This document shows, piece after piece, positions 1 through 34,789 of a stretch of DNA of 34,789 nucleotides. The notes under the pieces were generated by a model. It searched no databases and was not told where the DNA came from. It saw only the letters and a program-made list of their open reading frames with translations. Positions within the stretch are counted from its first letter, which is position 1, and each line of letters begins with the position of its first letter. Position numbers and translations under genes: made by a program. The stretch covers positions 1 to 34,789 of IMG/VR virus record IMGVR_UViG_3300050505_000049, one strand, 5' to 3'. This DNA is from a virus.

Positions 1-93
1 TTTGCAACCGCTGGCAAAGAGATTATTGATTCTGAACTGGCCGAAAATCGTAAACAACGACTAGCTTACCTCATGGAGAGAGGAACATTATGA
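1..93 (+). CDS. C-terminal end of the endolysin gene that starts at 34433 (wraps across the window junction)
   Basis: Frame 1 from base 1 reads FATAGKEIIDSELAENRKQRLAYLMERGTL and stops at TGA 91-93. Bases 1-24 duplicate 34766-34789, and the frame is continuous with the open reading frame 34433-34789. Confidence 0.8.
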   Translation, partial: FATAGKEIIDSELAENRKQRLAYLMERGTL

Positions 94-401
94 AATTCAA
101 AGAGCTTATGCCGTTTTTGCTCAAAGGCGCACCACTACTCGCTTCCGCTCTAGGCTCACCCGCCGCAGGAATGGTCACGGGTTTGGTTGCCTCAGCTTTC
201 AACGCTGACCCTCACGATATGTTGAATCTTCAACGCACAATATCGACTGACCCCGACAGCGAAGAAAAGTTAAAACAGCTTGAATGTGACCACGGTGATA
301 CGATTAAGAGTTTGCTATTTGATCGCTCGCCTTCTAAAATCGACCTACATATCATTGTTCACTATAACGACACGGAGAGTCTCAATGAGCAACAAGCCTG
401 A
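90..401 (+). CDS. Membrane protein directly after the endolysin; candidate holin-type lysis protein
   Basis: 103-aa ORF. Its ATG overlaps the endolysin stop (ATGA at 90-93). The N-terminal hydrophobic stretch LLKGAPLLASALGSPAAGMVTGLVASAF is followed by a hydrophilic tail. The function is inferred from position only. Confidence 0.5.
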   Translation: MKFKELMPFLLKGAPLLASALGSPAAGMVTGLVASAFNADPHDMLNLQRTISTDPDSEEKLKQLECDHGDTIKSLLFDRSPSKIDLHIIVHYNDTESLNEQQA

Positions 402-687
402 AAATGAAAAATCGGCAGCCCCATCACCCGAAGAAATTAAACGTTTAGCGTCTGAAAAAGTCGCCAAAATCGAAGCGGAGCAAGAAACGCAGCGATTGGT
501 TGACGAAGAAGTTAAACGCCAGTTAGCCGCTAAGAAAGAAACCAAGCGTCTAGCCGAAGAAGCCGTGAACACTGAAAATAAAAACAAGCTTCTTTCAGAA
601 ATTCGCAAGAAACATGGTGGAACTATGCGTATTGTGAATAATCGCTATAGCGCCGATTCAAAGCCGCTTTACATTGATAAGGGGTAA
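385..687 (+). CDS. Hypothetical K/E-rich coiled-coil-like protein
   Basis: Internal ATG at 385 of the 280-687 ORF, preceded by GGAGAG. The start at 280 would overlap most of the previous gene. The product begins MSNKPENEKSAAPSPEEIKRLASEK and is charged and repetitive. Confidence 0.6.
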   Translation: MSNKPENEKSAAPSPEEIKRLASEKVAKIEAEQETQRLVDEEVKRQLAAKKETKRLAEEAVNTENKNKLLSEIRKKHGGTMRIVNNRYSADSKPLYIDKG

Positions 688-893
688 TGACCATGAAAGA
701 AAAAACTTACGGGCGTGGCGATCACGCTAACAAAGCAGGTTACCAAGGTTCTGGTGGTTCTGTTGAATTAACACAAGGCTCTTTAGGTGCTGGCAAAGGC
801 AGTACTGTAAGAAGCAAAGCGCCAATCTATGATACGTATGGAGAGGTGTTGAGTGTTAAAACAGGGCATCAAGAAGTGGGTAGCAAGATATAA
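687..893 (+). CDS. Hypothetical Gly-rich small protein
   Basis: 68-aa ORF with a TAATG stop/start overlap to the previous gene and AAGGGG upstream. Confidence 0.55.
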   Translation: MTMKEKTYGRGDHANKAGYQGSGGSVELTQGSLGAGKGSTVRSKAPIYDTYGEVLSVKTGHQEVGSKI

Positions 894-912
894 TTTTAAG
901 AGTCCAAGCGAA

Positions 913-944
913 AGGGGTGTCGTCTCCCACCCCTCTAGTTTTTT
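913..944. terminator. Hairpin between convergent genes, possible bidirectional terminator
   Basis: Stem AGGGGTG (913-919) pairs with CACCCCT (928-934) around an 8-nt loop. CTAG then TTTTTT follows on the + strand. It sits between the + gene ending at 893 and the - gene ending at 943. The T-run is 4 nt from the stem, so strength is uncertain. Confidence 0.4.
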
Positions 945-1197
945 ACTTCACAAAATGCAATAGCGTTTGCAAGCCAATTAATAAACTCACACTGCCTACC
1001 GTCATTTTTAAATACAAAGAGCTTAATTTCATTTCTAGGGTTAACAAATCCTGTTTTGTAGCTAGCTGGTTATCCATAAGACCCCCTAATATTTCTGCCG
1101 TTGCCTCTGCCTGAACCTCTGCGAGTCTCGCGTCAGCTCCCGCAGCTTTCAGTCTATTGGCAAAAGCTAAGGTGTCAAAGGTTGCGTGTGCCATCAT
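943..1197 (-). CDS. DUF1640-like coiled-coil protein
   Basis: Start taken at the ATG at 1197, with GAGG 5 nt upstream and no overlap with the upstream stop at 1209. The product MMAHATFDTLAFANRLKAAGADARLAEVQAEATAEILGG...LATKQDLLTLEMKL resembles the DUF1640 pattern from memory, with a hydrophobic C-terminus. Confidence 0.6.
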   Translation of the reverse strand: MMAHATFDTLAFANRLKAAGADARLAEVQAEATAEILGGLMDNQLATKQDLLTLEMKLSSLYLKMTVGSVSLLIGLQTLLHFVK

Positions 1198-1208
1198 GTT
1201 TACCTCAG

Positions 1209-1388
1209 TTACAATTGCCACTTTGAATGATCGCCTTTTTGGTGATCTTCAAGGTGAGTGATAAAGGAGTTCTCCAAGAACTCCACCTTTTTTTCTAACA
1301 GTTGAATGATTGTGGTAAGGGTTTTAAACGAAGATTCCACGTACTCAATGTATTTGATTAATTCCTCATTTGCTTTGCTGGACATCAT
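1209..1388 (-). CDS. Hypothetical small protein
   Basis: ATGATG start at 1388 overlaps the upstream TGA (ATGA overlap). The product begins MMSSKANEELIKYIEYVESSFKTL. Confidence 0.55.
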   Translation of the reverse strand: MMSSKANEELIKYIEYVESSFKTLTTIIQLLEKKVEFLENSFITHLEDHQKGDHSKWQL

Positions 1389-1720
1389 TTGTTTACCATC
1401 CTGTACACAGTTTCGCTCAATTGTTCGCAATAAATATCGTACAAATCTTCAATATCCACATGCTCGTCAGTCACTCTTTTTAGGCGGTAGCAAATAACGG
1501 TGTAGGTATCGTTTGGCTCTAAAATTACCTTCACATATTGGCGCTTAGAACTATGATTAACACGGAACTGTACGCCTTTTTTTGGAGAGTCAAACCCAAG
1601 CAGTTTATATTCTCTCGCGCCACACGCCATTAATACTTGTGCCCCTATCTGTTTGCGTATGATAGCAGCACATTGTTGCATTTCGTCTATATCTTCGTAA
1701 CTATGTTCACGTATTTGCAT
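1385..1720 (-). CDS. Hypothetical protein, first gene of the leftward 3-gene cassette
   Basis: 111-aa ORF. GAGG lies about 9 nt upstream of the ATG at 1720, and the gene is downstream of a near-consensus promoter. Confidence 0.65.
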   Translation of the reverse strand: MQIREHSYEDIDEMQQCAAIIRKQIGAQVLMACGAREYKLLGFDSPKKGVQFRVNHSSKRQYVKVILEPNDTYTVICYRLKRVTDEHVDIEDLYDIYCEQLSETVYRMVNK

Positions 1721-1756
1721 TGTCGTAACCTCGCTGGTTAGTTAATATGAGCTGTT

Positions 1757-1793
1757 ACTATAACCAATCGTTATATAGTTGTCAACAACCTTT
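1757..1793 (-). promoter_or_regulatory. Sigma70-type promoter P1 for the 1720-943 cassette
   Basis: On the - strand the elements are TTGACA (1785-1780), a 17-nt spacer and TATAGT (1762-1757). The upstream block AAAGGTTGTTGACA (1793-1780) is identical to the one at 29351-29338. The spacer contains the palindrome TATAAC-CAATC-GTTATA. Confidence 0.6.
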
Positions 1794-1836
1794 TGTTATA
1801 TTCTTGAAAAGGTGCCACCCTTTTCAGTATTGACTT

Positions 1837-1865
1837 TTGCACTAAATGCGTTTAAGCGGCATAAT
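1837..1865 (+). promoter_or_regulatory. Candidate promoter for the long rightward (late/structural) operon
   Basis: TTGCAC (1837-1842), 17-nt spacer, CATAAT (1860-1865). A perfect 8-bp hairpin TCATTCAA-GGA-TTGAATGA (1875-1893) follows. The -35 form TTGCA(C/A) is the same as in the capsid promoter at 8430. Confidence 0.45.
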
Positions 1866-1949
1866 GTTTTCAAATCATTCAAGGATTGAATGAAAAATCA
1901 TGGGGCGCAGGTTATAAACCTGAATTAACCAGGAAGGATTGCTCATTAA

Positions 1950-2420
1950 ATGGCCAAACACGAGTTTAAACCAGGCAATAACATGAACCCTCATGGCAGA
2001 CCTAAAGGCTCTGGTAGCCGTCAAAGGTTCTTCCGTGAGATGGTTGAGCCACGCAAAGATAAGCTAATCAACAAAGCCCTTGAGCTTGCCGAATCAGGCA
2101 ACGAAGCTATGTTGCGTCTGTTCCTCGAACGCATGTTGCCCCCACGTCATCAACCAGAGAACCTCGAAATCAAAGGCGAAACGCCCTCTGGCACCATTGA
2201 TAATTTAATCGAGTATATGAACACGGGCGACATAACCCCTGACGATGCGTCAAAGATTGCCGCCATTGTGCATAAAGATGCTGAAATTATTAACCAAGAG
2301 ATTATGATAGGGAAATTGTCAAGCCTTGAATCGAAGCTGGACGCAACGAACAAGGCCAACATCAACCTAAACACGGAAAGTATAGGGAGCGCCGACGATG
2401 GTAAAGAAATGGATAAGTGA
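1950..2420 (+). CDS. DUF5681-like protein, possible small terminase subunit
   Basis: 156-aa ORF. The N-terminal motif KPGNNMNPHGRPKGSG matches the GNPxGRPKG signature I associate with DUF5681 and small-terminase-like phage proteins. It is the first gene of the structural operon. Confidence 0.6.
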   Translation: MAKHEFKPGNNMNPHGRPKGSGSRQRFFREMVEPRKDKLINKALELAESGNEAMLRLFLERMLPPRHQPENLEIKGETPSGTIDNLIEYMNTGDITPDDASKIAAIVHKDAEIINQEIMIGKLSSLESKLDATNKANINLNTESIGSADDGKEMDK

Positions 2421-2592
2421 TGCAATTAACCCAAAGCACAAAGGGGCGTTACGCAAGAAGTTAGGCGCAAAGAAGGGCGAACCAATCCCAGCGGCGAAAC
2501 TCAAGAAAGCGGAACACTCCCGCAATCCAACGACAGCGCGACAAGCTCGCATGGCTGCTACTCTCAAGAAATTACACAAAGGCAAGAAGTGA
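2398..2592 (+). CDS. Small basic protein
   Basis: 64-aa ORF with GGGAGC upstream and a 23-nt overlap with the previous gene. Lys/Arg-rich (KHKGALRKKLGAKKGEPIPAAKLKKAEHS). Confidence 0.6.
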   Translation: MVKKWISDAINPKHKGALRKKLGAKKGEPIPAAKLKKAEHSRNPTTARQARMAATLKKLHKGKK

Positions 2593-2661
2593 TAAGGGCA
2601 ATAATCAAGCGCTATGGTGGCGTATTGATGTCATTAGCAAAGAAGTAAGGAGCTTAACGTA

Positions 2662-2916
2662 ATGGATTATGATTTTAGCGGATTGTGTGCAGACCAACTC
2701 GAACGTTTAGCCAAGCGGCTCGAATCTCTCAAGAAAACATTTATCAAAGACTATGCCTTCGCATTGAATATCATCAACAACCCAGAAGCCAACGAGAAGC
2801 GCGGCGAGATCAAGGTGCAGGTTGACGACATCCTTAACGATGTGGCTAACAAGTCGGTGATCTTCTACACCGAAGCCATGAACAAAGTACAGCGCGTACT
2901 TAGGGAACATGTATGA
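2662..2916 (+). CDS. Hypothetical protein
   Basis: 84-aa ORF with AAGGAG 7 nt upstream of the ATG. Confidence 0.65.
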   Translation: MDYDFSGLCADQLERLAKRLESLKKTFIKDYAFALNIINNPEANEKRGEIKVQVDDILNDVANKSVIFYTEAMNKVQRVLREHV

Positions 2917-3002
2917 CAACATTTTTATTATGTAGCGCAAGTTTTTTATTAGGGTATGTGGTATCAGGTGCAATTTTCTTTTTACATAAACCAAAGAGGT
3001 AA
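2913..3002 (+). CDS. 29-aa hydrophobic mini-protein (below the ORF-track cutoff)
   Basis: The ATG at 2913 overlaps the previous stop (ATGA). It translates to MTTFLLCSASFLLGYVVSGAIFFLHKPKR, a single TM-like segment with a basic tail. It ends 2 nt before the next ATG and fills an otherwise empty 88-nt gap. Confidence 0.4.
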   Translation: MTTFLLCSASFLLGYVVSGAIFFLHKPKR

Positions 3003-3004
3003 GC

Positions 3005-3232
3005 ATGAAAACGTTACGCATCAAAGATGATTTAGTGATCGTGTTAGACAAAGTGCAAGGTGTAAACCTATTCAAAGCTGCAACTGTACAAAGTCCAGAG
3101 GGTCAACCAATCGAACAGAAAGCCAAAGTTTCTATTTTATTGGGCGCAATGAACATTACTTTCGATTACGAGAATGATGACCACGCACAGGCCAACTACA
3201 ATTTAATCCTACAAGCATTATCGGAGGCGTAA
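3005..3232 (+). CDS. Hypothetical protein
   Basis: 75-aa ORF with AGAGG upstream. Confidence 0.65.
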   Translation: MKTLRIKDDLVIVLDKVQGVNLFKAATVQSPEGQPIEQKAKVSILLGAMNITFDYENDDHAQANYNLILQALSEA

Positions 3233-3235
3233 CCC

Positions 3236-3394
3236 ATGAAAAAAGCCATGAAGAAACCAGCAAGAGTCGTGAAGAAAGTAGCGAAGAAGGTGGAAAAAAA
3301 AAGAGAGAAGGGCGACGAGTACGCAAAACCTTCTAAGAAAATGAAGTCGAGCGCCGCGGGAAGTCTCCGTGATCGCATCACAGAGTCAAAGTAG
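3236..3394 (+). CDS. 52-aa lysine-rich protein (below the ORF-track cutoff)
   Basis: ATG at 3236, 3 nt after the previous stop. The product is MKKAMKKPARVVKKVAKKVEKKREKGDEYAKPSKKMKSSAAGSLRDRITESK, with stop TAG at 3392-3394, 2 nt before the next ATG. The gene contains an A9 run. Confidence 0.5.
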   Translation: MKKAMKKPARVVKKVAKKVEKKREKGDEYAKPSKKMKSSAAGSLRDRITESK

Positions 3395-3396
3395 TT

Positions 3397-3687
3397 ATGG
3401 CGGTGAAAGATATAACCCAAGAGGTTAAGGAAATGCGCGAAACGATTGCGGCGTATGAGGCGCAAGATAATGTGAACCATCCAAAACATTATAATTCCTC
3501 ACCTGCAATCTGTGAGTGCGGGCGGCGTATCGAGTGTATTGATATTACGCGGCACATGAATTTCAACATCGGCAACGCTGTGAAATACTTGTGGCGTTAT
3601 CTTAATAAAGGCGGTCTTGAAGATTTGAAAAAGGCTCGCTGGTACATTGAAGATCATATCAAGCACTGGGGTAACACCGTATCATAA
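3397..3687 (+). CDS. DUF3310-family phage protein
   Basis: The motifs HPKHY ... IECIDI ... FNIGNAVKYLWRYLNKGGLEDLKKARWYIE match the DUF3310 signature as I remember it. Confidence 0.8.
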   Translation: MAVKDITQEVKEMRETIAAYEAQDNVNHPKHYNSSPAICECGRRIECIDITRHMNFNIGNAVKYLWRYLNKGGLEDLKKARWYIEDHIKHWGNTVS

Positions 3688-3705
3688 AACAATAGGGGAT
3701 AGAGC

Positions 3706-4140
3706 ATGGCGTTAGAAGGCGAAGTGATGACGATACACCAAAAGATTGCAGAGGCGCACAAGAAGCACTCTGACGATTATTTGGGTACGAACTCAAAGCA
3801 AATGAAAACCTACGATGCTCCGAAGATGTCTGACATTGAGCAAATCAAACAGATGTTGCAATACATCCTTGATAAGCTTCACGGCATGGATACCTTCTTG
3901 CGAACCTTTGAAGGTAGACCGCGGCAACATAACACTGTGAACGGTGAAACTGTTAAGCCCGAAGTTATCCCAAAGGAAATTGTAGAGAAGGCAAAAGAAA
4001 TCTCTAGCGAAGTCAAGGAGGCGTTAGCCAGTGGCAAACCCAACGTGTCAGGATTGCAAGGGAACGGGGGAAATAGAGACGGAAACCGTAGTGATGGGGC
4101 GAACCCGATACGACAAGGAACTCCGCCATCTCGTAGTTGA
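3706..4140 (+). CDS. Hypothetical protein
   Basis: 144-aa ORF with GGGGATAGAG upstream and a Gly/Asn/Arg-rich C-terminus. Confidence 0.65.
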   Translation: MALEGEVMTIHQKIAEAHKKHSDDYLGTNSKQMKTYDAPKMSDIEQIKQMLQYILDKLHGMDTFLRTFEGRPRQHNTVNGETVKPEVIPKEIVEKAKEISSEVKEALASGKPNVSGLQGNGGNRDGNRSDGANPIRQGTPPSRS

Positions 4141-4187
4141 TTGTCAAGGCAAAGGGGATTGGGCTATGACTCAATGCCCCTGTGTAG

Positions 4188-4466
4188 GTGAAGAAGATGA
4201 AAATTAAATTAGTTTGTTACACGGGAACTATAGAAAGCTTTAATCAAATGGTTGAGGATTTAGAACTATCAGGTTATACCGATGATTATATTTTTTTAGA
4301 TGAAAAATTTAATCAATGCAGTCGATTTACAGGGATTGTAAAAATAGGTGATTTGATTATGCGAGCTGGCGATCATTATACGGTTAAGCTTAAGGACGAG
4401 CATGATAGCGATATTCCTGTTTTACAACAAGGCGCTGGGAAAACAAACGAAGTGGAATTTCAATAA
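4188..4466 (+). CDS. Hypothetical protein in an AT-rich segment
   Basis: 92-aa ORF. The start is either GTG at 4188 or ATG at 4197. The DNA is visibly more AT-rich than the flanks: I count 17 G/C in the first 60 nt. Confidence 0.55.
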   Translation: MKKMKIKLVCYTGTIESFNQMVEDLELSGYTDDYIFLDEKFNQCSRFTGIVKIGDLIMRAGDHYTVKLKDEHDSDIPVLQQGAGKTNEVEFQ

Positions 4467-4602
4467 GGAGTTTTTGCATTGTCATGTGGCTTGCTGTAAC
4501 GATGGTGTTAATTTTATTCTGTTTGAGCTTACCTCCAACGGCATAGATCACCATATTGCGCCAACCACAAAAGCAACAACTTTTATACGCAATGTCAAGA
4601 GG

Positions 4603-4815
4603 ATGGAACATTTAATAGGCATTGTTGCGGTATCAGTAAACGAGCCACCCAAGATGAAGTGGCGGCCACTTTGGATAAGATCATGCAATGAGCTTTCCCG
4701 TTATGTGGCAGGGGTTGACATAGGCTTAACGTGGAACCCTATTCACCTGTATAATAAATTGTTACAGTATGACGGTAAACGGAATTACGAAGTTTTACAT
4801 CATTGGAGGCGTTGA
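4603..4815 (+). CDS. Hypothetical protein, start very uncertain
   Basis: This is the only long frame covering 4467-4815 on the operon strand. ATG at 4603 (MEHLIGIVAVS...) is the first ATG after the previous gene; TTG 4474 and GTG 4486 are alternatives. The ORF ends 3 nt before the next gene. Confidence 0.3.
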   Translation: MEHLIGIVAVSVNEPPKMKWRPLWIRSCNELSRYVAGVDIGLTWNPIHLYNKLLQYDGKRNYEVLHHWRR

Positions 4816-4818
4816 AAA

Positions 4819-5118
4819 ATGGGATTTTTCGACAGCGACGATGAACCGACACCAGGAAGTGATGCGGTTCAGCAACAGATTGCACAGAATCAAGAACAGC
4901 TTGAGGAGAAACGAAAGTCTCTTTATGCTCAACGTCTGGACATTATTAGAACACAAGGCGGCCAGAACTGGACGCCACAAAAGCCCACTGTCGCACCGAC
5001 ACCACGAATGCCATTCGCTTTCCCGTGGGGCAAGATGCCCGCTTATGGGGGAATCCTCGATACTGCTTTAGGGCAGAATAGAGGCGGCGTTATAGGGAAA
5101 CAACCAACTGTTAGCTAA
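4819..5118 (+). CDS. Hypothetical protein upstream of the portal gene
   Basis: 99-aa ORF with GGAGG upstream. The N-terminus is acidic and the C-terminal half is Pro/Gly-rich. Confidence 0.65.
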   Translation: MGFFDSDDEPTPGSDAVQQQIAQNQEQLEEKRKSLYAQRLDIIRTQGGQNWTPQKPTVAPTPRMPFAFPWGKMPAYGGILDTALGQNRGGVIGKQPTVS

Positions 5119-5129
5119 GGATAGCGCCA

Positions 5130-6698
5130 ATGGACTTTTATAAGCTGTACGCAAGATTCAATGAAACGAAGCAGTATAAAGACCGCTGGCTTGCGCTATA
5201 CAAAAATCTTTATTTCTATGTCATCCCTGACCGAGACGCATTTAATGTGAAGTGGAACTATCGTGACGATGGTAAACCAACCACCGTTCAGATTTGGGAT
5301 AACACTGCAATGTTGGCCGCGTACCAACGAGCGAACGATTTACACGCATTGCTTCTACCCAAGGATAGGGTGTGGGGCAAGATGGTATTAGACCCGCATT
5401 TATTTGAACCTGCGGCCATTGAACAAGCACAAGGAACAGTCGATGAAGTCAACGAGCGAATTTTATTTTACCTTAATCAATCGAATCTTGCGCGTATCGT
5501 GTCTAGCAGTAATCTTGATCTTGTTGGTGGAACTGGCGCTATTTGGGTCGAGTCTATTGACGACAACACCCCTCTTTACTTCCGATCAATCCCCGCTGTT
5601 GCTTTGTACATCGAATACTCAACTGATGATGTCCTAAATACATGCTGGTATCAGTGCAAGATGACAGGGCGACAAATCCTTGAGACGTTCCCGAACTATC
5701 GCGGCACTGGCAAAGCGACATGCTCTGGCGCACCTGACGATATCTTCATGGTGATGTACGGGCAAATTAAAATGGCTGAGGACAAATTTTATTTATATGC
5801 AGTGCTTGAGATCGACCCCTTCACACCGATGTGGGAGACAGAGCGTGGATATAATCAAATTATTATTTATCGTGATCGCGTTCGCCCTGGCGAGTCTGAT
5901 GGGCGTGGCATTGGGATTGACCTTTTGCCTACAATTCAGGATTTAAACCGAATCGTGGCTTATGATCGAATGAGCCAAGCGTTTAAAGCAAACCCTCCGA
6001 TGTTCTATGACAATGATGCGTACTTCAACCCGTACAGCGTTCGTCAATGGGCAGGTGCAATGATTGCTAGAAAGCCGATGGCGCGCAATCCGCTTGAAGC
6101 TTTACAGATGCCGACCTATCCCGACACATTACAAACCATCCTTCATTTGCAGGATGTCATCATGAAAGGCTTTCAGGTTGACCCATTGGGTGAAGTTAAT
6201 ACGCCTGTTAAGTCTGCAACCGAGGTTTCTATACGTGAGAATCGCGCGCAACGAACGTCTGCGACTGACATTAGCCGCTTGATTAACGAATTGCCGCGAC
6301 AAATTTATGAAGTGTCAGCAAAGATTCTAGCTGAACGCAGACTGCTAACCAAAGATCGTTCTATCGGTGCTATCAACACGAAACGTTTTCGTTTTGACTT
6401 CCAATCACCGCTCTACGATTTACAAAAACAAGATGACCTTAACCACTTCATTACAAACTTACAGGTTAAGCAACAGTTCTTTGGTCAAGGCGCTGCAATG
6501 GCGACAGTTGATTTACCCACAGCAAATCAATTCTTAACTGACAAGCTCAACTTACCATCGAAACTATTTGTGACCTCAGATCAATTGAAACAATACATTC
6601 AGTTGGCAGCGCAGCAAGCACAACAAGCGGCATTACCGTCGCCGTCTACCGCTGCGGGCAAAGTTAATTTCCCTCAACAATCGCAGGTACAGTTCTAA
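5130..6698 (+). CDS. Portal (head-tail connector) protein
   Basis: The 522-aa length is close to T7-type connectors. It sits directly upstream of the scaffold and major capsid genes, in T7-like order. No HMM search was possible. Confidence 0.7.
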   Translation: MDFYKLYARFNETKQYKDRWLALYKNLYFYVIPDRDAFNVKWNYRDDGKPTTVQIWDNTAMLAAYQRANDLHALLLPKDRVWGKMVLDPHLFEPAAIEQAQGTVDEVNERILFYLNQSNLARIVSSSNLDLVGGTGAIWVESIDDNTPLYFRSIPAVALYIEYSTDDVLNTCWYQCKMTGRQILETFPNYRGTGKATCSGAPDDIFMVMYGQIKMAEDKFYLYAVLEIDPFTPMWETERGYNQIIIYRDRVRPGESDGRGIGIDLLPTIQDLNRIVAYDRMSQAFKANPPMFYDNDAYFNPYSVRQWAGAMIARKPMARNPLEALQMPTYPDTLQTILHLQDVIMKGFQVDPLGEVNTPVKSATEVSIRENRAQRTSATDISRLINELPRQIYEVSAKILAERRLLTKDRSIGAINTKRFRFDFQSPLYDLQKQDDLNHFITNLQVKQQFFGQGAAMATVDLPTANQFLTDKLNLPSKLFVTSDQLKQYIQLAAQQAQQAALPSPSTAAGKVNFPQQSQVQF

Positions 6699-7042
6699 TG
6701 GCTGACAAAGCAACGATGTTATTTAGAGAAGGCAAGATCAATAAATTTGAATATGACACATACATTTTATTTGAAGGCACAGACTTAGGTCGTGCCTACT
6801 TATCAAATGTTTTATTTTCCGTTGTGATGGAGGAACCAGTAAGCGGACGCGGTACAGATTACGCGAAAGCGGATGGTCGCCGTTCATGCTGGCGGGAAAT
6901 TAAAAATGTTGTCTCACACGTTGATAAACTAATAGAGGACTATGGGAATGTCGCTAACAGAAACGCTAACGCCGAAAGAACCGTCGCCAACCAATTCGGA
7001 GTCGAACCAATCCGAACCTTCACCCACCCTGACTTTGGTTGA
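6698..7042 (+). CDS. Hypothetical protein between portal and scaffold
   Basis: 114-aa ORF with a TAATG overlap to the portal stop. Confidence 0.6.
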   Translation: MADKATMLFREGKINKFEYDTYILFEGTDLGRAYLSNVLFSVVMEEPVSGRGTDYAKADGRRSCWREIKNVVSHVDKLIEDYGNVANRNANAERTVANQFGVEPIRTFTHPDFG

Positions 7043-7661
7043 ACCCAAGCTCTATGCGGGGAAGTACAAATCGGTTGAGGAGCTAGAGGAAGCGTACAAA
7101 GCTAGTGAACGATTCATTGGCGAGAACACGACGCTTAAAAAGCAAATCGAACAGCACACCAAAGTGCCTGACGATTACGAAGTGCCAGCCGATATTGCAA
7201 TGCGCGAATCTGAGATTGCCGAGCTTAAATCTATTGCGCGTAATGCAGGGCTTAACCAAGAGCAATTTGTCAAGACAGCAAAGGATATGCAGAACCGAAT
7301 CAGTTATCAACTGTCCACTTTTGAGCAAGCAAAGCAAGAGTTAGGCGAAGCAAACCTAAATGTTTTGACGGATTACGTTACAAAGAATTACCCTGAAAGA
7401 CTCAGGGAGCATGTTTTACATAAACTCATAAAGGACAAAGACGCTATGTCAGACGCAATGAAGCACAGAGAATCAATTTTAAATACTCAAGCCCCAGGAA
7501 TGGATAGCGGCAACGCTGGCAAACCTGAGAAGTTTGACGGTGAAAAAGATTTGAAGGCCGCAGCCGCCGCCTATCATAAAAACCCACGCGATAAGGAAGC
7601 CCAAAAGCGCTATGTCAATTTGGCTGCCGAAGTGGGTAACGAGCGATTTGGCCGCAAATAG
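6948..7661 (+). CDS. Capsid scaffolding protein (putative)
   Basis: ATG at 6948 lies 8 nt after GAGGA; ATG 6942 is an alternative. An S/T/P/E-rich N-terminus is followed by KLYAGKYKSVEELEEAYKASE and long charged helical sequence. It lies between the portal and the major capsid gene. Confidence 0.6.
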   Translation: MSLTETLTPKEPSPTNSESNQSEPSPTLTLVEPKLYAGKYKSVEELEEAYKASERFIGENTTLKKQIEQHTKVPDDYEVPADIAMRESEIAELKSIARNAGLNQEQFVKTAKDMQNRISYQLSTFEQAKQELGEANLNVLTDYVTKNYPERLREHVLHKLIKDKDAMSDAMKHRESILNTQAPGMDSGNAGKPEKFDGEKDLKAAAAAYHKNPRDKEAQKRYVNLAAEVGNERFGRK

Positions 7662-7663
7662 TT

Positions 7664-7897
7664 ATGAGCGATTGTCATAACGAAAGATGCTGGTGTTCAA
7701 ACATTCCGAAGAAGGGTGACGAGAAAGTGTCGCCTCTCATTCGTGATTTGCGCCGCATGGATGATGACATTACCGCTTTGAAAAACAGAGTGAGTCAGTT
7801 AACGTGCGCTTTGGAATTTGTTATCAGTCAAAACGCCAAAGCGTATGACGCACTTGTAGACCACATTGACGAGATCGAAGGTTACTTATGTCGATGA
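7664..7897 (+). CDS. Hypothetical protein
   Basis: 77-aa ORF starting 2 nt after the scaffold stop. Confidence 0.55.
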   Translation: MSDCHNERCWCSNIPKKGDEKVSPLIRDLRRMDDDITALKNRVSQLTCALEFVISQNAKAYDALVDHIDEIEGYLCR

Positions 7898-8055
7898 CAG
7901 TAAAAAAGCTTATTGCCGAGCTTGAGAAGATCGAGAACAAGTTTTTAGAAGTGGAAGTGGCATTAATCGACAAGGCGACACTAGAGCCTGAGATTCGGGC
8001 AATCCAGAAATGGAGCCAAAAAATAGTGATAATCTTAGAGAGAAAGAAGCAATGA
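7888..8055 (+). CDS. 55-aa hypothetical protein (below the ORF-track cutoff)
   Basis: ATG at 7888 overlaps the end of the previous gene. The product is MSMTVKKLIAELEKIENKFLEVEVALIDKATLEPEIRAIQKWSQKIVIILERKKQ. Its TGA at 8053-8055 overlaps the next ATG at 8052 (ATGA). Confidence 0.45.
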   Translation: MSMTVKKLIAELEKIENKFLEVEVALIDKATLEPEIRAIQKWSQKIVIILERKKQ

Positions 8056-8309
8056 CAATCAACGTCCACCGCGTAAAAGACATGAAACCTCTTGAGGCCA
8101 ACATCGTTAAGGCGCTCTACGATAAGGTGAAGAACACACCGAAGGATGGGCAGTGGCGCGAGTTCAAAGGCACCGTGCGCGTCAAAGGTCGTCCATATAA
8201 CCTAACTTGCATCTTCCGATTGGATGGCATGTTTCTGAAAATCCGCAAATCCGAAGTCTCAAGCGAGAATAACAGTAAACTTTTATTGCCCAGCTATTAC
8301 AACAGTTAA
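8052..8309 (+). CDS. Hypothetical protein
   Basis: Internal ATG of the 8010-8309 ORF, chosen because of the ATGA coupling with the upstream small ORF. Confidence 0.55.
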   Translation: MTINVHRVKDMKPLEANIVKALYDKVKNTPKDGQWREFKGTVRVKGRPYNLTCIFRLDGMFLKIRKSEVSSENNSKLLLPSYYNS

Positions 8310-8429
8310 CATAAAATCTGCAAAGTCGCGTTTTAATATACCACTTTCAGGGTGCTAAAACGCCACATCGACGCCACAGCGTCAAAGTCATCCCAAAACC
8401 ATATTTCGCACACCATTCTTGGACAGCAC

Positions 8430-8457
8430 TTGCAACGGGCAAATTTAGAGCTATACT
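8430..8457 (+). promoter_or_regulatory. Candidate promoter for the major capsid transcript
   Basis: TTGCAA (8430-8435), 16-nt spacer, TATACT (8452-8457). It lies in a 304-nt non-coding gap about 150 nt upstream of the capsid ATG. Confidence 0.5.
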
Positions 8458-8613
8458 AGGGGTATCTTCAAAGAAGCCCCACAAGGACACCTTCGAGAAG
8501 ATCAAGAACATTACCCGCCCCGTCATGGGATACCTGGTAGATGGTCAATGAATAGGTTCAAGCCGAACAGGTTTTGAACTCTTGTTGAACATATCTATTA
8601 GGGGAAGGAACCC

Positions 8614-9498
8614 ATGACAGATCAAATTAATTTAGCAACTGCCATGCAGTTGTTTGATACCGAAGTAACCCTCAAGTATCAAAACCATTTACGCCTTGAA
8701 GATACCATTGACGAACGTCATGGTACGACTGGTACGACTTTAAACGTGCCCGTTTCTGACTTGATTGAAATGCAAGAAGGCAACTTTGCCCCTACTGACA
8801 TTCCAGTCACCCCAGTAAACGAAACAAACGTTCAAGTCCAAACCAACGACTATCACTTGAAAACAGTGATCGGCGGCGGCGAAAAGACTCTTTACAACTT
8901 CGACAAGATCGTTGACCACGCGAAGCTTCACGCTTTAGCGGGCGCACGTCTTGACGATTACATCAAGATCAATGCTATTTACTCCAACGCTGGCGTGGGC
9001 ACCATCTATACGGTTCCTGTGACTGTTGGTGTGAACACTGGTATCAACGAAGGCAAGATGGCTGATGCGCTGTCCTACCTCGAAAGCCAGGGCGTTGATG
9101 TCATGGACTACTCAGTTTCAATGTGGGCACCTGCTCTCTTGAAAAAGTCCATGTACAACGATGACAAGATCGTTAACTTCTTCTACGTTGACCACAAACC
9201 TTTGACCGACAACCGCATTCAAACTTATTTGGATGTTGACTGCCGCTTCTTAGGCTCCAACGGTATCAACCAAATCCCATTCAGCGCGATTGGTGGTGGT
9301 GTAAACCAATACCTCGTGCCAATGGTACACAAGGACGCCATCGTTCAAAGCTACAACCGTGATCTGCAAACCTCGATCACCTGGTTGCAGAACCAAGACA
9401 GATGGGAATTGCTGACCATTTTAACTTCTGGCGCACAAGTCATTCAGTTAAATGGTATTGCGTTCATGACCGCCAACAACCCATTTGTTGCTAACTAA
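8614..9498 (+). CDS. Major capsid protein
   Basis: 294-aa ORF with a strong RBS (GGGGAAGGAA), its own promoter and a downstream terminator. It sits after the portal and scaffold and before the tail tubular genes. Confidence 0.7.
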   Translation: MTDQINLATAMQLFDTEVTLKYQNHLRLEDTIDERHGTTGTTLNVPVSDLIEMQEGNFAPTDIPVTPVNETNVQVQTNDYHLKTVIGGGEKTLYNFDKIVDHAKLHALAGARLDDYIKINAIYSNAGVGTIYTVPVTVGVNTGINEGKMADALSYLESQGVDVMDYSVSMWAPALLKKSMYNDDKIVNFFYVDHKPLTDNRIQTYLDVDCRFLGSNGINQIPFSAIGGGVNQYLVPMVHKDAIVQSYNRDLQTSITWLQNQDRWELLTILTSGAQVIQLNGIAFMTANNPFVAN

Positions 9499-9515
9499 TC
9501 ACGGAGGATTACGCA

Positions 9516-10358
9516 ATGAGTAATTTCGGAACTTTAAGCCAAGTGTCAGGTGGATATCCTGGCACAGCGCCTCAAATTTGGTCGGCTTCAACGCCTGATA
9601 ATTTGGGTGCGATTACAACGGCAGGTTATTTGAATGACCTTGGTGACAAGGTTAAACAAAATGACGTGTTTTATATTAACTACTCCGACACCTCCGTTCA
9701 GCCTTTAGGCGGTGGTACAGGTGGCGAAGCTGCAACCTTGGGCGAGTTCTACGTTAACGTATCTGGCGGTGACGTCAGCTTGGTTAACGCATTAACCGCA
9801 TTAGGTCAAGCGGCTGCAAAGGACGTAACAGACAACACCAAGGCATTGGTGGCTTCTGTTAGCGGTGCCTTCGTAGTAGGTAACTTGGTACAGGCGCTTG
9901 ATACGTCTGGCACCATTGTCGATTCTGGAATCAGCGTGGCTAACAGCGTATTGCAATATGCAAGCGTTGCGATCACCGCCGCTGAGTTCAACGGCATGTA
10001 TGCAGCACCTAAACTATTAATCGCGGCACCTGGCGCTAATAGACAAATCATCATCGACCAAATGGTATTGGTCATGACATTTGTTTCAGCACAGTACGCG
10101 GCTGGTGGTGTGGTTGCAGCTCAGTACGACAACACCGTTCACGGTGGCGGCGTATTGGCTTCCGCTTCGGAAGCTGCGGCTGACTTCACGGGTGCAGCAG
10201 CAAGTACAACTTTCCGATTCTTCGGAAGTGTTGCAGTTGCTCCGTTCACAACGACTGTGAACAAGGGCATCTACTTAAGCAATGCAACGGCAGCGTTTAC
10301 CACTGGTGATAGCACATTCGTTGCTAAAATCTGGTATCACACCATTGCAACTGCGTAA
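9516..10358 (+). CDS. Ala/Gly-rich fibre-like virion protein (head fibre or decoration candidate)
   Basis: 280-aa ORF with GGAGG upstream, co-transcribed with the capsid gene and before the terminator. Residues 96-138 share the ...VASVSGA...DTSGTxxDxG module with the tail fibre at 23839. Confidence 0.65.
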   Translation: MSNFGTLSQVSGGYPGTAPQIWSASTPDNLGAITTAGYLNDLGDKVKQNDVFYINYSDTSVQPLGGGTGGEAATLGEFYVNVSGGDVSLVNALTALGQAAAKDVTDNTKALVASVSGAFVVGNLVQALDTSGTIVDSGISVANSVLQYASVAITAAEFNGMYAAPKLLIAAPGANRQIIIDQMVLVMTFVSAQYAAGGVVAAQYDNTVHGGGVLASASEAAADFTGAAASTTFRFFGSVAVAPFTTTVNKGIYLSNATAAFTTGDSTFVAKIWYHTIATA

Positions 10359-10425
10359 GCCATTCCGCTACAGGGCACAGGGATGTTAAACGGACGTTTC
10401 GCCTTGGTGGATATATAAACGGATG

Positions 10426-10455
10426 GGGTTCACAGGATCGTGAACCCTTAATCTT
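10426..10455 (+). terminator. Hairpin terminator or attenuator after the capsid pair
   Basis: GGGTTCAC (10426-10433) pairs with GTGAACCC (10440-10447) around a 6-nt loop, followed by TTAATCTT. Confidence 0.45.
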
Positions 10456-10471
10456 ATAAGGGAGCCGAATA

Positions 10472-11047
10472 ATGTCATTGCCTGTTGCTAAAATTGACGT
10501 GGTTAACCAAGCACTTTTAGAAATAGGTCGCTTACCAGTAATTCAAATCAGCGATAGTGCTGACGCTCAACTGATAAGTGCAAAGATAGATATTCTCTTG
10601 CCATTACTTTTACTCTCTGCCGAATGGAACTTTGCTGTAAGGTTTGTTTCAGACAACACGCCATTGACAGTGCCGTTCAGTCCAGACTTCACATACACCT
10701 ATCAATTGCCTTTTGACTTTGGGCGATTCTTTAAGTTTGGCACGAACACATTTCCACTCTATTACGAATTTGCAGACGGCTTGCTACTCACCAATATCAA
10801 GCCTATTCAATATTATTACATCGTGAACAACGTGGATTACGCCGCGTTCACGACCATGTTTTATCGCGCGCTCGCAGTGTATGCCGCAGCCGATACCGCA
10901 ATGGTGTTAACTCAAAATGCAGCGCTCACAAAATATATTCTCGACAAATACAAAGAGGAAAAGTCGAACGCTATCTTATTGAATGACCAGGAACGTTATA
11001 TCGGCTCAACGCCATACAATGATTTTGACCGACAAACTTATATCTAG
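10472..11047 (+). CDS. Tail tubular protein A-like (adaptor/gatekeeper)
   Basis: The 191-aa length compares with 196 aa for T7 gp11. It lies immediately upstream of a 669-aa gene and after the capsid gene. The N-terminal VNQALLEIG motif resembles tubular protein A N-termini from memory. Confidence 0.55.
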   Translation: MSLPVAKIDVVNQALLEIGRLPVIQISDSADAQLISAKIDILLPLLLLSAEWNFAVRFVSDNTPLTVPFSPDFTYTYQLPFDFGRFFKFGTNTFPLYYEFADGLLLTNIKPIQYYYIVNNVDYAAFTTMFYRALAVYAAADTAMVLTQNAALTKYILDKYKEEKSNAILLNDQERYIGSTPYNDFDRQTYI

Positions 11048-11058
11048 GATGGGTATAA

Positions 11059-13068
11059 ATGGCTACTGAAATCATTCGGCAATCAATGTTCACCGCTGGC
11101 GAAGTAGACTTCGTTAACTGGAAGCGAACAGATTTTCCAGACTATCTCAGCGCAGCTCAATCATTATTAAATGGTGAAGTTGCGACGACTGGTCTTGTGA
11201 AGAAACGCAAAGGCACAAAGTTTTTAATTGATGTCTCGTCATACGTTACTGATAACTCGCAGATGTATGAGTTTGTAGATAAGAACGGGCAATATTACAT
11301 ATTGGTATCGGATGATCTTGCGTTTCACTTGTTTACCGTTAACGCCGTAACAGGTGTCGTTGCCTTTTACCAAACTGTAAGTGGCACACCTTACTCTGGC
11401 ACACAGTTGCCCTTGCTTGATTACGCGAACGACAACGACGTTATAATCTTTACTCATCCTGACTTCCCACCTGCTAGAATTTATGTCAGTAGCTATTCAC
11501 CATCCGCGACATTTGCTTATCAAGTGCTACCTATCTATCCAGCACCCGCATTTGATTTTGGTAATATTGATTATAGCAATTTCACGGTTAATGCGTCACA
11601 GGCTGGAAGTGTGCTAACGTTTCAATTCACAGGGCTGGGTTCCGACCCAGGATTTAATAATGATTGGATAGGTGGGCAGATTATCGGTGCGGGGGCAACG
11701 GTAAACGACCCAGTTGGTTATGCAATCATTACGGCTGTCTCTTATTCGGCTGGAACCACGACTTTCACTGCCACTGTCTCCGTTGACTTTCAATCGCCTG
11801 GCGCGACTGTTGGTAACCAATATTCCGTTCGGCAGCCCGCATTTAGCGCGGCTCTCGGTTACCCTTTAGCTGTGCTTTTCTACCAAAACCGTCTCTGGTT
11901 CGCAAACACAAAGACGCTGAATAATACCGTGTTCGGCTCAAGAATCAATGCTCCAATTAACTTTGATGTGGGCACAGGGCGAGATACTGACGCGATTATA
12001 TACACAATTGGTCAAACCCAGTCAGGCGGCATCTTTTGGATGAATGGCGGTAAGCAATTAGAAATCTATTGTCAGAATTTTGAATTTGCAGCGCCACAGC
12101 AAGAGAACATAGGGTTAACCCCAAGTACCTTTAGCATTAGGCAGCAATCCGCTTATGGTGCATCCTTCTTTCTGAAACCGATTACCTATATCAACGATAG
12201 CTATTACGTATCGAAAACAGGTCAAGCCATTATTAACTTTCACTTTAATGGCATCGGGCAGACCTATACTTCAAGTAATATCTCAATCCCATCACAGCAT
12301 TTGGTTAAGAACCCCATTAACCGTGCGTTACTCCGTGGAACAGATGTTTCACAGGATAACTTGGTGTACTTTTTGAACCCCGACAATACCGTCACATGCT
12401 TCCAGTTCGCGGCAGAGTATAAGTTGGCAGCTTTAACGCCAATCACATTCTCTACCGCGCTTAATCCTGTAAACGTCGTGGATGTGGCATCAATTAACAA
12501 TGAGATTTATTTCTTAAAAAAATATCCGCTGACGAACATTTATACTTTTGAAAAGTTTATTCCCGATCAAAAGATTGATGGCTACATCACATCGACTATG
12601 GCAAGCAATGGTATTGTGACAGGTCTTAGCCAATTCGACGGTTATAATGTTCAAGTTGTATTCAACAATCAAGATTTCGGAATATATTTAGTACATAATG
12701 GGCAAATTACCGTCACCAATCCGAATGCTTTTAGCGGCACCGTTCAGGTCGGTTTGCTTTACCTATTTGATGTTGAGCCGATGTATATATTTGCTGGCGC
12801 GCAAGCTGCGACTTATACCAAAGCAATCTCAAAGATTTACGTTGATTATTTCAATAGTCTGAATTTTTACATCAATGGTACACTTGTAAATTATCAGAAC
12901 TTTGCGGACATACAGGCGGGATTGCCTCTACAGCCGCAGAGTGGTACGGCTGAAATTCGGCCTGTTGACGGGTGGAATATGTTTAAGTCATTCCGCATTA
13001 CGCAAAACTCCCCCTTCGATTGCCAAATCCTCAGTATTACGTATCAAGTCGGCGCGGCAAATATTTAA
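11059..13068 (+). CDS. Tail tubular protein B-like (nozzle)
   Basis: 669 aa, in the T7 gp12 position. Assignment rests on synteny and size only. Confidence 0.55.
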   Translation: MATEIIRQSMFTAGEVDFVNWKRTDFPDYLSAAQSLLNGEVATTGLVKKRKGTKFLIDVSSYVTDNSQMYEFVDKNGQYYILVSDDLAFHLFTVNAVTGVVAFYQTVSGTPYSGTQLPLLDYANDNDVIIFTHPDFPPARIYVSSYSPSATFAYQVLPIYPAPAFDFGNIDYSNFTVNASQAGSVLTFQFTGLGSDPGFNNDWIGGQIIGAGATVNDPVGYAIITAVSYSAGTTTFTATVSVDFQSPGATVGNQYSVRQPAFSAALGYPLAVLFYQNRLWFANTKTLNNTVFGSRINAPINFDVGTGRDTDAIIYTIGQTQSGGIFWMNGGKQLEIYCQNFEFAAPQQENIGLTPSTFSIRQQSAYGASFFLKPITYINDSYYVSKTGQAIINFHFNGIGQTYTSSNISIPSQHLVKNPINRALLRGTDVSQDNLVYFLNPDNTVTCFQFAAEYKLAALTPITFSTALNPVNVVDVASINNEIYFLKKYPLTNIYTFEKFIPDQKIDGYITSTMASNGIVTGLSQFDGYNVQVVFNNQDFGIYLVHNGQITVTNPNAFSGTVQVGLLYLFDVEPMYIFAGAQAATYTKAISKIYVDYFNSLNFYINGTLVNYQNFADIQAGLPLQPQSGTAEIRPVDGWNMFKSFRITQNSPFDCQILSITYQVGAANI

Positions 13069-13079
13069 GGAGGAAGTTT

Positions 13080-13520
13080 ATGGCTGACCCTGTTACCGCT
13101 TTGGTTGTTGTCGCCGCTGGCGCTACAGTCGGCAAAGCTGTCATGCAATATGAAAGCGCACAAGACAAAGAACGCGCTCTCGATCTTCAATCACAAGAAA
13201 ACATGCTTTCCTATCAGGAAAAGAGCCTGTCGAATCTTGATGCCACCCAAAAGATTTTGGATAGACAAATTGCGCAATCTACTGTGCGCGGTATTGCTGC
13301 GGATAAATCCCCAAGCTTTAATGCTATTCAACGCGAAACATTAAATATCTCGGCCAAGACTGGGAAAAATCTTGAGTTAGGGAAAACCCTATCTGATGAA
13401 AATATTGATATCGAAAAGTCGAATGTCAAAAATACTTTGTACGCGCAACTGTTTGGTGACGTTGGTGACGCAGCTATGTCATTTGCGAAGCTCCAAGGCG
13501 GCGCTGCATCAACACAATAG
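13080..13520 (+). CDS. Internal virion / ejection protein (small)
   Basis: ATG at 13080 lies 4 nt after AAGGAGGAAG. The product has a hydrophobic N-terminus (PVTALVVVAAGATVG) and occupies the T7 gp13/14 position. Confidence 0.55.
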   Translation: MADPVTALVVVAAGATVGKAVMQYESAQDKERALDLQSQENMLSYQEKSLSNLDATQKILDRQIAQSTVRGIAADKSPSFNAIQRETLNISAKTGKNLELGKTLSDENIDIEKSNVKNTLYAQLFGDVGDAAMSFAKLQGGAASTQ

Positions 13521-13530
13521 GATGTGATTA

Positions 13531-15702
13531 ATGGCTGATGAATTTGCGCAATTAAATGAAGCAACGCCATTTCAACCTGTCACGCCAAATGATAAGTCGG
13601 CGGGATATGATGCGTTGTCCGAAGCATTTGGCAAGATCGCCAAAGGTGCTGAAACTCAAGTCGAGACCATGCAAAAGGAAAAAAGTACCGATCAATTAAT
13701 GTCGGCTAATTCCATGCTGGGGCAAGTCTCAACGCAAGCAAAACTTCAAATGATGCAAGACTCCACACCTGAAAACGTGGCGAATGTTATGAAGAATTGG
13801 CAGACGACTGCCGACTCTTTGAAAACATCTACTGCATTAAATCGTGAAGATAAACTCAAACTTAATCAGTTAATTGATACGCAATCAAATGCACTTCTTT
13901 TACATGGCGCAACGGTTTCAACTGCGAACATTAAAACACAAAAGAAGATGACTTATTTTGATGAACTCTCAGGTAATTTGGATAACCTGAAAAACTTAAT
14001 GCAAACGGGCAAATACGAGGAAGCCGAAGCACTCGGTCAATCCATGTATCAAAACGCTCGTAACATGCACGACATGGGTGTATTGACTGGCTCTCAATTT
14101 ATCGCACAGCAAAAAGCAATCGGTACTTTGCTCGATCACGCCAAAGCATTACACGGTGCCATATCACATAACGCTGATTTGACTGCGAAAGATTATCATG
14201 ATTTACACTCATGGCCTTTCAGTACAAATGGCGGTGATGCGACTACGCTTTCACAAAAGCCAGCCGATGAAAATACATCACACATGATTCAAATGCACCT
14301 TGATGACCAAAGTTTTCGAGGGCAGACAGCGGCAGCCGTAAAATATGGAACGACTGACCCCGAAGCATTAATGAATTTACCATCACACCAACAGCTTGCA
14401 GTTATCTCAACAGCGCAAGGCGCACAAGACGCTCAAAATTATATGAAGGCAAACACGAGTTGGCCGCAATTCGTGGCTGAATATAATCGCTTGAAAGCAC
14501 AACCTAGTGATAGCCTTAATTCGTATGAGAAAGGTAAGCTCGATCACATGAATTATATTATCGAGAATTTGAATCATGGCAACTACGTACAAATTGTTGG
14601 AGACACAGTTAAGGGTGCGCAAAACAATCAACAATTTCAAGTTAATGCCAGCGCGATTAATGATGGTGGAGTATATAATCCTAACAACCCCGTCGATGCA
14701 GCTAAACAAGAAGCAGCGAATGTTAAAAATCTTAATGATTATGTTTCGGGTAATGTGGCAATTGGTGTAGCGTCACACTATCCAAACGAATGGATTAAAC
14801 CATTTCATCCGCAATTTATAAAACCAATCACAGATTCATTTGTCGCAGGTGCAGACCCTACAAATGCAATTAAAGCAATGACGGTGACAACACCTGCAAA
14901 CAAAGCTTATCTTGTTAACTCAATGCCGAACCTGCAACAACAGGAAGTCATGCGTATTGTGTCACTTGCCGGTAACAATACACCACCAGGATTTTTAAAA
15001 GATTGGATTGTTGCAAATCAAAAAGGCCAAGACTATTCACCGTTGAAAGTTGATGGTTTGAAAGATGCAAAGCTTCGCGCATCAATTGAATCAAACCTTG
15101 GTGATGTCTTGCAATATATGTATCGCAATGGCAACGCTACAACGATGGTCGGTCAACAAATTAATAATCCTGGTGGCGACCCAATATTACAAAGCGGACA
15201 AGCACGTCAAGCAGGTTTTATCGAAGCTTCAATGAACTACATTAAAAAGAAAGCGATTGAGAATCAAGATTACGCTATGTCAAATGCTGATACGTATGTA
15301 AGTGACCTTAAGCGAAACATTGGCACGACACATGATTTGGTAACAGGTTGGAATTATCAATTCAATAATAAAAACTTGGATATGAAATTAACGAAGGAAG
15401 AAGCTGATGCTGTTGCACAATCTGCAATGACTCACGCACTTGATCGTGTTAAACAAAATCATACCGAGGCTGAGTATCAATCAGCACTTGATTCAAACCC
15501 ATTATTTATGACGATTGACCAATACAATAATATTGTTGTGACTGATACCAAATCAAAATCGGTTATCTATCACATGCCGTTTAACGCAAGCTTTGTTCAT
15601 GCTGCCGTCGAAGAACGCAAACGCATGAAGATCAAATCACCCGAACAAGAAGAAGCTGAGTTGAAAACTTATATGGATATGATGACAAGGACGCCTTACT
15701 AA
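13531..15702 (+). CDS. Internal virion / ejection protein (large)
   Basis: 723 aa, in the gp15-like position. Confidence 0.55.
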   Translation: MADEFAQLNEATPFQPVTPNDKSAGYDALSEAFGKIAKGAETQVETMQKEKSTDQLMSANSMLGQVSTQAKLQMMQDSTPENVANVMKNWQTTADSLKTSTALNREDKLKLNQLIDTQSNALLLHGATVSTANIKTQKKMTYFDELSGNLDNLKNLMQTGKYEEAEALGQSMYQNARNMHDMGVLTGSQFIAQQKAIGTLLDHAKALHGAISHNADLTAKDYHDLHSWPFSTNGGDATTLSQKPADENTSHMIQMHLDDQSFRGQTAAAVKYGTTDPEALMNLPSHQQLAVISTAQGAQDAQNYMKANTSWPQFVAEYNRLKAQPSDSLNSYEKGKLDHMNYIIENLNHGNYVQIVGDTVKGAQNNQQFQVNASAINDGGVYNPNNPVDAAKQEAANVKNLNDYVSGNVAIGVASHYPNEWIKPFHPQFIKPITDSFVAGADPTNAIKAMTVTTPANKAYLVNSMPNLQQQEVMRIVSLAGNNTPPGFLKDWIVANQKGQDYSPLKVDGLKDAKLRASIESNLGDVLQYMYRNGNATTMVGQQINNPGGDPILQSGQARQAGFIEASMNYIKKKAIENQDYAMSNADTYVSDLKRNIGTTHDLVTGWNYQFNNKNLDMKLTKEEADAVAQSAMTHALDRVKQNHTEAEYQSALDSNPLFMTIDQYNNIVVTDTKSKSVIYHMPFNASFVHAAVEERKRMKIKSPEQEEAELKTYMDMMTRTPY

Positions 15703-17762
15703 TGGCTAATCCTAGAATTGATGAAGGCGCACCGCCAATAGCACCACCTCCACTTGATGCCTCCCAACCACAAGTGCCAAAGCCTGTGCCGCCCAGGACT
15801 GACCCCGATGCCGTACCGCAATCGTTGTCCGTGCTGTCGCCTATCAATCAGTATTATCAAGGCTCACGTTTAAACGTGCCTTCGCTCTCAACCTCCATAT
15901 TCACTCGTGGTGGCATTGGATTTATGAAGCCTTTCGTTGGTATCTCTGCCGCGTTAGGACAGATTAAACCTGACGAGGCGCAAGCGTGGCAGCTTATGAA
16001 AGATGTGGTTGACCTTGATAACTCGTCACCACTTCAAAGCCCATTGCAGCGCGGAGCGGGGGAAGCGGCTGATTTCACAGGCTCGATTTTAAATCCTATC
16101 TCATTGCTGACGGCTGAGGCTGGCGGTGCCATTGTTGCGGGTGGCTCAAGGTTGCTACCTTCAATCGTTCCGAAAGCCCTAACCAAGATAGGGGAAACCC
16201 CAGTCAGTAAGATATTAGGTGAGAACGCAGAGCGCTATATCCCAAAGATTGCGGAAGGCGACACTAAACGAATTGCAACGCTTGCCGATATTGGCGCGCG
16301 TAAGATGAAAGCCTTTGGCATTGGAGCGGGCGTATCGCTTCCCACGGAGCTTGAATCAAACTTTGATACCAAGAACAATACCATCAATTATCGTGGCGCT
16401 GTGGCTGGTACAGCTCAAGGAGGCGGTATTGCAGTCGGCCTTGACACAATCCCTTACCTTTGGGGCGTCTTTCGTGGCAAGTTTAAAGCGGCTACAGGAC
16501 AGGCCATTGAGGAAGTTGCACCCGCGGCTTTAGATGAAACGCTCGACCATCTTCAAAAGTCAGGCGCGCTCACCGAAGCTGAGGTCAACTGGTACAAAGA
16601 ATATCGTGCTAACCCTCACGAGCCATCCGAAGATTTTGTCTCTCGATCTTCTAAAATGCTGCTTGATGACGGCCACAATGTCGATACCGCTCGCGGTAAA
16701 GTAATGCACGATATTCTGACGCCAAGTGATATGAAAAACCTGAACATTGGTGTTTCAGATCAAATTGCCGCAAGCCTTGCTAATGATGGGAATGCCTTCA
16801 CGGATTTTGTGTGGGGTTCAAAGCTTGACGAGATGCGTGCAAACCCTACCTCACTTGATGGGATTGAAGGCGTACTATCATCTTTGAATGAGAAACTTGC
16901 AGCTCAACCAGGCGCACTTGCAGCAATTGATAGCTTTGTTGAGAAGTACGGCACCCGTAACTGGCGCAGACTCAGACCATTCTCACAAGAGAACCTTTAC
17001 AAGAAAATGGTTGAGAAGGGTTTGACCTCGGAAGAAATGCCCGTGGTCGTGCCCGAAGCTGTTTCCAAACGCATAGCAATGGAAAAGCGTATCGAATCTT
17101 TAGAAGCGGCTAACAAAAATTACGAGACGCAAAAAGCTGCGGCCACAAATATTCCCGTACAGAAACGTTATGCCAAATATATTGAGCGTAACGAAAAGAA
17201 AATTGCTGACCTTCATGTCAAAAAGCCTGAGATTCTAAGCCCGAAAGACGAGCTTAAATCACTACATGATTCAATGGTTAAGGATGGCAAGCTAGTCGAT
17301 AACTTTAAGCATACCCGTGATTATCATCGCCTTGTTGATCTTGCGAAAGTTGAGACAGGTGCGCGCTCGATGCTCTATCGTATTAACTCAATTGCGCAAT
17401 ATGAAAAGCAAGCCGCTTATAGAGACATGCTGCAATTTTTCTCGAACGTTATGCAGACCAATTTTGACAAGCTGGCTGACTCAAAAAAGATTTTGGACTA
17501 CATGAAAAATCGTATCGAAGATAAATTACCAAAAGAAATTAAAGATCAAGTAAGACTTGAAGATGTCCAGAAAGCCGTCAAGGATGTACCTGACGATTAC
17601 GAAAAAGTGCTTGACGATACTCGTGACGCGCTGCGTGAGAATGCACCCAAAGAGTTAGCGGCAGAGTACGAGGAAGCAGCGGCGAAAGTGAAAGAGTTTA
17701 CGAAGTCTGAAAACATATTTAAAAATTTAATCTCGTGTGTAATGGGGTCACTCAATGGCTAA
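15702..17762 (+). CDS. Internal virion / ejection protein (large), Pro-rich N-terminus
   Basis: 686 aa, coupled to the previous gene by TAATG. The N-terminus is PPIAPPPLDASQPQVPKPVPP. Confidence 0.55.
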   Translation: MANPRIDEGAPPIAPPPLDASQPQVPKPVPPRTDPDAVPQSLSVLSPINQYYQGSRLNVPSLSTSIFTRGGIGFMKPFVGISAALGQIKPDEAQAWQLMKDVVDLDNSSPLQSPLQRGAGEAADFTGSILNPISLLTAEAGGAIVAGGSRLLPSIVPKALTKIGETPVSKILGENAERYIPKIAEGDTKRIATLADIGARKMKAFGIGAGVSLPTELESNFDTKNNTINYRGAVAGTAQGGGIAVGLDTIPYLWGVFRGKFKAATGQAIEEVAPAALDETLDHLQKSGALTEAEVNWYKEYRANPHEPSEDFVSRSSKMLLDDGHNVDTARGKVMHDILTPSDMKNLNIGVSDQIAASLANDGNAFTDFVWGSKLDEMRANPTSLDGIEGVLSSLNEKLAAQPGALAAIDSFVEKYGTRNWRRLRPFSQENLYKKMVEKGLTSEEMPVVVPEAVSKRIAMEKRIESLEAANKNYETQKAAATNIPVQKRYAKYIERNEKKIADLHVKKPEILSPKDELKSLHDSMVKDGKLVDNFKHTRDYHRLVDLAKVETGARSMLYRINSIAQYEKQAAYRDMLQFFSNVMQTNFDKLADSKKILDYMKNRIEDKLPKEIKDQVRLEDVQKAVKDVPDDYEKVLDDTRDALRENAPKELAAEYEEAAAKVKEFTKSENIFKNLISCVMGSLNG

Positions 17763-20145
17763 GATTAGTCAACATTGTTTAGACGAAGCATTAACTGCTT
17801 TGGGTAAATTCACTCAAGATGACTTGAAGGATTACGTGCGCGATGTATTTAACCGTGCGCGTTCATACGATGATTTATTTGGTACTGCCGCAATGCAGAA
17901 AGCTATTAAAGAAGTGAATAACGAATCGCTGCAAGCCTTCTTTGAAGATGCCATGATTAAAACAAATAACGTAAACAAATTTAATAAAATTACTTCGCTA
18001 TTTAAAAAAGGTGTTGATCTTACTGAGGTCATTTTACGACGACACAAAAACCTTGATTACAATATTGAATCAGCGCAACGCGCAGCTAGAATGAGATTGC
18101 ATAGTTCATTTTATTCTAAGCTATCAAGTGAAGAAGTGGATTATATTATCAAGGGCAAAAATGATATTGATATCGCTCGCGCCATTGACGGTAAGGCCGC
18201 ATCACCGACAGCAAAAGCAATTGCTGAACGTCACAGAGAGTACATTGATTCGCGTAATGCTGAGATGGTTACATCCAATGCGCTGCCACTCGATTACATT
18301 AACAAAGACCGTCACTTTCGTGGCATACATAACCGCTCAAAGATTCTAAGCGGTGGCGCGAGTCTCTATCAACGCGCAGAGAGTGCCATTAAAAAAACTG
18401 CAAGCGTTGATACTCGTGAACGTTGGAAACAAGTGATATTACCTAAGCTTGATCTTGAGCGTACATTCGCGGGCACCGACGCTATGGGATTGGATGGCAA
18501 AATCGACATGGGTGAAGTCGATAAGATTTTAACTGACGTTTACAAAAATATTATTGATGGCAAATCAAATATTTTTACACGCTCAAAAGTCGCTAACGAT
18601 AAACAAGCATTGTCGAATTTATCGAGAAGATTTTTTGAGTGGAAAGACATGGAAAGTTTCATGCAGTACAACAAGCAATACGGTTACGATAATTATTTTC
18701 ATGCGTTGTCATCCGATATTGAAAGCACTGCAAGCCGCGTGGGTATGGCAAAAATATTTGGTGGAAATCCACAATCCATGTACAACCAATTGAAGCATGA
18801 ACTATTTGAAAAAGATAAAATGAAACCGTTCACTGCTTACAAAACAGATTTATATTACAACCAAGTTTCAGGCGGTAATAATTTAGTATCATCACCCACG
18901 CTTGCCACGATGGGGTCAAACATTCGTACCTTTAGCTCGATGGCAAAGTTAGGGCGTCTTGCTATTCAAAGTATGACAGACGTTTCAAACAACATCATGT
19001 TCGCAAAGGAGTTTGGATATGATTATTACAAGGCTTATACCGATACTCTTGGCGGCTTATTTAATGCTATGCCCAATGAAGAAAGAGCGTATCTCGCAAA
19101 ACTATTTAGAGTTAACGTAGATTCTCACATGGGTTACATTGGAAAATTTCTCGATGCCAATTCAACGGGGGATATTACCCGAAAGGTATCGGGTTATTAC
19201 TACCACGGTATAGGAATGGAGGCACTAGACAAGGGCAACAAAATCAGTGCAATGCACATGATGGCGAAGCATTTGTTTAACATCTCTGGCAAAGCTTTTG
19301 ATGATGTCAACGAAGCGACCAAAAAGTATTTTGGGAAATTTAACGTCAGCAAAGACGAATGGGAAATGTTAAGGAAAAAGAATAAGGGTCAGCTATTCAC
19401 CGTTGATAACGTTGATAATCTCACAGATAAAGAAGTACATGAACTCTGGAGCAAATCTGACAAGTTGATTCCGTTGAGTGATATGCGCACCAACTTACAA
19501 AGCAAAATATATTCGATGTTTGATACCGCCTCGGAAGATGCGATTTTAACACCGAACGCTTTCACGAAAGCATGGTGTACTCTTGGCACAAGCCCAGGTA
19601 CTTTACTCGGTGAGGCGCTCCGTGTGTTCATGCAATTTAAGGCTTACCCGATTCGATACATGGATAGGTACTGGGCATCGTTTATGAACGCCGACAGCGC
19701 CCAGGCGAAGCTTGCCTTTGCTGTACAAATGTTGGCGGCCTCAATCCCAATGTCACTAGCCTCACAGGTTTTGGATAACGCCGCCCAGGGTAAATCTATG
19801 CCTGATGTCACTAAAATGACATACCCTGAACAGTTAAAGTTTTCCATTAACACCGTGGCAAGTGGCGTGGGCACGTTGCAGCGGGTTCTTAACCCTCAGA
19901 ACCAGAACAACAACTTATTTTCGAGCTTACTAAACTCGCCTAGTTTACAATTATTGAGCGATACGACCTCGATTCCATTTGAGCTTTTCACAGGCAACAC
20001 CAAGGGTTTAAAGAAGTCCTTGAAGAATGTGGCCTCCGACATTACGCCAATCGAATCGTTCCCGATCATAGCGCCAATGATTCGCAAAATGATGGGTGAG
20101 AAAGCGTATTTGCAACCAGGACAGGAACAATATTATGGAGCGTAG
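17755..20145 (+). CDS. Internal virion / ejection protein (large)
   Basis: 796 aa with an 8-nt overlap with the previous gene, in the gp16-like position. I did not recognise a transglycosylase motif. Confidence 0.55.
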   Translation: MAKISQHCLDEALTALGKFTQDDLKDYVRDVFNRARSYDDLFGTAAMQKAIKEVNNESLQAFFEDAMIKTNNVNKFNKITSLFKKGVDLTEVILRRHKNLDYNIESAQRAARMRLHSSFYSKLSSEEVDYIIKGKNDIDIARAIDGKAASPTAKAIAERHREYIDSRNAEMVTSNALPLDYINKDRHFRGIHNRSKILSGGASLYQRAESAIKKTASVDTRERWKQVILPKLDLERTFAGTDAMGLDGKIDMGEVDKILTDVYKNIIDGKSNIFTRSKVANDKQALSNLSRRFFEWKDMESFMQYNKQYGYDNYFHALSSDIESTASRVGMAKIFGGNPQSMYNQLKHELFEKDKMKPFTAYKTDLYYNQVSGGNNLVSSPTLATMGSNIRTFSSMAKLGRLAIQSMTDVSNNIMFAKEFGYDYYKAYTDTLGGLFNAMPNEERAYLAKLFRVNVDSHMGYIGKFLDANSTGDITRKVSGYYYHGIGMEALDKGNKISAMHMMAKHLFNISGKAFDDVNEATKKYFGKFNVSKDEWEMLRKKNKGQLFTVDNVDNLTDKEVHELWSKSDKLIPLSDMRTNLQSKIYSMFDTASEDAILTPNAFTKAWCTLGTSPGTLLGEALRVFMQFKAYPIRYMDRYWASFMNADSAQAKLAFAVQMLAASIPMSLASQVLDNAAQGKSMPDVTKMTYPEQLKFSINTVASGVGTLQRVLNPQNQNNNLFSSLLNSPSLQLLSDTTSIPFELFTGNTKGLKKSLKNVASDITPIESFPIIAPMIRKMMGEKAYLQPGQEQYYGA

Positions 20146-20148
20146 ACT

Positions 20149-21867
20149 ATGAGTAATTTGCCGCAGCAAAGCACGATCAATCAATACGTGGCCGATGGTA
20201 TCACCACGATTTATAACTACACGTTCCTGATCTTAAGCGCTAATGCTAGCGCTAATGATATTTCAGTTTACGTCACCCCTTCGGGTCAACCAGCGGTTCC
20301 AACATCCGACATTCAAGTTTTGAATGAAGATTACAGCGTTCAGAACGTTGGAAATGTCAGCGGTGGCACAATTACTTTCTTGCCTGGCGCAATTCCTGCG
20401 AACGGTTCTATCGTTACAATCGTGCGGACGATGAACGTTTCAATCGACACCGAATTTGCGCAAGCTCAAAACTTTAATGGTGCGAATTTAGATAGTGCTT
20501 TCGAGCGCGTTGTCTTAATCATGCAACAACTAAATACCTATTACATGAACAATGCGTTGTCTTATGTAATTAACAGCTACCTGCCTACCCTTGGACTAAA
20601 CTTTTTGCCCGTCCTCACTAACGTAGACAATCAAGTTTGGATTAGCCAAGGTGGGAGAATCATTGCAGCCGTGCTTCAAAATGACGATATGAGTACGCTG
20701 CGCAGTCAGTTAGCGAGCCAAGTACCTTTCGGTGATGGCGCATCGTTAATTGGGTTTTACGATACAGTGAACAACATTGGCACCACACTAGATACTTTTT
20801 TAAATACTTACCCACGCCCGAACAATGGAAACATTATCATTGGCGGTGATATGACAACGAACCCTTGGCAAAGGTCGATTACTTTTCCTGTCGTCACTAC
20901 CAATTTTTATTTGAATGATAGGTTCTTGTATTTTGTTCAAGGCGCGCCGACTGGGGCAATCAGCGCAAATAAAGTTATTGATTCGCCAACCGTATCAGAG
21001 TCAGGTTTATTCGGTGTGAACTCAATTCAGATCGGGGTACAAACCGCTCAAACGGTTATTGCTGCCAACGATCTTTATACTTATCAGTACCGCGTCGAAG
21101 GCTATGACTTTACCTTTATCGCGCAGCGCAATTTCACTTTAAGTTTTTGGGTGAAGTCGAACTTGCCAGGCATCTATCATGCAGCGTTTTCAAATGGCGT
21201 CGATCAATCTTACGTTGCTCCGTTTACGATTTCAGGCTCGAATGTTTGGCAGAAAATTTCGATTACGGTGCCAGCTTCCCCTGCGTCTGGAACATGGAAT
21301 TATACGAATGGAGCTGGGCTTCTCGTCTCGATTGTTTTGGCTGCGGGTTCCAATTACCAAGGCACAACAAACGCTTGGGTCGGCAGTTATATTTATGCCT
21401 CCGCGAGCCAAATTAATTTCATGAGTTCAACGACAAACACAATTAACTTTGACCGTTTCTGTTTGGAACCAGGCAACCTTTCAACTCCTTGGGTTGCCCG
21501 TTCCATTGAAGAAGAACTTGCTTTGTGTGAACGCTATTATCAAAAGAGTTACAACATTGCTGACGGGTCAACGACTACTGTATTACCAGGCTCGACACTG
21601 CTTATTTTGGGTGGCGCACCTGCAAACAATACTGGGTTTGCGAGTCAACCATTCCGTACACGAATGAGGGATACGCCGACTTGTTTTCTATTTTCACCCG
21701 TGACAGGCGCTACTAATAATGTCGCTGACTTAACCTCAGCAACAGACAAAGCGTGTACTCCTATTGAAGCCTCAGAGACAGGATTTTATCTTGAGAACAC
21801 ATCGGGCGGCGCTTTGACTGATACGCATGTTCTTGCCTGGCATTGGCAAGCTAGCGCTGAACTATAA
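20149..21867 (+). CDS. Tail fibre/spike with a T7 gp17-like N-terminal tail-attachment domain
   Basis: The N-terminus (INQYVADGITTIYNYTF ... LNEDYSV ... GSIVTIVRTMNVSIDTEF...NLDSAFERVVLIMQQL) follows the pattern of the T7 tail-fibre N-terminal domain. The C-terminal region has the EELALCERYY motif I recall from phage tail proteins. Confidence 0.65.
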   Translation: MSNLPQQSTINQYVADGITTIYNYTFLILSANASANDISVYVTPSGQPAVPTSDIQVLNEDYSVQNVGNVSGGTITFLPGAIPANGSIVTIVRTMNVSIDTEFAQAQNFNGANLDSAFERVVLIMQQLNTYYMNNALSYVINSYLPTLGLNFLPVLTNVDNQVWISQGGRIIAAVLQNDDMSTLRSQLASQVPFGDGASLIGFYDTVNNIGTTLDTFLNTYPRPNNGNIIIGGDMTTNPWQRSITFPVVTTNFYLNDRFLYFVQGAPTGAISANKVIDSPTVSESGLFGVNSIQIGVQTAQTVIAANDLYTYQYRVEGYDFTFIAQRNFTLSFWVKSNLPGIYHAAFSNGVDQSYVAPFTISGSNVWQKISITVPASPASGTWNYTNGAGLLVSIVLAAGSNYQGTTNAWVGSYIYASASQINFMSSTTNTINFDRFCLEPGNLSTPWVARSIEEELALCERYYQKSYNIADGSTTTVLPGSTLLILGGAPANNTGFASQPFRTRMRDTPTCFLFSPVTGATNNVADLTSATDKACTPIEASETGFYLENTSGGALTDTHVLAWHWQASAEL

Positions 21868-21889
21868 TGTTCCACGTAGAACAAAAATT

Positions 21890-23350
21890 ATGAATTTAGG
21901 CGCAATTGAGACGAGATATGCTAAGATTGCCGAAGCCATCGAGATGAAAAGTGCGGTGCAATACACCACATATCGAGACGCTAAAGGCAATCTGTGCATT
22001 CAATTTGCAAGTGGTGAGCATTTGGTCTTACCGCTGGTTCCTTTTCGTCCATATCAGCTAGAAGCACAAACTGCATTATTTATAGACAATCTCAGGCGTG
22101 TTTTAGTACAAAGACCGCGCCGCTCTGGTAAAGAAATGGAATCGTGGAACATTACTGTTCAGGGCGCCATCGTAGAACCTGGCCTCTATATAGTAGTCTA
22201 CCCCACTAACGTAAGAGCCAAGGCTATTCTATGGGATGGTGCCATTCTTTTGCCAGGCAACCGAAGCGTAAAGTTTCGGGATATGATTCCAAAGCAGTTG
22301 ATACTCGGTAAACCCAATGAACAGGAAATGAAGATCAAGTTGATTAACGGCTCGATCATTTGGATTGTGGGTTCTGACATCGACCCTGATAAGCTCCGCG
22401 GTACGAACCCTCGCGGTATTGTCTTGGCTGAGTTTGCGTTCTGTGACCCTCGCGTGTTCTATACCATGCTGCCTGTGTTGCGTCAGAATGGCGGTTGGCT
22501 ATGGGGTCAATCGACCTACAATGGCATGAACCATTTCTATAGGCTCATGGAAAATAATCGCAATGACCCGCTGTGGTATTGCCGTAGTGATAGCATTGAA
22601 AATCTCGTTGACGAAAATGGTGAACGCTACATCACTGACGAGATGATTGACGAAGATAGAAGGGCGGGTATGCCTGAATATCTTATTCAACAAGAGTATT
22701 ACGGCAAGGTTCAATTGAACCAAGAAACCATCTTTTTCTCGAACGAAATTAACAATCTTCACAAGCGTGGCATGATCGAGCAAGGCTTATATATTCCCAA
22801 TAAAAGATGTTATGCGTTTTACGATATTGGGATGAATGATACAACGGCTCTCACTATCGCCCAGCTCGATAATAGGGGCGACCCTTACGCCATTGGTTAC
22901 TTTGAAGGTAATAATAAACCTTTCCGTCATTATGTGGGTCTAGGACATGCTTTTGCCAATTCCTATGGCCTCAGATTACATGCGCATTACGTGCCCCATG
23001 ATGGTAAAAAGCGTGACTGGAACACAGGAAAAAATACCGTAGACTTTGGCTATGAGATAGGCGAGGAAGTCCATATCGTGCCGCGCCCTACTAATAAAAT
23101 GAATGCCATTGAGTCCATGAGACAAATGCTTTACAGGACAAGATTTAACAAGGAAAATACAGGAAGATTGATTGATTGTTTGTCAAGCTACTCGAAGGAG
23201 TTTGACGATAAACGGGGCGTTTACAAGGATGAACCCCTGCACAATTGGGCATGTCACGGAGTAGATAGTTTTCAAACGATGACCCTAGCAGTGGAGGCTG
23301 GGTTAGTCAATGAAAAGACCTACGATGTGATATACAATAACGGTATATAA
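21890..23350 (+). CDS. Terminase large subunit
   Basis: Walker-A-like QRPRRSGKE and Walker-B-like GIVLAEFAF are present. Nuclease-domain acidic motifs (FYDIGMNDTTAL, HYVPHDG, HGVDSFQ) are also present. The start at 21890 follows the previous stop, but no clear SD was found. Confidence 0.85.
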   Translation: MNLGAIETRYAKIAEAIEMKSAVQYTTYRDAKGNLCIQFASGEHLVLPLVPFRPYQLEAQTALFIDNLRRVLVQRPRRSGKEMESWNITVQGAIVEPGLYIVVYPTNVRAKAILWDGAILLPGNRSVKFRDMIPKQLILGKPNEQEMKIKLINGSIIWIVGSDIDPDKLRGTNPRGIVLAEFAFCDPRVFYTMLPVLRQNGGWLWGQSTYNGMNHFYRLMENNRNDPLWYCRSDSIENLVDENGERYITDEMIDEDRRAGMPEYLIQQEYYGKVQLNQETIFFSNEINNLHKRGMIEQGLYIPNKRCYAFYDIGMNDTTALTIAQLDNRGDPYAIGYFEGNNKPFRHYVGLGHAFANSYGLRLHAHYVPHDGKKRDWNTGKNTVDFGYEIGEEVHIVPRPTNKMNAIESMRQMLYRTRFNKENTGRLIDCLSSYSKEFDDKRGVYKDEPLHNWACHGVDSFQTMTLAVEAGLVNEKTYDVIYNNGI

Positions 23351-23365
23351 CACGGAGGTTTCACT

Positions 23366-23668
23366 ATGTATACGCCAGGCTTTAGTTGCCAAATTTCAGG
23401 CTTAGTCACGAACGATGTTCCCCTGGCTGCGCCAAATCCAAATGCTAATCAAATCATTTCAAGCTCATACATTATGATACCAACCAGCGGCACCGAAGGT
23501 GGTATCGTTTACAAAAATCCAGCGGGTGAAACTTGCTATTGGCCGTTTGCTTTTGTAGGTTACAACCCCATTGCTGCAACCGAGATTTTAAGCACTGCCG
23601 TAGTCGATGGTGTGTCACGCGATACGACAGCAACACCTCTCTATTGGGCAGGTACTTACGGTGCATAA
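23366..23668 (+). CDS. Hypothetical small virion-module protein
   Basis: 100-aa ORF with GGAGG upstream, between the terminase and the second tail fibre. Confidence 0.6.
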   Translation: MYTPGFSCQISGLVTNDVPLAAPNPNANQIISSSYIMIPTSGTEGGIVYKNPAGETCYWPFAFVGYNPIAATEILSTAVVDGVSRDTTATPLYWAGTYGA

Positions 23669-23804
23669 ACGATTTGATTGGCTCATATTTTTTCGGCTCT
23701 TGTTGAACACAGGGGAAGGTCACGTTCACCCTGCCGTCGCCATACAAACCGAAGCTAACACAGATATTCTAACAGAGGACGGACAACTCATTTTGATAGA
23801 ATAA
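23661..23804 (+). CDS. Possible 47-aa protein (GTG start)
   Basis: A frame from GTG 23661 to TAA 23804 fills the 170-nt gap before the fibre gene. It ends ...TEANTDILTEDGQLILIE. There is no convincing SD. Confidence 0.3.
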   Translation: MHKRFDWLIFFRLLLNTGEGHVHPAVAIQTEANTDILTEDGQLILIE

Positions 23805-23838
23805 TTTAGGTCGCTTTATTAATGTAAAGGATTACATT

Positions 23839-25572
23839 ATGCCAAAGATTAGTGCTTTACCGCCCGTCGTGGCGTCCACGTTGACTGACTTAGTAGCCGC
23901 CGTTCAATTGGGCGTGACGACAAAGCAGTCTTTGGCTCAGGTATTAACCTTATTTCAAGCCAACGTACAAATCACAGAGTCGCAAGTCACGGGATTGACC
24001 GCTGACCTTGCCTCGAAATTATCGAAAGCTGCAAACCTTTCTGACCTTGCAAGCGCTGCAACTGCGCGCACGAATTTAGGCTTGGGAACTGCCGCCGTTG
24101 AGAATGTGGCTTTCTTCTTGCAGACTGCAAATAATTTATCTGACGTTCCCGTTCCAGCAACCGCTCGAACGAACTTGGGATTGGGAAGTGCGGCAACCGA
24201 AAACATTACCTTCTTTTTGCAAACAGCAAATAACCTTTCTGACTTGCCGAACGCTGCGACGGCAAGAACGAACCTCGGTTTAGGCTCGGCGGCTACCCAT
24301 CCCGCGACTGACTTTCTGTTGGTTGCAAACAACCTTTCGGACGTTAACAATGCCAGTACCGCCTTGACTAACCTTGGAGGATTAGCAATTGCAAATAATC
24401 TTTCTGACGTGGCTAATGCTGCAACCGCACGAACCAATCTCGGTCTTGGTTCGGCAGCCACTCACCCAGCAACAGACTTTCTTCTTGTTGCAAACAACCT
24501 TTCAGACCTTGCCAATGCAGGTACAGCCAGAACTAATCTTGGTCTAGGCACGGCAGCCACGCAGAACTCTGGTTTCTTTGCGCAAGTCGCCAATAACCTT
24601 TCCGATTTAGCCAATGCTGGAACCGCTAGAACGAACCTTGGTTTGGGTACAGCGGCAGTTAAGGCAGCATCGGGCGCAGGTGGTACGGTTGCCTCAGTAA
24701 GCGGGGCGATTACATCGGGTCACATAGCGACCTTCGCTGATACGTCGGGCACCGTTCAAGACGGTGGCGCGACCTCTCAATTCTTGTTAGCAGCTAACAA
24801 TTTATCTGACTTGGCAAACGCTGGCACAGCGCGAACAAATCTTGGATTAGGAACCGCAGCGGTTAAAGCTGCCTCTGGTTCAGGTGGCACGGTTGCGTCT
24901 GTCACAGGTTCTTTTACTGCGGGTCATGTGGCTGTTTTTGCTGACACATCGGGTACGATTCAAGATGGTGGCGCACCTGGAACGGGTACGGTTAACTCTG
25001 GTACTGCGAACCAATTGGGTTACTACGCTACGACTGGCTCGGCAATATCAGGATTGACCAGCGGAAACAACGGCGTCTTGGTGACATCGGCTGGCGGCGT
25101 TCCTTCTATTAGCTCGACCTTACCGTCAGGCTTATCTATTCCATTACCATTGATTAGCGGTATTACTAGCGGCTCACAGCAAGCAACGGGCAAAGTCGGC
25201 GAGGTTCTTTCAAGCGTTATTTTAAATGCTTCGGCGACTTCATTATCTAATGCTACCTCTAAAAATATCACTTCATTGGCGGTCACGGCTGGAAATTGGT
25301 ATATATTCGGCAATACATTTGATGCTTGCTCGACAGCGGCAATGAATAGCGCGCAATCCAGTATCAGCACGACTACTGCAACACAAGCTGATAACGCACT
25401 TACAGCGATATGGAACTCTGGCTCGGCTAATACAAATGCTATCGCTTTATCTGTGCCAGGTCAGTTCGTAACAATCTCAGGCACGACGACATATTATTTA
25501 GTGACAACAGTAACTTTCTCGGCTGGAACAGCCACGGGTTGCGGTGGGATATACGCTCTTAGAATCAGCTAA
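23839..25572 (+). CDS. Tail fibre protein with ARTNLGLG-type fibre repeats
   Basis: The N-terminus MPKISALPPV...LVAAVQLGVTTKQSL is typical of fibre and spike N-termini. It carries eight copies of ANNLSDLxNAxTARTNLGLGxAA, the classic phage tail-fibre repeat. Confidence 0.85.
   Translation: MPKISALPPVVASTLTDLVAAVQLGVTTKQSLAQVLTLFQANVQITESQVTGLTADLASKLSKAANLSDLASAATARTNLGLGTAAVENVAFFLQTANNLSDVPVPATARTNLGLGSAATENITFFLQTANNLSDLPNAATARTNLGLGSAATHPATDFLLVANNLSDVNNASTALTNLGGLAIANNLSDVANAATARTNLGLGSAATHPATDFLLVANNLSDLANAGTARTNLGLGTAATQNSGFFAQVANNLSDLANAGTARTNLGLGTAAVKAASGAGGTVASVSGAITSGHIATFADTSGTVQDGGATSQFLLAANNLSDLANAGTARTNLGLGTAAVKAASGSGGTVASVTGSFTAGHVAVFADTSGTIQDGGAPGTGTVNSGTANQLGYYATTGSAISGLTSGNNGVLVTSAGGVPSISSTLPSGLSIPLPLISGITSGSQQATGKVGEVLSSVILNASATSLSNATSKNITSLAVTAGNWYIFGNTFDACSTAAMNSAQSSISTTTATQADNALTAIWNSGSANTNAIALSVPGQFVTISGTTTYYLVTTVTFSAGTATGCGGIYALRIS
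24028..24972 (+). repeat. In-frame tandem protein repeats within the tail fibre gene
   Basis: Repeat units start at 24028, 24127, 24226, 24325 (truncated, 22 aa), 24391, 24490, 24589 and 24793. The basic period is 99 nt (33 aa). The last two units are 68-aa extended copies. Confidence 0.9.
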
Positions 25573-25724
25573 TATTTTTTAGAAGGCTTCTTTTTAGCGG
25601 CCTTCTTTTTCTTTAGCTTTTCGGGAAGGGCTTTTATGTTTGGCGTTTCTTTTGCCCAACGCTTTGCTATCTTCGGCTGGTTCGCAAACATCTCTCGCAT
25701 TTGAGCTTTTGATTTAAATGGCAT
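25569..25724 (-). CDS. 51-aa basic protein (KSKAQ motif), below the ORF-track cutoff
   Basis: GAGGGA lies 7 nt upstream of the ATG at 25724. The product is MPFKSKAQMREMFANQPKIAKRWAKETPNIKALPEKLKKKKAAKKKPSKKY. Its stop TAG (25571-25569) overlaps the tail fibre stop codon on the other strand. Confidence 0.55.
   Translation of the reverse strand: MPFKSKAQMREMFANQPKIAKRWAKETPNIKALPEKLKKKKAAKKKPSKKY
25581..25611 (+). terminator. Rho-independent terminator of the late operon
   Basis: AGAAGGC (25581-25587) pairs with GCCTTCT (25600-25606), followed by TTTTTCTTT. It lies immediately after the tail fibre stop and is embedded in the convergent small ORF. Confidence 0.55.
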
Positions 25725-25890
25725 CGTTCGTTCCCTCTACATTCCATGTTGTCGGGTCACATATCTGAGATAAGTGTAGATGACGTTTAGTTGAAGTACA
25801 ACCAGGCCAATCACATTTGAAGGGGCGCTCTTTGCCACAGTCACAGTTAAATAGGTCTTTGGAACAGCCGCCACAGATTAATATTTCCAT
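25714..25890 (-). CDS. 58-aa Cys-rich (zinc-ribbon-like) protein, below the ORF-track cutoff
   Basis: The product is MEILICGGCSKDLFNCDCGKERPFKCDWPGCTSTKRHLHLSQICDPTTWNVEGTNDAI. It overlaps the downstream start by 11 nt. The SD is weak. Confidence 0.45.
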   Translation of the reverse strand: MEILICGGCSKDLFNCDCGKERPFKCDWPGCTSTKRHLHLSQICDPTTWNVEGTNDAI

Positions 25891-25937
25891 CTACCAATTA
25901 CCTACTAATTTCTACCATATTGGTAGGTTCAACAAAA

Positions 25938-26011
25938 TGGTTTAGAGGGATGGAATCGAACCACCATTCACAGCTTCAAAGGCTGCTGTCCTACCGTTAG
26001 ACGACCTCTAA
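25938..26011 (-). tRNA. tRNA-Gln (anticodon UUG), CCA encoded
   Basis: The 74-nt RNA is TTAGAGG-TC-GTCT-AACGGTA-GGAC-A-GCAGC-CTTTGAA-GCTGT-GAAT-GGTGG-TTCGATT-CCATC-CCTCTAA-A-CCA. It folds as a full cloverleaf with U8, A14, GG in the D loop, U33 and a TTCGATT T loop. Confidence 0.85.
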
Positions 26012-26019
26012 ATAATAGG

Positions 26020-26131
26020 TGGGAATCGGAGGGATTTGAACCCTCGATTTGGTAGCGGTATTGCTGTTTAGAAGCACCGCCCTATACCTAGTCTAAACTT
26101 CACGTTTCGGCCAGACTCACGCACGATTCCC
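26020..26131 (-). tRNA. Atypical 112-nt tRNA-like gene, anticodon not assignable
   Basis: The - strand RNA starts GGGAATCG-TG-CGT-GAGTCTGGCCGAA-ACG-T, has about 56 central nt, and ends GAGGG-TTCAAAT-CCCTC-CGATTCCC-A. The acceptor stem is perfect at 7 or 8 bp, the T arm is canonical and the D arm resembles class II tRNAs. No standard 5-bp/7-nt anticodon arm follows the D arm. Confidence 0.55.
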
Positions 26132-26186
26132 ATAACTTTGTTTACATCTTTTGAAACATGGAAATAAACCTCGCTGATTTGTTTAC

Positions 26187-26215
26187 ATTGAATAGGCGGA
26201 GAGTGAAAGACTCAA
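26187..26215 (-). promoter_or_regulatory. Weak candidate promoter upstream of the tRNA genes
   Basis: On the - strand: TTGAGT (26215-26210), 17-nt spacer, TTCAAT (26192-26187). It overlaps one copy of the 11-mer ATGTAAACAAA. Confidence 0.3.
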
Positions 26216-26293
26216 CCAGCGAGATTGATGATGTTGTTTGCGCGCAACTTCTTTAAGGTTGTACGTACATCACGCCTCACACTCCCCATTAAC

Positions 26294-26578
26294 TTATTTA
26301 CGTCGTTGCGACGCCTTACGCTTTTGCTGTGATTTTGATTCGTCTGGTGCTGGTGGAGCAACTGGCTCCTTCAGAGCCGCTGGCAAATCTACGACCCAGT
26401 GGTGCGCAGGGTCGGAAACGAAGTTTGATGTTACCTTCACATCCGACGCAAGCGCGCCGAGGTTCTGTATTTGTACCAGGCTGAATGTCTTTACCAACCA
26501 ACCACCAATAACCATCATTCGGTCTGTACGCGATTGTTTATCAGCGCTTAATTGTATCGTTTCCCACGTCAATTCCAT
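26294..26578 (-). CDS. Hypothetical protein
   Basis: 94-aa ORF with AAGGAG 8 nt upstream of the ATG at 26578, in the same orientation as the operon. It has a basic C-terminal tail. Confidence 0.65.
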   Translation of the reverse strand: MELTWETIQLSADKQSRTDRMMVIGGWLVKTFSLVQIQNLGALASDVKVTSNFVSDPAHHWVVDLPAALKEPVAPPAPDESKSQQKRKASQRRK

Positions 26579-26590
26579 TTGGAATTCTCC

Positions 26591-27013
26591 TTAAGCAAAA
26601 TTAGGTATGTCGTCATTAAATTCTTCGGCAGGTGCCGCTGGTTCTGCTTCCTCTGGCACCACGTAATCCTTGGTTTGATTACCCAGTTCGCCTGTCTGGT
26701 TGTCAACTTTCTGCACTATATGAATCTGGCCTTGCTTACCCAGGCAATCTTGAGCCATGAGTCTACCTTGCTCAATCTTTTCTGGTTGACCCGTAGTCTT
26801 GCAGAAGTGTTCAACTTTATAAAACATTTTCGGCATTAGGACAATACAATCCCAGTAAGTGACCGCTCGATTGTTGACGATTACTCTAAGCTTTAAGTTA
26901 AGCATATCGTTGCCTGAACTTGAACGCTTTTCCCTAGCGTCCAAGACCTCGAAGTTATAAATACCCTCTGGTATAAGGGCGTCGGCTCTCATTTGCGCTG
27001 CGTTAAAATCCAT
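26591..27013 (-). CDS. Putative ssDNA-binding protein (DUF669-like) with an SSB-type acidic C-terminal tip
   Basis: 140 aa, with its stop/start coupled to the annealing-protein gene. The N-terminal LIPEGIYNFEVLDA pattern resembles DUF669. The C-terminus EEFNDDIPNFA resembles the bacterial SSB tip DDDIPF. Confidence 0.6.
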   Translation of the reverse strand: MDFNAAQMRADALIPEGIYNFEVLDAREKRSSSGNDMLNLKLRVIVNNRAVTYWDCIVLMPKMFYKVEHFCKTTGQPEKIEQGRLMAQDCLGKQGQIHIVQKVDNQTGELGNQTKDYVVPEEAEPAAPAEEFNDDIPNFA

Positions 27014-27879
27014 TACATTTTCTCCTTGATGTGATTAATGATCTTCTCCTTACCTTCAACAGAAATGTCCTGTATGACACTTACATTGAATTGCTTGCAC
27101 CACTTATCAATACTCTTTTGTGGTATGTTCTTTTCCATAATGAGGCGCAACAATTCTTCATCCTCATTGCTGATATGTCGATTTTCTTCAATATTTTCGA
27201 CACATTTGGCTGACACGTCGATATCATCGACATGATCTATAACCTCACCTTCAAAGGTGTTATCGCCAAGTCCTAAGCTTTCTTCAAGCCCAGCCATGCC
27301 TTTACCTTTGGCACGAGTTGGTTCGACCTTTTGTACGACCTCAATGTGGTGTGCTTCGTCCTCAGACATCAACCCAAACAATGCGTCAGGGAAAACGTCA
27401 CGGCAAGCAAAACTTCGTGCCCTGTGCTGTAACATTCGTTTTGGGTACTGCTTCCAAACGGGCTTAGTCCATAGTCCAGCGAGCATTGCATCGTTCTTAC
27501 TGAACTCCCGTGTCTGTGGTTCCTGGTTACGTCTGGTGATAGTGCAGAACGCTATTGGGTTTGCCTCAGTGCCGCCCATCCATTCTTTGATGTCCACAAA
27601 GTCAGGATGGTTTTTAACTAATGCTAATTGACCATCACCCCAGGCAAACGGAACACCATTGATGCAGCCAAGCGAACGCAAAGCTTGCATTGGCTTTAAC
27701 TTTAACTCGTAACCCAATTGAAGGATAACGAGAACATCGTTTGGTCGCCCTTTTAATGCTTGAGGGCAAATACCACTGTTTGCAATAATCATTGCGTACT
27801 TCTCTGCTTCCTCAAGGGTGCGCGGAGAAAAGTTAAAAGTTTGATTGTGAGTTACTAATTCTTGTCGTTGAGTAGCCAT
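27013..27879 (-). CDS. Single-strand annealing protein, Bet/RecT superfamily
   Basis: VWKQYPKRMLQHRARSFACRDVFPDALFGLMSEDEA closely parallels lambda Bet (GPWQSHPKRMLRHKAMIQCARLAFGFAGIYDKDEA). The gene is adjacent to the exonuclease gene. Confidence 0.85.
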   Translation of the reverse strand: MATQRQELVTHNQTFNFSPRTLEEAEKYAMIIANSGICPQALKGRPNDVLVILQLGYELKLKPMQALRSLGCINGVPFAWGDGQLALVKNHPDFVDIKEWMGGTEANPIAFCTITRRNQEPQTREFSKNDAMLAGLWTKPVWKQYPKRMLQHRARSFACRDVFPDALFGLMSEDEAHHIEVVQKVEPTRAKGKGMAGLEESLGLGDNTFEGEVIDHVDDIDVSAKCVENIEENRHISNEDEELLRLIMEKNIPQKSIDKWCKQFNVSVIQDISVEGKEKIINHIKEKM

Positions 27880-27890
27880 AATAATTCCCC

Positions 27891-28724
27891 TTATTTTATA
27901 CGTAATGAACGAACGCCGTTTTTATTAGCTTGGAATGTCACTAGGATTTTTTCGCCATCTCTAATGCCATCGTTATCAGCAATAATTTCAATGAGTTCTC
28001 TTTCAATTTGTTCTTTATCAAAGTCTAGTTTTTTACCTTGGGCTTTGAGTTCAGCAAGATCGCTCAATAAAAGATGAACATTGCTACCGCATTCGATAAA
28101 GTTGCCATTGTTAATGGGATACATTAACTTTAAATCGCCGCGGGTCGTGGCTGGTGGCGCAACATCCGCCAACACGTTTTCAACCCAAAACTTTTCACAG
28201 GCATCTTCGATTTTTTGAATCACTTTCTCATTACGTGGTGTAGGGAATATGCGGTAATCATCAATATCAATGAGTGCCGCAATGTCTGCATCATCGTACT
28301 CCGCGCAAGCAAGTTGATGTTGTACTTGAAGTATGTAATGGATTGGCGCTTCGTCTGTGCCAGTCTCACCCCATGACATTCTCATAAAACCACTTGAGCT
28401 TTTGCATTCGACAATCTTGCGTTGACCGATGATGACTCGATCAAGATTGCAGAGCATGAATGGTAAACGTTTGTGAATCACAGTTTGATTAACGCGACGC
28501 AACTTTACATTTTTACGTCTCGCATATTCACGAGAGATTGTTTCTTCGTGAGCATGACGCAAATGTAATCGGTCATCACTTAATATTGCTGTTTCTTCAA
28601 CGCGCCCCGTTTTTTCTAACCATAACTCGTATGGCGTTTTGTAAGGACTTAAGCCCATGACCACTGCACAATCGGTGGCACCTAAACCTTTTTTTCTCGC
28701 TTCTTTTTGTTCAACTGATAACAT
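27891..28724 (-). CDS. YqaJ / lambda-Exo-like PD-(D/E)XK exonuclease
   Basis: Three motifs typical of YqaJ-type viral recombinase exonucleases are present: LGATDCAVVMGLSPYKTPYELWLEKTG, NLDRVIIGQRKIVECKSS and YILQVQHQL. Confidence 0.9.
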   Translation of the reverse strand: MLSVEQKEARKKGLGATDCAVVMGLSPYKTPYELWLEKTGRVEETAILSDDRLHLRHAHEETISREYARRKNVKLRRVNQTVIHKRLPFMLCNLDRVIIGQRKIVECKSSSGFMRMSWGETGTDEAPIHYILQVQHQLACAEYDDADIAALIDIDDYRIFPTPRNEKVIQKIEDACEKFWVENVLADVAPPATTRGDLKLMYPINNGNFIECGSNVHLLLSDLAELKAQGKKLDFDKEQIERELIEIIADNDGIRDGEKILVTFQANKNGVRSLRIK

Positions 28725-28764
28725 ATTTCACCTTTCTAATTAGTTTGAGTTTGAGTCTGTAAAA

Positions 28765-28784
28765 CCAAACGAAATATTGTTTGG
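28765..28784 (-). terminator. Possible weak attenuator hairpin
   Basis: On the - strand CCAAAC-aatatttc-GTTTGG is followed by TTTTAC, between the acidic-protein gene and the exonuclease gene. Confidence 0.3.
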
Positions 28785-28814
28785 GTAATCTTTCCTTTGC
28801 CGTAATCAAGTCAA

Positions 28815-29276
28815 TCATGCAGACCTCCGAACCCAGTAGGTTTCCCCGTTATCTGCGTGTTGTCTTTGAACGTAACCGTTTTCGTGCATCTCCTCTGAAA
28901 TTCGTTCTGACATTACATCGTCAAAATCTTCTTCCATGCGGCTTGCGTAGTAGTGAACGGCGTTGTCTTTGATGGCTTCAAGGAAAGCTTCGTTATCGTC
29001 GGGTAGACCCGTACTCAAGGCTTTCTTAAAAAGGTTAATAGTTTGATCTGAATGGGTAGGCTCAGTGATGGCACAGAACTCGTCAGAGCGTCCAGCTTCC
29101 TCTATGTAGAGGGCAGCTAGCTCGTGCTTATCACCCTGGCACAAATCACGAAATGATTTATAACCATAGTCACCGATTAGATCATTGATGAAATTACGAA
29201 TGTCTTTCATACCGTTACCTCCTGTAACGCTTCGCAAGCAAATCATTTGCTCGTTTTTAGTATAGCTAATCTTCAT
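28815..29276 (-). CDS. Highly acidic early protein (first gene of the leftward early operon)
   Basis: 153-aa ORF. An alternative start at ATG 29210, with AGGAGG 7 nt upstream, gives 131 aa. The 131-aa form has 14 D and 14 E against 6 K and 8 R by my count. Confidence 0.65.
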   Translation of the reverse strand: MKISYTKNEQMICLRSVTGGNGMKDIRNFINDLIGDYGYKSFRDLCQGDKHELAALYIEEAGRSDEFCAITEPTHSDQTINLFKKALSTGLPDDNEAFLEAIKDNAVHYYASRMEEDFDDVMSERISEEMHENGYVQRQHADNGETYWVRRSA

Positions 29277-29313
29277 GGTACTTTCCTCTCGCTGGTTGTA
29301 TATAACGAAAGGA

Positions 29314-29351
29314 ACTATAACATTAGGTTTATATCAGTGTCAACAACCTTT
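29314..29351 (-). promoter_or_regulatory. Sigma70-type early promoter P2 (leftward)
   Basis: On the - strand: TTGACA (29343-29338), 18-nt spacer, TATAGT (29319-29314). The block AAAGGTTGTTGACA (29351-29338) is identical to P1 at 1793-1780. Confidence 0.6.
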
Positions 29352-29364
29352 CGATATAAAACTA

Positions 29365-29395
29365 TTCCCATAAAGTAGGAATTACTATACAATAG
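29365..29395 (+). promoter_or_regulatory. Candidate rightward early promoter with an overlapping operator-like palindrome
   Basis: TTCCCA (29365-29370), 16-nt spacer, TACAAT (29387-29392). The palindrome ACTAT-ACA-ATAGT (29383-29395) overlaps the -10. The arms AAACTATT (29359-29366) and AATAGTTT (29391-29398) form a second inverted repeat. Confidence 0.35.
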
Positions 29396-29427
29396 TTTGC
29401 GAAATTAAACAACGAATTGGGGAATAT

Positions 29428-29640
29428 ATGAGCGTAGGAAAGCAAATCAAACTATTGAGAGTGGAGTTAGAGATTAGCCAAAACCACCTCGCCAAGCTCT
29501 TGGGGGTTACGGCAACAGCCGTCTATAACTGGGAGTCAAACAGGAAAAAACTGTCTGTCAAAATGGCTCAGGCTTTGATTAAGATAGCCAAGGAGAAAGG
29601 CATCACTTTAAGTTTAGACCAACTATATAAGGAGGATTAA
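29428..29640 (+). CDS. Cro/XRE-family helix-turn-helix regulator
   Basis: 70 aa. IKLLRVELEISQNHLAKLLGVTATAVYNWESNRK is a textbook HTH_XRE pattern. It is the first gene of the rightward early operon, divergent from P2. Confidence 0.85.
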   Translation: MSVGKQIKLLRVELEISQNHLAKLLGVTATAVYNWESNRKKLSVKMAQALIKIAKEKGITLSLDQLYKED

Positions 29641-29642
29641 CT

Positions 29643-29927
29643 ATGACGGAGAAACAACCCACACCCATTTCACTTGACCAAATAGCGCGAATGGATTGGA
29701 CAGATTTTTCACCCGAAGTAAAAAAGAATCGTGTGTTATTGGGCGTTATTTTCAAGTACGCAGAGCCTTTGCGATTTGAGCTTGCCGACGTGATAACTTC
29801 TCAATCCGATACTTTAGACGAGAAAACATTATTTACGTTGAAAGCGTTTTACCACATCTTAAATCAATGGGTACTTGAGATACCTAAATTACAAATCGAA
29901 AACTTAGAGAGAGATAGTAATGGATAA
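29643..29927 (+). CDS. Hypothetical early protein
   Basis: 94-aa ORF with AGGAGG upstream, starting 2 nt after the previous stop. Confidence 0.65.
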   Translation: MTEKQPTPISLDQIARMDWTDFSPEVKKNRVLLGVIFKYAEPLRFELADVITSQSDTLDEKTLFTLKAFYHILNQWVLEIPKLQIENLERDSNG

Positions 29928-30261
29928 CGTAAACACAGAAACATTCCTGGACGCTTTAAAAATTATGATGGAAACGTACTCGGTTCGATACATTGTTATT
30001 AGCACCAAGTTTACGAAGCATCATTTGGAAAAAGTTTCTGGCACAAACAGTGATCGTGGCAAGTGGAAGTGGATAGGTGAAACCAACATAGAAGCGTTTG
30101 ACGCCATGAGTAACAACGAGGAAGCACGTAGGTCACACATTGATGGTGGTGACATGTTCCCTCGATTTTACTTTCTTAAGTCATCATTCATTGCTGAGTT
30201 TAACGAGTGGCTGAAAGCTCGCAATTTAGTGGTCACTGACATTGAGGCACCGCAAATATGA
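29920..30261 (+). CDS. Hypothetical early protein
   Basis: 113-aa ORF with an 8-nt overlap with the previous gene. Confidence 0.65.
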   Translation: MDNVNTETFLDALKIMMETYSVRYIVISTKFTKHHLEKVSGTNSDRGKWKWIGETNIEAFDAMSNNEEARRSHIDGGDMFPRFYFLKSSFIAEFNEWLKARNLVVTDIEAPQI

Positions 30262-30626
30262 ATTGGGGAACCATTGAACAACAGCGTAAATATTATGAAT
30301 TAGAGCAAGTTTTTGAATGGCGTAAATGGTCAAAAGAAATTCCTGCTATTAAATTCCCGCCACACTGGAATGTTAAGATAGTACCTCCTTTTGCCGCGGC
30401 TATGATTCGATTTTGGGTTACGCTCGATGACATGGTAGATGGTATCAGCGTTTATCTTGATTGTTATGAAACTCTAGGCTGTTGGGATGGTCAACCCTAT
30501 TGGGAAATTCACCCTTGTTCGGATGGTGATTGCGCTCGATATGATATGACCGATGTTAAAGGTTTACTTGAAGGTATTGAAGAAGCATTAAACGCTAGGA
30601 TAAAGAAAAATGATGCCGCCAATTGA
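30258..30626 (+). CDS. Hypothetical early protein
   Basis: 122-aa ORF with ATGA overlap coupling. Trp/Cys-containing globular-looking sequence. Confidence 0.65.
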   Translation: MNWGTIEQQRKYYELEQVFEWRKWSKEIPAIKFPPHWNVKIVPPFAAAMIRFWVTLDDMVDGISVYLDCYETLGCWDGQPYWEIHPCSDGDCARYDMTDVKGLLEGIEEALNARIKKNDAAN

Positions 30627-30948
30627 AGAACAAATGAGAGTGTTTAATATTCCGCTCAATTTAAAGCACGATCATAGTGACGAGAATTTGGAACGGATGG
30701 AGTCAGGTTTGCGTTGTTTAGATATGTTATTACAAGGAGGGCACGACAAATGTGTTAAGCAAATGGTGTTGTATGCTGAAATGAATATTAAATTTTTATT
30801 CATCCAAGCATTAGTAAACAAGGGTGCCGACATTGATAAAGCGCTACAGCTTTTTGTCGCAAACCTTATGGAAATATTTTTACCTAAAAAAACTTTTGAA
30901 ATCTACGAGGGAAAGAAAGATGAACGATTGCTGCAAACAGACCTATAA
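30610..30948 (+). CDS. Hypothetical early protein
   Basis: 112-aa ORF with a 17-nt overlap with the previous gene. Confidence 0.6.
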   Translation: MMPPIEEQMRVFNIPLNLKHDHSDENLERMESGLRCLDMLLQGGHDKCVKQMVLYAEMNIKFLFIQALVNKGADIDKALQLFVANLMEIFLPKKTFEIYEGKKDERLLQTDL

Positions 30949-31066
30949 AAATGCGTTTAAAGAAGTAGTTATCATGCTTAATTCACAGTTGGCGCACTTG
31001 TCAATTGGCGCGGTGATAGCAGCGTTAAACTTTGCTATCAAAGAGCTTGAGAAGGAAAAGAAATGA
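30920..31066 (+). CDS. 48-aa hypothetical protein
   Basis: Internal ATG of the 30824-31066 ORF, preceded by GAGGGAAAG. The product is MNDCCKQTYKNAFKEVVIMLNSQLAHLSIGAVIAALNFAIKELEKEKK. Confidence 0.45.
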   Translation: MNDCCKQTYKNAFKEVVIMLNSQLAHLSIGAVIAALNFAIKELEKEKK

Positions 31067-31275
31067 GTCCTATTTTGAATATGAGTTTAGCTTTATGCGT
31101 TTACGCCATCATTGCAATAGCATCGTATATGATGGGGCGCATGGCTGAAAACAGGAAATGGGCTGAGATTTGGTTTAATCAATGGCGTTCAGTGCTTGAT
31201 GCACAGGGCGCTTTAGAAACTCGGCTCATTAAGTTAGTCACGGAAGCTACGGAGAAAAATAATGTGGTTAATTAA
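31063..31275 (+). CDS. 70-aa membrane protein (N-terminal TM plus helical tail)
   Basis: ATGA overlap with the previous gene. The TM segment is LALCVYAIIAIASYMMG. Confidence 0.6.
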   Translation: MSPILNMSLALCVYAIIAIASYMMGRMAENRKWAEIWFNQWRSVLDAQGALETRLIKLVTEATEKNNVVN

Positions 31276-31366
31276 TATTTTTTTGGTTATCTGCAACACA
31301 GGTTTGATGGCGGCATTAGTCGCGTTGCTTATTATTAATATTATGGTAATGAGGTCGTCACGATGA
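31262..31366 (+). CDS. 34-aa hydrophobic mini-protein (below the ORF-track cutoff)
   Basis: GGAG lies 7 nt upstream. The product is MWLINIFLVICNTGLMAALVALLIINIMVMRSSR. Its TGA overlaps the next ATG. Confidence 0.4.
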   Translation: MWLINIFLVICNTGLMAALVALLIINIMVMRSSR

Positions 31367-31449
31367 AAAAAATATTGGGTAATTTGTTATTAATTGCCTG
31401 TGTCTTACTGTTTTTTTACTGCATAGGGTGGATGGGAGTAGCGCCATGA
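31363..31449 (+). CDS. 28-aa hydrophobic mini-protein (below the ORF-track cutoff)
   Basis: GAGG lies 8 nt upstream. The product is MKKILGNLLLIACVLLFFYCIGWMGVAP. ATGA overlaps occur at both ends. Confidence 0.4.
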   Translation: MKKILGNLLLIACVLLFFYCIGWMGVAP

Positions 31450-31643
31450 TAGATATACTTACGGGGAAACCAGTTAAAGAGATCGTGTGTTATAAATGCG
31501 GCAGCAACGAACAACTTTTAGTTCAAGAGAAAACGTGTAACACAACTGGAAAAGTCATTGAGAAACAATTTATTTGCGCGACATGCGCGTGGGGATGTGA
31601 AAATGAGCAAGAGCAAAAACGAACTGCCAGAGAAAACAATTGA
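31446..31643 (+). CDS. 65-aa zinc-ribbon-like protein
   Basis: Internal ATG coupled by ATGA to the upstream mini-ORF. The CxxC pairs are CYKCGS ... CATCAWGC. Confidence 0.55.
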   Translation: MIDILTGKPVKEIVCYKCGSNEQLLVQEKTCNTTGKVIEKQFICATCAWGCENEQEQKRTARENN

Positions 31644-31830
31644 TGCCATTATCAGCACGAACAATATTCTTTTATTGATGACTGGTTTTGCCATGTCAAT
31701 CATGTATGAGATGCGTAGTCGGGTGCCTCTCGGTGAGTTCGATGGACGTTTACAGGAAAATTTTAAATGGTATGAACAGGCCGTTGAGAACGTAGTTTAC
31801 AAGAACACTGCACCGCCGAGGTTGCCATGA
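31603..31830 (+). CDS. Hypothetical protein with a central hydrophobic segment
   Basis: Internal ATG at 31603 after GGGGATG. The product is MSKSKNELPEKTIDAIISTNNILLLMTGFAMSIMY... It overlaps the previous gene by 41 nt. Confidence 0.5.
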   Translation: MSKSKNELPEKTIDAIISTNNILLLMTGFAMSIMYEMRSRVPLGEFDGRLQENFKWYEQAVENVVYKNTAPPRLP

Positions 31831-31955
31831 ATTTAGCCTATATCTTATTAGTTTTTATTTGCTCATTTGTAATGAATTTCACAATGGGATGGCGAATAGG
31901 TTGTTTTGCTATGGCGTCAATTACGCTTTTCTTGGCGCTTGATAAATTTCATTAA
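31827..31955 (+). CDS. 42-aa hydrophobic mini-protein (below the ORF-track cutoff)
   Basis: ATGA overlap with the previous gene and GAGG 5 nt upstream. The product is MNLAYILLVFICSFVMNFTMGWRIGCFAMASITLFLALDKFH. It is the last ORF before the terminator. Confidence 0.4.
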   Translation: MNLAYILLVFICSFVMNFTMGWRIGCFAMASITLFLALDKFH

Positions 31956-31960
31956 AAAAC

Positions 31961-32000
31961 TGCCCACTTGAAATAAGCACAGGTGGGCATTTAATGTTTT
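31961..32000. terminator. Terminator of the rightward early operon (between convergent genes)
   Basis: TGCCCAC (31961-31967) pairs with GTGGGCA (31983-31989), followed by TTTAATGTTTT. Confidence 0.5.
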
Positions 32001-32049
32001 CCACGAGGAGGCGTGAGTATATAGGGTTTCCCTTCAATTACACACAGGG

Positions 32050-32301
32050 TTATCCACTATTTTTGTGGGTAACTTCTTTCATTTCCTCTCGCTTCTTATC
32101 TTCCGCTGCGTACTCAATCAAAAAGTTTTTCATGCTGTCAATGGCGCATGATAAATTTGACTTGGCTTTTTTGAAAGCAACATGGGAAGCGCGCGGGGTA
32201 AAATCTTCGTACTCAGATCGGTTAATTGTTGTCAACACCAACTCATTATCTTGCCAAAATTCGATCATTTGTATCAATGTACCTGTGTTTGCCTTATCCA
32301 T
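32050..32301 (-). CDS. Hypothetical protein, isolated leftward gene
   Basis: Start taken at ATG 32301, with GAGAAGG 4 nt upstream; ATG 32316 is an alternative. The hydrophilic product looks more protein-like than the overlapping + strand ORF 31994-32407. Confidence 0.5.
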   Translation of the reverse strand: MDKANTGTLIQMIEFWQDNELVLTTINRSEYEDFTPRASHVAFKKAKSNLSCAIDSMKNFLIEYAAEDKKREEMKEVTHKNSG

Positions 32302-32627
32302 AAAACCTTCTCTCATTCAGTTATTTGCGCAGAAACGCAAGCTTAACGTGTTGATTATTTATTTGTATAGGAATTTTTTTCAGGCGGTAGTAGTATTTAG
32401 GCATTAGCTGCACAGATTAGTTGATCGTATTTAGATCACATCTTCTAGGATGAAGGTGGCAGAGAAAGAATTTGTTAGATTTGAAATTTGGATTGGTGTG
32501 ATAGGAGGGTCTGAATAACCCTCCTCACCTCGAATGTGATTCCATTTACAATCGCTCACCTCAGCAGGGTTATGATAGCGCATTGCAATGGGATTGCAAA
32601 TAGTCATAGCCGTATAAGGAAAATTTG

Positions 32628-33527
32628 ATGTCTAAGAGCAAACGTACTCGGCACACCGCGTCTTTTTTACTCTCCCATTACCTTAATTCCAAAGAATCTT
32701 TCGAGCTTACATGGCTCACAGGCAGCCTAGTCTCAATCCTTCGTTACATGTATGACGTTATGGAAATGACCCATACCCAAACCAACCTCTGTGTTTGCAA
32801 TAAATCTATCAATCAAATCGCTGATTATGCCCGTACTGGACGGGAGACTGTTAAGCGCGCATTGCCGCTATTCGTCAAGAATCAGTTACTTTCTGTCGAG
32901 AAGAAAAAGCCTAGGGCACCCACCCATTACGGCATTGGAAATCTAATTTCAACTAGGCTCACTATGAGCCTAGAGTTATCCACAGACGATTCCACTAGGC
33001 TCACTACGAGCCTAGAACTAGGCTCACTACGAGCCCAGGAAACGCCAAACTGGGCTCATGGTGAGCCACATGTAATAAAGTCTTGTAAGAAAGATAGTAA
33101 GAAAAAGCGAGAGAGCGCTGTTCGCGCTCCGCTCTCGGAGGATTTTGCACCCGATAAAAGAACACGAGAATTTATTAAGAGCCTAGCGTTTGAGCCTGGT
33201 ATGGCAGATAAAATCGGCGATCACTTCTTTGAACACTTCCTTGACTCTGGTGAGCCTAGGAAAGATTGGCAGTTTGAATGTCGAAAATGGTTTAGACGTG
33301 AGAGAAAGATAATTGATGAGAAACCCGCTAGGCTCACTAAGACCCCAGCACCTCAACCTCAACCCACTCGTGACACGAGGTCACCCAGTGAGCTTGAGCC
33401 TAAAAAATATACTGACCCAGCCCAGGCTAAGGAATTTATGAAAGGGATTTTAAGCAAGCTTAATGGCAAAGGAGGCCATGCGCATGGAATTCTGGATAGC
33501 AACGGAGGAGATGAAAAAACGCATTAA
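32628..33527 (+). CDS. Replication initiator (lambda O-like arrangement, winged-helix N-terminal domain)
   Basis: ATG at 32628 follows AAGGAAAA. The HTH-like segment is INQIADYARTGRETVKRALPLFVKNQLL. Palindromic iterons lie inside the coding sequence. Confidence 0.65.
   Translation: MSKSKRTRHTASFLLSHYLNSKESFELTWLTGSLVSILRYMYDVMEMTHTQTNLCVCNKSINQIADYARTGRETVKRALPLFVKNQLLSVEKKKPRAPTHYGIGNLISTRLTMSLELSTDDSTRLTTSLELGSLRAQETPNWAHGEPHVIKSCKKDSKKKRESAVRAPLSEDFAPDKRTREFIKSLAFEPGMADKIGDHFFEHFLDSGEPRKDWQFECRKWFRRERKIIDEKPARLTKTPAPQPQPTRDTRSPSELEPKKYTDPAQAKEFMKGILSKLNGKGGHAHGILDSNGGDEKTH
32953..33038. repeat. Three 21-bp palindromic iterons (candidate origin of replication)
   Basis: The copies are CTAGGCTC-ACTAT-GAGCCTAG (32953-32973), CTAGGCTC-ACTAC-GAGCCTAG (32995-33015) and CTAGGCTC-ACTAC-GAGCCCAG (33018-33038). 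A degenerate fourth, TGGGCTCATGGTGAGCCA, lies at 33051-33068. Confidence 0.75.
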
Positions 33528-33741
33528 CGAGGATAAGCGGCGTTTACTCGCTTATAGCGACCTTGAGGCTAGTTCGCTCTCGGTACCCGATCAATACCAA
33601 CGGATGAGGTATAAACGGGAAATCGAAAGTATGGAATGGCTGGAAGCAGAGCGGCGCAAGATGCCCCGACCTGAGCCTAGCAATAAACCCATTAGCAACA
33701 AGTATCGCAAGAAAAGCAGTTTTAACTCATGGGAGAATTGA
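33484..33741 (+). CDS. Hypothetical protein
   Basis: ATG at 33484 lies 8 nt after AAGGAGG and overlaps the initiator gene end by 44 nt. Confidence 0.55.
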   Translation: MEFWIATEEMKKRINEDKRRLLAYSDLEASSLSVPDQYQRMRYKREIESMEWLEAERRKMPRPEPSNKPISNKYRKKSSFNSWEN

Positions 33742-33742
33742 A

Positions 33743-33937
33743 ATGGCTTGGAAGCCGAGATTCAGGGAAAAGGAATTTTGTGATCGTTCAAAAAAGTATC
33801 GAACAAAGTATTTTGATTGCTTAAAGCAGCTTTTCACGGATATGGAAAGCGACAAGACCAGGGAGGTCAAGCATGAGAACTCGCAAGAGGAGGGCACCAT
33901 TCAAGCTAAAGGTGCAGTGCCCAAAGGAAGATTATGA
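33743..33937 (+). CDS. Hypothetical small protein
   Basis: 64-aa ORF with GGGAGA upstream. Confidence 0.5.
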   Translation: MAWKPRFREKEFCDRSKKYRTKYFDCLKQLFTDMESDKTREVKHENSQEEGTIQAKGAVPKGRL

Positions 33938-34346
33938 GCAAATTTGTCTCATAACTTGGATAAAAAAGCGCTATCCACACCTAAAACTTAATGGCTCCGC
34001 TAATGGTGGCTCTAGGCATATCGCTGAGGCTGCCAAATTTAAGCGTATGGGCGTTTCTAAGGGTTACCCCGATCTTACGATACCCATAGCTCGAAAAGGC
34101 TACCACGGGCTTTATATTGAGCTTAAGAGGATTGAGGGTGGTGTGATGTCACCTGAGCAAAAGGACTGGTTAGCTTTTTTAAACGCTGAGGGTAATTTGG
34201 CAGTGCGCGCAAATGGGTTCCAGGAAGCGGCTAACATTATCGAGGATTATCTAGGCGATTGGAAGCCTAAAATTATTTTCAAGGACAAGTTTGACGATGA
34301 TATTGAGTCGGTGTTGCAAGGAATTAGTGGAAGTGGAGGAGGCTAA
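33873..34346 (+). CDS. VRR-NUC domain nuclease
   Basis: GVSKGYPDLTIPIARKGYHGLYIELKRIEGGVMSPEQKDWLAFLNAEG matches the VRR-NUC core (G-x-PD ... E-x-K ... Q-x-x-W). GGGAGG lies upstream. Confidence 0.85.
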   Translation: MRTRKRRAPFKLKVQCPKEDYEQICLITWIKKRYPHLKLNGSANGGSRHIAEAAKFKRMGVSKGYPDLTIPIARKGYHGLYIELKRIEGGVMSPEQKDWLAFLNAEGNLAVRANGFQEAANIIEDYLGDWKPKIIFKDKFDDDIESVLQGISGSGGG

Positions 34347-34432
34347 CGAGGGTCTAGCTTGGTACGTGTGTTCAATTTGTCTGAGATGTTGTGATACGAT
34401 CTTTATTGTTTTACATGCTATGGAGGGCAACG

Positions 34433-34789
34433 ATGCAAAGCATATCAGCGGAAGCCGAAGAACGGTTAATGATGATGCTAGACCAGGACGAGGGAGTCGT
34501 AGCGAACCTCTACAAAGACCAAAAGGGTAACTGGACAATAGGACGAGGTTTTAATTTATCTGCAAATCCTTTGCCTATGCCAATCATAAACGCCTTGACT
34601 GAATGGGTTTTGAACAGCCTAGAACGTCAATTACTCGCCCACCAACCGCTTTACAATCACCTCAATGACACCAGAAAGACGGTAGTTTTAAACATTGGCT
34701 ACAATACGGGTTATGATGGGCTTATGGCCTTTCACCGTATGTGGGAAGCCATACACATCAACGATTTTGCAACCGCTGGCAAAGAGATT
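34433..34789 (+). CDS. Endolysin, T4-lysozyme-like (GH24), N-terminal 119 codons; continues at base 1
   Basis: GGAGGG lies 5 nt upstream of the ATG at 34433. LDQDEGVVANLYKDQKGNWTIGRGFNL parallels T4 lysozyme [23 protein letters not shown] (catalytic E, D, T). There is no stop before the window end, so the ORF track does not list it. Confidence 0.9.
   Translation, partial: MQSISAEAEERLMMMLDQDEGVVANLYKDQKGNWTIGRGFNLSANPLPMPIINALTEWVLNSLERQLLAHQPLYNHLNDTRKTVVLNIGYNTGYDGLMAFHRMWEAIHINDFATAGKEI
34766..34789. repeat. 24-nt terminal duplication of bases 1-24 (circular-assembly overlap or terminal redundancy)
   Basis: TTTGCAACCGCTGGCAAAGAGATT occurs at both ends of the window. Confidence 0.95.

Follow-up and report, generated by a model that had tools for sequence, protein, structure and literature searches.

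Our analysis of the window (the whole 34,789-nt stretch of viral DNA recorded as IMGVR_UViG_3300050505_000049) suggests, with a probability that we put at roughly 0.6, that a tRNA-like gene on its minus strand encodes a non-decoding small RNA derived from tRNA-Leu, in which a tRNA chassis would carry a central domain acting as a decoy or regulator. The RNA is read as non-decoding because the anticodon arm is absent: exactly 56 nt lie between the D and T arms (RNA positions 31 to 86), in place of the anticodon and variable arms. Judged by the pattern of substitutions among its homologues, the element is a conserved, selected gene and not debris. The features on which these statements are based are collected in Table 1; W denotes the copy in the window, and L-numbers denote metagenomic loci.

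Table 1. Features of the tRNA-like gene and its surroundings, in window coordinates; RNA position p corresponds to window coordinate 26132-p
Feature	Window coordinates	Strand	RNA positions	Remarks
tRNA-like gene	26131-26020	-		Acceptor, D arm, T arm, 56-nt centre
Acceptor 5' strand, GGGAAUCG	26124..26131	-	1-8	Preceded by leader GUUAU, with U at -1
U8, G9 and D arm, CGU / GAGUCUGGCCGAA / ACG	26102..26123	-	9-30	
Helix S1, 5' strand, GUUUAGA	26092..26098	-	34-40	
Stretch enclosed by S1, CUAGGUAUAGGGCGGUGCU	26073..26091	-	41-59	19 nt
Helix S1, 3' strand, UCUAAAC	26066..26072	-	60-66	
3' part of centre, AGCAAUACCGCUACCAAAUC	26046..26065	-	67-86	Ends as 8-nt linker to T arm
T arm, GAGGG-UUCAAAU-CCCUC	26029..26045	-	87-103	Canonical
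Acceptor 3' strand, CGAUUCCC	26021..26028	-	104-111	Pairs with GGGAAUCG
Discriminator A112 and encoded CC	26018..26020	-		Next base U
tRNA-Gln(UUG), canonical	25938..26011	-		ARAGORN; Rfam tRNA model, 62.2 bits
Unit X, possible second small RNA	26195..26287	-		Same intergenic slot, upstream of tRNA-like gene

With the acceptor, D, and T arms, W has the core nucleotides U8, A14, G18G19, and T54-Psi55-C56. The acceptor helix is 8 bp long. The D arm is of class II type, with a stem of 3 to 4 bp (the 4-bp form being GCGU/ACGU) and a 13-nt loop, and it holds the equivalents of A14, G18G19, and A21; the canonical U8 and G9 correspond to U9 and G10 in the RNA numbering. An earlier note, made by eye, had described these arms, the 56-nt gap, and the 8-nt spacing to the neighboring tRNA-Gln, and all of them were recovered when the minus strand was read again. 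The 13-bp geometry (8 plus 5 bp), raised there as a possibility, is supported as well. We count the eighth pair as part of the stem because G-CCA (in L019 and L033) or A-CC-U (in W, L026, and L215) follows it directly. A reading of this pair as a tRNA-His-type G-1:C73 was rejected, since NCCA or NCCU tails follow and the C is not the discriminator. In W, the base after the encoded ACC is U, so the terminal A would need to be added posttranscriptionally. Reading the sequence onward from the D arm again revealed no standard 5-bp stem with a 7-nt loop; a canonical anticodon arm, with U33 and a purine at position 37, is absent, and the loop sequence UCUAAAC has C at the U33 position. No open reading frame (ORF) of 60 amino acids or more overlaps the element, and a short-ORF reading (ATG GGA ATC ...) was rejected: in L019 the reading frame carries non-synonymous substitutions and stops sooner, and a Shine-Dalgarno sequence is absent.

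Standard callers do not recognize the element. ARAGORN called the tRNA-Gln alone and made no call for the tRNA-like element, its tmRNA search being negative as well, and the tRNA-Gln was also the sole Rfam match at the gathering score. At E<=10 the T arm alone matched, as a tmRNA or tRNA fragment; a whole-molecule match to RF00005 at its gathering score (at least 29 bits) was not reached by W or by L019, which likewise gave T-arm fragments only. ARAGORN and the Rfam scan, two of the checks proposed in the earlier note, returned no ordinary class II tRNA with a clear anticodon for this element. A descriptor that required an 8-bp acceptor joined directly to a 5-bp T stem (with G-UUCRANN-C) and a 4-bp D stem matched nothing in the real window except the element and the tRNA-Gln. 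When the whole window was shuffled 300 times with its dinucleotide content preserved and searched on both strands, the descriptor matched once.

Evidence for selection comes from two close homologues, L019 and L215, which together with W make up type A, a group of three sequences only. L019 is 88.6% identical to W and lies in an unrelated phage context. Ten of the 16 substitutions between the two form five compensatory pairs: one in the acceptor (pair 3, G:C in W and C:G in L019), one in the T stem (88:102, A:U in W and U:A in both L019 and L215), two in S1 (35:65, U:A to C:G; 39:61, G:C to U:A), and one at 53:76. None of the substitutions relative to L019 falls within loops 41-50, 67-71, or 79-86, and positions 67 to 86 are the same in both apart from the compensated change G76A. 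D-loop positions 17, 18, and 23 differ among the three sequences, and the discriminator is A in W and G in L019.

The centre of W is probably a structured insert, with S1 as its core and with the enclosed loop pairing with the downstream strand as an H-type pseudoknot. All three central helices named at first reading exist in the sequence, and they fared differently on comparison. GUUUAGA/UCUAAAC, our S1, is backed by its two compensatory changes; GAAGU/GCUUC is mutually exclusive with it and is broken in L019 (G31.A61). UGCU/AGCA is sterically incompatible with a fully formed 7-bp S1, because the connecting loops would be left without nucleotides. The pseudoknot once proposed is supported as far as S1 is concerned, and the rival candidates for the crossing helix are (a), GGUAU 44-48 with AUACC 71-75, and (b), GGCGGUG 51-57 with UACCGCU 72-78. 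Helix (a) is invariant across W, L019, and L215, and a similar hairpin (UAGGUAU..AAUACCG) occurs in L217. Helix (b) is favored by the change of pair 53:76 from C:G to U:A in L019 and disfavored by G55A, which breaks 55:74 there; the stacking energy of S1 plus helix (b) was matched by none of 200 shuffles. A minimum free energy fold that pairs the D-loop AGUCUGG with UUAGACU was rejected because substitutions in L019 and L215 break it, and the idea of a pseudoknot in every type was dropped, as crossing-helix energies were within chance except in W and, marginally, in L019.

Type A belongs to a wider family of tRNA-like small RNAs in phages, apparently undescribed so far. Soil-phage contigs yielded about twelve sequence types that have GGNAAUCG/CGAUUNNC, GCGU/ACGY, and the T arm in common, while their centres, 32 to 56 nt long, differ wholly between types. 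Because the search pattern behind most members fixed AAUCG, GCGU, GUUCRANNC, and CGAUU, the conservation of these motifs is partly circular; L013 and L217 (same acceptor) and L167 (GGCAA..UUGUC ends) were found without a DNA pattern. The D stem is closed in all members, although the pattern demanded its 5' half only. Across 11 aligned types, 97.3% of cells were paired and six pairs had double changes, with covariation at acceptor pairs 2 and 3 and T-stem pairs 1 to 4; the family covariation score was reached in none of 500 shuffles, and slid controls paired at 30 to 44% (MAFFT misaligns the type A D arm). Two loci, L018 and L167, can be drawn with 8/4 geometry. All members have U at -1 and an AU-rich leader, and some encode NCCA or NCCU, the 3' tails being GCCA in L019 and L033, ACCU in L026 and L215, and ACC in W. 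The discriminator is A, G, or U across the family, and this variation, found even between W and L019, argues against a conserved amino acid identity. L033, with the loop CUGUCAU, is called by ARAGORN as tRNA-Asp(GUC) and adjoins a tRNA with a CUA anticodon-like loop; some family members may therefore still decode.

The tRNA-Gln(UUG) starts 8 nt past the discriminator of the tRNA-like element and is presumably cotranscribed with it. The same arrangement of element and tRNA-Gln is seen in L215, and in L065 a tRNA-Gln lies about 145 nt downstream of a type I element. Unit X is, tentatively, a second small RNA: it reads as a leader UUAAU followed by GGGGAGUG ... CACUCUCC and then GCC, and it is predicted to fold with its ends paired in an 8-bp helix (z = -2.4). 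In L215, its pair G2:C is replaced by A2:U, a compensatory change, and G3.U by G3:C, and a related unit in L216 has the motif AAUCUCGCUGGUU in common with it. Related phages carry tandem small RNAs in the same slot, and every unit follows a UUAU|G leader, has a terminal helix, and ends in NCCA; such arrays were found in L167, L163, L171, L216, and L223, and in L019 and L024 the element is preceded by other units ending in ACCA-GUUUAU|. Neighboring units in related phages also have loop motifs that are conserved, among them CCUCAUCACUAAUGA and GCGCAAAC. Read with the standard code, the ORFs of the window are long and intact; no synthetase-like or transferase gene was found among the ORFs scanned, and no promoter or terminator was predicted near the element. 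Some 160 nt separate the L217 member from a Tad2-like anti-Thoeris gene (43.8 bits), which, like the near-identical copy in an unrelated phage, gives the locus an accessory flavor.

The locus and the element, used as DNA queries against the INPHARED phage collection in near and distant modes, gave no match, nor did an exact 26-mer spanning the T arm and acceptor in IMG/VR. In IMG/VR, single-protein queries with RecT and a virion structural protein found no relatives, a tail-fibre query gave mostly unrelated repeat-domain matches, and a pattern specific for the type A centre found L019 plus chance matches only. Exact-protein look-ups with two neighboring ORFs led only to short contigs that stop before the element. 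A pattern scan of genome contigs pointed to no host genome or prophage: of its 43 matches, none combined the acceptor with the D and T arms.

We propose that the element and the tRNA-Gln are transcribed jointly as the 3' end of the leftward recE-recT-DUF669 operon, and that RNase P would cleave between U-1 and G+1 of each unit. The 3' trailer would then be trimmed to ACC, and the CCA-adding enzyme would supply the terminal A. U-1, the AU-rich leader, the acceptor helix with NCC(A), and the tandem units are all sequence signs compatible with release by RNase P. The chassis could confer tRNA-like stability and access to tRNA-binding factors, and the variable central domain would be the working part, binding a protein or RNA partner, possibly in phage-host conflict. 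Of the identities floated in the earlier note, a tRNA mimic or decoy is the best fit to a chassis that is under purifying selection, lacks the anticodon stem-loop, and has conserved central helices of its own. We tentatively extend this to a broader and more speculative idea: a clade of soil podophages might use tRNA ends as a general expression cassette. Downstream of recET-DUF669, arrays of interchangeable small RNAs would be cut apart by RNase P at UUAU|G, and each would be closed off by an acceptor-type helix and NCCA. The GGNAAUCG family would then be a natural tRNA scaffold with hypervariable structured payloads, which an arms race might have shaped to decoy or inhibit anti-phage defences of the host, tRNA-directed or otherwise.

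Several other functions have to be weighed against a non-decoding decoy or regulator. The element could be an antisense regulator on a tRNA-like frame whose centre loops pair with phage or host mRNA, as in the C4 RNA of phages P1 and P7, which has a tRNA-like fold and is excised from a longer transcript by RNase P (PMC3858429). That loops 41-50, 67-71, and 79-86 stay constant between W and L019 while the stems change would suit such a function, as would the conserved loop motifs in neighboring units of related phages. We nevertheless consider it unlikely: Rfam scans of the region matched no antisense-RNA family, and the centre is no more complementary to the remainder of the window than expected by chance, the longest match (12 nt) being reached by 28 of 200 shuffled centres. 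The presence of a near-identical RNA in an unrelated phage also means that a conserved target would more probably lie in the host. An aminoacylatable mimic, charged for example by leucyl-tRNA synthetase (LeuRS) and either titrating the synthetase or elongation factor or donating its amino acid outside translation, appears distinctly unlikely. Its appeal is that E. coli LeuRS is not known to require the anticodon or the variable arm; the chassis resembles the normal tRNA-Leu(CAG) of L036, U8, A14, G18G19, A21, and the T loop are kept, and W has A73 and an encoded CC, with a full NCCA in some homologues. Against it, the discriminator is not constant (A in W but G in the close homologue L019, with U in further types), although identity depends heavily on this base; the acceptor has 8 bp versus 7 bp in tRNA-Leu, and the scanned ORFs lack a synthetase-like or transferase gene.

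Rejection by standard callers and a position at the end of an operon, where the element has no predicted promoter or terminator of its own, could also point to a decaying class II tRNA-Leu pseudogene or to a structure acting in cis to process or stabilize the 3' end of the recET mRNA, all the more as tRNA-like structures can punctuate transcripts (PMC3858429). Such an origin is hard to reconcile with five compensatory pairs and invariant loops despite 14% divergence, with retention of the same RNA in an unrelated genome context, and with a chassis that covaries over about 12 types; a conserved, pseudoknotted 56-nt centre would be superfluous in a simple processing signal, and we regard both variants as very unlikely. 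Most improbable of all is a tRNA that decodes through an exotic anticodon domain, such as a suppressor or a molecule resembling tRNA-Sec or an allo-tRNA. The 8/5 geometry is that of bacterial tRNA-Sec, and the tRNA-Asp(GUC) call in L033, beside a tRNA with a CUA loop, is what might be expected of a decoding relative. W, however, lacks any 5-bp stem closing a 7-nt loop, and its sole 7-nt hairpin loop, UCUAAAC, is base paired according to covariation; no tRNA or tRNA-Sec model matched, and ORFs intact under the standard code leave no recoding to serve.

tRNA-like noncoding RNAs are known as isolated cases: tmRNA, the C4 RNA of P1, YrlA, mascRNA, and the tRNA-like 3' ends of RNA viruses. Our results point to a family in DNA phages in which one tRNA chassis bears many central domains, as a natural counterpart of the laboratory tRNA scaffold. 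If expressed, these RNAs would add a class of phage small RNAs overlooked by every tRNA caller, would provide compact, naturally optimized scaffolds for RNA expression, and would offer a testable way into the anti-host use of tRNA-shaped molecules, one example being decoys that engage tRNA-binding enzymes, nucleases, or defence systems. The slot downstream of recET may also mark an accessory RNA locus with tandem RNase P-type units in poorly known soil phages.

Among translating RNAs, the closest resemblance is to the tRNA-Leu(CAG) of L036, which has the acceptor (GCAAUCG/CGAUUGC), D arm (GCGU-AAUGG.AA-ACGC), T arm (GGGUUCAAGUCCCUC), and A73-CCA end in common with it, as well as U8, A14, G18G19, and the T-loop signature; W differs in its extra top pair and in the 56-nt insert that replaces the anticodon stem-loop and variable arm. 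An intron- or insert-bearing class II tRNA, as had been suggested, is thus borne out in the class II (tRNA-Leu)-like chassis but not in the intron: no contiguous excision restores a 5-bp, 7-nt anticodon arm, and no intron family matched at E<=10. Group I introns are, moreover, far longer than 56 nt. Bacterial tRNA-Sec shares the 13-bp acceptor/T geometry, but its D stem has 6 bp and closes a 4-nt loop, its anticodon is UCA, and its variable arm is long; W, with its 3- to 4-bp D stem and 13-nt loop, has no UCA loop and no match of the tRNA-Sec type, and this identity was rejected. Allo-tRNAs likewise have acceptors longer than 7 bp, and they have been found in soil metagenomes and phages, where a possible regulatory noncoding role was raised; their geometry is 8/4 or 9/3, 12 bp in all, and their anticodon arms are normal (PMC5389517). 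W, at 8/5 and with no anticodon arm, does not fit, and the allo-tRNA-like identity offered earlier was abandoned.

Like the tRNA-like domain of tmRNA, W combines an acceptor helix and T arm with no anticodon, and it may share pseudoknots in the body and maturation by RNase P. In contrast to tmRNA, it is 112 nt long versus a 374-position Rfam model, has a true D stem, and has no tag reading frame, and its pair G3:C70 is not G3.U70, the alanine identity pair of tmRNA. That pair, the negative ARAGORN tmRNA search, and the lack of a body match led us to reject a tmRNA identity; the Rfam tmRNA model covers 18 nt of the T arm only, at 14.8 bits versus a gathering score of 47. The C4 RNA is also a phage small RNA with a tRNA-like fold, and Rfam contains a C4 model; W differs from it in its full-size, canonical D and T loops and in having no target in the window. 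YrlA, a bacterial Y RNA, and mascRNA are further non-decoding tRNA-like noncoding RNAs; the termini of YrlA lie in the Ro-binding stem and not in an acceptor stem, a topology opposite to that of W, and the mascRNA model matches the element weakly (15.6 bits versus a gathering score of 42.5). The nearest parallel in design is the engineered tRNA scaffold of Ponchon and Dardel, in which the anticodon arm is swapped for a foreign RNA and the product is stable and correctly processed (PMC3753655). The design is identical, with acceptor, T, and D arms kept and the anticodon arm replaced, but that scaffold is man-made, whereas here about a dozen inserts occur naturally on one chassis.

The oversized gene next to tRNA-Gln is a tRNA-like noncoding RNA, and comparison with related sequences showed it to be a genuine, conserved, structured, tRNA-derived gene without an anticodon arm, one of a family that, on the same comparative grounds, combines a common chassis (acceptor helix, D arm and T arm) with variable centres. 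Every item in the earlier note's description was found in the sequence (see table; RNA position p = 26132 - window coordinate); tRNA-Gln(UUG) begins 8 nt past A112, and no ORF of at least 60 aa overlaps the element. A descriptor that called for a 4-bp D stem and for an 8-bp acceptor directly adjoining a 5-bp T stem (with G-UUCRANN-C) matched only the element and tRNA-Gln in the real window; when the whole window was shuffled 300 times with dinucleotides preserved and both strands were scanned, it matched once. ARAGORN did not call the element, and Rfam gave no match to it at gathering thresholds; at E<=10 over 25850-26300, the bare T arm alone matched the tmRNA model (14.8 bits vs 47), besides a few chance matches such as mascRNA. 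The suspected unusual status therefore stands, as neither tool returned a regular class II tRNA with a readable anticodon. Rfam 15 has no model matching the element, and we found no description of such a family in the literature on phage tRNA-like RNAs without an anticodon arm.

Coordinates of the element, its parts and the other features discussed
Feature	Sequence	Position	Strand	Remark
tRNA-like gene with encoded CC	window	26131-26018	-	read from sequence
Acceptor 5' strand GGGAAUCG	window	RNA 1-8	-	U9, G10 come next
D arm CGU / GAGUCUGGCCGAA / ACG	window		-	alternative drawing, 4-bp GCGU/ACGU stem
Centre, 56 nt	window	RNA 31-86	-	
T arm GAGGG-UUCAAAU-CCCUC	window	RNA 87-103	-	
Acceptor 3' strand CGAUUCCC	window	RNA 104-111	-	then A112, then CC
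tRNA-Gln(UUG), textbook	window	25938-26011	-	ARAGORN; Rfam tRNA model, 62.2 bits
Unit X, candidate small RNA	window	26195-26287	-	just upstream of tRNA-like gene
507-aa protein	window	21827-23350	+	between tail-fibre genes
Tandem small-unit array	L019	6277-6400	-	
Tandem small-unit array	L167	6540-6826	-	
Tandem small-unit array	L171	13945-14130	-	
Tandem small-unit array	L163	14960-15710	-	
Tandem small-unit array	L216	4906-5085		
Tandem small-unit array	L217	4471-4570		
Tandem small-unit array	L223	4594-4720		
Unit related to unit X	L216	4906-4981		
CCUCAUCACUAAUGA-type unit	L163	15674-15684		
CCUCAUCACUAAUGA-type unit	L165	4166-4176		
CCUCAUCACUAAUGA-type unit	L166	14282-14292		
CCUCAUCACUAAUGA-type unit	L170	15044-15054		
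CCUCAUCACUAAUGA-type unit	L014	2909-2968		
CCUCAUCACUAAUGA-type unit	L223	4657-4714		
Tad2-like domain protein	L217	5153-5530	+	
Conserved spacer	L033	905-1030	-	
Conserved spacer	L065	432-570	-	
tRNA with UCCUAGA loop	L033	1036-1121	-	
Uncalled tRNA-like gene	L184	16696-16791	-	96 nt

The earlier note had proposed a search for homologues and covariation, and two close homologues were found. L019, an IMG/VR contig of otherwise unrelated gene content, carries a copy 88.6% identical to the element; their ungapped alignment has 16 substitutions within the RNA, 10 of which form five compensatory pairs, at acceptor pair 3 (G:C to C:G), 35:65 (U:A to C:G), 39:61 (G:C to U:A), 53:76 (C:G to U:A) and T-stem pair 88:102 (A:U to U:A). 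The others are one G2:C to G2.U change, two changes in the D loop, one in the T loop that retains a purine at position 57, a discriminator change from A to G, and G55A, the sole substitution without an explanation; none falls in the unpaired stretches 41-50, 67-71 and 79-86. When the 3' partners were slid by 1-3 columns, pairing fell from 98% to 32-55% and all double changes were lost. L215, a Logan contig that an exact-protein index returned together with near-identical short contigs, encodes a DUF669 protein 97% identical to the window's and carries the same cluster of unit X, tRNA-like gene and tRNA-Gln; its element has an identical centre, the T-stem swap seen in L019 and two D-loop changes. 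Substitutions of this kind, as read from these alignments, mark a structured RNA that is under selection rather than a pseudogene.

Within the centre, the previously remarked GUUUAGA/UCUAAAC pairing (S1, 7 bp, 34-40/60-66) is firmly supported by two compensatory double changes relative to L019. The GAAGU/GCUUC helix once proposed to close a loop here was rejected, being incompatible with S1 and disrupted in L019 (G31.A61); so was the minimum-free-energy fold, in which the D loop pairs with 36-42 and which the L019 and L215 substitutions break. The 19 nt inside S1 have two mutually exclusive pairings with the downstream strand: helix (a), GGUAU 44-48 with AUACC 71-75, unchanged in all three sequences, and helix (b), GGCGGUG 51-57 with UACCGCU 72-78, which in L019 gains the 53:76 compensation and loses 55:74. 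The earlier note had stacked GGUAU/AUACC on UGCU/AGCA; the former is the invariant helix (a), whereas the latter and a full S1 would together use up every loop nucleotide and so cannot coexist. A hairpin similar to (a), UAGGUAU..AAUACCG, occurs in the related RNA of L217. Either (a) or (b) yields an H-type pseudoknot with S1, and the stacking energy of S1 plus (b), -25.8 kcal/mol, was reached by 0 of 200 shuffles. The pseudoknot whose potential had been recognised is likely to form in the window copy, with (a) or (b) as the second stem crossing the covarying S1.

The family search pattern fixed only AAUCG, GCGU, GUUCRANNC and CGAUU, left the spacers free, and was scanned in three collections (IMG/VR, metagenome contigs and GTDB genomes). 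Matches at 22 loci (duplicates of a contig included in the count) were recognised as family by traits beyond those required by the pattern: U at -1 behind an AU-rich leader, complementarity at three further acceptor pairs and in the T stem, and a D stem that closes; about 100 other matches were without these features, which 0 of 43 matches in GTDB bacterial genomes possessed. After de-duplication, the types measure 85-111 nt (window/L019/L215; L016, with variant L079; L017; L018; L020/L021; L024; L026; L033; L065). Members reached independently of the pattern are L013 (from a scan of a RecE-related contig), L217 (via its DUF669 neighbour; GGCAAUCG/CGAUUGCC-ACCA ends and D arm as in the family, interior rearranged) and L167 (a positional orthologue with acceptor GGCAACCU/AGGUUGUC). 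The pattern matches in IMG/VR, JGI metagenome contigs and GTDB genomes did not include the window's element itself, which suggests that these collections lack the window. In a helix-only alignment of 11 types, 97.3% of cells were paired, six pairs (acceptor pairs 2 and 3, T-stem pairs 1-4) showed double changes, and the covariation score was reached by 0 of 500 shuffles, with slid controls pairing at 30-44%; pattern-fixed bases are uninformative in this test. Because the 32-56-nt centres show no sequence relationship to one another and their best crossing helices lie within chance except in the window and L019, the family trait, as far as these types indicate, is a conserved chassis with a variable centre and not a pseudoknot.

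The window represents a novel podovirus-like phage whose portal, capsid, tail and internal virion proteins are 21-26% identical to epsilon15-, BcepC6B-, phiV10- and Pelagibacter-podophage-type proteins, and the INPHARED phage collection yielded no match to its DNA. Its 507-aa protein, well kept across the phage clade (50-77% identity), has weak terminase-large-subunit similarity (PHROG 7579, E = 1e-7; Pfam GpA_ATPase below cut-off). A leftward operon that converges on a tail-fibre gene comprises genes for a recE-like exonuclease, recT, a DUF669 protein and a 94-aa ORF, with the element at its 3' end; since no promoter or terminator was predicted around the element, cotranscription with the operon and tRNA-Gln is the simplest assumption. 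Judged by its distribution, the small-RNA locus behaves like accessory cargo: its content varies among close relatives (L162, with a neighbouring 507-aa protein of 77% identity, is without such an RNA), the same RNA occurs in an unrelated phage (L019), and a Tad2-like (Thoeris anti-defence 2) gene (43.8 bits, E = 3.8e-11) lies ~160 nt downstream of the L217 member, which hints at an anti-defence or accessory island.

A leader, (A/U)UAU|G, precedes every family member. Arrays in L019 and L024, whose units each end NCCA followed by GUUUAU|G, finish with the tRNA-like gene. The same slot, which in related phages is intergenic and downstream of recET-DUF669, holds other small units with this leader in L167, L171, L163, L216, L217 and L223 (7-9 bp terminal helix, NCC(A/U) tail), and each array unit combines UUUAU|G as leader with a terminal helix and with NCCA or NCCU as tail, a layout that would be expected of RNase P substrates. 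One recurrent unit type reads GGCYGACGAUACU...GGGAAAAUAGGCC(ACCA) with a variable middle; Rfam gave no family match for the L019 array units. In another, the loop motif CCUCAUCACUAAUGA is conserved (its form in L223 being revised to ..CACAAAG); it is absent from the window and could be an antisense or anti-Shine-Dalgarno-like sequence. Unit X has a UUAAU leader, an 8-bp terminal helix GGGGAGUG/CACUCUCC (compensatory G2:C to A2:U in L215) and a GCC tail, and shares the motif AAUCUCGCUGGUU with its L216 relative. L033 and L065 have a conserved, apparently structured spacer of ~130-150 nt between the tRNA-like gene and neighbouring tRNAs (..gaactcaac..ctacctaaccca..ggttaaatacctt..gggtcggca.taatagggatcgga..gtgaaagc..), with no Rfam match. 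Adjoining the L033 family member, which ARAGORN called tRNA-Asp(GUC), is a tRNA labelled 'tRNA-Pyl' by ARAGORN, whose anticodon position reads CUA and position 33 C; it has two anticodon-stem mismatches and a 14-nt extra region and may be a suppressor tRNA. The separate L184 gene (acceptor GGCACAU/AUGUGCC, D arm UGGCA-AAUGGCG-UGCCA, T arm CUAGG-UUCGAUU-CCUAG) has a central arm that is long and irregular, and suggests a recurrence of aberrant tRNA-like genes among these phages.

We favour, at a probability of about 0.6, the view that the element is a non-decoding 'natural tRNA scaffold'. It would be transcribed together with tRNA-Gln, matured at its 5' end by RNase P, trimmed at its 3' end with completion of CCA, and given tRNA-like stability, and its central domain would act on a protein or RNA partner. 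It has precedents: the C4 RNA of P1/P7, whose fold is tRNA-like, is a product of RNase P maturation (PMC3858429), and in the laboratory 'tRNA scaffold', replacing the anticodon arm gives stable, correctly processed RNAs (PMC3753655). An aminoacylated tRNA mimic seems unlikely: the discriminator is A, G or U among family members and differs even between the window and L019, which argues against a conserved aminoacylation identity, and the ORFs scanned include no synthetase, nucleotidyltransferase or RNA ligase. A C4-like antisense RNA seems unlikely to a similar degree; no antisense target of the centre is evident within the window, the longest complementarity being a 12-mer that 28 of 200 shuffled centres also reach. 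A pseudogene or purely cis-acting structure is improbable, the former being opposed by the selected substitution pattern in L019 and L215, and a decoding tRNA is the least credible of these alternatives.

The natural-scaffold reading can be set beside known tRNAs. The chassis looks derived from a phage tRNA-Leu with one base pair added at the top, because a normal class-II tRNA-Leu(CAG) on L036 shares features of all three arms (acceptor GCAAUCG/CGAUUGC-A-CCA; D arm GCGU-AAUGGCAA-ACGC; T arm with 95% identity over 20 nt to that of the window). Directly after the eighth acceptor pair, L019 and L033 encode G-CCA, and the window, L026 and L215 encode A-CC-U; a tRNA-His-like G-1:C73 reading was rejected because these come after the extra pair, which therefore belongs to the stem, in agreement with the 13-bp (8/5) geometry suspected earlier. 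Bacterial tRNA-Sec has this geometry in common with the element, but its remaining defining features are missing here, and allo-tRNAs have an 8/4 or 9/3 geometry with anticodon arms (PMC5389517), whereas the element is 8/5 without one.
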